A stretch of 62,206 nt of DNA, counting the filler, from Choristocarpus tenellus KU-1152 (Eukaryota; Protista; Phaeophyceae), in NCBI GenBank assembly GCA_964200185.2. It is 10 parts of 10 records of this genome, joined end to end, with 100 filler letters (N's around TTAATTAATTAA, not from the genome) between each part and the next. Parts side by side here need not be neighbours in the genome. Positions count along the whole stretch, not along the records: positions 4,545 to 11,320 come from CAXNAD020007374.1; 9 more parts are not named here. One strand, written 5' to 3'. The notes beneath the pieces are model-generated. The model did no database searches. It was given only the letters and a program-made list of their open reading frames with translations, and was not told the origin of the DNA. Below are positions 1-62,206 of this stretch, one piece after another. Each line of letters begins with the position of its first letter. The first letter of the stretch is position 1. The translations under genes and the position numbers were made by a program.

Positions 1-96
1 TACGTCGGATGGATAATATAATGCACTTTTCCTTATTTTGCCCCAAATGGACCCCCTGGTGTAGATCCCCCCCCCCCTCCCCAGATACTTTAGGAC
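1..96 (+). mobile_element. Terminal fragment of a G/C-tract MITE family
   Basis: Near reverse complement of about 25885-25981; ends in poly-C-AGATACTTT like the other MITE termini. Confidence 0.7.
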
Positions 97-1061
97 AAGA
101 ATCCTAAGTGCTGGGGTGAATACTGAGTATTCTCTCCGGTTTGAAGAGACCAGGTAGGACCTCCATGTTACAACACGCTCCAGTCCACAAGCCTATAGTC
201 GACGATGATGGGCGTAAAGAACTACTGATGCACAAGTTGTCAAGTATGCTGAATCTCACTTGAATTATTCCCTTCATAAGTATATTAAAAATCGTCATAT
301 AAAAGGAACTGGAACCAATGTGCCATCGGGGGGTATGATAGTAAATAAATAATAAATACATTGTCAAGATTTACAAATTCACCAAACCTAGGACTTCAAA
401 GTCATGACGGTGTCATGAAACCGCCATCAAGACATATTGCCTGTAACAGCCCCCCCTATCTGTGCCTTTTCTCCTGTCTGTGGTGCTGCCCAAGTACCGT
501 GCCTGCTCAGTGGGGTAAGCTCTCCTTCTCCCCTATATTTCCCAGCGCAGTCCCATGGGTTTATCCAGGCACACAGCCCCATTGTTTCTTTCCTCAAGCA
601 CAGTTCCTACTACTTGGCAGAGTGTCTTTCCTTTTTCCTCTCCGTTACCCACAAACAGGATTCCGCTCTGCATAGTACCCCAATGTTTCTAGTCATAGAA
701 AGGTCAGCAGTAACCCATTCATTATGGCTGTTACAAGTGAGTCACAGAACTACATACTCATCTGAATGCATCTAATTCTCTCAAGGCAGGGAAATTCTGT
801 TGACACAGGGTGAAGAAATTATTGTAACGTGAGGGGATCAAGCACACTAAAGGATGTTGCAAGGTACAACTGGGAGAAAAAGGAAGAGAATTTTTGCCAT
901 ATGTTCGTCTGAGAAACAGACACGAATACCGTAACACAAGTGGAGTGCAGACCACACTCCCACCCCGATCACTCTGAATCAACATTTTTCACATGTTGGA
1001 AGCTCCGATAAAGTGAAGTCGGTAACCTCACGTGCCCAAATGGACCTTAAGGTTAGGGTCT

Positions 1062-1170
1062 GAGTGAAAGTATCTCAGAGAGTAAGATTTTTTCCCTGTT
1101 TGTCTGTCTGAGGCTCGGCTTCGCACGACTTTCTAATGACATTTTCCTACTCCGTAGGTAAAATGCACAT
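1062..1170 (+). mobile_element. Partial, degenerate copy of the 261-bp Sola2-like MITE
   Basis: Starts GAGTGAAAGTATCT and contains ATGACATTTTCCTACTCC like 34587-34847. Confidence 0.65.
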
Positions 1171-1711
1171 TTTTCGTCTTGACAATTTCCCTCAAACTCC
1201 ACCTTTTGGCACCTCTTAAGGGGTCTGATGGTACCGAGGAAAATGAGTACGAACAGAAGGGCAAATGTTGAACTACCACTCACTGGACCCGCGTCTTTTA
1301 TGGTTCTTTAATTAAGGACAAAGAACAGCTTGATGTAGATGAACAAAGTTGGTATTTACAAGGGTCTCTATGATCTCGATTCCGCTGACTGAATATGTGG
1401 GTGAGATGAGTCTATACAACCATTACTATTCTACAGTGTGGGGTTTGTAATCGTCCACACTAACTTACTATGAATAACTTATTTACGTGTCTTAGTATTG
1501 AAAGTGTATCTTGAACAATATATAAAAACCAATCAACACTATGAGTCAGTACATATAATATATCTGTCACTGGCTCTCCATCCTATTATCCAATCCACCG
1601 GTGGTGTCTACGTGTATCAGCAGTACTACCTACGAACAGCAAACCGTGCCAAACTGCTAACTAATGGGCCAAACCAAACAAGAGGTGTGCAGGGGCACAT
1701 TATAAAGATCC

Positions 1712-1972
1712 GAGCCAAAGTATCTTCGAGGGTAGAGCCGCGTCCATTTGAGGACCAAAATCCAATGTTGCGATTTCGATGTAAATTTGGCTATCGTGTT
1801 TGTTAGTAGGAAGTGTCAATATCCTTGTTCCGGAGGCACCTTTTCATAGCTTGTACATCTTACCTACTCCGAGATGTTTTGGAGTAGAAAAATGTCATAA
1901 GAACCCCGAGAGAAAACAAGCCCCAAATGGACAAACAGGGCCAAACTCGTACCCTCTAAAATACTTTCACTC
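1712..1972 (-). mobile_element. 261-bp MITE with GAG...CTC termini and 4-bp TSD ATCC (Sola2-like)
   Basis: Imperfect TIR of about 23 bp (GAGCCAAAGTATCTTCGAGGGTA / TACCCTCTAAAATACTTTCACTC); ATCC at 1708-1711 and 1973-1976; diverged reverse-complement copy at 34587-34847. Confidence 0.85.
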
Positions 1973-2358
1973 ATCCAGAAGACGCAAGTTGATACAATTG
2001 CAGGAAGAACCTTTGCTTGATTGTGATGTCACCTTGTGTGTGGAAAGGTGGAACATCAATTTGGCGTAAACTATTGTGCACATAAAGCGATGAAATATAA
2101 TGTATTGCACAGCGTAAGAAAGATGGGTTAGGATACAAAAGGGTCAAACCTACCTACCTCTCAATTGATTGGCTCAATATCAGTCGCTGAGGATGCCAAG
2201 TGCAAAATAAGACAAATATTCCCGAGAAATACTCACCAGTCCTGTGTGCGGAACCAGGTGCAAGAAAGGTACGTACCCCAAACAGTGTATTGGGACAACA
2301 ATTTGAAAAATTTAGAGATCAACTTACTATCGTGTGATGGATAAATGACACTTCTTGA

Positions 2359-2462
2359 CAGTGACGCTTCCACCTAGGACTACCTTCTAAATAACACCAA
2401 TTTGGTAGTATCAATATTAATCTTCAACCTTTTGTAGGTAGTCCTAGGCGGATGGGTCCCTG
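2359..2462. mobile_element. 104-bp mini-MITE / fold-back (CAG...CTG, Tc1/mariner-like)
   Basis: Imperfect inverted repeat of about 33 bp with core CCTAGGACTACCT / AGGTAGTCCTAGG; TA on right flank, GA on left. Confidence 0.55.
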
Positions 2463-4444
2463 TAATCTATATTAATATTCCATAAAACATTCTTTACGTT
2501 TGGTCTGGAGACTATCCCAACCCATCAGAGCTACTACACACTATACAACTTATCATATAATTGTGTCTAACTGTTGCACTGAACGACTATCAATATACTG
2601 CCTTCATCTCTGCCTTGTTGCTCGCCCGTTGGGTTCAGCCATCTAACTGCTCATCGCCTCACCTCCCCCATTGAATCTTGTACTGGACCCGCTTTAACAC
2701 TCTCACCTCAATCTCGGTTAAGTGTTTTTGTTATGTTAGGACAGATAGGGTAGTACAGGGTGTACGACCTCTTGTGCTCTCCATGTGGGGTTTATATAAT
2801 CGAAACCAGACTCTTGTGAAAATAAATCAACCTATACCTAAGCGTGTTTATGACTCAATGGCTGATGAGGCCGTTTCCTGTATGGATTTAAGGGGTTGGA
2901 ACCACATCGATGACAGCCTTCTTTTTATGCAAACTGCTTTCAATTATCTGAAGTCCATGTGGCAATGACTGCAACGGTTTTTGTACACCTGTACTATCCT
3001 ATGTATTGCTCCCCCACAAAAACGCTGTATAAAGAATGAGTGGACAAGACTTCATTGTCAAGCAGCGCCGAAATGAGTCTACAACAAATTTGAGGGAGGA
3101 GGTGGAGCGATGAGTGGTGGGATGGCTGACCCCATCATACAAGAAGCAAGGCAGGAACAGAGGTAGTACGATTCGTCGTGGTTCGACATTTGTTGCAATA
3201 CCTAGTATGACAATAACTATTATAGTATAATAGTATAGCGTGTATTGCCTCTGAACACGGGTCAGGATAGTTCCCCAACTAAAGTGAAACAAAGTGTAAT
3301 AACAACATTTAGGCATCAAAGTGCGCACAGGAAGAATAAAAATAACTACGGAGTCCATTTCCCCCCCAAAACTCGATCTTTACGTAATTAAAAACTACAT
3401 ATGCTTCCCTTTCCCAGTTACTATTATTACGATTTTCTAAAATCTCACGACTATCCCCACCCATGGCCAGAGATTCTGCGCACTCCGCTAATTCTCATAG
3501 AGACATCTGTTACAGCACGCTCCACAACTCACCTCCACAGGATGTGCAACTCAAATCCAACGACCTTTGAATAAATGACGCTATGGGGGCATTGCCTTTG
3601 ATAACAGTTTCTTGGTGTCGGACAGCCTTCTCTCGATACTCCACTCAGTCCGTAGCTCAAAGCTCAACTCATTGTTTCGTTAAAGATAAATGACTGTCTT
3701 TAAAAGGGGGTGATGGATGGTGACCAAAAGCCCTTTTATTATTTTCACCATCCACCCATTTTCCTTAGACTTCTATGGTAGAAGACATCTTCAAACTGCT
3801 GTATACATACTCCAATCACAAACCTTCATTCTGCAACTTCTAGGGACTTTGACATTTCTTCTGTAAGGTTACTTATGCATTACGAATCTTATTCTGCATC
3901 TTCTAAGGAATCACCATTTATTCTGCAAGGCTACGTATGTGCTACTTATCTCGTATACTACTCGCGCTTGATAGAACACGAGAAGAAATGCTCGCGATAT
4001 TCACCTGTACCACGTCCACTTTAACTAACTACCGATTGTCAGTGATGAAGCTAATGATGTCATGGCCGAGATCAGTGGATGGGTTTAAAATCTATGGTTT
4101 TGTATCTGCAAGTAGATCAAAGTATTTATAACAGGAAGATAGGTGTATCCCTTGAGATAGTGATTTGATTGCTAGAGGCCGAAGTATTTGATGAAGTCCT
4201 AATGTATGTATGGTGGTGTGACATATGAAGGATATTCCACCAGGTCCACCAAGGTTCACTCTCATCACCACAAAATTCCTCCTATGCTGCATCGTATTTC
4301 AGTGAAAGGGCATACAACCACGACACACAGTCCTATAAAATGCTCTTATTGTGAAGACTGGGTGTGATACTATTGAAGTGACTGTGCAAAAGTTTCGAAG
4401 TATCTGGAGGGGGGGGGGGGTAGAGTAGTAGATAGATCTGTACA

Positions 4445-4544
4445 NNNNNNNNNNNNNNNNNNNNNNNNNNNNNNNNNNNNNNNNNNNNTTAATTAATTAA
4501 NNNNNNNNNNNNNNNNNNNNNNNNNNNNNNNNNNNNNNNNNNNN
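4445..4544. other. Artificial contig linker (44N + TTAATTAATTAA + 44N). Identical linkers at 11321-11420, 14243-14342, 19185-19284, 26061-26160, 30120-30219, 34050-34149, 46711-46810, 50134-50233
   Basis: Nine identical 100-bp spacers carrying a six-frame-stop 12-mer; genes are truncated at them. Confidence 0.97.
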
Positions 4545-6430
4545 AGGGTAAAGATGATCAACCTGGATAGATTGCTTGGTGTCTGTAGAGTATTTGATTA
4601 AATTTAGGTGGGGCATGCAAGGCCCCATAAAATCATACCACTAATTGATTGTTCCATTAGTCCATACATATTTTACCGTAACTGTCCGATAGAGTTGGTA
4701 GAGTCTAATCGAACACGCGCTGTGAGTCAGCAGCCCATGCAGCTCATAGCTCCAGAGATGAAATTGTGCGACATGTACTGCTCGTCATTGGAGGACACCG
4801 CAGATTTTGTCATTCGTCTCGATCATATCTGGACATTAGTACGAGCAGCTGGAGGCAGCCAAGATCATGCCAAGAAAGGAGCTCTGATAGGCATCAGGGA
4901 CAGCATGCCACAAGTATTTGCACGGATGTGTCCGTGTGGAGGACGAGATCCCCATGCAGCTTGACAAAGGACGCACGGAGGATGAGATCCCTGTGCAGCT
5001 CACCGGAAGTCGCGCAGCCTTGTGTTTCCTGCTGGGACAGGCCACAAAAGGGGGGCCGCAGCAACGGTGATCAGTACTCATGAGAGTATCAGCAGCCCTG
5101 ATGGAGGGCTGCCTGGCTCGAATTAGAGTCAGAAAAGGAAAAAAACAGAGGAGGCTTGTAAGCAAAGGGCTGCCTGCACAAGACTTGCTGCTTGTGCTGA
5201 GAAGCCTGCAGGGTAGACCAGGTACTCAGAGCACATCCTGGAACAACTATGGAGATTAAGGACACCTTCAGATCGTTTGTTGCCAGAGGAGAGCGACACT
5301 GTCTAGAAAAGTTGGTGACCTCAGCACAGGTGACTTTTCAGTCTGAAGCCAAACTGCTGGAGTTAGTGGGGGAGCCAGGTCTGGACATACTTAGGGAGTT
5401 AGAGGTTCCTGATGGCCGCACTGTCAAGGCAGAGAACGCAATCTATGGGCTGAAGCAGTCAGCAATGGAATGGCAACATGAACTACGAAACATTATTTTA
5501 GCAGAAGGGTGGACAAGCAGTCAACACGACGAGTGCTTCTACTTCAAGAAGAGTGAAGACGGACGCATCGCCATCCTTACTACCTATGTGGACGACACTG
5601 TCACCACTGGGGAATTCACAGAGGAAATCCAGAGGATGAGGGTATCACTGCTGGAGAAGTGCGAGGGGCGGGACCTAGGTACGCCAGACAAGCTTATTGA
5701 GGTGGGCATCACTGTGGGTGAGGACGGAATCACCCTGGACCAACAGATGCAGATAAGTGGCAGGAGACCATGGAGAAGGAAATGACAGAATTATGGAAGG
5801 AGACGTGTGGCATTAAGTATATTCCAACACGCAAGCAATTTGGCAAACGTGTTAATCAAGTTTTTACGCAAGAATTTCATCTCTGATTTTGTGCATTCTG
5901 TGCTTTCGCATTGAGACTGAGCTGTAGTCAGCAACTTTGCTGCACGCTCATGGGGGAGTGTGCAATATAGGCTGGTAATCTATATCGCTTATACGTGTTT
6001 AGTGACCACTGCTAGACAACAGGAATGTTGACTTAGTGGAACAAGTGTCACTGACTTTTTTACCTGTGCTTAGAGTCATAAGTTCGAATATCAGATTATT
6101 CGATTCTTATTACCCGATATTGAAGGATTGACGGAGGATTACTGACATATTACTAGATCTAGATACACAGGAAAAGTGACATAGTACGACCAACGGCAAG
6201 GCATTTTCGATGTGTCAGCTGATGTGCCAGTACGACCAACGGCAAGACACTTTTTGATGTGTCAGCTGATGTGCCAACTGACGCGTGCAATAAGAAACAA
6301 GAGAGAGCATCCCCACCTCAAGGGATAGTGCTCACTTCGCTATTAAATACACCCATACAACACAATGCAAAGACTATTGGAATAGCTTTTTTTTGCATAC
6401 ATAGTACCTCAATAGAAGTAGTAGAGATTT
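4545..6430 (+). mobile_element. Decayed, internally deleted Ty1/copia LTR retrotransposon (gag remnant, RT remnant, PPT, 3' LTR)
   Basis: ORF 5249-5785 has copia RT motifs AIYGLKQSAMEW, DECFY, TYVDD; gag-like remnant 4740-5060; RNase H tail YIPT near 5820; PPT GGGGGAG 5952-5958 followed by TG. LTR end not determined. Confidence 0.85.
6183..6276 (+). repeat. Two tandem copies of a 46-47 bp unit inside the copia LTR
   Basis: AGTACGACCAACGGCAAG...GATGTGTCAGCTGATGTGCC repeated twice. Confidence 0.9.
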
Positions 6431-9040
6431 GCTCAGTTTCTTGGAAAGTGATGTTTTGATCGTTGTATTATGTTCGTAATAGTATGTAACTAGTACTGTT
6501 AGATTAACTCAAAATTTCTTCATGTAGTCGATTATAATCCAAGTGCATATGCAGGGGACAAATTGAATGAGGAGTGCAAGCCACCGAGCTCTGTGATAAT
6601 AGCACCCAATGCACCTTTGGGTGAAGAATATTGATTCAACATCACTCCACAAATTTCCGGTTCAGGTCATATTCGTCTTCTTCAATCAAATCGTATTGAT
6701 TCAACCACTACGATTCACAAACCTATACTAGTGAGTGTAAAAATATCATAACAACAATATCGACGATTTATGGTAGTACCAAGTTGTAGCGAAATAGTGG
6801 TCAAAATGGGTACCACGTATCCTTCTTCCAACATCAGTGTATAAATTTCGATACTGTTAAAGGACACATACGGTACTTGTTTCAAGACATCACATTCTCC
6901 AAGACTGCTGAACGTTGTCCCTCTATGGTTGAGGATGGTAGAAGTATAGTACTTTACATTAACCCAATGTGGTACATCCTACCTGCTATAGGGCATCAGA
7001 AAGAGTGAGGCAAGGGAATTGGACAATAGCACCAGTCATCAGCTAGAATGTTGCAAACAAGGTAATCAAGCCTAGACTGAAAGAGTGGAAGCCAGGACAG
7101 GGCCAAACAACTACTTCAGTGTCCACCAGCTCCAGGAGGAAACAAAAGGTATTGCTGAATTTGGAGCAGGTATTCCTTGGGAGCCTTGCCCACACAGGCT
7201 CTACTACAAAGACATGCACTTATGCATTAAGTCATCACATCAAAGCTTGAATATTTGCATAAACATTTTGTACATTGTGAGTGTTCAACCTGCCTGGGAT
7301 GACTGTACCTTTTATGAAAAATGAACACTTGAGATGGAGGCCATGACAGACAAAGGTATGGTGTAGAAGGAAGAGGCAACACAAGCATCAATCGATCCAT
7401 GGGTAAGAGGAAGATGAATAAAGTATGCACACGGTGTCTTGGGCAACATACACCAATTGTGAGTTGGTAGAACATTGATTCAGGTGTGTGTGATTCTGTT
7501 GGTTGGTTGCTATATCACGTGGATGAAGTCGGACTGCTGCATACCCTGAACAAGGTCGGAACATTTTGGTGTCTTGTACCATCTATTCAAGTTGATGGTG
7601 CAGTGACAGGTATTTGGAAGTACAGTTGTTAGGAAGGCAAGGAACCAATTCGATTCTCAACATGGAGGGTCATGATGCACCTGTAACATGTATGGTCTTC
7701 ATATCACTCCCAGTGAAACATGTTGTTCCACAGTGGTCACACAAGCCAACAGACAGGTGAGTAAAGCAACATGAGATGAACACTGCCTGCATGGAACTGT
7801 CACGCTCCTTCTATCATTGCCAACAGCATACAACATGAACAATAATCACACCCACCCCAAAGGTGTGGACGTTTTGCGTAGTCCACGATGAATGGTATTT
7901 GGAAACCACACAAGTAACACAAGAAAGAGAGTGTAATTGTACTGACCGTGATGCTGAGTTGTAGAGCCACCTTTCAGTGAAGAAAGAACATCACAGGAGG
8001 TATGATGTAAAGTCGTTTAAGAGATACATCATCCAATAGATACGAAAAAGGCCACATGCTTGTCTAGGGGAAAATTATTTTCGATAAAATTGAATCAGCC
8101 TTTGTGTACTTCTCAACGTAGTCATTCTTCGGTTCACCACCGGTGAAACAGCCAGTAAAATCCTTGTCACAGTCAACTGTGATGTCCTGGAAGATTGTGT
8201 GACTAATTCATCTAACAGTCACCCTTATGCCAGATGGCAACAACCCATCCATCTACAACGTAGATAAAATTCTGAAGTCATTCCTTTAAGGCTTGTCAGT
8301 CACCTCCACCCTGGGATGTTTTGATCAAAATACTTACCTCAATCCTATCCCTTTGAGTCCAGTTGGTCGCTCCATCCGTGAAATGTCTTGACTAATGTGA
8401 TGATTTCCAAAATGTAAACTCAAGGAGTCCTGTCGACCAACCTACCCTGAAATATCCCAATTAAGGAACTCTCCAAGACCCATATACGCTGGAGTCCTGC
8501 CCACCAACTCATCTCTGAAACCTCTCCATCAAACTGATTCAGAAATTTCAACACATGAAATGTGCCTGACCAAGTCACCCCTTCAATATCATTTTCAAAG
8601 AATGCTCCTACAGGTTGTTCCTGGAGACTGTTATTTGTGTTAGTGTGGAAGAAGAGAAAAGAAAGAGGGAGCCTCACACAATTCCCCCTACCTGAACGTG
8701 ATGAGGTGATTGAAAAGAGGAGTGATAAAATTAGAGATGGTGAGGCTTGACTGAGCACCATTTTCTTCCAGAAGGAATCACTGAAACTCAACACTTACAA
8801 CGCTTCTAGAATACCCCATCAAGATATAGAATTAGAAAGTCTCGAACAAGTGGATTTCAAAACCCAGAATTGATTCTCCATAATATTTCCCTAAGATAAG
8901 AAATATGAACCGGAATGCTTTCGGTTACATAGTACTGTAATTCATGCATACATATGATATTTTCCACAATAATACGCCCATCTAACCTCAGCCACTTCCT
9001 GATCTATGTCATATCCAAAAGCTTGGCTGAGGTATTCTGC

Positions 9041-10909
9041 TCAATACCCTGCCCACCAATACTCATCCGCTTCCTCTGACAACCCATCCTCATCTTCCTC
9101 CTCCCCATCTAATTCATGTCCAAGGGTCAGCTTGAACTCAGACGGTCCCACTATTCCATCGACTGTCCGGTTGAACATACATCCAAGCATGAGTTCTCGG
9201 AGGCGTTCAGGCCACCTAACCTCACCCAAAGGCTGATCGAAGTAATATCCAAAGGTCAGCTGCTTGAGCTCAGTAGGCTACACTACTCCATTCACTGGAT
9301 GTTTGACCTTAGATCCAAAAGCAAGCTGTCGAAGCTCAGAAGGCCACTTCACTCCATCAACTGCTTGATTGAACCAAGTGCCAAACCTCAGCACCTGCAG
9401 CCCGGTTGGCCACTGTACCTCATCCACTGCCTGATTGAACATAATCCCAAAGGTCAGCACCTGCAGCCCCGTTGGCCATGCTACTCCATTTACTGGCTGG
9501 TTGAAATCCCATCCAAAAACAAGATGTCGAAGCCCAGAAGGCCACTTCACTCTGTCAACTGCTTGATCGAAACAATCGCCAAACCTTAGCACCTGCAGCC
9601 CCATTGGCCACTGTACTTCATCCACTGCCTGATTGAAGTTACGCCCAAAGGTCAGCACCTGCAGCCCCGTTGGCCACGCTACTCCATTTACTGGCTGATT
9701 GAAAAACCATCCAAAAATAAGCTGTCTCAGCCCAGAAGGCCACTTCATTCCGTCAACTGCTTGATTGAAATAATCGCCAAACCTCAGCACCTGCAGCCCC
9801 GTTGGCCACTGTGCCTCATCCACTGCCTGATTGAAGACCACTCCAAAGGTCAGTTCCTTGAGCTCAGCCGGCCACGCTACTCCATTTACTGGCTGGTTGA
9901 ACACACCTCGAAAATCAAGCTGTTGAAGCCCGGAAGGCCACTTAACTCCGTCAACTGGTTGATTGAAGTAATGGCCGAACCTCAGCACCTGCAGCCCTGT
10001 TGGCCACTGTACCTCATCCACTGCCTGATTGAACTCACCTCCAAAGGTCAGTTCCTTGAGCTCAGCCGGCCATGCTACTCCATTTACTGGCTGATTGAAT
10101 ATCCGTCCAAGATCAAGCTGTTGAATCCCAGACGGCCACTTCACTCCATTTATTGACTGGTTGACCATCCGTCCAAGATCAAGCTGTCGAAGCCCAGAAG
10201 GCCACTTCACTCCATCAACTGCTTGATTGAAACCACCGCCAAACCTCAGCACCTGCAGCCCCGTTGGCCACTGTACCTCATCCACTGCCAGATTGAAATG
10301 ATCTCCAAAGGTCAGCTGCTTGAGCTCAGTGGGTCAAGATACTCCATTTACTGGCTGGTTGAACCTATTTCCAAAATCAAGCCGTCGAAGCCCAGAAGGC
10401 CACTTCACTCCATCAACTGCTTGATTGAAACAATGGCCGAACCTCAGCACCTGCAGCCCCGTTGGCCACTGTACCTCATCCACTGCCTGATTGAAGCCAT
10501 CACCGAAGGCTAACGGTTGGAGTCGTGACGGCCACAATACGCTATCTAGTGTCCCGTGGAATCGCTCAACATATCTCAGCTGTGGGATACCAGTGGGCAA
10601 ACCAACAATGGTCAAAGTCTGCCTTTGGTTGGAGAACAAGGCCAGTTCGTCGAGATCCCACTTCAGTCCATTCACACAAAGAGCAGGAATACGTGATGCT
10701 CGATTGCTCTTCCTCCCCCGCAGTAGTCCGAAACTTGCCAGGATTCCAGGGGGAGTATCCAACTCAACCTTCACATGAAACCCCACCCTCTGGCGACACT
10801 CATTGCAGATGGCTAAACTGGTCAATTGAAGGTGATTGATACGCCCAGCCCGAATAAAGCCAGAACTAGCCACGAGGCCTAGGACGAAATGGCACTGTTC
10901 TCTCGGCAT
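9041..10909 (-). pseudogene. Intronless FNIP-repeat (22-aa LRR-like) gene with 21 repeats and two in-frame stops (TGA 10334-10336, TAG 9278-9280); pseudogene or recoded gene
   Basis: ORFs 10334-10972, 9278-10285 and 9041-9229 share one frame; repeat consensus WPxxLxxLxFGxxFNQxVxxVx; first in-frame ATG at 10909; acidic C-terminal tail. Confidence 0.85.
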
Positions 10910-11753
10910 GCCTTGAGTATGTTTTGGGACAAGACTGGGTGGTGGGTCCCTTTTTTGGGTGGATGGGTTCACATTGAATGCAGGTTATGATATTTTTGAA
11001 TGAGTATTCAAACTTCCTATAAACTTTTCAATAATACAAAATAATATTAATTGTTTGTACCATATACATGCTGTGCTGATGCATGGATGGACCAATAGAC
11101 GGTTTGATTCTTCATGGTTTGATTGGTAGATTGATAGATTGTCAGATAGATTTGATGTATGAATGAAGTACAATGATATACTATTTTATATTATTATGCC
11201 CTCTGACATTTTGCAGATGTGTCAGGGGGAATCCAATGAAAACTATATACACATGTGTGAATCGTTTGATTCTGTGGCGGCGTGGTTCACTCAGGCAAGG
11301 GTGATGAAGAGAATCACCGGNNNNNNNNNNNNNNNNNNNNNNNNNNNNNNNNNNNNNNNNNNNNTTAATTAATTAANNNNNNNNNNNNNNNNNNNNNNNN
11401 NNNNNNNNNNNNNNNNNNNNGTCGTGTGAGGCTTCACACCTTCTTATCTTCACTACTAACAAATAGCATTACCTCCCAAGGTAATTTGCACAGTTCTAGA
11501 TAAATACGACTTCAAGCGTAAGGGTCGCAGGTCCAATCTTTCAGTCATAATCAGATGGATGAGTCACGGCAAGGGACCGAGGAGCTCCACCATCTTCTAG
11601 GAAAATGTTCACACTCCTATCATACATACACCTCAACTGAAAACTGTCGTATGTTGAGTGTAACGGAATCCGATCTCTGCTACCTAGACTAATACTGATG
11701 AAGAAATCTTGAGAAAAGGAAGAGAAAAGAGATGTGCATGCCCTTTTGCCAAT

Positions 11754-13860
11754 CTAACGACCATACACATTCCATCGAACAAGAAGCTCAGACGGGAGCC
11801 ATCCTCGCATTATCTCATCCATACTGAACACGGTTTCGGGACTAACCTCATCCTTGAAACTTCTCTGGTTTTCCTGTTTAGCTGATCTCGTTTCTCCTGT
11901 GTGCTCCTCAAACGGCTGGTCAGGAGCATTCTCTAAGGCCTCGATGACAACTCCTGGCAGGTTCATTCCAAAGAACCTCACTAATTTGCCAAAAGACGCC
12001 ACTTTAGCAGCGAGAATATCCTCATAGAACAGAAGTAACGTTCGTGAGCGAAGAACCGTCCCAAAGAGTAAAACCCTAAACAATGTCCTTTGGCAGTAAC
12101 TGGGCAACACACTGAGTACATACTCATCTAACGTGTGTTTGAAGCGTTCACCGAAGTCCTTTTTCAGCATGAAGAACATACTATTTGCTGCTGCTCGAGG
12201 ATCACGAATTATGACCAATTGCAGATTCTCATCCATAATGTTGCAACCACCGTCACTAAGAGATTGTTCCATGCACATTCTAAAGTCTCTTTTTTCCCTC
12301 TAGTGTGGTCGCATCAGTGACATTAGGGCATGGATAGCTCGCAGGACTTGGATCCGCGAATATATGCGAAATAGGGTAGTTGATGCTGCAATCCTCTCCA
12401 AATGGGAGGCAATGCTTCCCCTCTTCCATTACGCGGATTTCAACCCTGAATCAAGAACCGATGTAGTCAAGATTTAAAACATATACATGAGCAAAAAATT
12501 AGACAAGCAGATTAAGTGCTTATTTCGTTGTGCATACATGGGCTTGGGACAAGTAGCATTGAAGTAACATGTGAGTTGGAACCTTGGATAATAATAAACA
12601 ATCGAGGTGTCGGATCCAGAGGTTCAAAATTGGGAACAAGGCACAAAGTAGGAATCATCGATAGAGGGATACACAACAGGATTATGAATATCATGCTCCC
12701 CTCCAAGATTGCACCGTGTCACCAAGAGTTTTTCCCTATATTATTTTTGTTTATGATATTCTTACACAATATATTGCGCAGAATGTGATGTAAGAGAGGT
12801 GTGTAGAGCATCTCACTCCCACACGGCTAAGGCCCCACATGACTACAAAAACATAAAAAGACGTACCGTGGAACAGTTTGCCCGGGTGATATTACATGTA
12901 TCCATGCCTGCAGCTTACCAAGGACGGCATATTAGAGTTTAGGTTAACACATATTTGTAGACAGCATTCCATTCAGCTCAACTTTATAGTTCATGTTAAA
13001 TAAGGGCGGGAATTGTACTGGGACATCATAATGTCCAACAGGAGTCTGATCTAGGAATTACTACCTGGGTGGAGTTATGTTGACTCTGTGGGACAGGGTA
13101 TTGTGAGTTGTGTTGTGCAGGTACAGGTTGAGCCAGGAGGAAGGACCGTAATATCAGAAATACACAAACAACAGCATTTCCAGAAACATAAAGTACGAAG
13201 GAAGTGGGCTTCACATTTAAATAGGTTCCATTTGTTCTTCAATTGCCCATACCTCCCACCCTCATTTACTTAATCTTGCCAATTCTTCATCAAGGTTTCG
13301 AGGATACAACATCCATGCAAAAAGGCGATGCAATTTTAACTGTTTTCTACTTGTGTATAGTCACCTACTGTTTCATCACAGCGAATGCAGAGCGAAGTAA
13401 AGGGACCAACACGTCAGCCGGCACTTTGTTTTTCTCAAACCACCTCAAACACGCATCTGACGAACACCTCATGCTTTGTATGCATACCTTTTCATCGCAG
13501 AACAGGGGCATGCAGCTTCTTCACCATTGCTTGGGACAAAAGTAATTTTCGAGTAATGCAAGGAATTCACTTCCATAAATTCAAATGTGCAACTGTTGGT
13601 CCCATAGATATCATTGAAGAATGCACAAGAAATCTTCAGCAAGTTCTTGGAAGTACGATAAAGAAATTTCGTTCCACTCTTTGGCTCTCCTCGAAGCTGG
13701 ATACTCCTTTGGAACACTCCGTCATCGGAAGAGAGAAACATGTCTTCACATGGCCTACAAACCTCACCATACCCACCCCATTGTTCTCCGGGTTTGGGGG
13801 ACTTTGTTTGCGCGGAAGCAGTGGTCACCTTACGCAACGCGCACTCTTTCGCACCGTCAC
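11754..13860 (-). CDS. Sulfotransferase (PAPS-dependent), 5' partial; exons 13860-13488 and 12445-11754 with an apparent 1-nt frameshift at about 12290-12295
   Basis: 5'-PSB motif RGEPKSGT, KHCLP, 3'-PB motif IIRDPRAAANS and downstream LFYED; phase-2 GT-AG intron 13487-12446. Confidence 0.8.
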
Positions 13861-14353
13861 CTGCACAGAGTGAAATCTAGGTGGTCAAGTGACGTTGGTG
13901 GGAAGGAGGTGGGGAGAAGGTATATTATCACGTTTTCACAGCACCAGGAGTAAATTGATTACGATATGGCGAAGTATTATGTGGTCAATATAGTCCCAAT
14001 GTTGAAGGTGTATAATAGGAAAACGATAATTATGAACCTACACTTGTCTGGTCATGAGTGGAATTTCATCAGGATGCAGTTGAGTGACAGTTTTGAGACT
14101 TGAATAAGTCAAAATCTTGCTGAAAATGACTTCCGTCTTGGCACATGCTTTTTCAAATCCTCGAGGGCCCCAAGTGTTCGTAGATAGTGCTGCTGGTACA
14201 CTATAGACACCATCGGCGGAGTAGATTAGGAAATGCAGACACNNNNNNNNNNNNNNNNNNNNNNNNNNNNNNNNNNNNNNNNNNNNTTAATTAATTAANN
14301 NNNNNNNNNNNNNNNNNNNNNNNNNNNNNNNNNNNNNNNNNNGAACTGTACAG

Positions 14354-17300
14354 GTCACTGGAGTGACTGGGTTTATGGACCTGTTTGAGAAGGGGACCCC
14401 CCCTGCCCCTGAGGCGTTTGAAACTCCGAGGCAGAGGCATGAACGTGTAACAGCAGCTAAGCGAAAGGTGAACTGAGATGTGTTTTTATGTGGACTAGTA
14501 GAACTCTTGGCAACTGGGGCATGTGTGGACCAAACTGATTAGCAGGGGAACACTGGGGAAAAGGAGAAAATATTAAAGTGTAGGATTGGAGGGATGTGGG
14601 AGGATTGAATAGACCAGAGGGTGGAGTTGTGAATTGGCTAGACTTGTGACTTTCAATGATGTTTGATTGTCGTAATGATCATTGATGTGTTATTTGTTGG
14701 CTTAGTGTGCTTAGCATCAGGTCTACAAGCCAAGTGGTGAGTCTTGACTCAGGAGGGATAGTGGCTGGCCGAAGCAAACATTACTATGAACCAATTCTTC
14801 TGATTCCCTGTTGTTTCGAAAATCGTGCTTGGGACTGGAATGTTGGGCAGCATCTTTGATTGCAGGAGGACTGCAAGCAAGCTTGAGAGATATATTTCTT
14901 TTTGTGTTTTTCTGTCGGTAGTTCTTGAGGAAAGTTGTGAATGAGAGTGTACATATTGCTAAGCAGTTTGTGGCTTCTTTTGCGGGTATCAATTCAGAAT
15001 CGAACTGTACGTTAAACAGAGAAGACGTGGGACAAGATAACCTCCAGGTTCAAGGGAGCAGAGATTTTGACTTTTCCTTTTTGTTTTTTCGTGCTTCTTG
15101 CTTTACTTTTTTTTTCTTTTGTTTAGGGCTTGTTTGCCTAGGGCAGAACAAGATCCGGGTCAGCAGGCTTGTGTAGGAACACCATGTGACTCTCCCCTTT
15201 ATTGCCCTTGTTTTTCATTGCGGGTTTCCTATTTGAAAGGAGAAAATACCGTTTTTTTTCTGTATTATTGTGTGTATTATTGTGTGCTGTCATTGGTTCC
15301 CCCATTACACCGCCCTCCTTGTCTCTCCTTATCCTTTGTCCTGCTGGCCCAACTCTCCATGGTAAACTGTTCGAACCCCCCATCACTGCTTCCCCTCGTC
15401 GCTGTGTGCCCTTTTGTGTCCTCACCTGCTCTGCCCACCCTGAAGGCGGATGCCGAGGCCATGCAGGCTGAATTGGAAAAGTGGAAGCCGAAGGAGAACG
15501 CCAAGGCTGCGGGGGATGCTTATAAGACTCTTTTTGTGTCAAAGATCAGTTATGACACAACAGAGAAAAAGGTTGAGTTGGTTTTGAGTGGAAAAAAAAG
15601 TTGGATTTTTGTTTTTATTTTTTATTTTTTATTTTTTTTCATGCGTTGCGTTTTTTTGTTAGAGTGTATGAATTGCCCAGTCTGTTCTCGAAGGTGAGAG
15701 TAGAGGCTATCCTTCCTTTGCTATGTTTGTTTGTACATGGTACTTGTAGGATACGTTTTGATTTTCTGGGGCATTTTTTCAACCTGTTATTGGACGGGGA
15801 CAGTAGGGGGTTGGGTCCACCTGGATGTTTGTTGTTGTTGTTGTTATTGAAGAGGGGTTGCGGAATGTCATTTGTTTGTGTTTGCAGGTTGCATAATGCA
15901 AGTCATGTGACTTCCATTGTCAATTGTGCGTGTGAGCTGTTTGTTGATTTGTTGCTGCTTTTTACAGTATGCTTTGCTGCAGGATCAAGAGGAATGCAGT
16001 ACAACACTTCTCTATGTGAATGTAAACAGCCCTTGTTTGCTGTCTGTGTGTATTGTTGGTGCTGCCCCCCTGAACATTTCTTTTGCAAGCCACCGACTAT
16101 CAAGCGTCCCTTCCCTCTCAGTTCTAAATGCGAAAATCGATGAGTCGTCTGAGCTTCCTCCCCCCCCCTCCCCCCCTGTCTACTTCTCATCTCTCCCATC
16201 TGTTTCATCTGTTTTGTATCCTGATGCTTTCCAGCTTCGACGTGAGTTTGAACAGTTTGGCCGGATCAAGAGCATCCGTATGGTGAATGATCTGGAGGGC
16301 AAACCACGGGGGTGAGCTATGCTGCTCTCCTTCATAACAGACCCCCTTTCAACTGTGATATTGAAGAGTATTGTATGCGGATCTATCCTCCGGTCACTAG
16401 TGCCATGCACACAATTCAGTACGCAGACACGAATACATATCATCTTTTTGTATTTTATGTATTTTTTTTATCAACAGAAGGGTTGATTTGATTAAAAAAA
16501 AACATTACGCAAATTAAGCAACATGCAAGTTTTTACAGATAGTGAAGGTATGTTTTTTGTATATGTGGTGTACGTACATACGCAGCATTGTGTGCATTTG
16601 CATATTTTTATGTACACGCGATTTTTTACCTTGGTGCCTGCCCCCTCTTGCCTGCTGCTTTATATTGCTTTTTTTTTCACCCAGTACAAATCTGAAGAAA
16701 AAAAAAGTTTCCCTTTGAGAACAAAAACTAACTCTGCTGTTCAATGAGTCTTGATATCGTTGCAGACCTTAATGTTTTATGTGTATGAGCCCCCTCCCTC
16801 TCCCCTTCCCCTCCCCACTCCCCTTACATGTGTCTACCTGTGTTCTGTATGACCCCCTCTATGACAATATGATGAGGTCTGCAGACTCTGGGATGATGAT
16901 GGAATGTAGTTTTCAGCTGTTTTGGTGGTGGTGGTGGGGGTGTTACAGTGGTTGTGTGCACAGAGCACAAGTGTAGTTTCTACTATTTTTTCAAAATGCT
17001 GATCCTTGGTACCGGTATGACTCCTCCTTCTGTTGTTGGTGATTGGTGCGGTTTGAATAGGTACGCCTTTGTGGAGTATGAAAATGAGGATGATATGCGT
17101 ATGGCATACAAGCGTGGAGATGGAAGGAAGATAGATGGAAGGCGTGTCACTGTGGACGTCGAACGTGGCCGTACTGTGCGGAACTGGAAGGTGGGTTTTG
17201 TAGGCTCTGTTGTGTTGTGTGTTATGTTACGTGTTGCAGATGCAGAGGTGTTTGTGTGGGATGGTTGAAGGAGGGCGAGGGAGGTCAGGGAGGGCTGAGG

Positions 17301-19164
17301 TTGTTGGGGGGATTACCACTCGTGCTTCTTCTGTTCTAGTGTGATGGATTCCTTCTGCGTTTGTCATAGGTTCATGGGATGCTTGGTCAGGGTAAGGGAA
17401 TAGATAGTATGGAAGAATGAGTGGTGCTATCTAAGAGGGGTGGTGTTGAGTTTTAATGAGCCCCTCTGAAGGACCTATGGTACATGGTGTTTTGAGTGTC
17501 GCGGAGGACACTTTTGACAAAGTTTTCACAACTAATCTTTTGCTACAGCGATACCCTCCCCAGGATGTTTAACTGTGTTTCAGGCACGGGCATATTGATC
17601 GTGTGTATTGCAGAAGGTTCAAAAAGGCCTTTAAACTCTAAAGAGCCAGATTGTAACCCCTCTTTGATGGTTTCACTCAAATTGTGAACCAAGGGAGAAT
17701 GAGAAAGGTGTCCCTTGAGATTCAAGGACACCTGGGATTGGGAAAGGTCATGATTATGATGCAGATTATTTTGTAGGTGGTATGTTTCAGACAAAATTGT
17801 GGGTGGTCCCCATGTGGTTGAATCTTTGTTGCTTTCCAAGAATTTGTGCTTTTGTCCATTAGATGGGACTATTCCCCTGCTCCATTTGTATCTAAGTCTC
17901 CATTGGTGTATATGTGCCCTTCGTTTGGAATATCATTACCGGAAAAAACAACTGATGACAGTGCTGAAGGGTAAAAACCGAAACCGAAATTCGACTGAAA
18001 ATGAACGAATCTTGAATTAAATGAGCTGATTTTTCTTAGAATAAAAAAATTGAAAAACAAAACAAAACAGCCGCGCCGTTTTGGCGGTGGGCTGGGGGAT
18101 ACCCGCAAGGAGAGGCCCAAGAAGGGTCATGAAGCTGAGTGGCGCGCTCGTGAGAGGGACGTGGAACGTCAGAAGGAGGAGGAGAAGGCCGCACAGAGGG
18201 AGAAGGAGAGGGCTGACAGAGAGAAGGAGAGAGGGGAAAAGAGTGTGGGTAGTCGGCGGGGAGACAGCCGAGAGCGTGGTCGGGACAGGTGATGAATTGG
18301 GGGGGGGGAAGGGGTGAAGATGATGTATGAAGTTTGGTGTGTTGTTTTGCTGCAGATTGTGGGTTGGTGTTAGAATGTCATTTTTGGTGGGGGTTGTATG
18401 AATACAATGAATGATCATCTTGAGATGTAGCTGGCACTTTTTGATGCAACTTGCAAGCTCAGCGTTGGTGTTAAGGCAGGGGTGGTCTAATGTGGAACGA
18501 AAGAACGGTTCTTGGTGAGTGAGGCTCATCGTGAGCAGATGGAGACGGGAGATATCTGGTTAGATTTACCTTTGTACTGGTGGTTATAAGTTATTGCACA
18601 TCTCTATTACCCTAACCCTAACCATATGTCACCATTTTGTAGCACCTGCAGTGCTCAAGTCTTCACCAAGTTAAAATAAAGAAATAGCAAGATGAACAAT
18701 GGAAGACTTTGTTCAGGTTACAGTTGGAGTTTGATACTATTTTGCTTAATGGTGCGCATAGATAGCATGTACTCTGGGGTCCTTGTTTTGGGCCAGAAGA
18801 AGCATCTGTACGATGTATTGGATAAGTCTCTGTGGCATGTTAGTAACATTTCCTTGTGTGGCATCAGGTTACTCTGTTGTTCCGAAATACGTTTATGTAT
18901 TGCGACCTTTTTATCTACGTATGTTCCATGTATGTAAGCAGAGTGATGACCAGTTGGAGAGAGATATGCAGGAGATGGAACTTTTATTACTTCTGTTAAT
19001 CTAGAAGCACTAAAACAAGCTCACTGCACGACTTTTTTTGCACTGTTGTTCATTTCATAGCTTACATTCAATTCTGCTTCTGATACTATTTTTTAACGTT
19101 TCTGCTACACTCACAGAGACCATGACAGAGGTAGGGGGGGCAGCAGAGAACGGGATGATGATAG
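14354..19164 (+). CDS. SNRNP70: U1 snRNP 70 kDa protein, partial at both ends; exons 14354-14467, 15446-15571, 16235-16311, 17061-17190, 18071-18288, 19117-19164
   Basis: [80 protein letters not shown] followed by an R/E/D-rich tail; all GT-AG with compatible phases. Confidence 0.95.
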
Positions 19165-19333
19165 GTGCGTCTGGATGGGGGGGGNNNNNNNNNNNNNNNN
19201 NNNNNNNNNNNNNNNNNNNNNNNNNNNNTTAATTAATTAANNNNNNNNNNNNNNNNNNNNNNNNNNNNNNNNNNNNNNNNNNNNGGAAGGGAGGTGGGGA
19301 GACGGCGGCGTGGTTCCGAGGAGGCGCGAGCGC

Positions 19334-19367
<34 letters not shown>

Positions 19368-20104
19368 GGCCGATGCAAGCTCGCTCGCTGCATGTGCTTT
19401 GATAATCTTCAGTCGTGTAGTGCAGTTAGTTTTTCAGTGTTGATCACCAATGAACCGCCTTCCGTGGGATGTATGCCCTTTTTGTCTGCCACCTCAGAAA
19501 TACACAATACGTATGTGTTAATAATTTTGGAAAATATATATATATATATTGTGTTTTTTTTGTTACCGCGAGGGTTAGGGCTGCTGTTGCCGTAATCGTA
19601 TTGGAAGGATGACGCATCAGACTGGTCAGTCGTCGCCGCCGCCTTTAGTGTGTACTTGACTGGCGTAGCTCTTTACATGAACATACTTCTGTGTATTCAT
19701 GGAGTGGTGCGTATGCTTACTGTATACCTACATCCCGGCTAGCTTTGTCCCCTCGTTGTCCCCTTCCAAGGTGGTCAGCATCTCACACGCCAGCTCTGTG
19801 GACTCGTAGGGTTTGGTCTGATATCCATTGAAGGCCTGCCATGTAGTACCAAATACTGCTTGAAGTACGGTGCTGTTGGTCGTCGGAACAACTCTTTTTT
19901 TTTTCGTCGGGCGTGTGTTTTTATTTTTATTTATTGTGTAGTAGTTATGATTCAGCGATCCTCCAGATTTTTTATTTGAATGTTTTTTTTTGTCTTGCAT
20001 TTTTTTTTCTGTACTCTTGCACGCATGAGAACGGTCCATGCATGCAATATACACATACTTAACCATATGCTATGCATTAAGAGCACATGCATGTGTGTAC
20101 ATAT

Positions 20105-20264
20105 GGGTCAAAATATCTGGGGGGGGGGGGGTGGCGGCTGTCCAGTCAGGGCCCATTTTTCCCATGTCACCATTTTTCAATGTAAGTGCACTTTTCCCGG
20201 TAAGGTTTTTTTTTTTTTCCAAAAGGTCGCCCAGCTATAGACCCCCCCCCAGATTATTTGAACC
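20105..20264 (+). mobile_element. 160-bp MITE with poly-G/poly-C subterminal tracts
   Basis: GGGTCAAAATATCTGG(G)n ... (C)nAGATTATTTGAACC; flanks ATAT/ATGT (near TSD); relatives at 1-96 and 25878-26044. Confidence 0.65.
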
Positions 20265-20408
20265 ATGTGCATATATATATATATACATATGTATGATGCA
20301 GGTGTTATATTACATCTCACTCTAGCTATCTTGGCTGTGCAATGCTTCTACCCCCACCAACAAACCGACCCTCCATCCTTGCGTGGTTTAAGGCTGTGTC
20401 CTCTCAAG

Positions 20409-22448
20409 TGCCGAGTGATTAACCTCCAGCACGACTCAGCTTTGGAGTACGCCCAGCTTCGACCCTCTCCTTTGCCCTCTCTGGGTTTGGGGGCTGGGCA
20501 GGAGGCGGAGCTTTCAGCGCTGTATGGGGGGGTGCCGCCACCGCACGTACGAGGGATGGAGGCGTTATTTGATCGAACTATGGAGACGCTCGATGTGGGT
20601 GTATTAGGGTTAGGGTTTGTTGGGGTTGTGTTCCGTGTGTGTCTCGTAACCCATGTGTGTGAGTGTCCTATTTGTTAGGGGAGGGGGAGGGGGTGTAAGA
20701 GAGACTCTAGTATTATGACATATTAGTTGTTTTTTTTCAACGTGTGAAGTGTGTACTTAGGACACCGTATGCTTTATGTATGAATATATGTATGTTTGTG
20801 TGTGTGTGTGTGTTTGTGTGTGTGCATGCTTCTTTTTTTTGGCGAAGGGGGGGGGACGACTCTTTGGGCTTGATAGATAGGCACAGTGGGAAGGAGGGCT
20901 CTTGCTGAAAGAAATTGGAGTTCTCATTTTGTAGGGGGGGTGTTTTAAGAGGAACAGCAGGGAAATGGATTGCCTGCATCAATTGAATTGTAACTGTGGA
21001 TTTGATTTCAACCAATAGCAGGGATGCTGTCGTACCCTTCCGGGTAAATGTTTATGTGGTAAATGTTTATGTGGTTCAATAGCGCTTTTTGAGCTGAAGG
21101 CGTTTTGGCGAGCGATCCATTTATTGTTTTTGTTTTTAGTGCTAACTGCTCTTTCAAAACAGGTGGGGTCATAGCGACCCGTCGTTTTGAGTGCCAAAGG
21201 TCTCTTGCATGTGTGTTAAAGAGCTTTTATTTTATGTAACTATTTGGGTAGTGTTTTTCCCGGGGTAGATAAGGCGTTTATCGCTCGCTCACAGAAGTAG
21301 TTTGTCTAGTAGGGGTTTTTTGTTGTTGTTGTGATGGGGGTAGATTATACCCTCTTCGATAGGACACGCCACCCTTGATACTACCAAAACGTATCGGGGA
21401 CAGGAGGGGTGGAGCTCCATCCCTCTCACTTTACACTCTCTTCTTGAAACCAACAGGCGATGCAGGCCAACTGTGCCTTGATAATGGGTTTGCCTTTTTA
21501 AAGTGGGCTTGAGGGCACGATCTCCATGGGGTAGGCCGATTTGGTCCATGTTTCTCAGCAGAATCTCGCGTGCAGTGATGTTTGAAGTAACCATGCTGAT
21601 ACCCAGCAATCTCAGGGGGTCAGTTGTGTAACTTCATCCAGAACTAGGCTGCTATGTGCAGAACAATGTGGGCTAGCCTTGCCCGCAAGGTGAAGCACGT
21701 CCTCGTATTTCACCAGAAATTTTCTGTATCATTCTTCAACGACGTGATGCTCTGGCACTGTAGTGGAAACTGGCTCTCTGTGCAACGCATCTCTGCCTGC
21801 GTCTTGCCTCTAGTGTGTGGGTGATTCCCCCTCGAGTACAATACTGATTACACCACTCACTGTTGTTAACCAAATAGTTAACAGCGTGAATTGATAGCGA
21901 TCACTGTTTGCTTTGCACAGGTGTCTTAAAAGGGGACTAAGAAAGTTGTTCGTTGGGCGATGGACCAATCTGATTGGTTGCTATCGGAGCACACACAAAC
22001 ATTTATTTATTTATTTTTTAAAACAAAAAGGAAAGTTTTTATTATTATGTTAATTGGTCCCTAACTCTGTAGCCATTCCTGCCTCCTGTGATAAATCCTG
22101 AACATTGTTTCTCATCCGGTACCGGCTCTATCAACTTCTATCATATTTTCCACTGTGTGTGAGAGATCACTATCTTCTTCTAAAGCATCTCTTTGCCTCC
22201 CCACTCCGGTGGTGACTTGTGCCTCTTACATCTTGTTTTATTGACTCTTACTGACCTCGCTAAACAAAACATAACAAAGCTGATAGTGTCTCTTGCTGTA
22301 CCCTCTGCTGTCCATGCGATGATGTGATGATGTGATGATGTGTCGCACTTCTTGTTGGTTGCTCACGAGGCAGGGCCTGGTGTCTGAGCTTAGGAGCGTC
22401 GAAAACAGGGTTGCCCGGCTTCAATTGGAAAAACAATGCCTACGGGAG
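20409..22448 (+). CDS. Putative exons of an unidentified gene (about 20409-20546 and 22374-22448, coiled-coil-like GLVSELRSVENRVARLQLEKQCLRE)
   Basis: GC-rich open segments bounded by AG/GT; no family recognised. Confidence 0.35.
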
Positions 22449-23385
22449 GTTTGGACGCCTTCCGCTGGTTCTCATGTAGTTCATAAATGAGTAACTGTCC
22501 TCCTCCTCGAATTGGCAGGGCCGTGAAATACTACGAAGCACCATCATACCTTATTGGTGTCTTACTTAGTGTTGGGGTATACCCCTTTTTTGTAGTCGTC
22601 GTAACACAATAATGGTGTTTGTACTACTATTACCCCTTAGAGAAATGTCACTACATCGAACTGTAGTGTGCACAGAACATTTTGCATCATTGTTTGTAGA
22701 AGTAATAACGTTTTGTAGTCAAATATTATGTTATATTTTCTCTTCTTGTTTGTACCGAGAAAATATAAACAAGACGTTTCACCTTCTCGACACTTTTTTT
22801 TGTGTATCTCCTGAATAACGTTATCAGATATCTTCTTTACAGGACAGCAGTAGTAGTGGTAAGTACTCCACTCTATTCTTCCTATCGAGCATGTAGGTCC
22901 CAGTGGTGTATATAGGGACTCTGGTATGCAGCGGGGCATCGATTTTCCCTGGAAATCAGATGTTTCCCCTGAATTAATGTTGAGGGGTCAGCAAGTCGTC
23001 AAGACAGTAGGAGTGCTGGGTCTCCCTACCGAGCCAAATGATAATTTCTACAATAAGAAATCAAGCATGATATAGTCAGCCTGGGTGTGTGACGATAATG
23101 CATTGTGTAAGTTTTGACTAACAAGTGCATGAGAAAACCCAAACGGGAGGTTGGAGATAGACGATAAGTGCCTCGCATGTCCTGCACCGTATCCTCTTAC
23201 ACTTCTTCAGGACGCATAGTTTACAACCGTGCCCATGTCCTTCACCATACCAACTCATATTCATTCATGGAAAGAGGTTGGAACAGGCGCATCTATAACT
23301 ACTATGTCGGTGTATCTTCCAAGGGGGACCTCCAACGTTGGTCATACATGCGTGTATGGATATATGTATCATATGCTGAGGCACG

Positions 23386-23636
23386 GAGTGGAAGTATCTT
23401 GGAGGGTACGGGTTTTACCCTCTTTGTCCGTTTGGGCCTTGGCTTCCCACGCACGGGTTTTTTATGACATTTTTACATACTCCGAAAGTTTCGGAGTAGG
23501 TAAAATGTATACGTTATGAAAGGTGTGTCCGAAGACACTACCTAACAAACACGATGGACAAAATTACATCAAAAGCGCAACATTGGATTTTGGTCCCCAA
23601 ATGGACGTGGCTCCATCCTCTAAGATACTTTGACCT
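23386..23636 (+). mobile_element. Diverged copy of the 261-bp Sola2-like MITE
   Basis: Colinear similarity to 34587-34847 including the TACTCCGA...TCGGAGTA hairpin; TSD not recognisable. Confidence 0.8.
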
Positions 23637-25877
23637 ACACCTATGCAGGCACACAGATAGCTGGGGAAAACAGGGCAAGACCCACAATGAAAAACAGAAA
23701 AAGAACAACCTTGCACGTCACCGTCCCTGCATCGACAATGTCGCTGTTGATAGCTGCTTCAAGGGCTTCGAAAAAAATTTGACGACCATGCAGGGGCAAG
23801 TCACATGTCCGATCAATGGAAGAAGCTTTCGCGGATCCAGGTTGGCCATGAGGGATCTCTTCTACTCTGCGAGAACAGAAGCTTCCCCGGCCATTACATT
23901 ATCGAGCATGCAGTCAAGGTGGTTACATGCAGTGTGCTGTAGTACATGCTTGCACTTATCTGAGGAGAGGAGGGTGAAGGGAGTCCTCCCTTGATAATTC
24001 ATGTGGTGTGTGAAGAACCTCCCACAAGGCCCAGCACCGATCCACGTCCACATTAGAGCCGTTCTGTTGCAGGGGCAATTATCGTTTCCTTATCCACACA
24101 AGCAGGAAATGTGCACACGGAACTGACCGAAATGGGTTTATTCAAATATCCATCGTCATTCTGTAAAAATTGTATGTCAGAATGATACAATATTCAGATG
24201 ACTTCATGTAAGAGAACCTTCAAAGAAAATGTTGTCATAAGTGCATTCTTGTCCAATAGTCGCACACTATAACCTACTTAGATGCAGGCTTATACACATT
24301 GTAACCTGGTCTGTTGTCCACGATCAGACCCAGTCCGAATGAGCTTGTTTTTTGCTTAGCCATCATGAATTTGCCTCTTCTTTAACCAACCTGCATCAGT
24401 TCCTGGCAAACATGGAGTGCCATTCACTTCAATGGCCAGCCTTATTCCTCCTCACACACCAACATTCCTTGTTTGCTAGTCCTCCTGCTTACAATAGCGT
24501 GAAGGTACAGAAGTAACGGACAGCCTGAGTAGTAGTTATTTATTGTGTGTGGTCAGACACTAGAATTAACCCACAAATAGCACTTCAGGTCGGAAAGGAA
24601 GAGGGAACGGAATCACTCCCCAGGCTTCCCCTAGGCTGTGTCCCTCTGAGAGGCACTGAAATAGGTATCACAAGACATCCTACTCCTATCAGACTGCGCA
24701 GTGCTTCGTTTGCCATTCATTGGCTCCTAGAGTGCATACACCGCAAACCACAAGTTCCACTCCGTGATGAGAACATGTTGATCTGTAAAAACAGATCCTC
24801 CCACACTCAGAGCACTTTAGCAGTCCCCACTTCTACTTCTCAACCCACTGGTACGACCCCTAGCTGCAGTCACACCCTGGCACTTAGGATGGTTACATAT
24901 AACTGCGAAATGGTATTCAGAGATGGGTTGGGATTGTCCCTGTCACTGCTGAACAAAATGCCAGAAGAGGAGATCCCTGAAGGTGATGGGATGGCCGAAG
25001 TCAGGACCCGTCTGTTGCTGGATTCAGCCAGTCCTATTCCCCTACAATCCGTCTGTTGTGTATCTGTCCCCCGTCCATGCTTGAAATAACCACCATCTCA
25101 TAAAGAGCATCCAAGATATGCCGGGTGTCAACAACACTTGCGTGATGACTACCGGATCTCATGCAAGTGTTTGTCGCCACTACTATCTCATCAAGCTAGT
25201 CCTGGGGCAACTCAAGTCAGAGTAGAGTATCGGATCCACATTTATAGACATTGAGTCCTTCACCCCACAACAAAACCGGATCCCACTTCTCTGTGGTTCA
25301 GTATTTTAGTGTTGACCACCTCTACACACTCGTACTTGATGGGGGGCCTCTCCTAGAGTTCCTATGGACGAAAACAAATCCACCCAAATCAGTTTCCTCC
25401 TTATCACACACAATTTTTTTCTCTTTGCCCGACCCAGTTACCCTAACATCCGAGTTCTCATCCCTGCTCGCCCTGAAGACCTATCTTCATCAGAGTCCTC
25501 GTCTCCCTCATCATCCTCATCTGTTCGCAAGCCTTCTTCCAGAGAAAGATAGCTAAATTCCCACCCTCCTCTGAATCTGAAGAATACTGGGGTTGAATTT
25601 TGGTCATCGTGCATCTGCCAACAAACTTCTTTCGTCTGACACCAATCTACAGTAGCAAACATCACCACCCAGCTCTTCACCTCCTTCAAGGGCCTTTGTG
25701 ACCTTGCAAATGGCTAGTTTTGCCACAACTACCTCAACATCCCATTGTTCCAAGGCATGTCCTAGTAGTCACCACCACCATCTATCTTGATTCAGAACAA
25801 TCAATAGGGAGCGATACGAATGATTTCAACATAGTACTCTACATACACAAGCCAACACCTCTAAACCCGTTCATATG

Positions 25878-26044
25878 AGACCAAATTATCTGGCGGGGGG
25901 GGGGGGGGGGGGGGGTCTACAGCAGGGTGTCCATTTGGACCGAAATAAAAAAAAGTGCATTTACATTATCCATCCGACGTATGCAACCAAATCACCAAAG
26001 AATTGCGACATTAAAAAGTTGACCCCAAATGGACAGCTGCCACC
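25878..26044 (-). mobile_element. G-tract MITE copy (one end missing)
   Basis: Matches 1-96 in reverse and the ends of 20105-20264. Confidence 0.65.
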
Positions 26045-26222
26045 TGTCGAATAACCTAGTNNNNNNNNNNNNNNNNNNNNNNNNNNNNNNNNNNNNNNNN
26101 NNNNTTAATTAATTAANNNNNNNNNNNNNNNNNNNNNNNNNNNNNNNNNNNNNNNNNNNNATCGAACGAACAAATGGTGGGGGAGGGGGTAAGAGGAGGG
26201 GGGGGTAAGAGGGGGGTGGGGT

Positions 26223-26265
<43 letters not shown>

Positions 26266-27323
26266 GGTTTAGTGAAGCTTTCACACAAAGTGAAGTTGGG
26301 CTTTCTACATGGTCAAGGATGACACACACACACACACACACACACAAAAAGCCACATATTTGTACTTGCCACGTACTGTTTGCAGTCCACTGGACAACAC
26401 AACAAGGGGGTGGGGGAAGTCCACCCAACACGGACAAGGAGCACACACATTATCTTCCCCCTCACCCTAACCCTAGCCTTAATCCTCATGTCACGGTGGG
26501 CACAAACATTGCGCTCTTGCTGAGAATGGTAAATGATGGTAATAGATCCTTCAAGGCCAGACTGTGACCTGTGTGGTTCGCCCCAATGCACTGTAAGGAT
26601 TTCAATCATTGAAAATAAACTAAAATCGTTCCAAGCTAAACTAGAAGTAGTGTCTTGCGTTTTTTTTTATGGGAACTCGAGCGAGACAAGAGGGGTTTAA
26701 AACAGGCCAATCGTGGCAAGGAAGGGGTATCACTGGGGGGGGGAGGGGGCAATCGTAGAAGACAGGCTTAATACATATCAAGAGAGTCTTCCACGGTGCA
26801 AGAGGGGCAAGGTGACAGAAACATAAAAAGTATACACACACATGTAAGGTATATATATGTAACTATACATACACACATAAGGTATTTACGTGTGTTCCAA
26901 GTACGCACTACTTGCACATAATACGTGCATGCTTGCTCTGTGTACAAAGACTACTTGCATCACACCTACGGTGGGATGAAAGATAGGACAGATCAGACCA
27001 ATCGCACAGAATTTGGTGGTACCAAGCAGGGACACAAGCTAGCGTACAGGTAGTCAAATGGGCCTACTACCAGGAGGGAGGGGGCAAGGGGAACGAACGA
27101 TGTTGATAAAAAAATTAATAATCCAGGAATGTTTTTGGCCTCAACGTTTTGCCACGTAACTCGAAATATCCAAAACCCTTTGTCAAACCCACTTCAATGC
27201 AGCCCTTGGTTCAGAAAGGTCCCAGCCTCGACGAAGGACCCAAGTGCCACTCTGATCTCAAACACATGCCTACTTCTGCATTAGTCGAAAAGGTCCCCAT
27301 CTCTCGACTAGCCAAAAACTAAC

Positions 27324-28574
27324 CGATTGCACCGAGGCCTTCACCCCCATGTACAGCAGCTCCCCATGCTTGTGTAGCACGAGGTTGTAGGCATTCCGAT
27401 ACAACTCCTCAAAGCTCAGTGCACTGGCGTTCTTATTGTGTATCTCCTCAATGGCCGTGCTGACAGAGAGGACAAAATAGGAATTGTATGTATGTGCATG
27501 TGTGCTGGAAAGGACTATTTTATCATTTAGGTGCTAAAAAACAGAGAAATTAAAAATAATGTCAACAGGAACATTAGTAAGAGACTATATATAGGTGCAT
27601 GTGCTTATTCATTCAAGCTCAGTTTTCTTGCTTGGGGTTAGGACAGGTGTAAGATCCCTCAGCTGCTTTAACCTTGGGTAGGCTGAGAAGTTTCGTTTGT
27701 CATTACAGTCAATACAATTGTGGGTGAGGATTAGAAAAATATCTAGTAGAGCACATCAAACATGCAGATTGCAGCAACACGATGGCCGTCATAGGAAGCT
27801 CTCTTCATGCGAGGGTAGGGTCCTGCACACTCTAGTGAAGCGCTCACCAATCTTTGTAATAGTCTGGGGGCATGCGGACAATAAAAAGAAAACGCTGGTG
27901 GCATCCCAGTCGAGAGGCAGTGCAACAGAACGTAGGAAGTGAGGTGAAGGTTTATAAAGCAAGGGAACGACGTCACTCAAAGGAGAGGGTATCACAGTTC
28001 ACCACAGAAGAGCAATAAACTTGCACTACACAGGGCATTGGAATCGTATTTCAACACGAGCGATAGAGGAAAGAGCGTTGTTGCAGTACTTACTGGAGGT
28101 GGGTTGGCAGATCGGGGCGTGCAGGGGAGAGGGGGGTTCGTTGGTCTCAGGTGATTAATTGTTGTGGTTAGTATGGTTAGTATTGTAAGTGAACACCTGC
28201 ATTGACGGCCCTCGGTTACTGTGGGCTCCTTTCTATTCACTATCAACCGACTTTTCTCAGTCCAATAGGGTATGCCTTCCGCTTCAAGTCTTCAAAGTAC
28301 ACTGGGTGCAACAAGGGCCGTTGCTCTCTCACAGACAAAACAGTAATCAAGGCCAACCCAAACAATCTATTCGAGCTGGAATCATCCCTTTCAGACTTCA
28401 GTCGGCACGGGATATCATATACTTCACAGGGTTCACATTCCGGGCAACCAAAGTGTGCAATAAACACAAGGGTCACCTTAAGGCATTCCAAATGCCCTGT
28501 GCCGCTTGCGCATCCATCTGGTTACGCGGCCTTGGAGGCTTGATCACAAACTTTCCCTTCGTCTGGGATGTCAT
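27324..28574 (-). CDS. CUL3: Cullin-3, first two exons (28574-28477, 27459-27324)
   Basis: [69 protein letters not shown], the characteristic CUL3 N-terminus; phase-2 GT-AG intron. Confidence 0.93.
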
Positions 28575-30776
28575 CGCTAGACGTTATTGGCGCTCGGCCC
28601 TAGGCCGTGCGCCCCTTGATTGATGCAAGTCTGTGTGCTGGCACCCACTGACTTTATCTATCAACTCTTAACTTGTCGTCCCCAGCTCTCTAGACCTGGG
28701 GAAGTAAGTACACTTAGTCTACAAGACTATGGGTCTATGTGAAAATTGTAGACAAAGGTTAGGGAGAACGGGAGGAGTGGGGCGGACTCGATGCGTAAGG
28801 CCTAAAAAGAGGGTTATAATGTTGGATTCTGTTGGAGTTCATAAATTTAGAAAGATGCAAAGTACAAAAGAGTAATCTGGTTATCTATAATAGGGCACTA
28901 CGATTGTGATCTACGAAATTACCCCTCCTAGTACAAACGAGGGGTCAGTCCCACTCCCAAAGGATGATATGCGTTGGAGAGTCGTGATTTTGAGGGGATC
29001 GAGTTATTCCGCGAGATTTTCAGTCCACCTAAGCGCACCAGGTCCGATGAAGGCCCACTCGCAGGAACACACTGCCACTGCAAAGTGAGCCCTGCTCTTA
29101 GCGAAGTCGTTGCAGGCCAGAGTCTGTCGCAATGTTTGGAAATCGGTCCACTAGTGTACAGTAATACTTTGTGTGCATTTCACCACAACACAAGTAGTGC
29201 AAAGAGAGATGCTTACCCTATTTTAGGGCTGGAAAAACTACCAACAATACGGTATACCTTTTTTCAGAATCGAAAGGTATACCCACAACATCGAACCTGC
29301 ACTCTCTTCTACGACAGGGTTTTTCAAAAATAGGAACTTTTTTTCGGGGCAACCACGGACTAATTATTTGGAAATTTCCCGATTTCCACTACCTTCTTCA
29401 CAGCGTTGGAGAAACAGTATGACGTCATGAATTAATAGAGAATGGTAGACGATATTCTATACACACGTATCATACATATTATTATCTCTTCACATTTTGC
29501 GCATGTATGTATCATCAAAAAAGCCAAACCAATATCACAAATTACCGTTGTCGTAAGTGCGAAAGGTATCTCTCTCTAATCTATTTGAACAAAAGTATCC
29601 GGGGGGGTGTGGAGGCTATCCATTTGTGTAATAACAGACAACTACCTGTAGTAAGTGGGATTTATCAGCCTCTTTTCTGGTAGAACTTCCTAGTGTGTGT
29701 GTGGTCATCCAGAAAACTTCTATATATATATACATACACCATAAGTTGTCTTAATAGTAATACCACACCCTACATTAAAAAAAATAACGAAACTTACTCA
29801 AGAGAATAATAAAACTCACAACTCAAGTACATGACAGCAGTAATTGGTCTAAAAATAAATCTGTCTCCAATATCAACTATTGTTTCAGTATTCGAACCGA
29901 AAACGTATGTCACATAATACACGAACAATTAGTCAAATCAGCAAAAAGAGTTCATGTGTAGAAAACCTGTACTTCAATATAATCAAATTCGAACCTCTAC
30001 CTATATATAGGGTTTTGATATTTTTATTATTATTCCCTCTGACATTTTGCAGAGATTGTACTGTCATCCTTATCTTCCCATCTACCTACTCCTGTGCCCC
30101 GGGGGGGGAGCTAAGGAAGNNNNNNNNNNNNNNNNNNNNNNNNNNNNNNNNNNNNNNNNNNNNTTAATTAATTAANNNNNNNNNNNNNNNNNNNNNNNNN
30201 NNNNNNNNNNNNNNNNNNNACCAAGCAATCTCGCCGGGATTATCGCCTTTATCCTCTTTGATGATTTTGGGGATACTTTAACACCCCCCCCCTCCCAGAT
30301 ACTTTGGCATACGATTTCGGCGTTTCATTTACTGAGTCATCATAACTTTCACTCCTGAAGGGTTGTCTCTACTTTTTCCCAAGGAGGTACTGCCATAGGA
30401 AGAGTCCTCATTGGGTGGTGCACCTTTGGAGTTGTTCGCCGCTGGAATTTTCAACCTTCTTGCCCTTCTCAATCCACTTGTATTCCACGGCTTCATCTTC
30501 ACCCTTGTCACTCTCCTCCTTGTTGCTGTTGTCCTCGGATGAGGCATTACTATTCTGACTACTCCCTGAACTGTCCCCATCACCTTTTCTGTCCTTTGCT
30601 TCCTCATCGTCGTTGTCCTCATTATCTTCCCCACTTTCCTCTCCTCTGGTTCCTTCTGGACCTCCTGTTCCCCATTCCCACTCCCCAAGTGGGAAACAGG
30701 TGGGGGTGCGCCAGGGGGTAAAAAGGAGAGGAATCTTCCCCAGTTAGTAGTAACTGTGCCCCACCCACCATTCGAG

Positions 30777-32500
30777 TGTCATATGTACATAGTACTGTAA
30801 CGTTCGTAAATTACACTTATTACGATATATTCACTCATATGTATGGTGCACCTTCCCAAGAAAAGCATCTGCAAGTCATTGGATGGCTGGACATAACCTG
30901 GTATTGTTCTCTTAGCCACTCAACCGAAAGATGACTGTCAACTATCTAGTTATCCAACAGTTATCCAACAGTTATCCAATCAACTCTATAATTGTCCAAC
31001 AACTGTTTGAAAAGCACTTCATTGGCAAGTATTTTCCTACATGAATTTAAAGCATAATCTTGACATATTCCCCTGCTTTGAACTTCTTGTTGAACTTCAA
31101 ACAATCACAAAATGCAACACATCATATCACATCACACAGTACCCATAGTGATATCTCCGTGCCTATCAAACAATTCCTTCGACAAACCATTAGGAAGGAG
31201 GTCTGCATATTGGAAATCGTCGGTACATATCCAATCTTCACTTTTCTTTTCCTCTCTAACTGTTCCACATAATGGTGCCTAATGTATATGTGTTTAGTTC
31301 TTCCCCCAGGCAAAACCTTCTGAGCAATTTTGATAGCGCCATCGTTATCCTCAAACACACAAATTGGATATTCCCCAACAAATGGTTGTAGAACCTTATG
31401 TACTTGTTTGAGGAACATAACTTTCTTCCTAGCTCATACAAAGCAATATATCCAGCTTCTGCAATCAACAGTATAACACTCTTCTGTTTCCTGGACCGCC
31501 AGTCAACACATCTTCCCCTAAACATCACAATACCTCCAGATACAGAAAAATTTATCCCCTTGTATAATCAGCATCTGCATAACCCAGAGTATGGTATCCA
31601 AACTCGCCAAAAGTAATGCCACGATCTCTAGTACATAACGGATACCCTATTACTCTCTCCGCATTCAACTAATCTGTCAGGCGAGGGTCTTCAACATGAT
31701 ATGCCAATTCACGCACAGCAAAACGAAATATCAGGTCTTGTCATGACCACAGCCAACGGTATACTCCCAACTGCTGACCTGTACCTATCTGGAACCGGTC
31801 CCCTCTGCTCCACCAAATTTAGCCATCCTATTGTCCTAGCACCACCTTGGACTGGACCTCTGCACTCTCTTTTTCTTATCTATCTGCCTCGATCGAAAAT
31901 TATCTTTGTGCCACCTTCGCGATGGTCATTGGTGTGGTGAGGAACTTGAAGCAATATCACATTGGTCTTCGAAGTCCTTGATATCCTCGTCCCCAGTTCC
32001 TTTCTGTAGAAGCCATTTCTCTGACTCCATTGCTTCTTGCACGGTCCGACGTGCTGGAGGAAGTGAACATGCTACCTTACTAACCCGAATACAAGCCAGT
32101 CTCCATTCGTACTGTAGTTTACACTCTGATGGTTCTCCAGGTTCAGGTGGGGGATCGCTGTTATGGTCCGCGAGTCTCAGCAACAACCTTCCACCACTCC
32201 CCTTTTGTGACGTAGGCGGATCCATACCTCCAGCACCAGTGTTTGGCATCCCATCAGTACTTCCATCCTTCATAGTGGTCTCTACACCTCTAGTCCACCT
32301 TCCACACTTCCAAGCTCCAAATCCGAACCCAGGGTTTCCGAATCCACTCGTTCCAGAATCATTACCTCTGCTACCAAATCTTCCGATCCCAAATAAATTT
32401 CCTCCAACACCAAATCCCCATTCCTCAGCCCAAAGTCTTCTTGCTTCCTTTTCCGTCCTTCCAACGAGAGCACAAGGAGAAAGGCTGATCACTCATAACT
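30777..32500 (-). mobile_element. Decayed Ty1/copia element: pol remnants plus 3' LTR 30777-31065
   Basis: RNase H remnants WRSRKQKSV, EDNDGAI, RTKHIYIRHHY, YVPT; RT tail MTRPDISF; purine tract abutting the LTR; LTR termini TGTCA...TGACA; three TATCCAACAG-like tandem units near 30951-30980. Confidence 0.85.
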
Positions 32501-32729
32501 CCAGCAATACATTTCTGTGCAGCTTGTAATGTATTGCGGCAAATTTTTCGCGGTCTAGCAAGTTTGCATTGAAATCTGGACCGTGTCCGTTCTTCTTCCC
32601 AGAATCGCGTTGAGCACCTACAGAAAGCAGCCCTTTGATGATGTCATTGAGGATGTAGATGGAAGATATGAAAAATATTAGGAAGAGGAGTATATGGCAA
32701 GGTTCAAGAACATATTCTTCAAAATGAAA

Positions 32730-34020
32730 TGTGTTCCTGGAGACGAGACCTTAGAATGCTGTGTCCAATAAATCGGGCAGGAAACAGGGACAAGAGATTT
32801 CAAGTCTCTTTCCAGATACATATCCGCGCGCACACACAAGTGCATTGCGCGCACATTTCTTTGTCATTGGTGACATTCCCGCCTATATCAAACACAGAAA
32901 CGTTTGAGGACCCTCAGACCACTTACGGTTGAACAGTGACAAAGATGTGATATCACCTGTCGGATCTGAGACCCCATCAATACTTTTCCTAAGATTTAAT
33001 AACTGAGGGAGCTTTGGGTTTGCTGGAAGCACTCCACCATGACACAACTGGTGATTCTCAACACCCCCCACGACTGATTGGACCCTGCCTCACGACAGTG
33101 GTACTTACGCCGACAGTCAAAAGGGGATAGATGCACCATATCGAGAAGCGACCAAGGATAAAAAGAAACATGAAAAGCAAGATAAGGGTAAAACCAAGAC
33201 CACTGGTCCACCTGAAACAGCAGCTGGTCCAAGCAAGACACCTGGGCCCGACACCGATATTCCATCAACCAATTTCGCTGATGGCGTCCTAAGAGGCTCG
33301 CTTGAGCAAGTTAGGATGGCGGGGGCACAATCCAGGGACTGGTCCCCCCACAGTACGGTCAGCCCAGCTGTAAATCGGTTTGCGGTACTGGAAGAAAGCT
33401 GTGAGCCCGACAATCCAACTCCACTGACAACCCTTTGTGATGATGCTATGGAAAGAATCCTGTTGGACTTCAGAGCTGGACAACTCCAGGATCATGCTCT
33501 GGTGGTTTCAGCTTTTGAGGCATCAGCAACGTTGAAGTCGAACAAAACTCTGATAAGTACAGGCACAACTCAAATAACCAATTGACATTACGTCCTCAAT
33601 ACCCTATCGGCTAAGGATCTAACGTCGATAAAATTCTTTGAGCCTGACAAAGATCTTAGACAGTGTGTCGCCGTCCCTGACTTAATCTCGGTTTTTTGCT
33701 AATATCGATCTCGGATTTGTTCGCCAGCAATGGTAAAAAAAAAATCAGTGCCGGTTGGAGAACATGAAATCTATGAGCAAACCTTAGACGACTTGTGTTT
33801 ACAAAATTTCGTACACATGCATCCGTCTGGGAACTCGCTGTCACAACGCCATGCCAGAAGGGTTTTTTGCCACCACCCATTTTGCATCATGGAACCAGTT
33901 GGTAGAAGAATTTACCCACCAATTTGCATCACAATTTCCCATTGACGACTACTTTCGCAATACCATTCACCTACACATGCCAGGGTTGGAAAGAGCACGA
34001 GTGTTTGGGGTCAACGTATC
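32730..34020 (+). mobile_element. 5' end of a second LTR retrotransposon (LTR 32730-33046, PBS, decayed gag)
   Basis: TGTGT...ACACA termini, TGGTGATTCTC PBS-like site 2 nt downstream, gag-like SWNQLVEEFTHQF near 33890. Confidence 0.5.
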
Positions 34021-34149
34021 TTGGGGAGGGGGGGGGGGGGTTGTGAGGGNNNNNNNNNNNNNNNNNNNNNNNNNNNNNNNNNNNNNNNNNNNNTTAATTA
34101 ATTAANNNNNNNNNNNNNNNNNNNNNNNNNNNNNNNNNNNNNNNNNNNN

Positions 34150-34205
34150 TATGTATGTATGTATGTATGTATGTATGTATGTATGTATGTATGTATGTAT
34201 GTATG
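34150..34205 (+). repeat. (TATG)n microsatellite at a contig end
   Basis: About 14 perfect units. Confidence 0.95.
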
Positions 34206-34586
34206 CACTATGAGATGTGTAACGAGGTAGGCAGGGTGATAAAATATTAGGATGGACAAAAAATACTTCAAAGTAGAAGATAGCTGGTTGTAGTTGAACA
34301 ACAGCCCTGACATATTTGGACCTCCAATATTGTGCTGATACAAAACCAAAGTTGGACCATATAACACACTTGAAGAACAAAATTACGCCCATGTAAGAAA
34401 TAGCTCTACAAAAATTGAAGCTTACAGTCATGACTAGAGATTTATTCTTTCACATTTCTCATTAGGCAGCTATCTTCCCTTCAAAAGCTACTCAGAAAAA
34501 GGTACTTGAGCTCTACTGTTGTTGATAACCAAAACCTGATTTGCTTATGTCCTTCCTCTTACAAATGGGTAAAAGAAAAAATATTG

Positions 34587-34847
34587 GAGTGAAAGTACCT
34601 TAGAGGGTACGAGTTTTGCCCTGTTTGTCCAATTGGGGGTTGGCTTCCTGTGGGGATTTTTATGACATTTTCCTACTCCAAAATATTTCGGAGTAGGTAA
34701 AATGTGTATGTGTTATGAAAAGGTGTGTCCGGAACAAGGATATTGACACTTGCTAACAAATATGACAGGCGAAATTACATCAAAATCGGAACATTGGATT
34801 TTGGCCCCAAAGTGGACACAGCTCTACCCTCTAAGATACTTTGGCTC
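34587..34847 (+). mobile_element. 261-bp MITE with GAG...CTC termini and 4-bp TSD ATTG (Sola2-like)
   Basis: TIR GAGTGAAAGTACCTTAGAGGGTA / TACCCTCTAAGATACTTTGGCTC; ATTG at 34583-34586 and 34848-34851. Confidence 0.87.
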
Positions 34848-35752
34848 ATTGCAAACATTTTGGTCATTTTGTGCTGTATATTGAGTTACCACTACACCAC
34901 CAGGGCAGATAGTTGTGGCCTCTGGGGTGATGACCCACAGATTGGGGGGGGTAGCAGCCTGGCTTCTGGTTCTGTCAAATATTGACATGTCACTGTACCA
35001 CTGAGGCAGAGAGTAACAAGCTTTCAACAGTTCAAACGGCATGTAATACACTGACAAAATGGCTTAATGGGTCTCAACATGCTGATCCATACACAAATCT
35101 CCTTCGAGGTTGCAAACCGGTTGACAAGCAGTCAAAAGAATGTGACAAGATATCCCTTATTTGCTTGAGACATCTCCACACATTCAAGACAAAATGATAT
35201 CAAAAGTTCATATTCACATGAGACAGGTTAAGACTTGCTTTGCTGAAATGGCATTGAAAGTAAGCACTTGTGCTCAAAATTCAGCTCAGGTACTGTTCGT
35301 CCATATGTGTGCTTGGGACTGGTGAGCTCACTCACCTCCTTAATCTCCATCACAGTTGATCTACAGTATTTGCTCTTCCCGTCTCGGGCAGCTGCTGCTC
35401 GCCTCTTTCTCATCACCCCCGCCCAGCACTTATTTACTGTAGCTCCTCTCTGCACACAAACTGCGGGATCTGTTCCATCAACTCCTATGTCAGGTAGATT
35501 TACTCTGGTAATGAGAAGAAATGGCACATGAGTGCTTGGTGTCGCATTCACCAGCCTTTCAACAACAGAGACTCCTGAAGTACTGATACTTTACAAATAG
35601 GGCACAGAATTGCTATCTTAGCTTAAGTTTCATGTACTCTTTAAAGTAGGTGTAAGCCCATCTTGCTTCTTTACCATGCACCAATCAAAGAGGCCCTCCT
35701 GCCATCAGATTGTTGCGTTGAGAGTTGAAGAAAAACTATTGTCTATACTCAC

Positions 35753-37552
35753 GATGTTCCTGTGAGTAAAGCCTTTCTGCATGGTGCTTTTTTGAAGTCA
35801 AGCAATTGTCCAATACAGTGCACCATTCTTTCCTTCTGACAAAAGCTGATCCACTTTGAATATGAGATCTGTGCAAAATCAGTTGATATCCCCACATTTA
35901 TTGAGTGTTCAAGGTATGAGGAGGTCGTTGGAACTCACTATCAACGAAAGGGTTTGAAGATGTTGATAGGTCTACTCACCGCTGTATGCACTAGTCAATT
36001 ACGAAAACATTATTATAGCTATTGCAAGGCTTGAGACAATGGGGAAATTTCACCCATAATAATGTGGAACAAGTGTTCAGTAGGTTGTGTCCAATGTAGG
36101 GAGTACATGCTTTGTTGACACTGTGAAAGGGACGGGAGGTGCACAGAGAATGTCATATTGAATTTCAATCCAACAAATATGCCTGCATTCCTGAAATATG
36201 AGCTGTAACTGCAACAAGGGCTCTTTGCTAATACCGGATAACATAAACTGCAGTAGTTACTGGATCCTGCAATCTCTTGATCCCATTCATGACAATCAGT
36301 TTTTGTTGCTCCCTCCCCTCCTACCAGTGGCATACCGTCACCATGAGTCTTTGCGCCTGATACCATGCAGCATGACTAAAGCGAAAACTCACGGCTTCAT
36401 CCTCCTCAGGGCTTGCACCAAAGAAACTATCTTCAACAAGATGTTCAACGCCCCTAGTACCAGGTTCTGTCCCTCTGGTTGTCTTGTACACAGCATGGAG
36501 AATGGACCTAGTCAACCGGCAACAAAGCACAATTTAAAGGTAGGCAGTGCAGCAAGAGGACCAATAGAGAATTTCAGGCCAAATGAGAACGACGGATGGT
36601 AAATGCCACAATTTGTCCAGTTTTGCTCCTTACGACATAAATGTGGTGAATCTGTGCCTCTCTAACCTGCCATCGCTTCCCATTCCGTGTAAGTGTTGAG
36701 TTTCCACTATTATTGAGGGTAGCGCCTTTAACCTCACCTGAACATTATTATGCACTCACAGCGGTTCAGGGTTCGATCGCCATCGAGGTCAAACACATCA
36801 AACAGTGCCCGAATTTTGAAGATAGCTGGCATTTTGCTGAAGAGGATCATCGTGATGAAGATCTGTGACCGGGTGGTTGGTCATCCATTGTAGTAGCAAT
36901 TCAATGGGATTGTGTTCTGGATCACTCATCCCCCATCTCACTTTTATTGTGATCTCTAAAAAATATTTATGTACTAGATAAGAAGAAAACCCCTTGCTCG
37001 ATGAGGCTAGTCCTTGCTTATGGTCTATTGACGAGACTTCGCACCTCGTTAATGTCAATAATCCCTTTTTTCTTCGGGTTCTCAAAGATTTTGCAGACAG
37101 TCTCACGATGAGGATTATTTTCTGACCGCGTAACGATCGCAACCTGGGCCGAATTTAATCCCGGATGAGTATCCAGACCCTTAAACCTAGCTTGAGCAGC
37201 CTGGTCAAGGTACACGGTTTAGCGTCTTTCATCAGCATGCGATTAGGTCAGAATTTTTCCCGAGTAATAGTGCAACACACATGGCTTACCAAGAAGCGAA
37301 ACTTTTCCTATATCAGACAACTCATTACTGGTGCCACATCGCCTCTCTCCCTAACCCAAAGGCAAGTGTGAAAATAGGAAAATACTGAATCAACCTCTCT
37401 AAGTTTGACGAGAGCCGTCAGGGAAGGAGATTCATTTACGAACTCACATGAATCTGGGCCTGGCTCTTTCCCGCTAACGTATTGACGACGGCCAGAGGAA
37501 TTTCATTTCCCACGCACTGGTGAACCAACAACAAGCTATTGCCCTGACCCAT
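35753..37552 (-). CDS. N-myristoylated EF-hand protein (calcineurin B / CBL / NCS-like); exons 37552-37448, 37307-37290, 37200-37045, 36862-36738, 36507-36393, 35868-35753; 3' end uncertain
   Basis: MGQGNS N-terminus; canonical EF loop in LFDVFDLDGDRTLNRCE; degenerate EF hands KGIIDINEIF and DEAISYSKW; phases consistent. Confidence 0.8.
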
Positions 37553-37783
37553 AGGCTCTAACTCAATGGCACATGGCACTCGTCGATTCCGCCTTATGGG
37601 TGAAATGATGAGACAACTTGAAACGTTGTGAGAATGGTTGACCGCGAAATTCAGCGCGAGCAATAGTCTCACGAGATTCACCCCTCCTCACTCATAGAAC
37701 GCCCTTCCTTCTAAAATAAACCTTCTACCATGTAACTTTAGACCAAACCACAACAATATAACTGCTGTAGTTTCCTAGCAGCT
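37553..37783. promoter_or_regulatory. Compact bidirectional promoter region
   Basis: 231 bp between divergent ATGs at 37552 (-) and 37784 (+). Confidence 0.6.
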
Positions 37784-40700
37784 ATGGATGAGTTGGACCT
37801 TGATGCAATCCTGGACGATACTCAGGTTCCTGATGTGAACACTGGGGATGGGGAACCTGATGATCTAGATTTGGACTCAATGCTCGATGATGCTCTAAAC
37901 ACGACGATTGATATCCCAGCAAACACAGATGCTGTAAAGGGCAAGTCCAGGTATAGCAGTTTGCAGCAACATGTGTCCTAAGCGAGCAATAGCTTCGTTG
38001 TATCGACCATAATATCTCTGAGTGGGATAAGTTAGGGATATGAAGGTAAAATCGCTGCCTCTTTCTTATCGACAAGTATTCGAGTGATTTGAGATTCATC
38101 CTACCGTTTCGATCCAACGCCCATTGTTGCAATACATATGTGCCTAATTGGGTTTGTAATATTTGCTACGTGCTTGCTATGGTACCGTACCTTCCCCCTA
38201 TATGCCTATTCTGCTCTTGTTCTCGTTATGGCACGACAGGGTCAGTAGTGCCTTTGGACCTTCCGAGCAATGGCTAAGTCGCCAAAAGGGTGGGGGGGGC
38301 AAGAGTGGTAACGGGATAGGAAGAACCGGGGAGAAAAAAGAACTTTGGCCATTTCTCTCGGAGGAGAGGAGAGAAGCTTGGGGGCAGGCATTGGTAGAGG
38401 ACGCCCAGCGGCAGGTACTCAGATCGGTAGTGCATCTAGGGGGGAGGTTGCGTTTCGAGTCTCTATCTAAGCTCGGGCTTTCCTAGACGTCAGTGTAACT
38501 CATATGTAGGACTCTTCTTAGGACTCGGGAATCACTTGATTGGAGTTGAACATGGAATCCCCATTACTGAAATGTTGGTGGAATCTTTGCGGATCTGCTA
38601 CGTGAGATCACCATGGGACGGCATAGCCTGTCGCATGACGTGGTTTAGTGTATCGTGATGAGGGCATACGACTGCTGCAGTGACAATCTACTCTGGAGGT
38701 TATTGGATCTCCTTCCTTCTTTGCCGCATCGCACTTCTCCTTGCCGTCTGTGAATTTGTCATCATTGTAGCCAGATGGTAGACTGTCACTATCACGTTGG
38801 TGGTATGTTGGTACTGCTACTGTACAAGCATTGCAAAATAATTTGTGCCCTTTTCTGTGATTTTTTCATATGTTGACCTACATTGCCATAGGCGTGCCAA
38901 GAAGTGCACATTTGTTTTATTTTTTTCAAGTGCCGACCAGGGTATTGTGATAATTCTTGAAAATGCTGGAGGCTCACATCAATGTATCGCCTCTGCTTAA
39001 CTTAGAAGAAGACGAAGAGTCTGCAGAAACACTAAGATTCCCAGACAAAATGTTTGTGCATTCAAGGGAACACCCCTATGAGGAGAGCATTCTACTTGTG
39101 ATGCCATGTCTTTACTACACACTGCGATACTCAGCTGTGAATAATGGTGCTATCTTACCTTACCCCTTTCATCTTTTGTGAAATTCCTATTGTTGTTGTT
39201 TATCTAGATGCTCTTGATTGTAACTTATCTAGATGATATTGATTGTAACATTCAAACATGCTCCTGGTAGAGTATGGTTATGCCTCATTAACTGAACACC
39301 TTACCCATGCATCCAAATAGGGGTGAACTTGAAAATGACAAGCTGGTGACCACGCCTCATTTGGAAGAGTTACAGGATTTAGGTTCGACAATAGACCCAG
39401 CGCTCCAAGCATTAGAAAGACCAAGTATTTGGTTCACCCCACTGGCCATATTAAATAAATGTGGAATCTTCAAAATGCTTTACTTCCAAAATCATTAACC
39501 CTGTATTGCATCTTTGTTTAGAGCCATTGCACCCTACTTGCTTCGAAGTGTTAAATAGTAGCATTTCAATGTCTGGTTTCCCTTGTCCTCTCAGGTGGGC
39601 ATGGACAAGCAACGTCCCCTCAGCAGAGCTTACAGCTCCTTTACCACTGGGAAAGACGAAGGGGGTGCAATACTACACTTGGGATCTGGTGCAGCAGACA
39701 AGCTGGCACAAGCACAGAATGGAGGGAGTACTGACCAGGCGTCAGGATTGGGGACTATGGCAGTGATAGGAGGTGGTTGTAGGGAGGTGGAAAACATGTT
39801 TGAAGGTTGGTGCTCTTGGACATTGTCGAATATGCTGATAAAAGTTTGAGTGAAACTAACATGCTAGCAAGCAGGTCCGTTCTGTTTATTGACCAGCACA
39901 GTGGAGCAGGAGTTGAGTTAGTGTTGCTATTGGGGTGTTCTTTTTTATTGTTTTCTTTAGTGTAAGTAAATAGAGGGTAATCACTTCAACTTTATACAGT
40001 TGTACAGCCTAGTTGTGTAGTTGTTCAAAAGTGATAGGGTTCTATTCATGGACCTGCACCACGGACAGAGTTCGTATGGGTGTTGACAAGGGATGTTCTT
40101 GAGTTTTTTGTATCAACTGTAGAGCTCTACTGTTAATAAACTCCAGACACTTTTAGCACATATGAAACATGAAGTTCATCTGTGTAGACTGGACCATGTA
40201 CCAAAGTTTTCCCCAGTATAGTAGATTTTGCCTGGAATATGATTGTCCTGTTGTATACGAGATACCTGAAGTAAACTATCTGAATACCCATTATGAGCAA
40301 GATTTCAGCCAAATAACCTCCAGTGAGTGCTAAATTGTGTGCCAATTGTACCACTTGTTGTAGTACATACGTCAAACTGTTTGTTTGACAGAAGGATATC
40401 AGTTGATACCAAATTTTCTGCAATGGAGTATTCCACCTGGACTGCTGTACACATTCAACAATCTGCTGAAGTCCACTATGAAGAAGACTTTTGTAGGGCA
40501 TGCTTCATATTGTGTTTTTGTTTGTTGAGTTGAACTCTATCAACTCTATCCAAGAGGAAACAAGTATTCTCGCTACATTTCTGTGGACAGACATTCTGGA
40601 TAAATGCATAGCGACAGCTGGAGTAGAGGAGATCTCCTTATGCGAGGATGAGAATGACAAGGAGACTGTGGCGCGCTTACGGGTGAGTCAGGCAGCCAAG

Positions 40701-41380
40701 GCAATGGAGGAATTGTAGGGTAGTTTTTGTGGAGCAATGTCAAGCTTTGCTCCCAGGAAGAGAAATGAAATAGGGTGAGGGTTGATGTTGCGTTTCTTCT
40801 TATTGGCTACCATTCAACATTTCATTCAGGGCTGTACCATATTGTTCTAGGGTATCAAGTGTACCTTTACCCCCTTGCGTGAACTGTTTTAGACCATGGA
40901 TCCAGCACAGCGCTATGATACTCATGTGTTAAGGATGCTCATTTGAAGTACATAGAGTCAGCTAGCACCTTGTGAAGAATGCTCCTGAAGAGGTACATAA
41001 TATAATAGTAGTGCACTTGTGACATTCATATTTTCTTTGGTTCATTTCCCTCATTAGCAATACCTCTAGGCAACAAGTGGTGCCGGCAAACCCTTCATGG
41101 CTTGAGATTTTCATATTGCCATTGTCCCTCAGACTATCAAATGTTTGGCATTAGTCTTGAGAGATGGTAGCAGACAAGATGTTTCCTAGTCCTCTGCCAT
41201 CCATATGCTGTCCTCTGAACTGATATAATATCCTACTGTTGTGACTGTTCGGGATTGTTCACCTGTCCGCAGGCATCGTACCTAAACATGGTGGCCAAGG
41301 ACGTCAAGTCTAGGGTGGCGAATGATCCGGATATGGACCCTTCCAGATTCCCTGGCATCGCCTCAAAAGTTCTTTGCTGA
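37784..41380 (+). CDS. Protein of about 240 aa with acidic Pex19-like N-terminal motifs and a BAG6-like C-terminal module; exons 37784-37950, 38240-38414, 39595-39772, 40591-40682, 41273-41380
   Basis: MDELDLDAILDD and DDLDLDSMLDDAL; WGQALVEDAQRQVGMDKQRPLSRAYSS; YLNMVAKDVKSRVANDPDMDPSRFPG-stop; GT-AG with matching phases (exon 3 donor least certain). Confidence 0.75.
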
Positions 41381-43138
41381 CATTCTCTTGTCCTTTGATG
41401 TTGCCACTAGTGGTTATTGATGGATTGACTGGGGAGGCTCGATACTAGGCTTGGATATCATGCTTCCGTTGGAGACACAAGTTTGGAATGTTGTTTGCAC
41501 TATTAATGAGATATACCCCCACCTGACATAAGTAGGGACACACTTCATAGTGAAAAATTCAGCTACATTGACCCAGGCTGAGAAGTAGTACACCTCTGTG
41601 CCATGTAATGGTCCAAATTGGGAGACAGGATGTGATGTTTCACTATGTTCTTGCTGGTTGTGTTTTGATGTGATGATACTTGTAAAACAGCAATAATAGT
41701 TCAATGAAGCTTGAATAGAGCTTGCTCCACAGTTCTGGTCAGCTCTGTTTCCTCTTGGCACTTTCACCATGGAAGGTGAGCCGTTTAGATATGTTGACCT
41801 CTTACATAGAGCGTAATGGTTTTACTGTACACAAATCATCTCCACTCTCATATGCTTTACATTCTCCCGATTGAGTAATCTCTTCAATTGATGCTGTGAT
41901 GGGCACTGCTGGATTGCTTCAAGCCTGTTTCAGTTAGAGGTAATTTATAAATGCTGTATATATCTGCGGTTCTGTCTCCTTCATCCACCAAGGCTTTTCC
42001 TGAGGTTCCTGAGTCAACAAAGAAACATGTTAGTAGTTTGCTTCTAGCTTAGGCTCCCCCCACCTCCCTGTCCTCTCTCTCTAGTATCTGCCTTTTGTCT
42101 TGTCATCTCACCTATACTAGCCACATACCAAGTGCCATTTTGTCCTCAAAGGAGATCATTGCACGTAAGTACGATGCCAACTTGTGGCTTCCAATTCACA
42201 TCTATATCAGATCAGTTCCTTGTATGTTTCTACCTTTCAGCAATAAATGGGTGTGTCTCCACAACTTCATGTACGAAAAAGAGGGAACTGATGTTAGTGC
42301 GGGGTGGAGGCATCCAAGTCAGGGATAACACTAGCACTCCAGAATGCAGCAAAATGTCCATTTTTGCGAGAAGTCTGGTTTTAAACCCAATGAAAAAAAG
42401 GGGTCGGCAGATCTATCGGAAGGTATAAACGCTACAACCAACATACCATTGGTGGTTTGTTTGTTTCAAGGGGCATACTATAATGCTGAATGAACTTCAA
42501 CCTACATCTAGTATATATGACAGATCTGGTCCACACTACTGCTGATCCTGAGTTTAAAACAGAGAGGAGTAGCATTTCTAAACCACAACCCGCAACTCAT
42601 ACCCTTGCTGTTGGCTTCATTCCATCTGATCTTGCACAGCTGCCTGCCTGCAGCTAACTACTGGGTAATTATGCAGTATCATACAGACTAGTATCTATGA
42701 TGGTTCATTGGAATGCAATGTTTTCAAGTTAAGTCTGCATTCTTTTCCACGGAAATGGAAATAGGCTTTTTTGTGAGGTATTAATAGTCCATACCATAGT
42801 GCATGTTATGCACTAATTTGTTGAGGCAAGAGCAATGACATACTGCCTGTTGCCCATCCCAATAATATGATCTATTGTGGTTGAAGGTCCATACATTATT
42901 GGAGCTAAGTGAGTAAGTAATGAGCGAGCAGGATATTGAAAAATATCATTCGTGTGCAAATGGCAAGCCCTACATTCTGGTGTGTTTGGAAGAGTACCTG
43001 CCACTTTCAAGCACAAGCCTCAAAATAGTTTTCCTTGCTCAATTTGACTGACTACGTAAGTTAAATTTGATCAATCCCTGGTGGAGAGGGCAGATGATAA
43101 CAGCAGAATGACAGGACTCAATTTTTGCTTTCATATTG

Positions 43139-46100
43139 TCACCCCCCTGGGGGTGCAGTTGTCTTGTCTCCTAATCGTTTGGCCATGTCTGTCACTGTAA
43201 TCTGAAGTGTGTGGACCATGTTCTCCAGTGCCTGTGTTTGTTTCCATTGAAGAGGTAGGTTGTGGTTTGGAAAGTCGTTATTTTGTTTGGTCGGGGGGAG
43301 GGGGGGTTGCCACGACAACAGAAGAGGGTTGAAGCGTGGTATTTTGGAGAAGTGACACTCCCGAAACAAAATAATGTTTAAAGAATGTGCTTCAAACGAA
43401 AGAACACATGCAGAAGTCAGTTCCGTGCTACAATATTATGTTTCTACCTTCACACAATGATTACTAGTAATAGGTTGAAAGGTCCCAAACTCATGGCCAT
43501 AAGGAATAAAAATAAAAGACTAAGCATGAAAAGAGAAAAGAATAGAAAAATGAAAAATGGAGTACATAGGATTTGAAACAAAACTTGGATCAAGAGGGAT
43601 GGGTACACCATGACCATCAGAGAACAAACTCCACGAGTAGCATGAAGGGCTGAAGTTTGGACGTAGGGTGCACCCATCCATCTAGACATCACACATCACA
43701 ACAAATGCTCGAAAACTAATCAATGTACTGAAACTGGCAGTGAGTCTTCTTGGTGAGCTCAGCTACTCATGAGTGATTCCTTATGCGAGCTCATCATTCT
43801 ATGTATCCATAGAATCAGTTAGAGAAAAAGTACATCATGTCAACAATTCTCTCAGACCACTACCACCTTGTGGTGTATATGCTATGGCGTCAAGATGAAA
43901 AAAGAGCACTGTCCAGTTCTTTCTTGGCAATTCTTTCAAGTACAAGGTACTTGGAATTTCATCCTCCAGTCTCACCAAAAAGCATACAATGTTACTTCAC
44001 CTTTACTCGGACCAGAAGCCTGTCAACACTGATCTGTTGGTTGGATGTGATTCCTGCAATATCTTTAAGGCCTTCGACTACCACAGGGGCAAATCCAGGG
44101 TAATCCACAGCCAGGTAGTCGTCGTCTCCAGATCTGAGGGACAGAAGGAAGAAATTTTTGCGTTTCAATGCACAAGTGCCACACAATATTAAAGAAAGGT
44201 AGATGGATCCCATTCGGTCTCCCCATTCACTGCCAATTGTGGTATATCTACATAATGGCATTCCTTGAACTGTGGCCTGTGGTAAAACATGCAAGTGGTA
44301 GTCCAGAATGTAATGTCATCTCTTGTATTCTGGCCTATGACCAACATTGTTCCCAACACCTTCACAGCCTGCAGTTTATCCTCTCAAACTTTACTAATTA
44401 ATCCTTTGAACTTTTGTCGAGCTCCATCCATCATTCTTCACGTGAAATATTGAGATACAGACTGGAAATAATGACTTGGCCATGCCACAGTTATTATTGC
44501 TGATGATGAGGATCAAGGATGAGTTCAAGGTGTCTGAGATTGCTCTGCAAAGCAGCATCAACTTGAGTATGTGGACATCAAAGATCACAATGCCTCAGGT
44601 TTGAAACTAAGGTACCACCACTAGCAGAAATGAACGATTCATTGATGCTATCATGTGAATCATCTGAACGCAGTAAACCAGAGTCCCTGAATCATATCCA
44701 GCAGGTAGGATCGTTGTGGCTATCTGTTGCCTAGGTGCAAATTTAGCCACCTACAACAAATCGAACATCTCATGGTGATTCTTAGACTGGGGAGTCACTG
44801 GAGGGAACCAAACTATGGCTCCTGTGATGAGACAAAGAACAACGTTACACTGAGATGAATTTACCGTTCCATTTTCAATAGTGTGCATGATCAACTGGTC
44901 CAAACGTAAGGAGCAGGCCACAATGAACTGCAGATTGTCTACTCAGCAATATCACAACTCATGAGATGAATTGTAATAAAAATTAAAAACATCAATTCCT
45001 ACTCCTTCCCTCCCTCAAAATGGTAAGGGTGAAGAAAAGCGCTATCAGTGAATTAACTACTCAAAAATAATCTACCTCCACAAACACAAGTTAACAACAC
45101 CACCAGCCCACTTAGAATCCATTCCATAATTTCCGTTCATAGTAAGATAGCACTGAGGAGTTTTCCTTGTGTGCCTTTCAGTTCATTTGCTGAGTCATGA
45201 AATAGATTAAACTGAACCATATGCCCAAATTGACATGGGCCATACACTTCGCCCCCCATGTAAATATATTTCAGCATTCACTCTAAGTGAAGTAAATCTT
45301 GCCTATAGACAAGCTCTGGAAACACTTCCTCCACCTCTTGGGCAATGAATCCCATGTTCTTCCTATCTCCTCCTCTTTTGTGCTGGGGGGTGCCCCTACG
45401 CCACCGAAAATTGACCTGGAGAACAACATTAATATGTACAGGGGTTCTTATGGGGCAACACACGCAAAAACAAAAAATATGGAGAGTGGGACGCATGCAA
45501 CCGGAATCCATGAGCCTGCAATTGAGATTCACTAAAGGGATTAAGGCAGCTCCTGATCCGCAACACAATTTTCTCACACCCTATCTGGCAACAATTGAGC
45601 ATGATGGCCAATCATACGTTCACCGGTTGCAGAGATAGCAAGCATCAGATAAAAAAAGACACTGCTGAATGATAATGATTAAGTGCAAGAAATGTCTTGC
45701 TCTCACCCCATTCACTCGACTCAAGCTCTCCAAAGGACTTGACAACGGAAGGATATCCTCCTTCAGTCGCAAATCAGAAGAAGTAACGAAGCTGGATGCT
45801 GTAGCAACTCCTGAACTTGATATACTGGCTATATTCAATGTTCCTGCACTTGCAGTAATTGACCCTGTATTCAACACTAGGTCACCAGCAGTGATGCCCA
45901 CTCCACCAGTGTCTACCGAAATGGCTGCACTGCTACTCACACCAGCTGCTGTCACCACAGCTGAACTTGATATCCCAACGGAAGTCAAAGAACCCAAAGT
46001 TGCAGTGATGGACCCTGCATCCAACACCAAGTTTCCAGCAGTGATTCCCACTCCACCAGTGTCTACCGTGATGGCTGCACTACTACTCACACCAGCTGCT

Positions 46101-46710
46101 GTGATCACAGCCGAGCTACTCAAACCAGCCGCAGTAACGACAGCCGAACTACTTACACCAACCGAAGTCACAGAGCCCAGTGTGGTCGTGATGGATCCTG
46201 CATCCAACACCAAGTTACCAGAAGTGATGCCCATTCCACCAGTGTCAACTGTGATGGCCGCAGTGCTATTCACACCAGCTGCTGTCACCACAGCCGAGCT
46301 ACTTACACCAACAGAGGTCACTGAGCCCAATGTGGCTGTGATGGATCCTGCATCCAACACCAAGTTACCAGCAGTGATTTCCATCCCACCAGTGTCAACT
46401 GTGATGGCTGCAGTGCTGCTTACACCAGCAGCAGTAACTATAGCTGAGCTACTCACACCAACAGAGGTCACAGAGCCCAATGTGGCCGTGATAGACCCTG
46501 CATCCAGGACCAGGTTACCAGCAGTGATGCCCACTCCACCAGTGTCAACTGTGATGGCCGCACTGCTGCTCACACCAGCAGCCGTCACCACAGCCGAGCT
46601 ACTTACACCAACAGAGGTCACTGAGCCCAATGTGGCTGTGATAGATCCTGCATCCAACACCAAGTTACCAGCAGTGATTTCCATCCCACCAGTGTCAACT
46701 GTGATGGCTG
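43139..46710 (-). CDS. Phage/virus fibre-like repeat protein with C-terminal Peptidase S74 (intramolecular chaperone) domain and coiled coil, 5' partial; exons 46710-45707, 45415-45303, 44133-44001, 43231-43139
   Basis: 50-aa G/T/S/A/V repeats, then TSSDLRLKEDI, GVNFRW, MGFIAQEVEEVFPELV, YLAVDYPG, VEGLKDI, VKALENMVHTLQ; three introns in consistent phase (second is GC-AG). Confidence 0.9.
45790..46710 (-). repeat. Coding tandem repeat, 150-bp unit, about 6 units visible, running into the contig end
   Basis: Unit TGG(M/V)xITAGNLVLDAGSITATLGSVTSVGVSSSAVVTAAGVSSxAAITVD; one unit has an extra 11-aa subrepeat. Confidence 0.95.
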
Positions 46711-47352
46711 NNNNNNNNNNNNNNNNNNNNNNNNNNNNNNNNNNNNNNNNNNNNTTAATTAATTAANNNNNNNNNNNNNNNNNNNNNNNNNNNNNNNNNN
46801 NNNNNNNNNNACATTCTTGTCCTGTGCCCCCAGTCAACCAGAATTCTCCCGCCCACAAAACTCAGTTTACTTCATAAACTCTCACATCGCATATAAAAAA
46901 ATGTATTATGTAGAATATAATATTGAAATATAATGGTTGGAACACGAATAATCTATCTTCTTGTGTCCGCAATATTCCCAAGTAAGTTGGATTGAACTTC
47001 GGTCCATTACAGGATATTGATGACCAGAATCGAGTGTGGGAGTTTGCTACCGCTGTTGCAGGGGTTGCTCTCTTTGCCGCTCAGAACCAGTGGAGGAGCT
47101 ACGAGAACATCGCCTGTGCCTAGATACGCCAGGGTCTATTGATCTTGCTCGCTCATGGATGCATCAGCAGAGCTCGGTTCTGAGGTAGAGGTGGAATATA
47201 CTAATTTTGACGAGGGACCCACTTGGAGAACTTGGGTCACCATGACAAGCATCCTCCTTCATAATATAGCCTTTCAATCTTGGTGAAGCAGTTCTTTTGC
47301 ATGGTATTGCTTGTACCCCGCAGTTACTCAAGTATCAATTCGTATCGACCAT

Positions 47353-48467
47353 ATGGGATCAGGTGGAGATATGTCCCCTCATCCTCTGAAGTCCTCTATC
47401 CGCTATATCTCGACTTCACAGGTTGTGCCTCCTGTGTTTGGATCAGCGGGCCCTGTGACCAAGGCTATTGACCTGGATGAAATTTTCTCAGGTGAAGTTA
47501 CGCTGTTGTCAGTGAAGTCCTTACTCCCAGACCGCTAAAGCACTTATCACGATACAAGTACAACAGTCACCAATACAGCACCCGTAATATCTACTTCAGT
47601 TTAACGCGGTAAACATTACCAATTGACATGTCGTCCCACCCTCAACATCTAGGTCATTCTGACGAACCGAACCTCAATAATCTATGTGCGATCCCAGTCA
47701 GTGGCGTACCCTGAGCAATACCCATCTCATCCACCCTAGTATCCCCACCACCGATTAAATTTCGCCCCCACACTTCCTGTTACGCGAAAGATTATTATTT
47801 CTCTTTTGGATCTCAGGATGGAGAGGCGGACGAGTCAGCCATCTCTGCTGCAGCGACTGCCCTTTCAGACCCCTCTGCCCCCCTTCTTTCCCTTCCCGAT
47901 ATATGTGTGGAGGGGCGCTCTTGGCTAGAAGGACAGGACTCTGGGCGATCAGGAGGAATAAGTACTATGGAACTAGACACTGAAAGCAGTGCGTTACCTG
48001 GTGCAGCTGTGGTAAGGCCAGGGGAAGAGGACATGAGATCTGGGGACGGAATAGATAGTACTGGTGCTGTTGCTGCTCCCGGAGCAGAGACAGGAATGAA
48101 AATGGGAGTGAGTTCGAAGGGCATTGGACCAATGCCTGTGGGCTCTGAGGGGGAGACAGAAACGGGACCTGGTGCAGGAATAGCAACAGGAACCATGGGA
48201 GCGGTGCGGGGGGGAGGATTAGGTAGTAGGGGGATTGGCATCAGCCTTGGGCTGGCAGCTGGGGTGGCATATGGCAAGGATGTGGTGAAACAAGAGGGTG
48301 GTGAAGGGGAGGTGGGAGGGGTGCTTGGTAAGCGGCATGCTCTGGCAGCAGCACCTGAGGGAACAGGGCATGTGATGGGAGGAGCTGATGGGGTAGGAAG
48401 TGGGGGACTGGTGGTGGGCATGGTGAATGCTCGTTCTATGTCGGAGAAGCAGAAACTGGAGCGAAGG
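47353..48467 (+). CDS. Aureochrome-like bZIP(-LOV) blue-light transcription factor, first two exons (47353-47491, 47791-48467)
   Basis: Splicing creates IDLDEIFSDYYF (aureochrome-like N-terminal motif); exon 2 ends NARSMSEKQKLERR, the lead-in to the aureochrome basic region. Remaining bZIP and LOV not seen on this contig. Confidence 0.7.
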
Positions 48468-51255
48468 GTGAGGGTTAGGGTTAGGGTTGGATGGGGTGAA
48501 AAGACTTTGTGTGGAGATAGAGGTAGTGCTTGCTTTAATAGACTGGACAGAAATGGGAATGTGCCAACAGCTACAAATGGAAAGCAGTATTGATCCTCAA
48601 ATCCTTGTCTTTTGTCCGCTTTTTGTCATCCGTAATCCTGAAGTATGAATTTGTGTACTGCCCTGAGTGATAAGGGTATTAGACCGGTGGATTACAGCCT
48701 AAGTCCTGAGTAGTAACATACTACTCTGTACTCTGGTTTGATTAGTTCTTTTGTTCCGTGTTTTACTTGTGGGTTAGGGTTACAGAATTTCATCCTCTAT
48801 CCATTTTTTTTTTAACATAAATACATAAACATTGCTTGTATTCAGGATCCAAGCATCCTTGTTTAGTTCTCTTACAAGTGTCACAACCAAGCTTTCGACC
48901 TCCATATATACTGTTACATATATACTGTTACGCTCCACAAGTCAGTATTTTGGTGTGAATATGTTTTTGTGTACTTGAATATATAATCCAGCATATACTA
49001 GTGAACTGATATGCTCCACTTATGCCACAAGGGGGACACTTACACCAAATTGTAGACTGGCCTAGTTATATCAATAGGTACATTTAATATGTTGGGGACA
49101 GGGTTATTTGTTAGCAATAATTTATTGACCTAATAGTCAGTGTGAGATGGGTGGGTAGGTGGGAAGCTTGTGGCACTCAGAGCCTTTTTTTGAGAAACAG
49201 TTAAAAGGGGGTAGTGGGAGTAGTAGTGGGTCGATTTGTATATTTTTCCTGTCATGGTTTTGAGTAAGGTCTTATTTGTGTTTTTAAGGTTTCAACACTT
49301 CTTTGAATTGACTAATCATGTGCTGAATAACTACGATTTTTTCTGACACAAATCCCAACTCCAACCCTTATCAAAACATACACTATGAACATTTATATAT
49401 ATTTTGAATCAAAATAGTAATTCAAACTTTATTTTTAACTGCCTTAGCCCTAACCCTGTTAGTAACTCAAAGTATGTTTTCTACTATAAAGATTCATGCG
49501 AGGAGGAGTTACAAAATCTGTCTATCTATCCAACAATAGGTTTCTATAGATAGTCGGTGACATAATTTTTTTCTGAGGCCTTTGCAGACGCTCACTGCAG
49601 ACCATGAAAAAAATCATTGATTTCTACCATGAGTATGTAAGGGGTTGGTGGGTTAGTATCATGGCTCAATATAAGAGGACACCACTGATGGTTTATTTCT
49701 CCAAGACTAGAAAAACCCAGTAACATGATTGGTTCCTCTCAATCTTGTAGTAACATGATTGGTTCCTCTCAATCTTGTAGGGTTTTCCCGGTTGAAGATT
49801 TCTTCATGCCAACAAGAAATAATTCAGGCTTTTTGCTTTCGGAAAAAATCGACTATTGATACACGATGGACCCCCCCCCTTTTTGTGCTTGTTTTACTGA
49901 TTGATATTAAACCTGGATGTGCTCTTCTGTGGCTCATGCATGAGAATTTTGCCAACCCATGGATAACATTTCCAGCTGTTTCAGGGGTGTACTGGACCGA
50001 TGAAAGTAGTTGTTCCAAGGAAGGGCCTTGAGAGATAAACAGTGTGTTTTATGTGTTGTTTTTTTTTGCCGAGTAGTTGCATAATTAAGAAAGACATCCC
50101 CCTCCCCCCCCCCCCCCCCCCCCCCCCCACTCCNNNNNNNNNNNNNNNNNNNNNNNNNNNNNNNNNNNNNNNNNNNNTTAATTAATTAANNNNNNNNNNN
50201 NNNNNNNNNNNNNNNNNNNNNNNNNNNNNNNNNGAAAAAAAAAGTGTTGTTTAACCGAAAGCGGCCCCCCCCCCCCACCCCCCCCCCCCCCCCCAGATAC
50301 GTTGACCCCACGGTCCATTTCGTACGACTCTTGAGCTTCACACAACCTTTTAGATGGGCAAAATGTGGGACCAACTTACCAGGAGCAGTTCATAATCGGA
50401 GAACTTTTTTCAGTTCGTTTTGGCCCAAATTTCAAAAAAAATCTGAACAAAAACCCCTTAGAACGGACTATTTATGTCCATTCTACTCGATGCCAGATCA
50501 AAATAAAATAAAACGGTCCACCGTTAAAGAACCCCAACCCTATATATTACCACATCTTTGTACTTTCATCGATCAAGGGACGACAAGCAATGACCATCAT
50601 TTCTACACCTTTACTGAAGTAGTAATTAATATTGATAGCGCACCTAACTCAACCCCAATCCAAACTTCCAAAACAAACCAATACGCCGGACGCTACCTCT
50701 GTCCCCCCCCCCCCAGCTCCTTCAAACTTTACACAGATTGCCTGCATCATTGATCACAGGAGTGGAGTAATTAATCATCAACCCTAACCCTACAACACCA
50801 AGACCATTAACCCCAGACAGGGGTATTGAGAAGGCTCCAACATGCAGCAGGGCAACGATATTCCAAGAAATCGAAGACTGCTGCCAACCATGCAAGGGGA
50901 GACCACCCAGTCAGAATAAAGGTGTAAGGTTAATCCCTACGATAGCAGCTGAGATCAACATACCATTGACGATATCTTCAACAGTCATCCCGTATCACAA
51001 ACCCAACCCTAACCCTACTTCCAACCTCCCCTATCTTGGGTGACGTTTTCGAGGCTTTGGGGGGTATAGGGGTGGAACAGGAACAATCCATCAGAAACGA
51101 TTTCTTTGCCTAAACATGCAGAAAAAAAAAAAAATTTAAACGGTTCGCACTGGTTCGCACGGTTCAAATGATCCACACCAGGTTCCTACAAAAACCACGT
51201 AGACACTACTATTGTCAGCTACTAAACCGATTCGTTGAAGTAACTTCATACTTAC

Positions 51256-52327
51256 CAATCACGGTTGCTTAACCCAGTAAGAACATTGCTCTCATAGAAT
51301 CCCGCATTAGGGTTGCAGAACAGGACACAACCCGTACTGCTGCGTTCTTCGCCATCCCCCCCCCCACCTCCCACCACACCCCCTATCTCGACCATTTCCA
51401 CATCCCTATCTGTCACCCTCGCTCCCCCTTGCCCTGCTCTCCTTGGCCTTGCCCCGGTCACCGCTGCCCCCTCCCCCCTCCCCCCACGTCCCCTGAGTCG
51501 ATCCATTTTCAACCCGCCTCTTCCCGCCGCAACTCCCTGAGGTCTGGCATGGCAATAGCAGCAGTCCAGCTGTGTGCCATCTGACATGGTCAGCCATACC
51601 TGTCCATCGAAAAAAGAAAAAAAAAAAGAAAAAAAACAGGGCAGATACATATTTTATCAAGACAGAAATTAGACTTGATGTAGTGTACATACATACGCAG
51701 TACTGAAATTCACAAAGGGGGTGCATGTGCAACACACAAGGGGGTGGGGGAAGGGGCGAGGTGAACAGGACTCCTCAGAAAAAAAAAGAAGCAATATATG
51801 CATTCAATTCACTCGTGCATTTTCTGTACACTCCCACGCACTTAGGTTTAGGGTTAGTACATACTTGAACAAAACCAACATACTACCACTATCATCACCA
51901 CTGCACAACGGCAATCCAAAGCCGAAAATATCACCACCATACCATACATGCAACACACAACCTCCATAATAAGCCTAGGCCTAAACCTAGGCCTACCTGC
52001 TGTGCATTGGACTTGATCAGCATTTCCCCCCTCATCAGTCCAAATCCTGCCGCACCTTGGTATGGAGACCTGGCCGACCACCAGCTCCTTACCAGAGACC
52101 CCGGGAATCCATAACTCTCTTCCCTTCCACTCTCACCGCCATCCCCACCCTCTTCTCCCCTACCCTCTCGACGTGGCTTAAGATCAGATGCTATGCGCAT
52201 CAGCTCCACAACCAAGCCTTCCAACAGTGTCAGCATGAACACAAAACTGCAAATTGGGGGGTGGGGTTCAAATAGTGCACTATGTATGTATGTATGTATG
52301 TATGTATGTAGTGCAAGAGATATACTG

Positions 52328-52361
<34 letters not shown>

Positions 52362-55300
52362 AAATGGCGTCAATCCATCCCAAACCCCTTTCATTTCCAA
52401 TCCTAACCCTAACCCTAACTCTAACTCTAATCAATTTACGCTACTACCATCAATACAGCACCGACATGCCCGAGGGTAAGATAGCACCCACCCACACTAT
52501 TTCAAGATAAAAACTCTTCACATATATTATGAGCAAGACCTTAGACTGAGGGGGGGGGGGTAGAGTAAGGGAAGGCAGGAGGAGACATGCACAACACCAA
52601 CCGCATCCATACTGAATGTGCATAGATTACAAAGCCACAAAGGGTAACATTGTTTTCAACAGTTACGAGGAAAACCTAGAAGACACCAGAGTAGAAATCA
52701 TGCACATCACACAGATCACAAACCCGAAGCCCTAGCCTTTAGCCATAGCCTAATGACAGACCTCAGTTCTAGACCTAAACCCAACAAACTCAATCATTAA
52801 CTGCACTACTTAACCCCACCTATTAATATCATCTACAAACCCTAACCCTAACACAAAACCTCAATCCCCAATCATCCCCACCCTACCCAAACCCTACAGC
52901 AGTACTCCAATCAAAACACAAACTGCAACATTGACCCTCACCTCAATCCTAACCCTAACCCTAACCCTAACCCCTCAGTCCTCACGATATCAGATCGCTT
53001 GACACCAATTGAACAAACAGCATAGCACTCACAGCAGAAAATAAAGTACCTGTTTGGCGGGCCACCAAGAACAGCCGGGGCTAGCAACGCCTCCCTGGCC
53101 TTGTCGAAGTCAAATGTGCTCTCACACGATGCCAACTGAGTAAAAGAGGGACAGGCACAAACGCACCCAACGCACCAAACACACCAACACGCACCAAACG
53201 CACACACAGTCAGCTACATACGCAGGCATGCAAACAAATCTCTTTTTACTTTTGGTACTGAGTACAACAAATGTGTACAAGCGGTGCTAAAAAAAATAAT
53301 TTGAAAAATCAAGAAAAAAAATAATTTGAAAACGTTTTTCAGAACGCCGGCGTGCAATCAAAGATTTTCGATTGGTCATCTCTTGCAAGAGCACCGCCTG
53401 TGTGTGGACAGACCACTGACAAGGGGTAAGCAGCGAGGCGGCAGTGGGAGGGGCTCCTTCCTTTCCACGACGGGCACTGCAATGCCTCTAGCACATCAAG
53501 GAAGGGACTGATCTTGAACAAAAGGTCAAGAGTTCGAAAAGGAAAGCCCTATCACAGGTATATGTAGAGGACTAGACATCCTCATCGAGCTAAGCTCAGG
53601 GTCACTGTCATAGTGTTAGGGTTTCGAGGCAATAATACCACAATGAATAAGAGATTTTTTTTAATTAGATCGAGCGTAGTCAAACATAAAAAATACAAAA
53701 GAATCGCACTCAATTGGTTTCATTCCTCACACACATGCATACTCTGCGTTCTGGCGGATAAGGTAACCCTAACCCTAACCCTAACCCTAACCCTTACACG
53801 CCTCGCTTCGTGTACTAAACTACTGCCTTGACCATAATGGAGTACATCAAAAAAGTCGAGTACATCAAATTTTAGAATCACCAACCTTTCAAATCACACA
53901 ATCGTATTGACCCTATGTGGTGCTCATCACAGGCATAGGATTAGGGCTTAAGTCCCTAGTAACTGCATGAACCGGGTATCTACTGGAAAAAAATATATAT
54001 ATCTCTCTTTCTCTGTGTGTGCGTCAGGTCCACATCAATCTGATCTAATCAGGTTTTTCCCACACACCACCAAAAACAACACAGCAATGCCTGCACAACA
54101 TTACGACTACATTAAAAAACAAACACATCTACGTGATATAGAGATAGAACACACATGAACTCAGTCGTCTGACTACAAGAAAAAAACCATCACACCTCAT
54201 AAAAGCTACATCTACTATCGATATAGATATAGAACACATACTCTCACACTTTACATCAACCACACAACATCCCAGTCCCTCAAAACCTTAACCCGAACTC
54301 TAACTCCAAGAATATTTTTTCCTTACTGATTCTCCCGAAGCCAACACATCCTCCAATGCTGCCAGCACTCCCGTCAAAGATTCCAGGAGCACAGACGCCT
54401 CACCAATGGCAGACGCAGTCAGTTCCTCCTTTACAGCTGGGCCTCCCCCGCCTATGCCCCACCTAAACCCCATAAACCGGCGTCCTGTTGTGTCTATCGG
54501 GGCGTGTTCTGCACATATCAGCTGCTTCAACGAAGGTTATTGAAGGCATAACCAAAACAGGGGAGGGGGGGGGGGAAGGAAAGAGATGGTAATAATTGGC
54601 CTAATGTGACAAAAATTAATCTCTGGCATAAGAATTTGTTTCAATAACAATGTTGCTATTATACAGCATCTGTGAAATCCCAACCCAAAAGTGCTACTGT
54701 GTGCACAGCCACCCCTTCACACCAGAGGGCAAGCTGAACGTCAGCACTGTCCTTATCCACATCCTGGCGATCACATGTCAAACTTGACGAGTAATCATGC
54801 TACCTTCCAGTCCTCTTCCATTCCTTGAGGGGGATCCGATTCTGCTCATACACCGGCGTGAGGGACTTGCTGGGCATAGAGCTGAACTTACTATATTGAC
54901 GATTTCTGTGAATAATTTAGATATTTTCTAGTGAAGGCATTGGAAAAAATCTTTCTCTCCTAACAGTTTGAGCCGCCTTCAACAGTCCCACCGGGTTTGC
55001 CACGAAGACATTTTAAAAAATTACATTTCAGGAAACGAATCCACAGTAAAAATGCAATAGACACACACAGCAAGAATTGTAAAATATATAAATTCAAGCA
55101 TATCCAAACAATAGTTATCCACCTATATGCACATAACCACGCTATGGTACTCCTGAAAATCCATAGTCGTACTCACCTCCTCCAAGGCACGGGCCAACAC
55201 CGATACATCCCCCCCTGGTGCAATCCCCCTGTAATGAATATCGTCATGGAGGGCACGAAAGTGTGTCATGCCTGATGGAACCACAGAGGTATTGCGGACA

Positions 55301-56953
55301 AGCTGAAGCCACAGTCGCAATGACTTTCCAAATGAAATCTGCCCAAATTGGAGAATGAGAGAGCGTGTTCCTTGTTGTAAATGATCATTTCATAGAGATT
55401 GGGAGACATGTAGAGGAGGCACATTGATAACAAGGAGGTGGCTTGTTGTTATGTCACAGCATTGCAAACAGATGGTTGTTGTCGGGGGGGAACTAGCAAA
55501 ACTGGATAAACAAGGGTTAGGACAGATGAGGGCCAGAGGCTTCTTATTGGTGTAAGAAAGGGTTAGGGAAGTTGTGCAAGTTGAGGCTGGGTTCTCAGGG
55601 TACATGCACAGACTTGCCTATGTAATCGTTCTACACCAGTCAAAAATGTTTCACTTACAAGGGAAATGACACAATGGAAAAATTTCAATTTATTACCCAA
55701 CCTCAACACCACCCTCCCTCCTCTCTGCCATGCAATCCTTATCCCCCAATCCCACGATCCAAAATTGGCACAAAACCAAATGAGTCCTCACCAAGCGGTT
55801 CCCAACGTTCTTCGAGTACTCTCTCTCCATCTCCCGCTGCACTTGTCGGGACGCTCCCGGGTAGCTCATAGCATGAGTCAACCCCCTTCCCCCTAAGTAT
55901 ACAGCGCTGACGAGCGCGGCCCATGCTCCCCCAACAGTTACAATAAACGAGAGAAGGTACAAGGGCAGGAAGAGGACTAGGAATACCAAGTAGCCTCCTC
56001 CCGCCAACACAAGGGTCAACTGTGGCGTCCTGTCAGCCCCCATCCCAGGCGGATCGAAGAGCCGGACAGCGTAGTTGCACAAGCAGGAAACATGTGTAAG
56101 AGTTCAAAATATCTAGCGATACTCTGTAGGGAATCCTATGTGTACGTCTATTGAGTATCCACATGCGGGTGATGGGTACCAAGGGCCACTGGCATCAACC
56201 TACGTATTTACACACATCGGACAACATCTCTGTGTCATACCAATATTACTGACACATCCAGCCGTGGTGGGATTACATAACTGCGTATGGTGGAATTGTC
56301 AAGTACAAGTGGTGGTGTTGGTTAGAATTGGTGTTGGATCAACAACCCGAAGTTGATTCAGTGCTATATTTCTAAGATCACAGGGGTAGCTTACTGGGCA
56401 AGTGCTCCGAACGGGAAGGGAAGAAAATCGGCGGCGGATGGCAGCATGAGGAAGGAAGAGATCAACCTCCTGCGGACAATTAGGTAGAGAGTGAGCATAG
56501 CAATTCGTCAGGATATATTAGAGCAGCCGTTATGTCGGTTGGTGCAAGATATTTGTGTCATAGTTCACTCCAAGAGACGACAAGGTGGGAAGATCTATCA
56601 TCTGCCTCATCCTCGGCATCCCAGTCCTTAAACTTTCGTTTGCAAGACAGCTTGGCCTAATCATCTATGATGGAATCATTTCGCCCACGTGTAACACCAA
56701 GGCAGCCTTCGTTATAACCATTCAATTCACAAACAGAAAGAGCGGAACTTAGGTCAGTATGACTGTCATCTTTCCAGCGGCTAACCACCATCGCTAATCC
56801 ACCATGTTTTCCATCATCTGCAACCCCAAAAACCAACATTGAATAATTCACCGAGCTTGTTTAAATTCCATAAATTTTCCTTCAGTCTTGACATCACCTT
56901 GGAACCGCCACGGCCACCAAGCAGTCAACCAGGGCGGAGAAGCCGAACGCCAT
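51256..56953 (-). CDS. Membrane-associated alpha/beta hydrolase, ABHD16-like, 3' partial; approximate exons 56953-56898, 56470-56395, 56090-55792, 55270-55178, 54520-54330, 53135-53050, 52217-51997, 51599-51256
   Basis: WLTMSDGTQLDC and VLFCNPNAGFYE resemble the ABHD16 CEGNAGFYE motif; hydrophobic TM-like exon upstream; several internal boundaries not resolved. Confidence 0.7.
53764..53793 (+). repeat. Interstitial telomere-like (TAACCC)5; shorter arrays at 18609, 20605, 26465, 48471, 50780, 51002, 52402, 52838, 52948
   Basis: Direct reading. Confidence 0.9.
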
Positions 56954-57137
56954 AATCTTAAACGCTCTTTCCCCCTCTCTCTTTCGCTTCAGTGGACACT
57001 CGGACGTCTTTTCAACTGTATGGATGGTGGACGGACGGAAAAAATGAATTTTGGATTTTGAATGTATAAACATCACTTTGCCATAAAGTATAACAAGTGT
57101 GTTTGCTAGGTTGCAACAAGTTGATTGCAAAACGATC
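56954..57137. promoter_or_regulatory. Compact bidirectional promoter region
   Basis: 184 bp between divergent ATGs at 56953 (-) and 57138 (+). Confidence 0.6.
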
Positions 57138-60100
57138 ATGGCTACCTCATCTCCTGTGAGAGGTGATGGGAGTAAGGGGAGAGGGAGAGCTTGGCGAGGG
57201 AAATCCAAAAGGAAAGATCCGAGACCTACTACACCTGCCGATTCTTACAGCACGCTCGGAAAGCTTGTAAACAAGGCAACCAAACCTACCCAGCAAATGG
57301 GTTACCAGTTTTTGGACGAGGTGAAGACGTACAGGCTTCAATTCGGGTTTCATTTGGTAATGGCCACGATATACTGTTATGAAACGATCATTTTCTCCTA
57401 GTATCTTTGTCCTTACGAAGCAATATTGTGAAGCGGGGGGTGTCGAATAATCTACTGTTATCCTTATGTTATCTGTGCTGATACAAGTATATAACATAGG
57501 TTTTATGTACGCCTATCTTTAGTTGAAGAGGAAATGGATGTGAGTCACAACATTTCCAGGCATAAGTGTTCACAGGTGATGTTGCCTTTCTCGGCCAGGT
57601 ATTCGGGTCTTCAACTATAGAAATCGAATCATGTGTGTCTTCTGTAATTGGTCTTCGCTAATTTGGTTTTAAATCTACAGGACTTCAGGTGTAGGTGATG
57701 AGAGGGGGTGGGTGGAAGCATATGCATCAAGTCATTGGGTTGTGACTGCATGCTATAGGTAGATCCATCTAACTCGAGATATCGATGCAAAGTTGAGGTG
57801 ATGCTGTAGCACGTGGTGACTGCTTGGTTCTCTAAAACAGTTTGCTGAATGAGGAACACCTACCGCACGTCCCATAGGATGTGGTCCGTCGAATCAAGGC
57901 AATTGCAAAGCAAGACGATAGATGTGCCACTGGTGTATTTGACTACCTCATGCGACGACTAGCTGCCAAAAACTCAGAGGTGAGGACGAAAGTAACATCA
58001 TTCAAGTTTCCCACTAACGAGGTATGACGGAGAGAACTTCTTCTACAAGATTCGTGGCCCCTAGTCGTCTCTGCCTCGGATTCGACAGGTGGAACTTGGA
58101 TTGTTTTATTGGCCTAGATCTGCTTGGCCGAGGTGGTGAAGGTGCGCCAAAGAAACTGAGTGTGAGAACACAGCCCCAGGAACAGCTTGCTAATGTCGCT
58201 CATTACGTCTAAAGTCAATTTTTTTGCCTCTTTGCACATACGACCCTCTTGGTGCTCGGGATTAACCAGGTCCGATACATGGCCTTGTCGGTACTGAACC
58301 AGCTCTTTAAGCGGTCGAGGATCGTGCGTGCAGCTCTCGTGGGAGACCTCAAGGTAGATATGACCATGGTGCTTTGAAGGCCCCTTCTTATTCAGTCAGT
58401 TTTTCCTTTTTGTTCAGTATCCAAAGTGTGAACAGATAACAGGGGAAGAAAAGTGCCGACCCCTTTTCTTATCAAGCAAGATTTGAAGTACGCCCTGTAG
58501 GTAACTTCCCCTCTGCAGGGAGGGAGATTAGACTTGATGTATTTGCCGTGCTTGTCCAGCAAGGCTAGTGTACACACTTCCTCCATGTTAAATGAGTCGA
58601 TTTCCATCTCGTCGAAGCTATGTGCACCCCAAGTACACAAGTAGCTTAGTTCATTCTATCGTTTTTGGTAATGGCTGCTTCAGTCAACCTCTAAGTTCAC
58701 TCCATCTTTTTGTTTGCTATCAGCTAGTTGAAGGGACATTTTCGCATGGTAGGAGACACTGTTGTCCCAAACTATATGCTCTCAAGAATCTGGTGTTCTG
58801 GTTCAAAAGTGTTTTAAATTTTTTGTGTACCTCATTCTAGAAGAACTTGAAGTTAGAAGTATGTACAGATGAAAAATATGGCAATAAGTATCAAAGTACA
58901 GCAATAACCGTCCGTCGACCTGTGTGTCTCTTCATTACACACACAATTTGCACGACTATGGTATCATCCTCTTGCATACCCACTCCCTTCCTTCCCCTTG
59001 ATGTAGCCACAGGAACGCAGGCCTGTTGTTCACAACAGTCCCTCGGCAACCAACAACAAGAACAGCAACAACCACTTCTACTCCTCATCCCCTTCCCATT
59101 CATCTTGCTGTTCGTCCCTGCAAGTGCCCTTGCTCCTGCTGCTCCTCTGCCCCCCCTGCCTCACCACCTCGCCCCCGTCCTTCCCACCCTACCCTCCTGA
59201 GTCAGGCATTCATGCATGCCGTAATAGGGCATGATGTTCGCAAGCCCCTACCAGGGCCACCTCTGGCTGCCGAAGCTCTTCGCCAGAAAGCTCTGGGACA
59301 CTTGGAGGAGTGGAATGATAGCTATGGGGGTATGTACAAGGGCCTGCGCGCTGCATATCGCTTTCTTAGAGAGGGGAGGCGATTGCAATTCCCGGAGATT
59401 CGGGTAAAGTTTATGTTTGCGTCTGTCTGCCTGCCTGCCTGCCTGCCTGCCTGTGCTGTGCTGTGCTGTGCTGTGCTGTGCTGTGCTGTGCTGTGCTGTG
59501 CTGTGCTGTGCTGTGCTGTGCTGTGCTGTGCTGTGCAGAAAACATCTCTTGATTTAATTTTTTGGGGGGGGGAGAGGGGGCGTCTTGTTTTTTTTTCTGG
59601 AAGGATTTCGCTGAGCGACATAGTGGCTTTTTGCCTGAGGAGGCCCTACAGGTAAAATCAATATGTTAATAATAGTAGTGTGTGTTGATAGAGTACTGGT
59701 AGGTGGTATGTTACTAGCAATGCGTATCAAAACTTGGAAGTCTCAAAGTTTGCTTGAAGTGTGATATATTTTTTAGTTCACTTCAGGGCCACGCGCGCAG
59801 GAGGAACAACACTTTTTGGAATCGCGTTTCCTTTTTTTTATTTATTTATGGTACTTTTTTTATTTGTGCTTATTCCAGGTTGGGCAGGGGGTGATTTGTA
59901 CAGGTATAGCTACAGCAGGCTGATGCTTTGCTACACATGTAGGACGCGTGTGCCCTTGCCTGGCAGGCCTCCCCAGACAAACGAAACCAACCCATATGTT
60001 TTTTTGTTTGTCAAGTTGTTAAAACCTCGCCTTCCCTACAGTACAAGACCCTTGCAAGGGATGAGGTGGTGCGAATCCCCTTGGTTTGGGGTAAGCTCAC

Positions 60101-61704
60101 GAGAGCTGTACCCCTCATTGCCAGTGCAGCAACAATTTCTTGGAAAATTCCCCCTGCCCTGGCTGCTGAATTGTGATGTAGGAATGGCGACAGAAAAGAG
60201 CTTTTATGTGCCCATTTTTTTGTTATTTAATGTGGGAGGATGGTGAGAGGGTGAAAAGTGCAAGGCAGGTGAAACTGCAGAAGGCGTGTTTGCTTGACTT
60301 TTCTTCGTGCCGTGTTTCCCAACTCCCCCCCCCCCCCCCCCGGGATGTTGTGTGCGAACCGGGAGTAGACGCGTGGAGCGGAGAGGATTGCCGTGTGGNN
60401 NNNNNNNNAGTGGAAGGCAGGTGAAACTGGAGGGGGGGTGTTTGGGTGGCTTTTCTTGTTGGGGTGTGTCCCACCCCCCCCCCCCCCCCCCATGGGCTTG
60501 TGTTTACGTCAGAGGTGGTCATGGAAGGCGATGATGTTGTTACGATGTGGGTTGGTTCTTAGTATAACCACTGTAGCTAGAGTTCGCATAATGCACTTCA
60601 TTCCGTGCTGCAACACAGCTTTTAGTGAAAGTTACCGTATGTTACAGTTGCTATTTCTGTTGTTATTATTATTATTATTATTTATTTTGTGAAGAAATGG
60701 TCGTGACGAGGTTTCACGCCTCTACAAGAGTGTATCACTTGCATACGTGAACTCAACTTTACTCAAAAAAATAAATTAATAAATAATTATTAAAAATAAA
60801 CAAATAAAATGTTTTAGTGTTTCGGTACACAGCGATTTATTTTTTATTTTTTATTTTGCTCGCAATGAGTGTTGCAAATCAATGTATAATAGCTTAGCAA
60901 CTCCCCGCCCCGCAATGTAAAATAGCGCTGTCTTTGGCCTCAACGTCACCTCCAAGAGTGGATGGTACAGGCCGGATGTGGCTCAACTCCCTATTGTGAA
61001 GTTGTTGCTTGGCACCTGAGTGTATGAAGGTGTGCAGGGTTTTGCTGCAGCCCCTTGTGCAGGTGCATGTATACACAGGCACCGAATCTATAGGAGTACA
61101 GAGTTGGGTCTTGTCTTGTCTTGTCTTGTCTGTGCGTTGTGAGTACGGAGGCGCTCTTTCTCGTGCGTGCACTCGCAGCAATGACTCGCTCATGTGCTTC
61201 TTTTTTTTGGTTTTCGTTTGATGCGAGGGTTCTTGGGTTATATATATATGTATGGGTGGAGGGGTTCCTAGAAGAAAAAAATAAAAATAAACGGTGTATC
61301 TGACGCCGAACGCCTTCGACTCTCCGTATCGTGCGTCTGCGATCACCGGCTTGTGCGTCATGTGCGTGCGGGGGTCGTGGTATCTGAGATGGGGGGAGTG
61401 TTTTGCCGGGTTTTTTGATGCCCGTTGCACTTGTGAAATCTCCGTCGAATTTGGTTCAGGCAGGGGGTGAAGAAAAGGAAGGCGTGTGGATTGGATTAAG
61501 GAAATCGCCTTCTAGATCTGACGTGTTCGCTTGAATGACGTGAAAATATCAACAGGGTCGCACATGTCCCGAATGGACACCTGACCCTCCGCCCCCCCCC
61601 CCCGCACCACCCCCCCCCCTCCCACCCCCACCCCCCGCGCCCCCCCCCCCCCCCTCCCCTTCTTACCACAAAACAACCACCGCGTCCCCCCCTCCCCCGC
61701 CGGA

Positions 61705-61735
<31 letters not shown>

Positions 61736-61896
61736 CCTCCTCCTCCCCTGACCCCTATTGGTATCGCCTTCCACTGCGATACCAATACAAGGCACGATCA
61801 GCAAGGGAGGCAGAGGAAGCACAGCGACGGGAAGCAAGATCACAACGCCTCCTCCACGCCAAGTATGCTCAGGCCAAGGGTGAGATACCTGAACAG
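57138..61896 (+). CDS. UVSSA: UV-stimulated scaffold protein A, 3' partial; exons 57138-57320, 57878-57979, 58270-58353, 59206-59403, 61792-61896
   Basis: VHS-like N-domain: LVNKATKP, NSEVRYMALSVLNQLFKRSRIVR, KPLPGPPLAAEALRQKALGHLEEWNDSYGGMYKGLRAAYRFLR; all phase-0 GT-AG. Confidence 0.88.
59428..59535 (+). repeat. Compound microsatellite (GCCT)n(GTGCT)n in a UVSSA intron
   Basis: Direct reading. Confidence 0.95.
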
Positions 61897-62206
61897 GTAG
61901 GTGCTACAAAGGAGGCGTTTTCCAAAGCGGTGCTATGCACATCGAATACAGCGCTATAATTGCCTTTATGTGCGTCCCAGAGCTTGATTGTATTGCGCCT
62001 CTAAATTGCTTTGAACGTCAGGGACTTGACACAGGGGGGTTCCTGGGCAAAATGCCTTCCTTGAGAACGTTCTTGTATATTTTGACAGTGTGGTTAGTTC
62101 CTAGTAGGGTGCAATGTGGGTGTTGCAAAGGCGGTTCCATGCTGTTCCATTCAGAAGGGGGGGGGGGGTCTGTCTCACACCAAGCCCGGTGTTGTGTACG
62201 TTCTAA

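Follow-up and report, generated by a model that had tools for sequence, protein, structure and literature searches.

The gene on the minus strand at positions 9041..10909 of the window, i.e., of the whole stretch of 62,206 nucleotides from Choristocarpus tenellus KU-1152 (assembly GCA_964200185.2) that was analyzed, is probably a pseudogenised member of the FGxxFN LRR proteins. The two residues between FG and FN of its repeats (hereafter xx) would line up into a ridge that carries specificity, and this ridge would have been shaped, within one subfamily, by ordinary mutation and diversifying selection, in a family where genes are born and die. The striking pattern of variation at xx is the defining published property of FGxxFN repeats, and hence constitutes no discovery. 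New here are the pseudogene status of the copy, an excess of xx replacement which is specific to its subfamily, has no equivalent in other subfamilies and is accompanied by a mutation spectrum of the ordinary kind, and an N-terminal module (N-module) that had not been described. In our view, the window gene is an unexceptional member of a known family, in which the evidence for diversifying selection is local.

Anatomy of the gene and its broken frame

The usable piece of the window was found at positions 4545-11320 and corresponds to contig C7374 of an assembly of 164 Mb in 27,310 contigs. Translation showed a single reading frame on the minus strand, from 10972 to 9041, in which the following features were positioned:

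9041..10909, minus strand: intronless FNIP/FGxxFN LRR gene, broken copy (frame 0 translation, Pfam, matches between sequence and solved structures)
10907-10909, minus strand: start codon ATG (colinearity with the intact paralog L002)
10571..10909, minus strand: N-terminal module of about 90-110 residues (alignments A1 and A2)
9176..10561, minus strand: FNIP array, 21 units each 66 nt long, with unit n at 10496-66(n-1) to 10561-66(n-1)
9176..10501, minus strand: 21 hypervariable xx codon pairs (entropy, pN, register with the FGxxFN of Crov588)
10334-10336, minus strand: in-frame TGA stop in unit 4, where "WP" has its Trp codon (translation)
9278-9280, minus strand: in-frame TAG stop in unit 20, where "WP" has its Trp codon (translation)
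9110-9175, minus strand: degenerate 22nd unit (unit HMM, partial match only, 3 bits)
9044-9109, minus strand: acidic C-terminal tail (translation)
9041-9043, minus strand: terminal stop TGA (translation)

As assembled, each of the 21 units of the array has exactly 22 residues (66 nt), without a single indel, and the xx codon pair occupies the final 6 nt of the unit in the reading direction (10496-66(n-1) to 10501-66(n-1)). The first pair, at 10496-10501, encodes DG and the last, at 9176-9181, encodes CM. Tandem Repeats Finder returned a 198-nt period (85% matches, 0% indels), which indicates three alternating subtypes and thus a super-repeat of three units. Subtype A comprises units 2, 5, 9, 12, 15, and 18, subtype B units 3, 6, 7, 10, 13, 16, and 19, and subtype C units 4, 8, 11, 14, 17, and 20. 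This agrees with the close 66-bp copies in three subtypes described in an earlier reading made from the sequence only. Over units 2-20, the consensus residues were F1 (17/19), N2 (17/19), W10 (17/19), P11 (19/19), L17 (19/19), and G20 (18/19). Further FNIP units were sought with the unit HMM downstream of the terminal stop, at 8420-9040, and nothing significant was detected in this interval. Logan unitigs of 100-250 nt, obtained from four small runs of one study, cover parts of the stretch only, and some of those from three runs jump about 264 nt, i.e., four units. These jumps may correspond to paralogs or to variants in array length.

Two stops interrupt the frame of the window copy, each of them in place of the Trp codon in a WP motif, and for this reason the copy, as it stands in the assembly, is best read as a pseudogene. 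This status is new here, the in-frame stops being absent from the sequence-only reading. The sister copies L003, L006, L018, and L022 are likewise broken. Also, dN/dS outside xx was about 0.6-1.0 in the colinear paralogs, indicating a relaxed constraint on the scaffold.

Place within the FGxxFN family

The Pfam family FNIP (PF05725) was matched on the minus strand at window positions 9281-10333, with 135.3 bits for a cut-off of 21 (E 7.3e-40). The 351-residue open piece of the gene matched Crov588 (6nyr_A) with an E of 5.8e-134 and Crov539 (7zal) with an E of 7.2e-57, and its FG-xx-FN columns fall in register with those of the solved structures, column for column. The tandem 22-residue units follow the consensus LxxLxFGxxFNQ..(W/L/I)Pxx. 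As judged from these alignments, the window gene is a member of the FNIP/FGxxFN LRR class and of its WP subclass, which it shares with Crov539 and with most of the Ectocarpus members.

The name "FGxxFN LRR" was given to this class by Huyton et al. (2022; PMC9525666). According to these authors, variability within the repeat is highest at the two residues between FG and FN, which lie on the concave face's edge, the probable binding site, and the FGxxFN repertoire may be likened to lamprey VLRs (PMC9525666). They reported 104 FGxxFN sequences in Ectocarpus, mostly of the WP type (PMC9525666). Other studies have counted 121 FNIP proteins in Saccharina (PMC4421812) and have noted the FNIP genes of virophages as a hypervariable region (PMC10945749). 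By in-register homology to 6NYR and 7ZAL, the xx residues of the window gene correspond to positions 8-9 of the FGxxFN repeat, and would make up a ridge along the concave face's edge. A diversified recognition surface had been proposed in the sequence-only reading. The sharply focused hypervariable spot and the rate excess reported below fit this proposal, but it is not new, since both the variability and the binding surface were stated for the family by Huyton et al. (2022).

Like the window gene, the known FNIP/FGxxFN proteins are built from 22-residue repeats, with the consensus LxxLxFGxxFNQ...WPxx in the WP subclass, in which xx is the most variable element, and the existence of a large family inside one genome is also common to FNIP/FGxxFN proteins and the window gene. 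Unlike the FNIP proteins of giant viruses or Dictyostelium, the window gene belongs to the host genome of a stramenopile alga. An Arp2 gene from this assembly shows 83% identity to a cluster containing Vaucheria litorea, 77% to Triparma, 73% to a pelagophyte and about 70% to oomycetes, so that by this marker the host falls near the xanthophyte/brown-alga group and is not itself a brown alga. It further differs from the known FNIP/FGxxFN proteins in carrying an N-module that is not described by Pfam, in its strict three-subtype super-repeat and in being a pseudogene. In comparison with these known proteins, the excess of xx replacement over the neutral rate is measured here, and no prior report of it was found in the FNIP-repeat literature, as far as searched.

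A six-frame search of the assembly gave 105 FNIP matches distributed over many contigs, many of them in intronless open frames of 300-900 residues. The subfamily of the window gene, recognized by its A/B/C super-repeat, comprises seven loci (C7374, C6755, C16360, C9478, C12690, C14883, and C7541), several of which are broken and at least one of which, the C6755 gene (L002), is intact. An exact-protein look-up of the intact paralog returned no record. Rapid birth and death of genes, together with positively selected residues on the concave face, has been described for the LRR-ROCO and NB-ARC-TPR candidate receptors of Ectocarpus, interpreted as recognition modules that evolve quickly (Zambounis et al., 2012; PMC3341825). 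These genes show one exon per repeat, exon shuffling and fusion to a GTPase or NB-ARC domain (PMC3341825), whereas the window family is intronless, uses FGxxFN repeats and has the N-module as sole partner.

Variation at xx and its origin

The 21 xx pairs of the window gene are all different (DG, HC, NR, DH, GG, RM, RI, GE, HY, GV, VV, DY, WF, RN, DC, WD, IM, TW, SK, YY, CM), and they correspond exactly to those that the sequence-only reading had listed. It had also claimed that identical repeats carry different pairs, and units 2, 5, 9, and 18 indeed share the 16-residue string that it cited, with HC, GG, HY, and TW at xx, respectively. The per-codon entropy that it had proposed to compute reached 3.29 and 3.68 bits at xx and at most 2.19 bits at any other position (amino-acid entropy, units 2-20). 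Substitutions were compared within subtypes, where synonymous sites are unsaturated. For A, B, and C, respectively, Nei-Gojobori counts gave a scaffold pS of 0.12, 0.20, and 0.31 and a xx pN of 0.50, 0.71, and 0.73, with a scaffold pN of 0.02-0.12. That all 21 pairs differ is unremarkable by itself and adds nothing beyond hypervariability. With the family-wide frequencies, the chance of drawing 21 distinct pairs ranges from P 0.18 (empirical pairs) to P 0.39 (independent residues), and all-distinct xx pairs were also observed in many paralogs.

The same sites stand out over the family. In 340 units from 25 paralog ORFs, the entropy at xx was 4.10 and 4.01 bits for a possible maximum of 4.32, followed by position 12 (3.40 bits) and position 9 (3.19 bits). 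Thus, xx are the least constrained sites family-wide. These 340 units contain 176 distinct xx pairs, with an effective number of about 200, close to the 15.9 x 15.2 given by two positions that are each nearly uniform.

The rate of xx replacement was compared with that of neutral sites by means of Nei-Gojobori counts, bootstrap and independent pairs. When 81 units of the subfamily were pooled by subtype, the ratio of xx pN to scaffold pS, which homogenisation of the scaffold could inflate, was 2.9 (A), 5.2 (B), and 2.5 (C), with bootstrap lower bounds all above 2. In 40 independent nearest-neighbor pairs, pS and pN of the scaffold were 0.123 and 0.071, respectively, and pN at xx was 0.531 (Fisher P 8e-29), so that the comparison with synonymous sites suggested by the sequence-only reading placed diversity at xx above the synonymous level in this subfamily. 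Positional homology of the units past the first few is uncertain, and a cleaner test was offered by five paralogs whose colinearity extends from 63 nt of non-coding sequence upstream of the gene through the N-module to the sixth unit. In the closest colinear trio, upstream non-coding p was 0.11-0.18, N-module pS 0.06-0.15 and scaffold pS 0.10-0.19, for a xx pN of 0.38-0.55 and a Jukes-Cantor-corrected omega of 3.0-8.8. In subtypes A and B, replacement was next most frequent at position 18, which is position 5 in the published numbering and the one variable residue on the concave face (PMC9525666).

Pairs of intact paralogs from other subfamilies behaved differently, their xx omega ranging from 0.13 to 1.2. 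Between L021 and L026, only 1/18 xx residues is changed at a scaffold pS of 0.15, the xx omega was about 0.5-0.6 between L010 and either L021 or L026 and 0.6-0.75 between L008 and L011, and older intact pairs were saturated near 1. In these subfamilies, xx evolve faster than the scaffold and at or below the synonymous rate. Nonsynonymous divergence at xx in the window subfamily thus exceeds that of synonymous or non-coding sites by a factor of 3 to 9, and this excess is local because intact genes of other subfamilies show values of 0.13-1.2. The strong positive selection suggested in the sequence-only reading is therefore indicated for the window subfamily (omega 3.0-8.8) and finds no counterpart in the others. 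The replacement of xx at 3 to 9 times the neutral rate, in at least one young subfamily, supports the published guess on binding specificity.

In the explanation that we favor, each 22-residue unit would form one turn of a beta-solenoid with a double phenylalanine spine, and its core would be built from the conserved L, F, G, F, N, W, and P. By homology to 6NYR and 7ZAL, xx would point outward on the concave face's edge, and successive units would align them into one ridge, which would most likely contact a protein ligand. As xx would carry specificity and not fold, they would be the least constrained sites in the family at large. In a young subfamily of recent duplicates, they would have been replaced faster than neutral sites, in a family evolving by gene birth and death, and the window copy would since have died, as suggested by its two stops and the relaxed constraint on its scaffold.

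An excess of this kind could also appear without positive selection if the diversity at xx were old and neutral, and if gene conversion or unequal crossing-over had homogenised the 60-nt scaffold, synonymous sites included. Several observations are in line with such concerted evolution. Intact pairs elsewhere have a xx omega of 0.13-1.2, and L026 is a mosaic, with an N-module like that of L010 (pS 0.32) and an array like that of L021 (pS 0.15), the N-modules of L021 and L026 being separated by a pS of 0.59. The A units of the window gene differ by 4.7% among themselves and by 9.0% from those of L002, and some unitigs of three runs jump about 264 nt (4 units). However, conversion between units cannot homogenise sequence outside the array, where divergence was 0.06-0.18 as compared with 0.38-0.55 at xx. 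Moreover, the sole exchange seen, between L021 and L026, moved xx together with the scaffold (17/18 identical). Conversion therefore does not spare xx, and diverse xx under homogenisation would themselves need selection. Nor was any tract of at least 95% identity and at least 60 nt found between the window gene and the other 29 fetched FNIP loci. We consider concerted evolution an unlikely source of the pattern.

The sequence-only reading had further evoked a targeted diversifying mechanism, which would write xx by codon-aimed hypermutation, by cassette conversion from pseudogene arrays or by a somatic assembly similar to that of lamprey VLRs. The variable island is indeed very sharp (6 nt at p 0.47, with flanks at about 0.11), the subfamily combines several broken arrays with one or more intact genes, and a reverse-transcriptase ORF lies at 5249-5785, 3.3 kb from the gene. 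Pfam identified the latter as a Ty1/copia RVT_2 fragment, i.e., a decayed retrotransposon. The base bias at the two codons, which that reading had proposed to examine, revealed no base-specific pattern, as all four bases occur at the variable xx bases and Ts/Tv at xx (1.04) equalled that of the scaffold (1.06). In codon 21, the third base was spared in a subtype-specific manner, being T for subtype A (22/26 units), G for B (17/26) and T for C (24/29), for a pi of 0.60-0.77 at the first two bases. The xx codons also appear to be inherited: identical ones are found between paralogs (HC = CATTGT, GG = GGTGGT, YY = TATTAC, RM = CGGATG), 17/18 xx residues were kept between close intact paralogs, and the colinear copies differ in units 1 and 2 by single-base steps. 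A blastn comparison of the window gene with the other 29 fetched FNIP loci detected no tract of at least 95% identity and at least 60 nt that could serve as a high-identity donor. A diversity-generating retroelement or another mutator was rejected on the basis of the absence of a base-specific pattern, the copia RVT_2 nature of the reverse transcriptase and the absence of donor tracts. A targeted mechanism is therefore very improbable, and the pattern at xx fits ordinary point mutation with diversifying selection on binding specificity.

The comparison of xx with the RVDs of TALEs, also made in the sequence-only reading, would imply a code in which the di-residue of each repeat reads one unit of a polymer, for example a DNA or RNA base. 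RVDs use only a handful of pairs, and TALE repeats are helical and 33-35 residues long. The window array shares with them a di-residue that differs between near-identical tandem repeats, i.e., two adjacent variable residues, and this resemblance is one of pattern only, since fold, repeat length and alphabet size are all different. The fold is a 22-residue LRR solenoid and not a helical TALE repeat, Pfam scans found no nucleic-acid-binding domain or signal, and the 176 distinct pairs in 340 units form a near-random alphabet of about 200 effective pairs. The analogy fails because xx lack the small alphabet that makes RVDs a code, and we give such a code almost no credence.

The N-terminal module

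The N-module was studied in two alignments, A1 with 23 sequences of this genome and A2 with 40 sequences including brown-algal homologues. In A1, G17, C35, C38, and R39 were invariant and R73 and P75 nearly so; in A2, C35, C38, R39, and P75 were invariant and L27 and R73 nearly so. The second half of the module probably caps the solenoid. Ten N-modules scanned against Pfam gave no hit at E up to 1, F-box included, and residues 1-125 of L002, used as query in a word search, gave no match. When 1.84 billion representatives were searched with the profile, 564 cluster representatives were obtained at E <= 1e-3, in which the module was always positioned near the N-terminus. FNIP repeats were the only other domain in the ten long hits that were scanned (10/10), and the named hits belonged to the brown algae Scytosiphon, Ectocarpus, and Nemacystus. 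As a conserved module missing from Pfam, it offers the best handle on the role of the family.

The AF2 model of the module reached a pLDDT of 58 with 23 sequences and of 76.8 with 40 sequences, and the latter model predicts helices at 3-15, 21-41, and 54-59 and strands at 44-48 and 79-84. No fold match to this model was obtained with Foldseek against the PDB (best E 1.1) or with VIA-align wide (Z < 3). The neighbors of the module in language-model features (Atlas) included viral F-box+FNIP and F-box clusters at 0.81-0.86, below the meaningful level of 0.9, and give a lead at most. The F-box+FNIP proteins of giant viruses, which are SCF substrate adaptors, have an N-terminal helical module followed by FNIP repeats, as does the window gene, but the N-module of the latter has neither a Pfam hit to F-box nor a structural match. 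A role of the N-module proteins as SCF adaptors is thus possible but unproven.

More tentatively, the WP-type FGxxFN repeats and the N-module may together constitute a germline recognition repertoire, immune-like or antiviral, of the xanthophyte and brown-alga lineage. Bursts of selection on xx would be followed by death as pseudogenes, and the N-module would be a new adaptor or signaling domain, possibly a very divergent F-box. We put this forward as a speculative possibility that we regard as doubtful at present. The FNIP expansions of brown algae present the same combination of WP-type repeats and N-module in Ectocarpus, Scytosiphon, Choristocarpus, and Nemacystus, though the brown-algal proteins and the window family are no more than about 35-46% identical over the repeats and 20-37% over the N-module.

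Exchange of arrays between paralogs, and possible exchange between units

L026, an FNIP locus on contig C7116, carried an N-terminal module resembling that of L010 (C17973; synonymous divergence, pS, of 0.32), and a repeat array that was almost that of L021 (C9007), with a scaffold pS of 0.15 and the hypervariable pair xx, between FG and FN, identical at 17/18. The N-terminal modules of L021 and L026 were separated by a pS of 0.59. L026 is a mosaic paralog, and whole arrays have been moved between paralogs by recombination or conversion.

Within the window gene, all four pairs HC, HY, DC and DY were represented in units 2, 9, 12 and 15 of subtype A, on scaffolds differing by about 5%. The pair of neighbouring codons shows a four-gamete pattern, which implies that mutation was recurrent or that units exchanged sequence. 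Also, unitigs of three runs of one study joined position 9902 to 10172, skipping 269 nt and inserting 5 other letters at the joint, and those of one run joined 10265 to 10530, skipping 264 nt, that is, 4 units. Both joints represent either shorter array variants or paralogs.

N-terminal module and 5′ flank

The FNIP repeats are preceded by a conserved module of about 90 residues, in which CxxCR is followed a little downstream by FH and, further along, by SRVPxLR.

10571-10909, minus strand: N-terminal module; also at 820-1146 of L002 (the paralog on contig C6755), in about 20 further loci and at the N-termini of P0018-P0089

Pfam holds no model for this module, and fold comparison gave no match. 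Its profile matched 564 cluster representatives, of which those bearing names were from brown algae, and FNIP repeats were the sole domain content of each long match scanned. Introns were absent from every FNIP gene examined. A stretch of 63 nt immediately before the ATG (10910-10972), which served as a non-coding neutral yardstick, was compared with its counterpart in the sister copies L022, L003 and L018. Identity among these closest paralogs was 82-90%, which indicates that the 5′ flank was carried along in the duplications.

Apparent decay of the young subfamily, and neighbouring elements

In the window gene, each of the two in-frame stops falls on the Trp codon of the conserved WP motif:

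10334-10336, minus strand: in-frame stop, TGG to TGA
9278-9280, minus strand: in-frame stop, TGG to TAG

L003, L006, L018 and L022, of the same subfamily, were likewise broken, L022 by a frameshift, and the same kind of codon was disrupted in several sister copies. The young subfamily as a whole looks largely dead, with the exception of the C6755 gene, which retains an open frame of 629 residues.

5249-5785, plus strand: Ty1/copia reverse transcriptase fragment (RVT_2, E 3.1e-11)

This fragment, surrounded by broken ORFs, is a decayed retrotransposon 3.3 kb away from the FNIP pseudogene, and the variability of the latter is unrelated to it. An AT-rich spacer contained two tandem copies of a 47-nt unit (6183-6276, 93% match).
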